Translations under genes and position numbers: made by a program | Shown here: in pieces, positions 1 to 11,937 of the stretch | Layout: every line of letters begins with the position of its first letter | Position numbering within the stretch: position 1 is the stretch's first letter | Assembly: GCA_021399345.1 (NCBI GenBank) | Contig: JAAFKI010000172.1 | Location: forward strand, 1-11,937 | Length of the DNA stretch: 11,937 nucleotides | Source: Candidatus Heimdallarchaeota archaeon | GTDB lineage: Archaea; Asgardarchaeota; Heimdallarchaeia; Heimdallarchaeales; Heimdallarchaeaceae | Direction of reading: 5' to 3' | Notes under the pieces: model-generated | Told to the model about the DNA's origin: nothing | The model's input: only the letters and a program-made list of their open reading frames with translations | Databases searched by the model: none

Positions 1-657
1 GCAGGATATCTCAATTACGATAGTTTTCATACAACTCATGGAAGATCAATTCCTTTTGCAATAGGGTTGAGTGTAACAGATCCAGAAAGAAAAGTTATTG
101 TAATTTCGGGAGATGGGGATCTTTTTGCTATAGGTGGAAATCATTTTATCCATGCAGCTAGAAGAAACGCCAATATTACAGTTGTTTGTGTTAATAATTT
201 CAATTATGGTATGACAGGAGGTCAAGCAGGTCCAACTACATACGCGGGTCAATTTCAGACAACCGCTCCTTATGGGTCACTAGAAGAGCCATTCAATATT
301 CCTAATCTTGCTGCAAGTTGTGGTGCAGTTTATGTTGCAAGATATACTGCTTTAGATGTTAGAAGAGTAAAGGAAGCCTTTTCTGAAGCAATAGCTAAAA
401 ATGGGTTCTCTTTCGTTGAAGTTTTAGGTAGCTGTCCTACAACTTATGGTCGTCGAAACCAATTAGCTGAAGGGAAGAAGATTCTGGAATTTTTTGCTGA
501 AAAAACTGTTCTTAACCACGATGCAGACACTAGAGACGTTCGAATTGACAAGAACAGTCCTATAATAGTTGGTAAATTTGTTGATATTGAAGATAAACCA
601 ACTCTAACAGATAATTTACTAGCGCTTCAGAGAGTTAGTCAAGCTAAGAAGGGATGA
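1..657 (+). CDS. korB: 2-oxoacid:ferredoxin oxidoreductase subunit beta (TPP-binding), probably 2-oxoglutarate synthase; 5'-truncated
   Basis: Frame is open from base 1 (AGYLNYDSFHTTHGRSIPFAIG...), so the TTG at 67 is not the start. Has the KorB-type HTTHGR motif, the TPP/Mg motif GDGD...NN, YGMTGGQ and CPT. Stop TGA at 655-657. Substrate is inferred from motif type and context. Confidence 0.9.
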   Translation, partial: AGYLNYDSFHTTHGRSIPFAIGLSVTDPERKVIVISGDGDLFAIGGNHFIHAARRNANITVVCVNNFNYGMTGGQAGPTTYAGQFQTTAPYGSLEEPFNIPNLAASCGAVYVARYTALDVRRVKEAFSEAIAKNGFSFVEVLGSCPTTYGRRNQLAEGKKILEFFAEKTVLNHDADTRDVRIDKNSPIIVGKFVDIEDKPTLTDNLLALQRVSQAKKG

Positions 658-661
658 TAAT

Positions 662-1210
662 ATGAGTAGAGTAGAAATTCGTTTTGCAGGTTTTGGTGGT
701 CAGGGAATAGGACTTATGGGGAGGCTCGTAGGTGAAGCTGTAAGCTTATTGGAAGAGGGAAAAAATTCTGTATTGACACAAAGCTATGGTCCAGAAAGTA
801 GGGGTGGAGCAAGTAGCACAGATGTTGTAATTGACGAAGGAGAAATCGATTATCCTAAGGCAACTGAACTGGATTACTTTGTCGTTTTGTCAGAAGAAGC
901 TTATCATAAGTATATTCCAAAACTCAAAGAAGGTGGAATTCTCTTTGTTGAAGAGGATTTAGTTACAATAGATGAAAATGCAAAGAAAGCTAAAAAGATA
1001 TTTAAAATTCCAGCAACTAAAATTGCTGAATCTCTTGGAAGCAGACTTTATGCTAACATAGCCATGTTAGGTTTCGTATGTGCTAACACAACAGACATCT
1101 TCTCTGAAGTATCTATGCTTACAATAATGAAAGAAAAAATCAAAGCAAGATTTGTTGAAAAAAATCTAATTGCTTTCCAAAAAGGTATGGAGTATAAATC
1201 AAACTCCTGA
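662..1210 (+). CDS. korC: 2-oxoacid:ferredoxin oxidoreductase subunit gamma
   Basis: IRFAGFGGQG and QSYGPESRGG motifs, plus late NIAMLG and N..AF..G motifs. Directly follows the beta subunit. Confidence 0.9.
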   Translation: MSRVEIRFAGFGGQGIGLMGRLVGEAVSLLEEGKNSVLTQSYGPESRGGASSTDVVIDEGEIDYPKATELDYFVVLSEEAYHKYIPKLKEGGILFVEEDLVTIDENAKKAKKIFKIPATKIAESLGSRLYANIAMLGFVCANTTDIFSEVSMLTIMKEKIKARFVEKNLIAFQKGMEYKSNS

Positions 1211-1231
1211 AAATAAGACGAAGGTTTGGAA

Positions 1232-1681
1232 ATGTCTACACAAAAGAATACAGAACTGGAAGAATTCGAACCAAACATAATTGGTTTCTTATGTAATTGG
1301 TGTTCCTACGCAGGAGCAGATCTCGCAGGAACTAGCAGAATCCAATATCCTCCTAATGTTAAAATCATCAAGGTAATGTGTTCTGGTAGAGTAAATCCAA
1401 TGTACATAATTAATGCATTTCAGCAGGGTGCTGATGGAGTTCTAGTCAGTGGATGCCACCCCGGAGATTGTCATTACACTAGTGGAAATTACTTAGCTAG
1501 GAGAAGAATCGCTACCATGAAAAAGCTACTGGAGTTTCTTGGTATTGAGCCTGATAGAGTAAGAATGACCTGGGTTTCAGCTGCTGAAGGTAGAAAATAT
1601 GCTGACGTCGTCAGAGAACTTACTGATGACATCAAAAAATTAGGTCCTATGACCAAATTTAGGAGGGAAAAAGAATGGTAG
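1232..1681 (+). CDS. mvhD: MvhD/FlxD-family [2Fe-2S] subunit
   Basis: FLCNWCSYAGADLAG, MCSGRV, GADGV, GCHPGDCHY and WVSAAEG motifs. ATG at 1232 preferred over TTG at 1226 because GAAGGT (1220-1225) is suitably spaced. Equivalent to flxD in this context. Confidence 0.95.
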   Translation: MSTQKNTELEEFEPNIIGFLCNWCSYAGADLAGTSRIQYPPNVKIIKVMCSGRVNPMYIINAFQQGADGVLVSGCHPGDCHYTSGNYLARRRIATMKKLLEFLGIEPDRVRMTWVSAAEGRKYADVVRELTDDIKKLGPMTKFRREKEW

Positions 1682-2661
1682 AGAACAAAGAACTAATCAA
1701 GGTTGTTGAGGAAACCGTTTCTCGAGATGACGTGAAATACGTTGTTGGTTATAAGAGAGGCACTTATGGTTTTCAAATCAAACCTGCCTTTGCTTATAGC
1801 GCTAAAGACGCAAAGGAGTTCTTTTACTCTCCATTATGTGCAAAGAATCTAGCTACTTATCCACTTCTTGAAGAAAAATTACCTTTAAGAAGAGGCGAGG
1901 AAGCAGAACATAAGAAGATTGGAATTGTTGTAAAGGGTTGTGACTCCCGTGCCATAATCCAAATCATTCAGGAAAAGGGATTAGAAAGGGAAGATGTTGT
2001 TTTAATAGGCATCCCTTGTAAAGGTGTAATCGACCCAAAAAAGATAGCTAAAAGATTTCCTAAACAATCAAAGTTTGTTGATGTTGAGGAAAATAACAAC
2101 GACGAATACATATTAGAAATAGGTGGAACAAGCCATAAAATCCCTAAAGACGAATTGCTTTCAGATGTATGTAAAAGCTGTGAATACCCAAATCCACTTT
2201 TATATGACATACTTATAGGTGAAGCTGAAGAAGAATTTCAACCTGAACACTTCAACAGAGTAGATGAATTAAAAGAAAAAACAATAGAAGAAAGATGGGA
2301 GTATTGGGAGAAGCATTTTCAAAATTGCATTCGTTGTTATGCATGTAGAGAAGCATGCCCACTTTGTTATTGTAAAACATGTATGGTTGATCTATTAGAA
2401 CCACAATGGGTCAGACGATCTGTAAATCTATCAGAAAATACTGCTTGGAACGTAATGCGTGCATTTCATCTTGCTGGCAGGTGTATTAGTTGTGGTGAAT
2501 GCGAACGAGCTTGCCCTGTTAACATTCCTCTAATGGAATTAAACAAGTTCGTTGAGAAAGAAGTTAAAGAGATGTTTAATTATACTGCTGGGCTCGATAC
2601 TGAAGAAAAACCATTCCTGGGAAGTTTTCGACCAGATGATCCGGAGGATTTCATTTCGTGA
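1675..2661 (+). CDS. flxC: FlxC-like Fe-S protein (FdhB/FrhB-related N-terminus, C-terminal 2x[4Fe-4S])
   Basis: KGCDSRA motif, CKSC, CIRCYACREACPLCYCKTC and HLAGRCISCGECERACP. SD AGGAGG at 1661-1666. Overlaps mvhD by 7 nt. Symbol assigned from position in an Flx-Hdr cluster. Confidence 0.8.
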   Translation: MVENKELIKVVEETVSRDDVKYVVGYKRGTYGFQIKPAFAYSAKDAKEFFYSPLCAKNLATYPLLEEKLPLRRGEEAEHKKIGIVVKGCDSRAIIQIIQEKGLEREDVVLIGIPCKGVIDPKKIAKRFPKQSKFVDVEENNNDEYILEIGGTSHKIPKDELLSDVCKSCEYPNPLLYDILIGEAEEEFQPEHFNRVDELKEKTIEERWEYWEKHFQNCIRCYACREACPLCYCKTCMVDLLEPQWVRRSVNLSENTAWNVMRAFHLAGRCISCGECERACPVNIPLMELNKFVEKEVKEMFNYTAGLDTEEKPFLGSFRPDDPEDFIS

Positions 2662-2670
2662 GGAATTAAA

Positions 2671-3708
2671 ATGGAACAACTAACATTACCAAAAGAAAAA
2701 TTACCTGAATTGCTTGGAGAGATTGGTTCTAAATTTGAACTGATTGGACCAAAGGAAGAAAATGGATTCTTAGCCTTCAGGAAAATAAATGATCCAAAAG
2801 AGGTCAATCTAGATATTTTACTTTCAAGAGTACCTCCTAAGTCTTTGATATTCCAACAAACTGAAACTCTCTTTACATATGCCAAAGGAAAAGATTCTAA
2901 GGTTCAAACTCCAAAAATTGATGAATCAGTAAGAGTAATTTTTGGAATTCGCCCATGCGATGCACGAGGATATGATATCATAGATCCAGTTTTTATGGGA
3001 AAAAAAGAGGGCGATTATATTGATCCATTTTATACAAAGAAAAGAAATAGAAGCATTCTGATTGGTCTAAGTTGTAATGAACCAGATACCAACTGTTTCT
3101 GTACATCATTTGATGATAGTCCAGCGAATACTAAACATGTAGATATTCTATTTACAGATATAGGCGACACATATTTTGTTGAAGTTGTGACAGAAAAAGG
3201 AGAAGATCTAATCAAAAACCTAAGCAAAATCTTCTCAAAGGCAACTGAAAAAGAAAGTACTATCAGAAAGGAGACAGAAAGGGCAGCAATTAAGGCAATC
3301 TCCCGAAAGATGAACACAGAAGGAACTGTTGAAAAACTAGACAAAATGTTTGATCACGAATTTTGGGTAGAAACTGCTAGAAGTTGTATTGGTTGCGGGA
3401 TTTGTACTTATTTGTGTCCGACATGCCATTGCTTTGATATTCAGGATGAGAGCACTTTGAAACTAGGTGGGAGAGTACGTGTATGGGATTCATGTATGTA
3501 TGAAGAATATACCCATCATGCATCAGGTCATAATCCTAGACCCTCAAGAATGAATAGAGTAAGAAATAGAGTTTATCACAAATTCAACTATTTCCCCAAA
3601 AATGATGGGATCTTTGGATGTACTGGTTGTGGTAGATGTATTGATTATTGTCCTGTTAATATTGATATAATTGAAGTAATTGACAAAGTGAAGGAGGCCA
3701 ATATATGA
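2671..3708 (+). CDS. flxB: FlxB-like Fe-S protein (AsrA/sulfhydrogenase beta family)
   Basis: PPK..F, FGIRPCD, C......CFC, CIGCGICTYLCPTCHCF, WDSC and GCTGCGRCIDYCP motifs. Confidence 0.85.
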   Translation: MEQLTLPKEKLPELLGEIGSKFELIGPKEENGFLAFRKINDPKEVNLDILLSRVPPKSLIFQQTETLFTYAKGKDSKVQTPKIDESVRVIFGIRPCDARGYDIIDPVFMGKKEGDYIDPFYTKKRNRSILIGLSCNEPDTNCFCTSFDDSPANTKHVDILFTDIGDTYFVEVVTEKGEDLIKNLSKIFSKATEKESTIRKETERAAIKAISRKMNTEGTVEKLDKMFDHEFWVETARSCIGCGICTYLCPTCHCFDIQDESTLKLGGRVRVWDSCMYEEYTHHASGHNPRPSRMNRVRNRVYHKFNYFPKNDGIFGCTGCGRCIDYCPVNIDIIEVIDKVKEANI

Positions 3709-4547
3709 CAGACGAAAACCCCTACCAACCTTGGATAGCGAAAATTATCAGTATAAAAGAAGAAGCTAGTGGAGAAAGAGCAATAAAAACATTCAGACTT
3801 GAATTCCAAGATGAGGAAGTCAAAAAGAAGTTCACCTTCCTACCTGGTCAATGTATTATGGTAAGTGTATTTGGAACAGGTGAAAGTATGTTCGCTATAT
3901 CTTCATCACCCACTCAAAAAGATTACATAGAAGTTAGTGTAATGAGATATGGTAAACTTACCAAAGCACTGCATCTAAAAGAAGAAGGGGAATTAGTTGG
4001 AGCAAGGGGTCCATATGGGAACAGCTTCAAAATCGATGAATGGAAAGGCAAGGATATCCTCTTTTTAGGTGGAGGAATAGGACAAGCTCCACTTCGTTCT
4101 GTGATTAATTACTGCAAAGATAACAGAAAAGATTATGGAAAAATAGATATCGTTTATGGTGCGAGAACTTCTCTTGACCTCTGTTATAAGGATGAATTTG
4201 CAGAAATGAGTAAGAAGGATGATTTAAGCATTCATCTTTCTATAGATGTTGAAGAAGAAGGTTGGGATCAGTTTGTAGGGTTTGTTCCAGATAATTTGAA
4301 GAGACTTAATCCTTCTCCAAAAAATACAATAGCTATAACTTGTGGTCCCCCAATAATGATTAAATTTGTAATTCAAAATCTCTTGGAACTTGGTTTCAAA
4401 GAAGACCAAGTTTACACAACTTTGGAAATGAGAATGAAATGTGGTATAGGCATATGCGGAAGGTGTAACATAGGAAATCTCTATGTCTGCAAAGATGGAC
4501 CAGTATTCTCATATGATCAAATAAAAGATATTCAAGGAGATATGTAA
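3705..4547 (+). CDS. flxA: FlxA-like FAD/NAD(P)-binding [2Fe-2S] flavoprotein (AsrB/PyrK/sulfhydrogenase gamma family)
   Basis: PGQ, RGPYGN, GGGIGQAPLR, YGART, CGPP and MKCGIGICGRC...CKDGPVF motifs. ATGA overlap with the upstream gene; SD AAGGAGG at 3691-3697. Confidence 0.88.
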   Translation: MTDENPYQPWIAKIISIKEEASGERAIKTFRLEFQDEEVKKKFTFLPGQCIMVSVFGTGESMFAISSSPTQKDYIEVSVMRYGKLTKALHLKEEGELVGARGPYGNSFKIDEWKGKDILFLGGGIGQAPLRSVINYCKDNRKDYGKIDIVYGARTSLDLCYKDEFAEMSKKDDLSIHLSIDVEEEGWDQFVGFVPDNLKRLNPSPKNTIAITCGPPIMIKFVIQNLLELGFKEDQVYTTLEMRMKCGIGICGRCNIGNLYVCKDGPVFSYDQIKDIQGDM

Positions 4548-4562
4548 AGGCGTGATAATATT

Positions 4563-6530
4563 ATGAAGATTGGAGTTTATTTATGCGAGTGTGGATCTAA
4601 CATTGCAAGTACTGTTGATGTTGAGGATCTAGCAGAACAAGCTAAAGAATTTCCAAATGTAGAAGTCAGCAGAGTTTACAAATATGTGTGTTCTGACCCC
4701 GGTCAACTATTGATAAAACAGGATATTGAAGAAAAACAACTAGATAGAATTGTAGTTGCAGCCTGCTCTCCAAGAATGCATGAACCTACATTCAGGGCAG
4801 TGTTAGAAGACATGGGATTGAATCCTTATGTCTTAGAAATCGTCAATATCAGAGAACAAGTTTCTTGGGTTCATGACGATAAAAAAAAGGGTACAGTTAA
4901 AGCAGCCTCATTGCTTAAAGGTGCAGTTTTAAGAGCTTCTTTAATGCACCCCTTAGAAAGGAAAAAGGTTGGCGTAACACCTAATGCACTCGTGATAGGT
5001 GGTGGTATTGCAGGTATCCAAGCTTCTCTTGATTTAGCTGATATGGGATTTGATACTACACTTGTTGAAAAATCTGCAACAATTGGTGGAAAAATGTCTC
5101 AGCTTGACAAAACATTTCCAACATTAGATTGTTCACAGTGTATTTTAAGTCCTAAAATGGTAGATGTTAATCGCCATCCAAATATTGACTTACTTGCACT
5201 AAGTGAGGTTGTAGAAGTTGAGGGATATGTTGGAAATTTCAAAGTAAAGATTAAGAAAAATCCTACTTATGTATTAGCAGATAAATGTACTCTTTGTGAT
5301 GATTGTGTTCCTGTCTGTCCAGTTATAGAACACGATGAATATAATCAAGGATTTTCTCCAAGAAGAGCGATTTACATACCATATCCTCAAGCAGTCCCAG
5401 CATCATATCTTATAGATCCTAATTCTTGTTTAGGTATAGAACCGCTCATTTGTTCAAAATGTAAAGATGTTTGCGGACCAGAAGCAATAGATTTTGATAT
5501 GAAACCAGAGATAATTGAAAAAGAAGTTGGTGCCATAATTGTAGCAACAGGATATGAACCCTATCCTATAGAAAATATTGGTGAGTATGGTTATGGAACA
5601 ATTCCAGATGTGATTTCTGGTTTGGACTTTGAGAGAATAGTTTCTGCAAGTGGTCCAACTGATGGTACAATTCGTCGTCCATCTGATGGGAAAATACCTA
5701 AAACAGTTGTTTTCGTCCATTGTGCAGGATCTCGTGACCCAAGCAAACATCTACCTTATTGTTCGAAAGTTTGTTGTATGTATGCAACCAAACATGCTTT
5801 ACAGTACAAACATTTAGTGCATGATGGAACAGCTATAAACTTCTTCATTGACATAAGAACTGCAGGAAAGGATTATGAAGAATTCTACCAAAGAGCAGCT
5901 GAGGAAGACCAAGTTATATATATAAGAGGTAAAGTTTCTGAAGTTTTCCAAGATGGAGATAGACTTCTAGTAAAAGGCGCTGATACTCTAACAGGAGAAA
6001 CCGTTGAACTTCATGCTGATTTAGTAGTTCTAGCCACAGGTTTAATGCCCAGTGCAGGAACTAAAGAAATTGCAAGTCTTCTAAACCTATCAGTTGGTAT
6101 GAACGGTTTCATCAGGGAAGCACATCCAAAATTAAAGCCTGTAGATACTGCAATTGCAGGTGTTTTTGTTGCAGGAACTGCTACAGGACCAAAAGACATT
6201 CCAGAAACAGTTTCAAATGCTAGTGGAGCAGCTTCTAGAGCCGCAGGAATATTATCACAAGATGAATTAGAAATTGAAGGAACTGTTGCTCAGGTAGATG
6301 AAGACCTATGTCGAGGTTGTGGTCTATGTGCTGAAGCTTGTCCTTATAGCGCAATTGAAATTAAAGCAATAAATAAATACGGGCACGCTTTGCGGGTAGC
6401 TTTTGTAAATGAAGCAATGTGTAAAGGATGTGGTTCATGTGCCGCAGCTTGTTTGAACGGCGCAATTAATCAGCTAGGATATACAGATAGTCAAATTCTT
6501 GCCCTGATAGGGGCATTGGGAGAGGGATAA
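4563..6530 (+). CDS. hdrA: Heterodisulfide reductase subunit A (bifurcating FAD/Fe-S subunit)
   Basis: N-terminal VYLCECG, YVCS and AACSPR; Rossmann GGGIAG; DKTFPTLDCSQC; inserted ferredoxin domain; CAGSR...YCSKVCCMYATK; GPKDIP; C-terminal 2x[4Fe-4S]. Canonical length (655 aa). Confidence 0.97.
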   Translation: MKIGVYLCECGSNIASTVDVEDLAEQAKEFPNVEVSRVYKYVCSDPGQLLIKQDIEEKQLDRIVVAACSPRMHEPTFRAVLEDMGLNPYVLEIVNIREQVSWVHDDKKKGTVKAASLLKGAVLRASLMHPLERKKVGVTPNALVIGGGIAGIQASLDLADMGFDTTLVEKSATIGGKMSQLDKTFPTLDCSQCILSPKMVDVNRHPNIDLLALSEVVEVEGYVGNFKVKIKKNPTYVLADKCTLCDDCVPVCPVIEHDEYNQGFSPRRAIYIPYPQAVPASYLIDPNSCLGIEPLICSKCKDVCGPEAIDFDMKPEIIEKEVGAIIVATGYEPYPIENIGEYGYGTIPDVISGLDFERIVSASGPTDGTIRRPSDGKIPKTVVFVHCAGSRDPSKHLPYCSKVCCMYATKHALQYKHLVHDGTAINFFIDIRTAGKDYEEFYQRAAEEDQVIYIRGKVSEVFQDGDRLLVKGADTLTGETVELHADLVVLATGLMPSAGTKEIASLLNLSVGMNGFIREAHPKLKPVDTAIAGVFVAGTATGPKDIPETVSNASGAASRAAGILSQDELEIEGTVAQVDEDLCRGCGLCAEACPYSAIEIKAINKYGHALRVAFVNEAMCKGCGSCAAACLNGAINQLGYTDSQILALIGALGEG

Positions 6531-6544
6531 AGAGGTGTAGAGAA

Positions 6545-6955
6545 ATGTCTTACGAATATTTAAAATTTGGAAAAGAAGAGAAAGACTTCATTGCAAAAAT
6601 AGAAGAAATTTCAGGACAAAATATCTACAGTTGCTATCAATGCGGTAAGTGTTCTGCAGGCTGTGCTTTTAGTGATAAAATGGATAGATCAGTTAGTCAA
6701 CTTATTCACCTTATTCAAATCGGGCAAAAAGAAAAAGTTCTGAAATCAAATACTCATTGGGTTTGTTCTAGTTGTTTAACTTGCACTGTTAGATGTCCTC
6801 GAGAAATTGATGTTGCAGCATTAATGGAGGCAGTACGAGAATATAGCTTGAGAGAGGATTATGAGAAAGTTATAATTTCTGAAATTTCAAAAGAAGCTTT
6901 AGATAAGCTTCCAAATATTGCTTTAGTCAGCAATTTTCGCAAAAAAACAGGATGA
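6545..6955 (+). CDS. hdrC: Heterodisulfide reductase subunit C (short form, 2x[4Fe-4S])
   Basis: CYQCGKCSAGC and WVCSSCLTCTVRCP motifs. Lies between hdrA and hdrB. SD GAGGTG at 6532-6537. Confidence 0.92.
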   Translation: MSYEYLKFGKEEKDFIAKIEEISGQNIYSCYQCGKCSAGCAFSDKMDRSVSQLIHLIQIGQKEKVLKSNTHWVCSSCLTCTVRCPREIDVAALMEAVREYSLREDYEKVIISEISKEALDKLPNIALVSNFRKKTG

Positions 6956-6963
6956 TCTAGCAA

Positions 6964-7881
6964 ATGGTACAATACTCTTACTTTCCAGGATGTAATCTAA
7001 AAACAAATGCTAAAGGTTTTGAAGAAACTGCTATAGCTGTCAGTAAGAAATTAAATGCTGAACTAGTTGAAATGCCGAATTGGAATTGCTGTGGAACTGT
7101 ACATACTCTTACCTCAGACAATATCATGAAACGTATTGCACCTATTCGAGTATTATCGAGATCAAGAAAACATATTGAAACACTTGAAGAATCTCAAAAT
7201 CAAGTAGTTACTCTTTGTTCTATGTGTAATAGTACTCTAAAAATTGTCAATAATGAAGTTAAGAAAGATCAAGAAATTTTAGATAAGATTAATTATCAAT
7301 TAGAAGAAGATGAAGAAACTTACGAACCAGATATGGAAGTAAAGCATTTCTTGGAAATTCTTCGAGATACAATAGGATATGAAAAAATCTCTGAAAAAGT
7401 GGTCAATCCGCTTGAAGGTCTGAAAATTTCACCTTACTATGGTTGTATGTTATTACACCCTGAAGAAGCTAAGATTGACGATGAAGAGATGCCTGATGTT
7501 TTAGAAAGTTTAGTTGAAAGTTTAGGAGCAGAGCTAGTAATGTCTCCTTTATTCAAATTCTGTTGTGGCTCCTATCACATAGTAGATCAAGAAATTATTG
7601 TTTCTTCCCAAGTTGAGAAAATTGTTGAAGCTGCAAAACAAAGAGGAGCAAATGCACTAGTACTTGCTTGCCCTTTATGTGCTTACAACATAGACCAACA
7701 GCAAAAAGCTATGGCAAAAAATACTGCAGGAAAATCACCTATTCCGGTGTTTTACTTTACTCAGTTGATGGCTATAGCAATGGGAGAACCAGTGAAAATC
7801 AATCACTTTAATGATCATTTCATAAATCCTGAACCTCTCCTCAAGGAATTAGGATTAATTGGGAGGAAAAAAGCAAAATAG
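6964..7881 (+). CDS. hdrB: Heterodisulfide reductase subunit B (two CCG domains)
   Basis: Two complete CCG motifs: YFPGC..WNCCG..CSMC and YYGC..FCCG..CPLC. C-terminal IPVFYFTQL. Confidence 0.95.
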   Translation: MVQYSYFPGCNLKTNAKGFEETAIAVSKKLNAELVEMPNWNCCGTVHTLTSDNIMKRIAPIRVLSRSRKHIETLEESQNQVVTLCSMCNSTLKIVNNEVKKDQEILDKINYQLEEDEETYEPDMEVKHFLEILRDTIGYEKISEKVVNPLEGLKISPYYGCMLLHPEEAKIDDEEMPDVLESLVESLGAELVMSPLFKFCCGSYHIVDQEIIVSSQVEKIVEAAKQRGANALVLACPLCAYNIDQQQKAMAKNTAGKSPIPVFYFTQLMAIAMGEPVKINHFNDHFINPEPLLKELGLIGRKKAK

Positions 7882-7893
7882 AGGGTTAGAAAA

Positions 7894-8610
7894 ATGTCAA
7901 AGACCAAAACAAAAGAAGAGAATGAACCCCTTACGGTGAAAATATATATTATGGGCTCTGCGCATGAAGTACCCGCATCTCTAACAATAATGAAAGCGAT
8001 GGAGTATGCAGGTTTTAAAATTAAAAGGGGTGCTGGATGTAGAGCTGGATTTTGTGGAGCTTGTGCAACATTATATCGAAAAGCAGGTGACTACAGAATA
8101 TATGCTGCACTAGCATGTCAGACACAAGTTGAAGATGGAATGGTATTAACTCAATTACCATTTGTACCTGCTCCTAAGGCAATCTACGATGTGGATTCAC
8201 TTAAACCTACAGCGAGTTCAATCCTGAAATATTATCCTGAAGTAGCAAGATGTTTAAGTTGTAACGCTTGTTCAAAAGTGTGCCCTCAGGAAATTCAAGT
8301 TATGGACTATGTGCAATATAGTCTTCAAGGTCAGATTGATAAAGCTGCAGAGGTGTCTTTTGACTGTGTTCAATGTGGTTTATGTGCGATTAGATGTCCT
8401 GCAGAAATTCCACAGTATCATGTTGGTATGCTTGCTAGAAGACTACATGGAAAATACAACACTAGCACTCCAGAAACTCTAATTGAAAGAGTTGAAGAAA
8501 TTGAAAACGGTGTCTTTGAGGAGGGTTTTAAAGAACTGATTTCTCTCTCAAAGGATGGTTTAAAGAAACGATATACTGAACGAGATTTCGTTGATCAGAA
8601 AAAGGCGTGA
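7894..8610 (+). CDS. Fumarate reductase/succinate dehydrogenase-type Fe-S subunit, TfrB-like, lacking CCG domains
   Basis: [2Fe-2S] motif GCRAGFCGAC...LAC and two four-Cys motifs (CLSCNACSKVCP, CVQCGLCAIRCP). Adjacent to an FrdA/SdhA-family flavoprotein. Confidence 0.85.
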   Translation: MSKTKTKEENEPLTVKIYIMGSAHEVPASLTIMKAMEYAGFKIKRGAGCRAGFCGACATLYRKAGDYRIYAALACQTQVEDGMVLTQLPFVPAPKAIYDVDSLKPTASSILKYYPEVARCLSCNACSKVCPQEIQVMDYVQYSLQGQIDKAAEVSFDCVQCGLCAIRCPAEIPQYHVGMLARRLHGKYNTSTPETLIERVEEIENGVFEEGFKELISLSKDGLKKRYTERDFVDQKKA

Positions 8611-8615
8611 TAAAA

Positions 8616-10280
8616 ATGAAGATGATAAGAGGTTATCCTGAAGATATGCGAAAAAGCATAGATAATGTTAATAAAACAAGAAACAAGCGTATCGACCAAA
8701 TTATAGAAGATTTATCTCTAAAAGAACGAAAAGAAGTTCTTGACAATTTTCACCCAGATTATAATCCAAAATTTAAAAGGAATATTTCTTGGGGAGGTAA
8801 CAAAGGTGATAATGTACCCAATGAAGTTGCAGATGTTATTGAAGCTTATCCAATGGTAAATCCAGATGATATAGATTTAAACCAAATCGATTATGATGTT
8901 AATATATTAATCATTGGTGCAGGCGGTGCTGGTACCTCAGCAGCCTTGTGGGCCAACTACTCTGGAGTACCAAAAGAGGAAATTCTGCTTGTTACAAAAC
9001 TCAGACTTGGAGATTGCAATACAGTCATGGCGCAAGGTGGTATTCAAGCAGCTGATCGTCCTGTAGATAGTCCATTAATTCATTATATGGATGCAATAGG
9101 AGGGGGACATTTCGAGAACAAACCTGAGCTGGTCAAAGCCTTAGTTAGTGATGCCCCGAAAATTATCAAATGGCATAAGGACCTTGGAGTAATGTATGAT
9201 TGTACTGAAGATGGTAGTTTTATTGAGAATCCTGGAGGTGGTACATCAAGAAATAGAATGCATTGTTCTAAGGATTACACTGGACTGGAGATGTTTAGAA
9301 CATTAAAAGATGAGATAATAAATAAGGAAATTCCTTATCTAGAATTTTCTCCCGCTGTTGAGCTTATTACAAATGAAACTGGAGGAATAACAGGAGCTGT
9401 TCTATATAACATCGAAACAAAACAATACTTTGTTGTTAGAGCTAAAACAACCATCTTAACCACAGGTGGTTTTGGAAGACTTCATGTAGCAGGTTTTCCA
9501 ACATCTAATCACTATGGTGCAACTATGGATGGTGTAGTTATGGCTTATCGTGCAGGTGCTAAATTACGAGATTTAGATGCTACACAATTCCATCCAACTG
9601 GTGCAGCATTTCCAGAACAAATTGTAGGACTACTGATTACTGAAAAAGTTCGAAGTTTAGGAGGTCAAGTTCTTGGACGAAATGGGGAACAAATTTGTTA
9701 TCCATTGGAACCCAGAGATGTTGAAGCATCATCTATAATCAAATGTTGTGCAGCAACTGACAATTATATTGAAACTCCAACCCAAATGAGAGGAGTCTGG
9801 CTAGATAGTCCTTTAATTGAGGAAATCAAAGGAAAAGGTACAATTATGAAAAATCTTAGTGCTATGCATCGAATGATGAATAGGTTTGATATCGATATAA
9901 CCGTAGATCCAATTCTTGTTTATCCTACCTTACATTATCAGAATGGTGGTGTAGAGCATGATGAGAGTTGTCACACATCTCTTAAGGGACTTTTAGCAGC
10001 AGGGGAAATTTCCGGAGGAGTTCATGGTAAGAATCGTCTTATGGGTAATTCTCTTTTAGAAATAAATGTATTCGGAAGAAGGGCTGGTATCACAGCAGCT
10101 AATGAATACAAGAAAAAGAGTACCACAGGAAAACTTTCTCTTGCTCATGTTCATAAATCAATTAAGGCTCTTGATGCTCTAAATCTAAAAGATAAAAGAT
10201 ATTCTCCAACCATTTTACCAGAGTATAGAAGTGACGTAGTTAGAGACAGATTAGTTCAGTTATATGAAGAATCACTCTAA
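8616..10280 (+). CDS. Fumarate reductase/succinate dehydrogenase-family flavoprotein, TfrA-like
   Basis: IIGAGGAG, NTVMAQGGI, TTGGFG, QFHPT, LITEKVR, PRD, LHYQNGG and AAGE...HGKNRLMGNSL: the dicarboxylate-site His/Arg/Thr/Glu residues are present. ATG at 8616 preferred over GTG at 8607 because AGGCGTGA then acts as its SD. Confidence 0.9.
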   Translation: MKMIRGYPEDMRKSIDNVNKTRNKRIDQIIEDLSLKERKEVLDNFHPDYNPKFKRNISWGGNKGDNVPNEVADVIEAYPMVNPDDIDLNQIDYDVNILIIGAGGAGTSAALWANYSGVPKEEILLVTKLRLGDCNTVMAQGGIQAADRPVDSPLIHYMDAIGGGHFENKPELVKALVSDAPKIIKWHKDLGVMYDCTEDGSFIENPGGGTSRNRMHCSKDYTGLEMFRTLKDEIINKEIPYLEFSPAVELITNETGGITGAVLYNIETKQYFVVRAKTTILTTGGFGRLHVAGFPTSNHYGATMDGVVMAYRAGAKLRDLDATQFHPTGAAFPEQIVGLLITEKVRSLGGQVLGRNGEQICYPLEPRDVEASSIIKCCAATDNYIETPTQMRGVWLDSPLIEEIKGKGTIMKNLSAMHRMMNRFDIDITVDPILVYPTLHYQNGGVEHDESCHTSLKGLLAAGEISGGVHGKNRLMGNSLLEINVFGRRAGITAANEYKKKSTTGKLSLAHVHKSIKALDALNLKDKRYSPTILPEYRSDVVRDRLVQLYEESL

Positions 10281-10311
10281 TTTCATCTCTTTCTTTTTTC
10301 ACAATTTTTTT
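10281..10311 (+). terminator. Putative archaeal-type pyrimidine/oligo-T terminator of the redox operon
   Basis: TTTCATCTCTTTCTTTTTTCACAATTTTTTT directly after the flavoprotein stop. No evident hairpin. First sizeable intergenic gap (61 nt) in 10 kb. Confidence 0.6.
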
Positions 10312-10316
10312 ATAGA
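10309..10316 (+). promoter_or_regulatory. Possible TATA box for the phosphatase gene (leaderless transcript)
   Basis: TTTATAGA lies 26-33 nt upstream of ATG 10342, which has no SD. No good purine-rich BRE. Confidence 0.3.
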
Positions 10317-10341
10317 TAATATTCGATAATATTCTGAATCA

Positions 10342-10905
10342 ATGAAAAACACATACATCTTTCTTCGACATGCATTGACAACAATAGACAAAAGTCTACC
10401 TGCAGAAAAGTGGGTAATATCAGAAGCAGGAATAGAAGAAGTATGTAATGTAGTTTCCTCTGGAAAATTTGACGATGTAGATGTAATAATCTCTTCCTCG
10501 GAAAAGAAAGCAATTCAAACAGCTTTTTACCTATCAGAACGAATAGAGAAGGATATTAACTTAAATCCTAACCTAAAGGAATTAGATAGAGGGCAAGAAT
10601 TTATTGAGACTCAAGAAGATTATGAAACGAAAGTCTGGAGAATTTTCGATAACCCATCAGAATGTAGTTTCGGTTGGGAAACTGCTGAAAATGCGCTAGG
10701 AAGATTCAAAAGGGGGATATCGCGAATCGAAAACACCCATTCTAATAAGAAAATCTTCAGTGTTAGTCATGGAATTATTTTAACTCTATTCTTTGGAGAT
10801 CTTTTAGGATTAAAAAACGAAGAACTATTTCCAAGATGGAAGAAACTGAAATTCTGTGCATGGGGAACAATACTAGATGGAAAAGTAGATAGAGATATAG
10901 TTTAA
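10342..10905 (+). CDS. Histidine phosphatase (phosphoglycerate mutase-like) family protein
   Basis: N-terminal IFLRHA (RHG-type phospho-His motif), SS...AIQTA, LKE, E..E and C-terminal VSHG. Confidence 0.85.
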   Translation: MKNTYIFLRHALTTIDKSLPAEKWVISEAGIEEVCNVVSSGKFDDVDVIISSSEKKAIQTAFYLSERIEKDINLNPNLKELDRGQEFIETQEDYETKVWRIFDNPSECSFGWETAENALGRFKRGISRIENTHSNKKIFSVSHGIILTLFFGDLLGLKNEELFPRWKKLKFCAWGTILDGKVDRDIV

Positions 10906-10925
10906 GAAGAAAATTTTGTACTCAT

Positions 10926-10936
10926 AAAGCTTAAAT
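10926..10936 (+). promoter_or_regulatory. Possible BRE/TATA promoter of the methyltransferase gene
   Basis: AAAGCTTAAAT resembles archaeal BRE+TATA. It overlaps ATG 10935 and so would favour the downstream GTG 10992 start. Confidence 0.35.
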
Positions 10937-10991
10937 GAAAAGACCCGAATCGTATTTTTTAGTAGTAACCTTTGTACGAACAGGTGAAATT

Positions 10992-11660
10992 GTGAAAACC
11001 AATGAAGCGGTAGAGCTGAACCTTGAGCATTTTGATGAGTATTATACAGTAATAGTAGATAGAAGGGGAGCAATAGGAACTTCAGTACAGAATCAAAGAT
11101 TTCAGCTTTTTCTAAAGTTATTACCAAAAAGAAGTTTGATTCTTGACCAAGGATGTGGTACAGGTTATGTCGCACAACTTCTTTTAGATGAAGGTCATAG
11201 AGTCGATTGTTTAGACATTTCACCTATAGCAATTAAAAAATGTAAGGAATTTTTTACTTTAGCTGGATTTAACTCAGAGACATACAATCTTTGGGTTCAA
11301 GATTTTTTAACATTTGAATATCCTGAAACTAAGTATGATGGAATTATGGATTTATTCACTCTACATTTTGTGCCGCATGAGGACCAAAAGAGGATTCTTG
11401 AGTCGATATTTAGAGCTCTCAAACCTGGGGGTTACCTTTTCTTAGGTATTATGCTAACTGGTAGCATAAAGATAAGTGAACCAAATTCTAGGATAACAGA
11501 GAATGGCGGGACATTATTAAAAGTCGATGAAATAAAAGCTTACAGATGCTTTTATTTATGGAATCCTTATGAAATAAGATCTGTTCTAACCAATTTAGGT
11601 TTCAAAATCATTCATTTTTTTCATCCATTATCTAGCATTGAATTCATATGTCAAAAATAA
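10992..11660 (+). CDS. Class I SAM-dependent methyltransferase
   Basis: Motif I ILDQGCGTG, then LDIS, QDF, YDGI..FTLHF and LKPGGYL. ORF is open from ATG 10935, but GTG 10992 has SD AGGTGA at 10982-10987. Start uncertain. Confidence 0.85.
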   Translation: MKTNEAVELNLEHFDEYYTVIVDRRGAIGTSVQNQRFQLFLKLLPKRSLILDQGCGTGYVAQLLLDEGHRVDCLDISPIAIKKCKEFFTLAGFNSETYNLWVQDFLTFEYPETKYDGIMDLFTLHFVPHEDQKRILESIFRALKPGGYLFLGIMLTGSIKISEPNSRITENGGTLLKVDEIKAYRCFYLWNPYEIRSVLTNLGFKIIHFFHPLSSIEFICQK

Positions 11661-11754
11661 AAAATACTTCATGTCTTCTTTGGGGTAATTTATCGAACAT
11701 TGTGAATTATATTATACTAGAAATCCTTTTGCTTAAACCGTTCTAATTAAATTT

Positions 11755-11770
11755 CAGAAGCTTTTTAAAT
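11755..11770 (+). promoter_or_regulatory. Putative archaeal BRE/TATA promoter
   Basis: CAGAAG-C-TTTTTAAAT; the T/A box at 11762-11769 is 26-33 nt upstream of ATG 11795, which fits a leaderless mRNA. Confidence 0.5.
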
Positions 11771-11794
11771 TACGAAGTAAATAATTATATAGAA

Positions 11795-11937
11795 ATGAAT
11801 GGATGGATAATAGCCTTAATTATTCTTTCTTCTATATTATTTCCCATAATTTTATTATCTTACAGAGCTTATTACGGAGTTCACTCAAAAAACAAACAAA
11901 GCAAGAAAGTATCCGAAGATCCACTAGATAATCCAGA
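11795..11937 (+). CDS. Hypothetical protein with N-terminal hydrophobic segment (membrane anchor or signal); 3'-truncated
   Basis: Not in the ORF track. Reads MNGWIIALIILSSILFPIILLSYRAYYGVHSKNKQSKKVSEDPLDNP and stays open to the window end; about 18 hydrophobic residues followed by a basic stretch. Confidence 0.6.
   Translation, partial: MNGWIIALIILSSILFPIILLSYRAYYGVHSKNKQSKKVSEDPLDNP

Follow-up and report, generated by a model that had tools for sequence, protein, structure and literature searches.

A predicted kor-flx-hdr-sdh operon in a Heimdallarchaeaceae archaeon as a candidate module for fumarate-coupled electron bifurcation

In methanogen TfrB, a half resembling SdhB is naturally fused to one resembling HdrB. 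The CCG motifs of HdrB evolved for disulfide chemistry, forming the disulfide-reducing site in solved Hdr enzymes. The reactions of Kor (2-oxoacid:ferredoxin oxidoreductase) can run in either direction. For gammaproteobacterial tubeworm symbionts, a 2019 study reported interspersed kor, flx-hdr and fumarate reductase genes and hypothesized direct bifurcation, with thiol-mediated coupling also listed among the options (PMC6315080, Suppl. Note 3). The idea has likewise been published for P. thermosuccinogenes. A fumarase gene is part of the bacterial operon, whose induction accompanies succinate production (PMC7282089). The initial annotation of the locus reported here did not recognize co-transcription with kor in a probable archaeon as described; it has a bacterial precedent in the 2019 proposal, with the same interspersion and the same hypothesis. 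The operon design is already known from bacteria as a hypothesis, and the new part is its explicit description in an archaeon, none of which was found in the literature searched; public genomes of Heimdall, Thermoplasmata and other archaea already contain the operon itself.

Gene content and boundaries of the operon

The window, i.e., the whole stretch of 11,937 nucleotides that was analysed, is one whole contig (C112) and, as judged from its gene layout, contains the greater part of a Heimdallarchaeaceae operon with 13 genes, korDABC-flxDCBA-hdrACB-sdhBA. Positions 1-10280 hold 11 co-oriented ORFs, all on the + strand, in the order korB (3' part), korC, mvhD/flxD, flxC-, flxB- and flxA-like genes, hdrA, hdrC, hdrB, and the SdhB-like and SdhA-like genes, with identities assigned by Pfam and NCBIfam profile searches. 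The successive junctions consist of a 4-nt gap, a 15-nt gap, a 7-nt overlap, a 9-nt gap, a 4-nt overlap (flxB/flxA), gaps of 15, 14, 8 and 12 nt, and a final 4-nt overlap. These gaps of at most 15 nt in the ORF listing lie within the 21 nt given in the initial annotation, whose gene identities agree with the Pfam and NCBIfam matches and whose view of the kor, flx-hdr and fumarate reductase genes as one operon layout is borne out by the junctions and by an oligo-T tract at the end.

The same annotation had pointed upstream for korA and korD, and both were found on a second contig (C71), the end of which shares 83 identical bases with the window start. This contig supplies korD, korA and the 5' part of korB, bringing the operon to 13 genes, and the join restores an in-frame KorB of 286 aa. 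Upstream of the 13-gene unit, an AT-rich stretch of ~240 nt includes a TTTAAATA box. At the other end, the 61 nt 3' of the last stop codon (10281..10341, + strand) contain TTTCTTTTTT and TTTTTTT tracts, followed by a TATA-like box of the next gene and that gene's start; judging from its letters, this T-rich intergenic tract is probably an archaeal terminator.

Kor, Flx and Hdr subunits

The 218 korB codons in the window (1..657) encode the 3' part of the TPP-binding beta subunit (PF02775 TPP_enzyme_C, 1e-35), with 2-oxoglutarate ferredoxin oxidoreductase beta as the best NCBIfam match, and korC (662..1210) encodes the gamma subunit (PF01558, POR gamma, 1.5e-33; NF006323 at 178 bits, under its cut-off of 235). 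All four Kor subunits fall below the 2-oxoglutarate equivalog cut-offs, with only a generic KorA model passed, and KorA scores 287 and 240 bits against solved 2-oxoglutarate synthases vs. 54 bits against PFOR. From these similarities we infer that the Kor substrate is 2-oxoglutarate.

Four Flx-type genes follow. The mvhD/flxD product (1226..1681; PF02662 FlpD, 196 bits) is a predicted [2Fe-2S] adaptor to HdrA with 5 Cys; within the HdrA2 model, it matches the MvhD portion at the C-terminus. The flxC-like Fe-S protein (1675..2661) has two CxxCxxCxxxC (4Fe-4S) motifs and matches FrhB_FdhB_C weakly, and the flxB-like Fe-S protein (2671..3708; PF17179, 119 bits) is of the AsrA/sulfhydrogenase-beta type, the ShyB, HydB and AsrA models giving 165-221 bits, every one under its cut-off. 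The flxA-like gene (3705..4547) encodes a putative NAD(P)H:flavin module with FAD_binding_6, NAD_binding_1 and 2Fe-2S domains (PF00970, PF00175 and PF10418) and matches to sulfhydrogenase-gamma and AsrB models.

The candidate bifurcating flavoprotein HdrA (4563..6530; HdrA2 model, 829 bits) is of the full-length methanogen type, with the N-terminal, inserted and C-terminal ferredoxin domains present; it aligns full-length, Cys motifs included, with HdrA of the solved Mvh-Hdr complexes (8RVU, 5ODC; 718 bits). HdrC (6545..6955) carries two [4Fe-4S] CxxCxxCxxxC motifs and matches TIGR03290 and QmoC. HdrB (6964..7881) aligns full-length to methanogen HdrB, matches PF02754 (CCG) twice, and has two complete CCG motifs with 10 Cys (positions 10, 42, 43, 85, 88, 161, 200, 201, 236 and 239); it also reaches 130 bits against the SdhE (type E complex II) model. 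No hdrB or hdrC was found in the genome outside the operon, and a second cluster (mvhGA-flxDCBA-hdrA-hdrA) is without either gene. In a closed relative, this operon holds the genome's sole HdrA and sole HdrB-sized CCG protein.

The SdhBA-like pair, its genome and its linkage

The SdhB-like Fe-S subunit (7894..8610) combines a single [2Fe-2S] motif with two complete 4-Cys motifs (2x4Fe-4S), with 12/12 Cys invariant among 34 homologues, and neither Pfam nor inspection of its Cys motifs revealed a CCG domain. The SdhA/FrdA-like flavoprotein (8607..10280; 557 aa; PF00890 FAD_binding_2, 206 bits) carries an Asn in place of the covalent-FAD His when aligned to E. coli SdhA and M. smegmatis Sdh1, and in the same alignments its dicarboxylate site is complete (HPT, TE, RD, HY and NRL residues kept), so the protein is predicted to hold a non-covalent FAD and an intact fumarate site. 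Complex II without the covalent FAD link loses succinate oxidation and retains fumarate reduction. The AF2 model of the flavoprotein (pLDDT 87) matches the FrdA and SdhA folds best, and the protein has a conserved N-terminal extension of 95 residues and no C-terminal domain. The Tfr(B,A)-like label that the pair first received does not hold: the TfrA and TfrB models score it below the genome's canonical SdhAB (only 40 bits for the SdhB-like subunit against TfrB) and the CCG half is missing, which rules out TfrAB; rather, the window proteins match separate parts of the methanogen TfrB model. With no CCG domain in the Fe-S subunit and no membrane helix in any subunit (maximum KD19 1.48), electrons would have to reach SdhBA from a protein partner.

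Elsewhere, the genome encodes a canonical, His-bearing SdhAB with FumC, which makes the operon pair a specialised paralogue. One further cluster combines an idh-like gene, aconitase-type genes and aclA/aclB-like (ATP-citrate-lyase) genes, and holds the only citrate-synthase domain of the genome. Fragments of SucC and SucD sit at contig ends, and an Ldh-type malate dehydrogenase was not found in this 88.6% complete genome.

We surveyed 80 loci that span many lineages of archaea and bacteria, 39 of the loci having full flanks. Near the flavoprotein gene, sdhB occurs in 75 loci, hdrB in 55, hdrC in 54, hdrA in 49 and mvhD in 43, with kor in ~30 and flx in ~23; among the fully flanked loci, the counts are 28/39 for hdrB, 29/39 for hdrA, 17/39 for korA and 15/39 for flxA. 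Gene order is shuffled among lineages and co-orientation is constant. The synteny comparison suggested at the outset found linkage to hdrBC, hdrA and kor conserved across phyla. About a quarter of the fully flanked loci have no hdrB nearby and more than half have no kor, indicating that the coupling to Kor is optional for the family.

Candidate mechanism and alternatives

We favor, as reasonably probable, a bifurcation of electrons from NAD(P)H, with fumarate and ferredoxin as the two acceptors and the ferredoxin feeding Kor. The nine products FlxDCBA, HdrACB and SdhBA would most likely assemble into one soluble complex, in which NAD(P)H would be oxidised at the FlxA-like flavoprotein and electrons, relayed by FlxB/FlxC and the MvhD-type [2Fe-2S] protein, would be split at the FAD of HdrA. 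The high-potential branch would run through HdrC, the two non-cubane clusters of HdrB and the SdhB-like clusters to the non-covalently bound FAD in the SdhA-like subunit, reducing fumarate to succinate, i.e., fumarate would take the role of the CoM-S-S-CoB heterodisulfide of methanogens. The low-potential branch would reduce ferredoxin, and KorDABC, probably co-expressed, would exchange electrons with the same pool, physical attachment not being required, and carboxylate succinyl-CoA to 2-oxoglutarate in its reductive direction. This wiring was part of the initial annotation and is consistent with the intact cofactor motifs, the intact fumarate site with its non-covalent flavin, the lack of a membrane anchor, the conserved linkage and the ATP-citrate-lyase/aconitase/IDH cluster; its chemistry (complex formation, bifurcation, donor identity and flux direction) we infer. 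The annotation's energetic argument, that the NADH-driven direction is exergonic and the reverse uphill, agrees with our computation for 2 NADH + fumarate + Fd(ox), which gives -33 to -52 kJ with Fd at -500 to -400 mV.

An unlikely alternative is that Flx-HdrABC reduces a disulfide at HdrB and the resulting thiol donates to fumarate, resembling methanogen Hdr plus TfrAB; the carrier, diffusible or protein-bound, would be a DsrC-like protein, a lipoyl carrier or a low-molecular-weight heterodisulfide. Such a carrier is conceivable because HdrB retains both full CCG motifs, with 9/10 Cys invariant among 34 homologues and Cys10 present in 90% or more of these, and the coupling is one option in the 2019 paper (PMC6315080). 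However, the SdhB-like subunit has no CCG or other thiol-oxidising module, so the lone CCG site would both reduce and re-oxidise the carrier; the operon contains no carrier gene, McrA was not found in the genome, and sdhB directly follows hdrB in most lineages. The opposite direction, in which Kor oxidises 2-oxoglutarate and the reduced ferredoxin pulls succinate oxidation with reduction of NAD(P)+, appears improbable. It would suit Asgard archaea as usually modelled, i.e., as fermenters of amino acids and organic acids, and the reversible Kor would share ferredoxin with the complex either way, but at standard potentials it would cost 33-52 kJ, the flavoprotein lacks the His needed for succinate oxidation in complex II work, the canonical SdhAB is available for that reaction, and the ATP-citrate-lyase cluster indicates reductive flux.

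To a soluble NAD(P)H (or F420H2):fumarate reductase that does not bifurcate, with HdrA and the Fe-S subunits as a wire and Kor co-regulated as an adjacent step of the pathway, we assign a similarly low probability. Some HdrA homologues, e.g., the sHdr type, do not bifurcate (6TJR, among the structure matches of the window HdrA, is of this type), and many loci have an sdhBA-hdrCB core without kor. Yet the full-length HdrA resembles bifurcating enzymes at the 718 bits given above, 67 kJ would be wasted per fumarate, unusual for an energy-limited anaerobe, and a ferredoxin-dependent enzyme is linked in at least 17/39 loci. Least likely, and very much so, is that the flavoprotein converts some compound that is not fumarate, e.g., L-aspartate (NadB-like) or a different enoate: NadB has the same active-site residues, NadB models reach 249 bits vs. 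255-306 bits for Sdh/Frd models, tblastn found no further NadB-like gene in the genome, and the N-terminal extension is unique to the family, which also lacks the C-terminal domain. Against this, the nearest folds are FrdA and SdhA, an SdhB-like Fe-S partner accompanies the flavoprotein in 75/80 loci, NadB is not known to have such a partner, and in bacteria a fumarase belongs to the operon, which is induced along with succinate production (PMC7282089).

For direct transfer from HdrB under the bifurcation model, paired folding of HdrB with the SdhB-like subunit scored 0.55 vs. 0.00 for the best control (pLDDT of the partner ≥80; runs had ≥93% of their contacts in common), which hints at a contact between the two. 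In calibration, the mark was reached by 58/80 solved complexes and 2/110 mismatched pairs, and scores of 0.60 or lower occurred in only 7/80 solved complexes, with both passing mismatches in that range. Finally, given the weak FrhB-type domain in FlxC and two CofE genes in the genome, F420H2 could replace NAD(P)H as the donor or serve together with it.

Extent and conservation of the operon

Eleven ORFs occupy the plus strand of the window from base 1 to 10280, joined by 4-7 nt overlaps or 4-15 nt gaps. Pfam and NCBIfam identify them as the C-terminal 218 residues of KorB (Kor, 2-oxoacid:ferredoxin oxidoreductase), KorC, an MvhD/FlxD protein, Fe-S proteins of the FlxC and FlxB kinds, a FAD/NAD(P)/2Fe-2S protein of the FlxA kind, HdrA, HdrC, HdrB, an SdhB-like Fe-S protein (7894-8610) and an SdhA/FrdA-like flavoprotein (8607-10280), that is, the same families as in the initial annotation. 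The latter had also described a co-oriented operon at 1-10280 ending in a T-rich tract, and the ORF listing bears this out, with no gap above 15 nt and two oligo-T runs inside the 61-nt spacer between the last operon stop codon and the next gene. At the 5' end, window bases 1-83 match exactly the end of C71, another contig of the same genome, which codes for KorD, for KorA and for the N-terminal 95 residues of KorB; joining C71 to contig C112, which the window spans entirely, gives an in-frame KorB of 286 residues. Therefore, the full unit is korDABC-flxDCBA-hdrACB-sdhBA, 13 genes, with korA and korD found where the initial annotation had proposed looking for them; it is preceded by ~240 nt of AT-rich DNA with TTTAAATA. 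The other end of the window (11855-11937) likewise has an exact 83-nt overlap, with contig C146. Both overlaps are probably k-mer overlaps of the assembly graph and imply that the true locus is continuous across C71-C112-C146 in this genome (3.27 Mb, 199 contigs, 88.6% complete). Scans with sigma-70 promoter and intrinsic-terminator models, which are unsuited to archaea, returned sites that were fewer or no more than in shuffles. Two further genes lie on the same strand 3' of the operon, one of the histidine-phosphatase family (10342-10905), also present there in two other Heimdall genomes (loci L007 and L008), and one for a SAM-methyltransferase (10935-11660), which is shared with L007 only of those two.

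The flavoprotein family comprises more than 8000 database proteins at E<1e-30 and is present in at least 595 species genomes. We examined 80 of its loci, the archaeal ones from Heimdall, Thermoplasmata, Theionarchaea, Bathyarchaeia and Culexarchaeia and the bacterial ones from WOR-3, Aminicenantes, Cloacimonadota, Chloroflexota, Bacillota, Spirochaetota, Desulfobacterota and others, counting neighbors within 10 kb of the flavoprotein gene in all 80 loci and in the 39 with full flanks. An sdhB-like gene was found in 75 of the 80 loci (38 of the 39 with full flanks), hdrB in 55 (28), hdrC in 54 (26), hdrA in 49 (29) and mvhD in 43 (27), while kor genes were found in about 30 (korA in 17 of the 39) and flx genes in about 23 (flxA in 15 of the 39). 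The linked genes are on one strand throughout, and their order varies by lineage: Heimdall loci follow the window, Thermoplasmata have korDABC-hdrA-mvhD-hdrCB-sdhBA, Aminicenantes and Eubacteriales have hdrB-korDABC-hdrA-flxDCBA-sdhBA, and gut Clostridia have hdrBC-hdrA-flxDCBA-sdhBA (gut and clostridial loci L070, L078, L083 and L086). The linkage of kor, flx, hdr and the reductase genes, for which the initial annotation had suggested a synteny search, is thus conserved with shuffled order; the stable core is hdrCB-sdhBA plus an HdrA, with the input module and Kor as interchangeable additions. Within a sample of 301 Asgard genomes, a flavoprotein orthologue was found in 25 of the 28 genomes of the window's own family and in none of those searched from several sister families (0/11, 0/21 and 0/68). 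In sum, this is a real and well-defined operon, and a conserved one.

The flavoprotein, its Fe-S partner and the other subunits

The flavoprotein has Asn at the position of His45, the covalent-FAD residue of E. coli SdhA, as does the whole family, and it is devoid of the C-terminal domain, giving no PF02910 match and ending ~70 residues past the FAD domain. The dicarboxylate site (His, Thr/Glu, the proton-donor Arg, His and Arg) is complete when the protein is aligned to SdhA of E. coli and Sdh1 of M. smegmatis, and the QFHPT, ITE, PRD, LHY and NRL residues are invariant in 21 family members. With all Sdh, Frd, TfrA and NadB models, the protein (557 aa) stays far below cut-off. At its N-terminus there are 95 extra residues. 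A GTG start called in the wrong place was rejected as the source of this stretch, since its residues are 60-95% identical across the family in archaea and bacteria and are modeled at pLDDT ~90. Its SdhB-like partner (238 aa) has one 2Fe-2S motif and two full CxxCxxCxxxC motifs with 12 invariant Cys, and no PF02754 match, i.e., no CCG domain (the Cys domain of HdrB); such domains are borne by HdrB as a separate protein. The pair is not a canonical complex II, as there is no covalent-FAD His, no C-terminal flavoprotein domain, no [3Fe-4S] motif and no anchor. Nor is it TfrAB, the identity suggested by the "tfr(B,A)-like" label of the initial annotation: the CCG fusion of TfrB is absent, the flavoprotein reaches 306 bits against a cut-off of 718 with the TfrA model NF004900 (covering model positions 6-423 of 546), and the Fe-S protein reaches 40 bits against a cut-off of 385 with the TfrB model. 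Because the canonical SdhAB of the same genome outscores the operon pair on these two models (450 and 140 bits), the label "tfr" is not justified.

Several variants were seen among relatives of the pair. In some bacteria the SdhB-like and SdhA-like parts are seemingly fused, e.g., in one 794-aa ORF at positions 9284-11668 of locus L054, and one family protein (P0126, 727 aa) has ~200 extra N-terminal residues. In-frame stops, one or two per genome and all TAA, occur in the matches of four genomes of the same genus (G298, G193, G148 and G139) to the flavoprotein gene; these stops may be the ends of the gene, over which the aligner ran on, or errors.

Turning to the other subunits, HdrB has exactly ten Cys in two CCG motifs (10/42/43/85/88 and 161/200/201/236/239), and nine of these are invariant, with Cys10 kept in at least 90%, among 34 homologues from operons of the same type. 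HdrC has two CxxCxxCxxxC motifs. The features of FlxABCD were found by Pfam and Cys motifs: FAD, NAD(P) and 2Fe-2S domains in FlxA, Fe-S motifs in FlxB and FlxC, an MvhD homologue as FlxD, and adjacency to hdrA. The NAD_binding_1 domain of FlxA fits NADH and NADPH alike as the donor. The FlxC-like protein (1675-2661) has a weak match to FrhB_FdhB_C (F420/flavin-binding), and the genome has two genes for CofE (F420 glutamyl ligase) above cut-off, on contigs C41 (176217-176897) and C169 (177100-177795); F420H2 is therefore a conceivable extra electron donor. All four Kor subunits are encoded, i.e., alpha, beta (TPP), gamma and delta (2x[4Fe-4S]). The best named matches of Kor are 2-oxoglutarate enzymes (NF007206, NF007207 and OorD; PDB 8YS5 and 6N2N), all under equivalog cut-offs, and the generic PRK08659 is the only Kor model whose cut-off is passed; KorA itself resembles solved 2-oxoglutarate synthases far more than it resembles PFOR, but falls short of the equivalog cut-offs. 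None of the 13 operon proteins has a potential membrane helix (no hydrophobic 19-mer above 1.5).

Predicted electron flow, its rivals and the genomic setting

The Fe-S subunit lacks both a quinone-binding anchor and a thiol-oxidizing CCG domain and must therefore receive its electrons from another protein. In most lineages, hdrB directly precedes the pair. SdhB-like and HdrB-like halves are naturally fused in methanogen TfrB, and in type E complex II an HdrB-like protein partners SdhB; here, the HdrC, HdrB and SdhB-like proteins match successive parts of the TfrB model. Paired folding weakly supports a docking of HdrB on the SdhB-like subunit, with a score of 0.55 (best control 0.00), partner pLDDT of at least 80 and at least 93% of contacts shared between runs, where the mark was reached in calibration by 58 of 80 solved complexes and 2 of 110 mismatched pairs, and scores of 0.60 or below included only 7 of the 80 solved complexes together with both passing mismatches. 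The simplest reading of these sequences is that Flx, Hdr and SdhBA probably form one soluble bifurcating complex. That is, NAD(P)H would be oxidized at FlxA and the electron pairs split at HdrA, with the high-potential branch running from HdrC through HdrB and SdhB to the flavin and fumarate, and the other branch reducing ferredoxin, the pool of which would be common to Kor and the complex.

We weighed four alternatives to bifurcation from NAD(P)H to fumarate and ferredoxin. A thiol-mediated shuttle between Hdr and the fumarate-reductase pair would resemble the coupling by free CoM-SH/CoB-SH in Methanothermobacter; in contrast to that system, no McrA was found in our 88.6% complete genome and the Fe-S subunit has no CCG domain, and we consider such a shuttle unlikely. 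Reverse operation of the complex, by confurcation, appears quite unlikely. At textbook potentials, the direction from NADH to fumarate and ferredoxin is exergonic by 33-52 kJ per 2 NADH, as the initial annotation had argued qualitatively, and fumarate reduction is favored by the non-covalent flavin because, in complex II, loss of the His abolishes succinate oxidation and not fumarate reduction.

A reductase that does not bifurcate is, in our estimate, as poor a candidate as confurcation. Residues 2-651 of HdrA align full-length, at 718 bits and with Cys motifs matching up, with HdrA of 8RVU and 5ODC, solved bifurcating Mvh-Hdr complexes (MvhAGD-HdrABC of Methanothermobacter), and the FAD-binding thioredoxin-reductase fold as well as the N-terminal, inserted and C-terminal ferredoxin domains are all there. 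Finally, activity of the flavoprotein on another substrate seems highly improbable. Among solved structures, E. coli FrdA and mycobacterial SdhA have the folds nearest to that of the protein. The mechanism put forward in the initial annotation is the best available reading, not a proven one.

The idea that the window Hdr is one of several in the genome was rejected, since neither tblastn nor a CCG-family search gave a second hdrB or hdrC in the 88.6% complete assembly; one other CCG protein (404 aa, two CCG domains) is located on contig C182 (19944-20579). A second cluster, on contig C21 (55264-69208; 4764-18708 of locus L004), reads mvhG-mvhA-flxDCBA-hdrA-hdrA-hycI-mvhD-CoA-disulfide-reductase/rhodanese. 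Its flxDCBA paralogues are 62-76% identical to the operon copies, its second HdrA (1117 aa) has an inserted GltD-like part (Fer4_20 and Pyr_redox_2), its hycI encodes a maturation protease, and it contains no hdrB and no hdrC. The C21 HdrA paralogues may share the HdrBC of the operon. A genome of the same genus (G130) shows the same pattern of a Flx/Mvh-HdrA cluster without hdrBC, and a closed genome of the same family (G074) has a single HdrA and a single HdrB-sized CCG protein, both of them encoded in this operon. It could be further hypothesized that all HdrA-based bifurcation systems in Heimdallarchaeaceae depend on the operon's HdrBC-SdhBA as their only acceptor module, with fumarate as the general high-potential sink, a generalization that we regard as doubtful. 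If true, it would cover the NAD(P)H-fed system as well as the hydrogenase/Flx-linked HdrA paralogues that have no hdrBC of their own, fumarate would replace the methanogen heterodisulfide in close relatives of eukaryotes, and reduced ferredoxin for a reductive TCA cycle (Kor and ATP-citrate lyase, ACL) would come from fumarate-driven bifurcation. Divergently oriented upstream of the C21 cluster are four genes for a group 3b-like sulfhydrogenase.

The carbon metabolism encoded by the genome bears on the direction of Kor. A co-oriented cluster on contig C31 (706-9063; locus L088) consists of an isocitrate-dehydrogenase-like gene, three genes of the aconitase/IPM-isomerase type and an aclA/aclB-like pair. 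The aclA-like protein (438 aa) is SucC-like, the aclB-like protein (713 aa) is SucD-like and fused to a citryl-CoA-lyase domain, and the sole citrate-synthase-family domain found in the genome is in this pair. Judged by its gene content, this putative ACL cluster is a hallmark of the reductive TCA cycle and makes it plausible that Kor runs reductively, carboxylating succinyl-CoA. SucC and SucD fragments were found at contig ends, and no Ldh-type malate dehydrogenase was found in the 88.6% complete genome. A canonical sdhA (571 aa, with the covalent-FAD His and 745 bits to TIGR01812) and sdhB, followed by a class II fumarase gene, are on the minus strand of contig C77 (28646-32503). In the corresponding locus (L005, 646-4503) no anchor genes were seen nearby, and the profile match of the fumarase ORF begins no earlier than position 101; what is missing at its N-terminus may be encoded in a different frame within a 300-nt gap, through a frameshift or an assembly error.

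Relation to known systems

The part that the initial annotation had not recognized as described was co-transcription with kor in a probable archaeon; for bacteria, both the linkage and the direct-bifurcation hypothesis were already published in 2019. In tubeworm symbionts (Ca. Endoriftia and the Escarpia symbiont) and Thioflavicoccus mobilis, korABCD, tfrAB and flxABCD-hdrABC are interspersed in an rTCA cluster, and the complex was hypothesized to act by direct bifurcation of electrons from NADH, with 2-oxoglutarate:ferredoxin oxidoreductase and a soluble fumarate reductase as the recipients (Rubin-Blum et al. 2019, mSphere, PMC6315080, Suppl. Note 3). The symbiont cluster and our operon share the same co-oriented gene families, the same hypothesis and ACL in the genome, with the link resting on same-family bacterial loci at 50-58% identity; they differ in host, i.e., Gammaproteobacteria vs. 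a Heimdall-group archaeon, and in order, as all kor genes come first and hdrCB directly precedes sdhBA here. Likewise, the "succinate operon" of Pseudoclostridium thermosuccinogenes, with fumarase, Flx-Hdr and a novel fumarate reductase, was proposed to couple succinate formation with ferredoxin reduction, and CO2 limitation raises its transcript levels about 4-fold (Koendjbiharie and van Kranenburg 2019 preprint, via PMC7282089). That operon resembles ours in having the soluble reductase pair directly behind flx-hdr, but has no kor, includes fumarase, and serves fermentative succinate formation rather than a reductive TCA branch.

Our operon is therefore an archaeal example of an arrangement proposed before, and the mechanism is not new. 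In the literature searched, Frd, Hdr and rTCA are mentioned for Asgard genomes in general terms only; no description of the arrangement in Asgard archaea was found, and no biochemical test of fumarate-dependent ferredoxin reduction by NAD(P)H in such complexes. In the review by Buckel and Thauer (2018), FlxABCD and fumarate reductase are named solely among the references. While the value of the window itself is modest, being one more copy of a proposed arrangement, the genome adds an hdrBC found in the operon only, a second Flx/Mvh-HdrA cluster without hdrBC, a coexisting SdhAB and the ACL cluster. What HdrABC does without coenzymes M and B is an old question, to which the operon offers a testable answer, namely fumarate via a dedicated anchor-less flavoenzyme. 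Should the mechanism hold, it would provide a quinone-free route from NAD(P)H to succinate and low-potential ferredoxin, and hence a cheaper reductive TCA sequence, in a very wide range of anaerobes, given the distribution of the flavoprotein family. For Asgard archaea, it would be relevant to the carbon fixation capacity of the Heimdall group and to its balance of NAD(P)H, H2 and ferredoxin.

Three better-known systems share parts of the operon. The FlxABCD-HdrABC of Desulfovibrio vulgaris, for which Ramos and colleagues reportedly proposed DsrC as the acceptor in 2015 and the operon of which is linked to alcohol dehydrogenase, has by description the same module set (NAD(P)H flavoprotein, two Fe-S proteins, MvhD-like protein and HdrABC), in the order flxABCD-hdrABC as opposed to flxDCBA-hdrACB here. 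Methanothermobacter, the thiol:fumarate reductase TfrAB of which was reportedly described by Heim and colleagues in 1998, has homologues of the operon's HdrA, HdrB, HdrC and MvhD in its MvhAGD-HdrABC. The overall chemistry would be the same as that predicted here, with ferredoxin reduced by bifurcation and electrons reaching fumarate for 2-oxoglutarate synthesis; however, the electron donor is H2 there and, by prediction, NAD(P)H here, and the SdhB-like and HdrB-like halves that are fused in its TfrB are separate neighboring genes in the operon. Finally, in type E complex II (SdhABEF of Sulfolobus and MFR of Campylobacter), an HdrB-like CCG protein partners SdhAB, as is predicted here, and the Fe-S subunit similarly has an extra Cys, with a second [4Fe-4S] instead of [3Fe-4S]. 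That enzyme is quinone-linked at the membrane and has a canonical flavoprotein, whereas the CCG protein of the operon, which scores 130 bits with the SdhE model, pairs with HdrC and HdrA.

Follow-up and report, generated by a model that had tools for sequence, protein, structure and literature searches.

Which substrate HdrABC serves in non-methanogens is a long-standing question, and it is raised by a contig of a Candidatus Heimdallarchaeota genome (JAAFKI010000172.1), analyzed here at its full length of 11,937 bp (the window). The genes for HdrC and HdrB directly precede those for a fumarate reductase-like pair, and an earlier note on this DNA had suggested that the pair either is wired directly to Hdr or is linked to it through a thiol that the note did not name. 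We lean toward the view that the eleven co-oriented genes of the cluster, from a 2-oxoacid:ferredoxin oxidoreductase to a flavoprotein, encode a single, soluble fumarate reductase system with electron bifurcation. The wiring idea itself is not new: an Flx-Hdr-Frd connection has been posed previously, with the alternatives of a direct link or one via a thiol or a DsrC-like protein (PMC6315080, PMC11636981, PMC7282089), and passages of the first two of these papers leave the thiol option open.

Gene organization and possible expression of the locus

The cluster, all on the + strand, begins with the beta subunit of a 2-oxoacid:ferredoxin oxidoreductase (1–657; PF02775 TPP_enzyme_C, E = 1e-35), whose 5´ end is cut by the contig end, and the gamma subunit (662–1210; PF01558 POR, E = 1.5e-33). 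For a full-length homolog of the beta subunit from a related locus, the top models were 2-oxoglutarate/2-oxoacid ferredoxin oxidoreductase beta subunits, with scores below the cut-offs, and the alpha subunit of the oxidoreductase exceeded the cut-off for a generic 2-oxoacid model only, with 2-oxoglutarate models below theirs. Downstream are MvhD/FlxD, the [2Fe-2S] connector to HdrA (1226–1681; PF02662 FlpD, 196 bits); an FlxC-like Fe-S protein with a FrhB/FdhB C-terminal fold and a 4Fe-4S dicluster (1675–2661; PF04432 and Fer4 families); an FlxB-like, AsrA/HydB-like Fe-S protein (2671–3708; PF17179 Fer4_22, NCBIfam ShyB/HydB/AsrA-like); and an FlxA-like NAD(P)H:FAD oxidoreductase with a [2Fe-2S] site (3705–4547; PF00175, PF00970 and PF10418, NCBIfam HydG/AsrB-like). 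HdrA (4563–6530), in characterized Hdr complexes the flavin subunit responsible for electron bifurcation, matches positions 1–641 of the HdrA2 model NF040770 with 828.6 bits, below the cut-off of 1100 that applies to the MvhD-fused form. HdrC, HdrB, the Fe-S subunit and the flavoprotein follow, and gaps or overlaps between genes are at most 15 nt throughout positions 1226 to 10280. By domain content, seven of the genes correspond to FlxA, FlxB, FlxC, FlxD (MvhD), HdrA, HdrB and HdrC in one cluster, which is the FlxABCD-HdrABC gene set of Ramos 2015 as summarized in a passage of PMC6315080.

No transmembrane-like stretch was detected in the + strand genes of the cluster (maximal 19-residue Kyte-Doolittle mean ≤1.48, compared to 2.4–2.7 for E. 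coli FrdC/FrdD), and the 88.6 %-complete genome gave no Sdh_cyt match, in agreement with the earlier statement that a hydrophobic SdhC/D-type anchor is not encoded. Short metatranscriptome contigs matched the oxidoreductase, mvhD, hdrA, hdrC, hdrB and flavoprotein genes at 90–100 % likeness, 6 of 18 at ≥99 %. These contigs are a weak hint that the operon genes are expressed, given that they come from two runs of one sample, cover small parts of the genes and include no joint transcript, and that RNA libraries may contain DNA.

A CCG-less Fe-S subunit and a FrdA-like flavoprotein

The FrdB-like Fe-S subunit (7894–8610; 238 aa; Fer2 and Fer4 families) has 12 cysteines, with C49/C54/C57/C75 of the 2Fe-2S type and two full CxxCxxCxxxCP motifs (C120/C123/C126/C130 and C158/C161/C164/C168), and consists of an N-terminal [2Fe-2S] domain followed by an HdrC-like domain for two [4Fe-4S] clusters. 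In hhalign comparisons, it was aligned with the N-terminus of the host genome's own SdhB at a probability of 71 % and with the HdrC family at 95 % (E = 4e-8). The absence of a CCG motif, which the earlier note had read from the sequence, was borne out by both a string search and a PF02754 profile search, and HdrB, encoded 12 nt upstream, is indeed the only CCG protein of the cluster according to ORF coordinates and its two PF02754 matches. The name TfrB given to the Fe-S subunit had to be dropped: the protein scored 39.9 bits against the TfrB model NF004898 (cut-off 385) and the flavoprotein 305.9 bits against the TfrA model NF004900 (cut-off 718). Given these scores, far below the NCBIfam cut-offs, and the missing CCG domains in the Fe-S chain, we rejected an assignment of the pair as TfrB/TfrA. 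As weak evidence, a search for extended versions of the Fe-S subunit gave one FeS-flavoprotein fusion only and no FeS-CCG fusion.

The flavoprotein (8607–10280; PF00890, 205.8 bits) carries a family-specific N-terminal extension of ~95 aa and lacks the C-terminal Succ_DH_flav_C domain (PF02910). Its true start probably is the ATG at 8616; the closest homologs are 554 aa long. All dicarboxylate-site residues of the SdhA/FrdA superfamily are kept on a FAD_binding_2 fold, with H329, T345, E346, R349, R370, H443 and R477 aligned to E. coli FrdA H232, T244, E245, R248, R287, H355 and R390. The position of the FAD-linking His is occupied by Asn138, a residue invariant across 14 family members, suggesting that the FAD is bound non-covalently; the protein thus differs from complex II in both the covalent 8-alpha-histidyl FAD and the C-terminal domain. 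In SdhA/FrdA proteins, non-covalent FAD disfavors succinate oxidation. A moderate AlphaFold2 model (mean pLDDT 70.5), which served for fold assignment only, gave FrdA/SdhA structures as the best Foldseek matches, with E. coli FrdA (1kf6_A, E = 3e-24) at the top. L-aspartate oxidase was also considered. NadB is a stand-alone enzyme whose Glu121 binds the amino group; we rejected this identity since the flavoprotein has Gly at that position (E. coli numbering) and an adjacent Fe-S partner in 72 of 80 loci, and its score against TIGR00551 was 249 bits (cut-off 452.75). The two proteins constitute an FrdAB-like family of their own, which is highly conserved and occurs in at least 598 species, with flavoprotein identities of 52–91 %.

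HdrB and its predicted contact with the Fe-S subunit

HdrC (6545–6955; 136 aa; Fer4_8/17; TIGR03290, 65.7 bits) has conserved cysteines for two [4Fe-4S] clusters (C30/33/36/40 and C74/77/80/84). HdrB (6964–7881; 305 aa) has two PF02754 CCG domains and ten cysteines for two non-cubane [4Fe-4S] sites (C10, C42, C43, C85, C88, C161, C200, C201, C236 and C239), which are conserved in 35 family members, and it aligns over its full length to five solved HdrB sequences (HMMER E = 1e-30 to 2e-39). As all ten cysteines of the catalytic heterodisulfide site are retained, thiol chemistry might still be feasible at this protein. Its score for the methanogen CoB-CoM heterodisulfide reductase B equivalog (TIGR03288) was 156 bits, below the cut-off of 345.15. 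SdhE is the membrane-associated, quinone-side CCG subunit of type E Sdh. An assignment of HdrB as this type E Sdh/MFR subunit was rejected (NF042965, 130.4 bits, cut-off 500), as was membership of the cluster in type E Sdh (SdhABE[F]), given the HdrA, HdrC and Flx genes and the absence of a hydrophobic or SdhF-like gene.

The earlier note had proposed a structure prediction of HdrB and HdrC with both subunits of the reductase pair. A prediction for HdrB, HdrC and the Fe-S subunit, supplied with alignments made in this analysis, gave an interface with an ipSAE of 0.89 in three runs, compared to 0.01 for the best of three controls. The value expresses model confidence rather than a measurement; of 80 solved complexes, 58 attained this mark, as did 2 of 110 mismatched pairs. 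At least 97 % of contacts recurred between runs, with a partner pLDDT of 81–83. In the model, the C120/C123 region of the Fe-S subunit contacts C10/W40/C42/R62 of HdrB (interface residues 9–10, 13–14, 39–44, 55–62 and 112–116) and the C-terminal tail of HdrC (residues 111–135). On the Fe-S subunit, R119, N124 and D138 also belong to this predicted contact. Contact residues in all three proteins are conserved across phyla, with HdrB E36, W40 and R62 invariant; solved methanogen HdrB sequences have Ala at the W40 position and Pro at the G44 position. The first [4Fe-4S] site of the Fe-S subunit is predicted to sit on the N-terminal, distal non-cubane cluster of HdrB. As the distal cluster is ligated by the N-terminal CCG set (C42 and C81 of M. 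thermolithotrophicus HdrB; preprint 10.64898/2026.08.18.745454), such docking would extend the HdrC-HB1-HB2 chain. Since the dicluster domain of the Fe-S subunit is HdrC-like and HdrB is pseudo-symmetric, the model may be transferring the known contact between HdrC and HdrB to the second half of HdrB.

Conservation of the linkage across genomes

Among 80 related loci, the Fe-S gene adjoins the flavoprotein gene in 72 and is directly preceded by hdrB in 39. For the 69 informative loci with ≥3 kb of upstream sequence, hdrC-hdrB lies directly upstream in 34. Within 10 kb, hdrB was found at 57, MvhD at 42 and HdrA at 38 of the 80 loci, while no hdrB was found within this distance in 23 of the 80 (18 of the 69 informative loci). 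The pairing of the FeS-flavoprotein genes with hdrB is far beyond chance. The Fe-S gene is present in 35 of 121 sampled Asgard genomes, and hdrB (≥203 bits) abuts it in 31 of these 35; Asgard genomes lacking the Fe-S gene have weaker HdrB matches only (≤168 bits). Five genomes with no hdrB near the locus all encode a family-type hdrB elsewhere (334–369 bits).

Gene order varies across bacterial and archaeal phyla while gene content is constant. MvhG, MvhA and HycI take the place of FlxABC between mvhD and hdrC in several lineages, among them Thorarchaeota, Thermoplasmata and Acetothermia, such that the hdrCB-FeS-flavoprotein part is constant while the input module, Flx or Mvh hydrogenase, swaps between lineages; both are known Hdr partners. 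At a Dehalococcoidales locus, genes for malic enzyme and class I fumarase lie directly upstream.

We also searched the rest of the host genome, as the earlier note had suggested. Neither DsrC (PF04358), the disulfide substrate of FlxABCD-HdrABC, nor ComA (PF02679) gave a profile match in the 88.6 %-complete genome, extending the correct observation that the window holds no DsrC-like gene, but one further CCG protein is encoded away from the cluster, an HdrD-like protein with a GcvH gene beside it. The operon contains the only HdrBC pair of the genome; a second mvh/flx/hdrA cluster on another contig is without hdrBC. A canonical SdhAB pair, with the FAD-linking His in SdhA, adjoins fumarase elsewhere, and the FrdAB-like pair thus is not needed for the TCA step as such.

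Proposed mechanism and alternatives

Based on the genes present, their motifs for cofactor binding, the conservation of both catalytic residues and linkage, and the predicted interface, we infer a physical complex in which electrons are bifurcated and flow toward fumarate as the substrate. FlxABCD would oxidize NAD(P)H and feed HdrA via MvhD, and the HdrA flavin would split the electron pair, sending one electron uphill to ferredoxin and the other downhill through the two [4Fe-4S] clusters of HdrC to the proximal and then the distal non-cubane cluster of HdrB. From there, the electron would enter the CCG-less Fe-S subunit directly, travel over its two [4Fe-4S] clusters and its [2Fe-2S] cluster, and finally reach the non-covalent FAD of the flavoprotein, where fumarate would be reduced to succinate. 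The HdrB clusters would serve as a relay, making a diffusible thiol/disulfide unnecessary, and the reduced ferredoxin could be used by the neighboring 2-oxoacid:ferredoxin oxidoreductase. It seems to us evenly balanced whether organisms that lack CoM/CoB or DsrC use fumarate as the physiological high-potential acceptor of their HdrABC, with the HdrB clusters only relaying to the docked FrdB-like subunit. The literature searched yielded no biochemical test of any family member.

Between the two options of the earlier note, direct wiring to Hdr is favored by in silico support that falls short of proof: synteny, co-inheritance, the swapped inputs, the sole HdrBC pair and the predicted interface. 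Against it stand the 18 of 69 informative loci that lack hdrB within 10 kb and the deviating tfrAB expression reported for tubeworm symbionts (PMC11636981). The thiol option came out less supported and, in our judgment, is rather unlikely. In this alternative, HdrB would reduce some disulfide, which could be a small molecule or sit on a carrier protein, for instance one of the lipoyl/GcvH type or a DsrC-like one; one version has HdrCB, the Fe-S subunit and the flavoprotein as a four-subunit 'split Tfr' that oxidizes thiol, with HdrA separate. The two complete CCG cysteine sets of HdrB would fit such chemistry, as would the same domain set in fused form in methanogen TfrB (NF004898 layout), the many loci that show only hdrC-hdrB-FeS-flavoprotein with hdrA not in view, and the GcvH gene beside the HdrD-like protein. 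However, with one CCG protein on both HdrC and the Fe-S subunit, the thiol would be reduced and re-oxidized at one site with no gain, the loci compared contain no conserved carrier gene, ComA and DsrC did not turn up in the 88.6 %-complete genome, and the predicted docking brings the distal cluster up to a [4Fe-4S] site. Very improbable is that the two modules are mere neighbors, with neither physical nor functional coupling: gene neighborhood alone is weak evidence, and the loci with no hdrB within 10 kb fit this reading, but the linkage is kept in phyla of both Bacteria and Archaea, HdrB and the Fe-S gene are inherited together, and the interface prediction is strong relative to controls.

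Two other readings concern the reaction rather than the wiring. The system could run in reverse, with succinate oxidation and ferredoxin from the oxoacid oxidoreductase jointly reducing NAD+ (confurcation) in amino-acid or propionate catabolism, given that complexes with flavin-based bifurcation can in principle work in both directions, that the neighboring oxidoreductase could provide reduced ferredoxin and that Asgard archaea have been described as fermentative heterotrophs (PMC9723677). We consider this improbable, since the FAD-linking His is Asn throughout the family, succinate and ferredoxin as donors average ~ -210 mV (our own estimate from standard potentials), well above NADH or H2, and a canonical His-containing SdhA/SdhB pair is encoded elsewhere in the genome. 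There is a similarly small chance that the Hdr module serves a flavoprotein with another substrate, such as L-aspartate or another unsaturated or 2-substituted dicarboxylate. The flavoprotein reaches the cut-off of none of the NCBIfam equivalog models for Frd, Sdh, Tfr and NadB, its N-terminal extension and missing C-terminal domain set it apart, and Gly replaces the Frd/Sdh Phe in the ...FGG... motif, but it retains the full set of seven FrdA residues for catalysis and dicarboxylate binding, the NadB Glu121 is absent, fumarase and malic enzyme genes neighbor the locus in some lineages, and the published operon of a succinate producer contains fumarase (PMC7282089).

If the thiol-free link to fumarate is true, anaerobes could conserve energy from fumarate reduction with neither membrane nor quinone, low-potential ferredoxin would be supplied for reductive carboxylation, and the 'thiol:fumarate reductase' annotation in Asgard metabolic reconstructions would change. 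The predicted site, at which the distal cluster of HdrB faces the first [4Fe-4S] cluster of the Fe-S subunit, is a concrete interface for mutation or cryo-EM.

Comparison with known systems

The HdrA, HdrB, HdrC and MvhD domains and cysteines are those of the MvhADG-HdrABC complex of methanogens (PDB 5ODC/8RVU) and of FlxABCD-HdrABC, reportedly from Desulfovibrio (Ramos 2015). Those complexes have CoM-S-S-CoB or DsrC as known acceptors, whereas the set described here comes with a fumarate-reductase module, and a carrier was not found in the searches above. The FrdC-E subunits of Hydrogenobacter thermophilus, which may be Hdr-like, are part of another soluble enzyme. This purified, NADH-dependent, irreversible, five-subunit fumarate reductase, FrdABCDE (Miura 2008, cited in PMC13147460), likewise combines a FrdA/FrdB core with extra electron-transfer subunits, though ferredoxin coupling is not reported for it in the passages searched. 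Methanothermobacter TfrAB, in which TfrB oxidizes CoM-SH and CoB-SH with its own two CCG domains (Heim et al. 1998, cited in a passage of PMC8163825), also is soluble and anchor-less and pairs a flavoprotein and a [2Fe-2S]/2x[4Fe-4S] module with CCG-type clusters; in the cluster described here, the CCG domains are on a separate HdrB that is also part of the HdrABC set, and the genome gave no ComA match.

Closest in gene content are two proposed bacterial systems. For tubeworm symbionts (Ca. Endoriftia and the Escarpia symbiont) and Thioflavicoccus mobilis, passages of Rubin-Blum 2019 (PMC6315080) and Mitchell 2024 (PMC11636981) propose a frdBA-hdrCB-korDABC-hdrA-flxDCBA rTCA cluster that bifurcates NADH electrons to ferredoxin/OGOR and fumarate reductase; according to the latter, tfrAB expression deviates from the rest of the operon. 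Matched by gene list (PMC6315080 supplement), the two clusters share co-oriented genes for a Kor-type oxidoreductase, FlxABCD, HdrABC and a two-gene, anchor-less frd, but gene order differs, and the present cluster belongs to an Asgard archaeon, with ATP-citrate lyase not in view. These papers name the enzyme thiol:fumarate reductase, and the missing CCG domain is not mentioned in the passages searched. Pseudoclostridium thermosuccinogenes, which is in culture and produces succinate, transcribes a 'succinate operon' that comprises fumarase, Flx-Hdr and fumarate reductase (a passage of PMC7282089, citing the Koendjbiharie & van Kranenburg 2019 preprint). By analogy in gene content, this operon resembles the locus here in placing Flx-Hdr beside a two-gene fumarate reductase and in the proposed coupling of succinate formation to ferredoxin reduction, although it is bacterial and includes fumarase instead of an oxoacid oxidoreductase.

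Two further complexes are relevant to the role proposed for HdrB. In the Moorella thermoacetica MetFV-HdrABC-MvhD complex (listed in a passage of PMC5861303), an extra reductase module rather than a free disulfide also handles the high-potential acceptor, although this module is a methylene-H4F reductase instead of a FrdAB-like pair. In EMO (ETF:methylmenaquinone oxidoreductase), non-cubane clusters were shown experimentally to be pure electron relays (preprint 10.64898/2026.08.18.745454). EMO is membrane-bound and haem-containing with an altered distal cluster, whereas the system here is soluble and keeps all ten cysteines, but both have an HdrC-like and HdrB-like module, and in EMO a flavoprotein partner docks on the CCG domain.

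A redox cluster in which HdrB is the only CCG protein

The window is an entire contig of 11,937 bp from an Asgard genome that is 88.6 % complete, and the closest named homologues are from Heimdallarchaeaceae. The + strand carries 13 genes, assigned with Pfam and NCBIfam models: the 2-oxoacid:ferredoxin oxidoreductase beta (truncated by the contig end) and gamma subunits (genes 1 and 2), MvhD/FlxD, FlxC, FlxB and FlxA (genes 3-6), HdrA, HdrC (6545-6955) and HdrB (6964-7881; genes 7-9), a 238-aa Fe-S protein (gene 10, 7894-8610), a 557-aa FAD_binding_2 flavoprotein (gene 11, 8607-10280), and a histidine phosphatase and a methyltransferase (genes 12 and 13). Between 1226 and 10280, neighboring genes overlap or are at most 15 nt apart. 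The flavoprotein ORF opens with a GTG at 8607, giving a 4-nt overlap with the Fe-S gene; since the closest homologues are 554 aa long and the family consensus begins with MKLIRGYPE, the true start probably is the ATG at 8616. In loci from Heimdall- and Thorarchaeota, the flavoprotein gene is followed by one of the histidine-phosphatase family (in the window at 10342-10905, also L001, L002, L004 and L049), which is present twice in L004 and L049.

In the Fe-S protein, one plant-type 2Fe-2S motif is accompanied by two CxxCxxCxxxCP motifs, both complete. Its 2Fe-2S domain is SdhB-like (hhalign probability 71 %) and its dicluster domain HdrC-like (95 %, E 4e-8). As described in an earlier note, no CCG was found in it by Pfam or in the sequence, and the only CCG protein of the cluster by Pfam is HdrB, whose gene ends 12 nt upstream and which retains the full ten cysteines in its two CCG domains. 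Judged from sequence, the absence of CCG extends across the Fe-S subunit's family. The sole longer form found, a 638-aa metagenomic protein (P0121; 49 % identity over 98 % of the query), has the Fe-S subunit and FAD_binding_2 fused in one chain. The same note had seen neither an SdhC/D-type anchor nor a DsrC-like gene, and both observations hold: no protein of the cluster has a transmembrane-like stretch (maximum hydropathy 1.48 vs 2.4-2.7 for E. coli FrdC/FrdD), and a genome search, at 88.6 % completeness, found no Sdh_cyt anchor, DsrC or ComA and one other CCG protein.

This only other CCG protein, on contig C182 (19,482-22,518; L081:5483-8519), is HdrD-like (397 aa; a 4Fe-4S dicluster and two CCG domains) and is followed by a FAD_binding_4 dehydrogenase of the D-lactate/glycolate oxidase type and by GcvH, a lipoyl-carrier protein and a possible protein-bound dithiol carrier. 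On contig C21 (~55,260-69,210; L087:3264-17208), hydrogenase and Flx input modules occur together with two HdrA genes (mvhG-mvhA-mvhD-flxC-flxB-flxA-hdrA-hdrA(1117 aa)-hycI-mvhD); no hdrB or hdrC was found in this cluster, and a protein that resembles CoA-disulfide reductase and bears a rhodanese domain is encoded 3´ of it.

The Fe-S/flavoprotein pair is distinct from Tfr and from canonical SdhAB

The label TfrB given to the Fe-S subunit in the earlier note was not sustained, as the protein scored 39.9 bits vs an NCBI model cut-off of 385; the flavoprotein likewise scored 305.9 bits vs a cut-off of 718 for TfrA. In an alignment to E. coli FrdA, the catalytic and dicarboxylate-site residues all are present (H329, T345, E346, R349, R370, H443 and R477, corresponding to FrdA H232, T244, E245, R248, R287, H355 and R390), the FAD-linking His is replaced by Asn, and Glu121 of NadB by Gly. 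The flavoprotein has no Succ_DH_flav_C domain at its C-terminus and is extended by a conserved stretch of ~95 aa at the N-terminus; its predicted fold best matches FrdA/SdhA (1kf6_A, E 3e-24). Elsewhere in the genome (contig C77, 28,645-32,502, minus strand; L082:3646-7503), the gene for a class II fumarase adjoins those for SdhB and a canonical SdhA in which both the C-terminal domain and the FAD-linking His are kept; neither an Sdh_cyt anchor nor a CCG subunit for them was found in this genome. The pair in the window therefore is a second, specialised enzyme.

HdrCB is inherited with the Fe-S/flavoprotein pair

The flavoprotein family was confirmed in at least 598 stretches of species-representative genomes and is strongly conserved, with 52-62 % identity between archaeal and bacterial members. 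Among the best 80 of these loci, the Fe-S gene adjoins the flavoprotein gene in 72, and hdrB is immediately upstream in 39 (34 of the 69 whose upstream sequence spans 3 kb or more); within 10 kb are hdrB in 57, mvhD in 42, hdrA in 38 and an oxoacid oxidoreductase in 34. The interval between mvhD and hdrC varies, holding FlxCBA in the window and some bacteria and MvhG, MvhA and HycI, a [NiFe] hydrogenase, in Thorarchaeota, Thermoplasmata, Acetothermia and others. The Fe-S gene is present in 35 of 121 sampled Asgard genomes, and in 31 of the 35 it is abutted by a high-scoring hdrB (at least 203 bits); genomes without the Fe-S gene have only weaker HdrB matches (at most 168 bits). For five genomes with no hdrB near the locus, the family profile finds a family-type hdrB at another site in each (334-369 bits). 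The hdrB subfamily is co-inherited with the Fe-S gene, and the input module is swapped among lineages. Given this linkage, the Asgard co-inheritance, the swapped inputs and the presence of HdrB and HdrC only at this locus in the window's own genome, HdrCB goes with the Fe-S/flavoprotein pair and not with HdrA and the input module.

In a Dehalococcoidales MAG (L080:6994-9242), malic enzyme and the class I fumarase alpha subunit are encoded immediately 5´ of the pair, with no Hdr gene found within 10 kb. In a Dehalococcoidia MAG (L064:6952-9181), a LutB-like gene (LUD domain and 4Fe-4S dicluster) and, preceding it, a 342-aa ORF weakly matching the HdrB family profile (32 bits) lie 5´ of the pair in place of HdrC/HdrB; the CCG partner may be exchangeable.

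The Fe-S protein is predicted to dock at the distal cluster of HdrB

A complex prediction of the kind proposed in the earlier note was carried out on three chains, HdrB, HdrC and, in the role of partner, the Fe-S protein, using 35-row alignments for each, and returned an interface. The ipSAE was 0.89 in three of three runs vs 0.01 for the best of three controls, passing a mark reached in the tool's calibration by 58 of 80 solved complexes vs 2 of 110 mismatched pairs; with custom-made alignments and a job unlike the calibration set, this is support for binding rather than a demonstration. At least 97 % of contacts agree between runs, and the partner pLDDT is 81-83. Three regions meet in the predicted interface. 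The Fe-S protein contributes residues 106-128 and 137-147, among them C120 and C123 from its first [4Fe-4S] motif; HdrB contributes 9-10, 13-14, 39-44 and 55-62, among them C10 and C42 from the N-terminal CCG set; and HdrC contributes its C-terminal tail (111-135). Conservation across phyla is complete at HdrB E36, W40 and R62 and almost complete at Fe-S P115, E116, R119, N124, K128, M137, D138 and G146; solved methanogen HdrB sequences align Ala opposite W40 and Pro opposite G44.

A 2026 cryo-EM preprint on EMO (10.64898/2026.08.18.745454) assigns the ligation of the distal non-cubane cluster in M. thermolithotrophicus HdrB to C42 and C81, and shows that non-cubane clusters can act as pure relays. 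Because these cysteines belong to the N-terminal CCG set, the predicted docking would prolong the chain from HdrC through the proximal and distal clusters into the Fe-S subunit, as a wire requires. Since the dicluster domain is HdrC-like and HdrB pseudo-symmetric, the prediction may instead copy the known HdrC-HdrB contact onto the other half of HdrB.

A direct wire to fumarate is favored over a thiol carrier

The earlier note had left a choice between direct wiring of a Tfr-type reductase to Hdr and a thiol carrier. Linkage, co-inheritance and the predicted docking favor the wire, which supports the note's interpretation in part; by NCBI's models the proteins are not Tfr. Thiol-mediated coupling via HdrB stays alive, as HdrB retains its complete catalytic cysteine set; yet a thiol cycle would be redundant if both sides bind the same single CCG protein, and the search turned up no gene for a carrier. 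The reading with most support is an NADH-driven (in relatives, H2-driven) flavin-based bifurcating fumarate reductase. HdrA would pass one electron to ferredoxin and the second would travel through HdrC, HdrB, the Fe-S subunit and a non-covalent FAD to fumarate, with no diffusible thiol required; the ferredoxin reduced in this way could feed the neighboring oxoacid:ferredoxin oxidoreductase. The non-covalent FAD fits the reductive direction, and fumarate/succinate is, judging by established potentials, a far stronger acceptor than heterodisulfide.

Rubin-Blum et al., 2019 (PMC6315080) described, for tubeworm symbionts and for Thioflavicoccus mobilis, the cluster frdBA-hdrCB-korDABC-hdrA-flxDCBA, and proposed for it either a thiol cycle or a complex bifurcating directly to OGOR and fumarate reductase. 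The same gene set and idea appear in publications including Mitchell et al., 2024 (PMC11636981), and a 2026 survey restates the idea. The ‘succinate operon’ of P. thermosuccinogenes (fumarase, Flx-Hdr and fumarate reductase) likewise was proposed to reduce ferredoxin (PMC7282089). Asgard papers annotate the pair as thiol:fumarate reductase and nothing more, and no purification or assay of such a system was found in the literature searched. To this important hypothesis on fumarate reductase wiring we add the family-wide absence of CCG, the co-inheritance of hdrB and the Fe-S gene, the input-module swaps and the predicted docking site at the distal non-cubane cluster. The hypothesis itself is not new: the gene set and the bifurcation idea have been published for the tubeworm-symbiont cluster, and the window holds an Asgard member of an arrangement already proposed.
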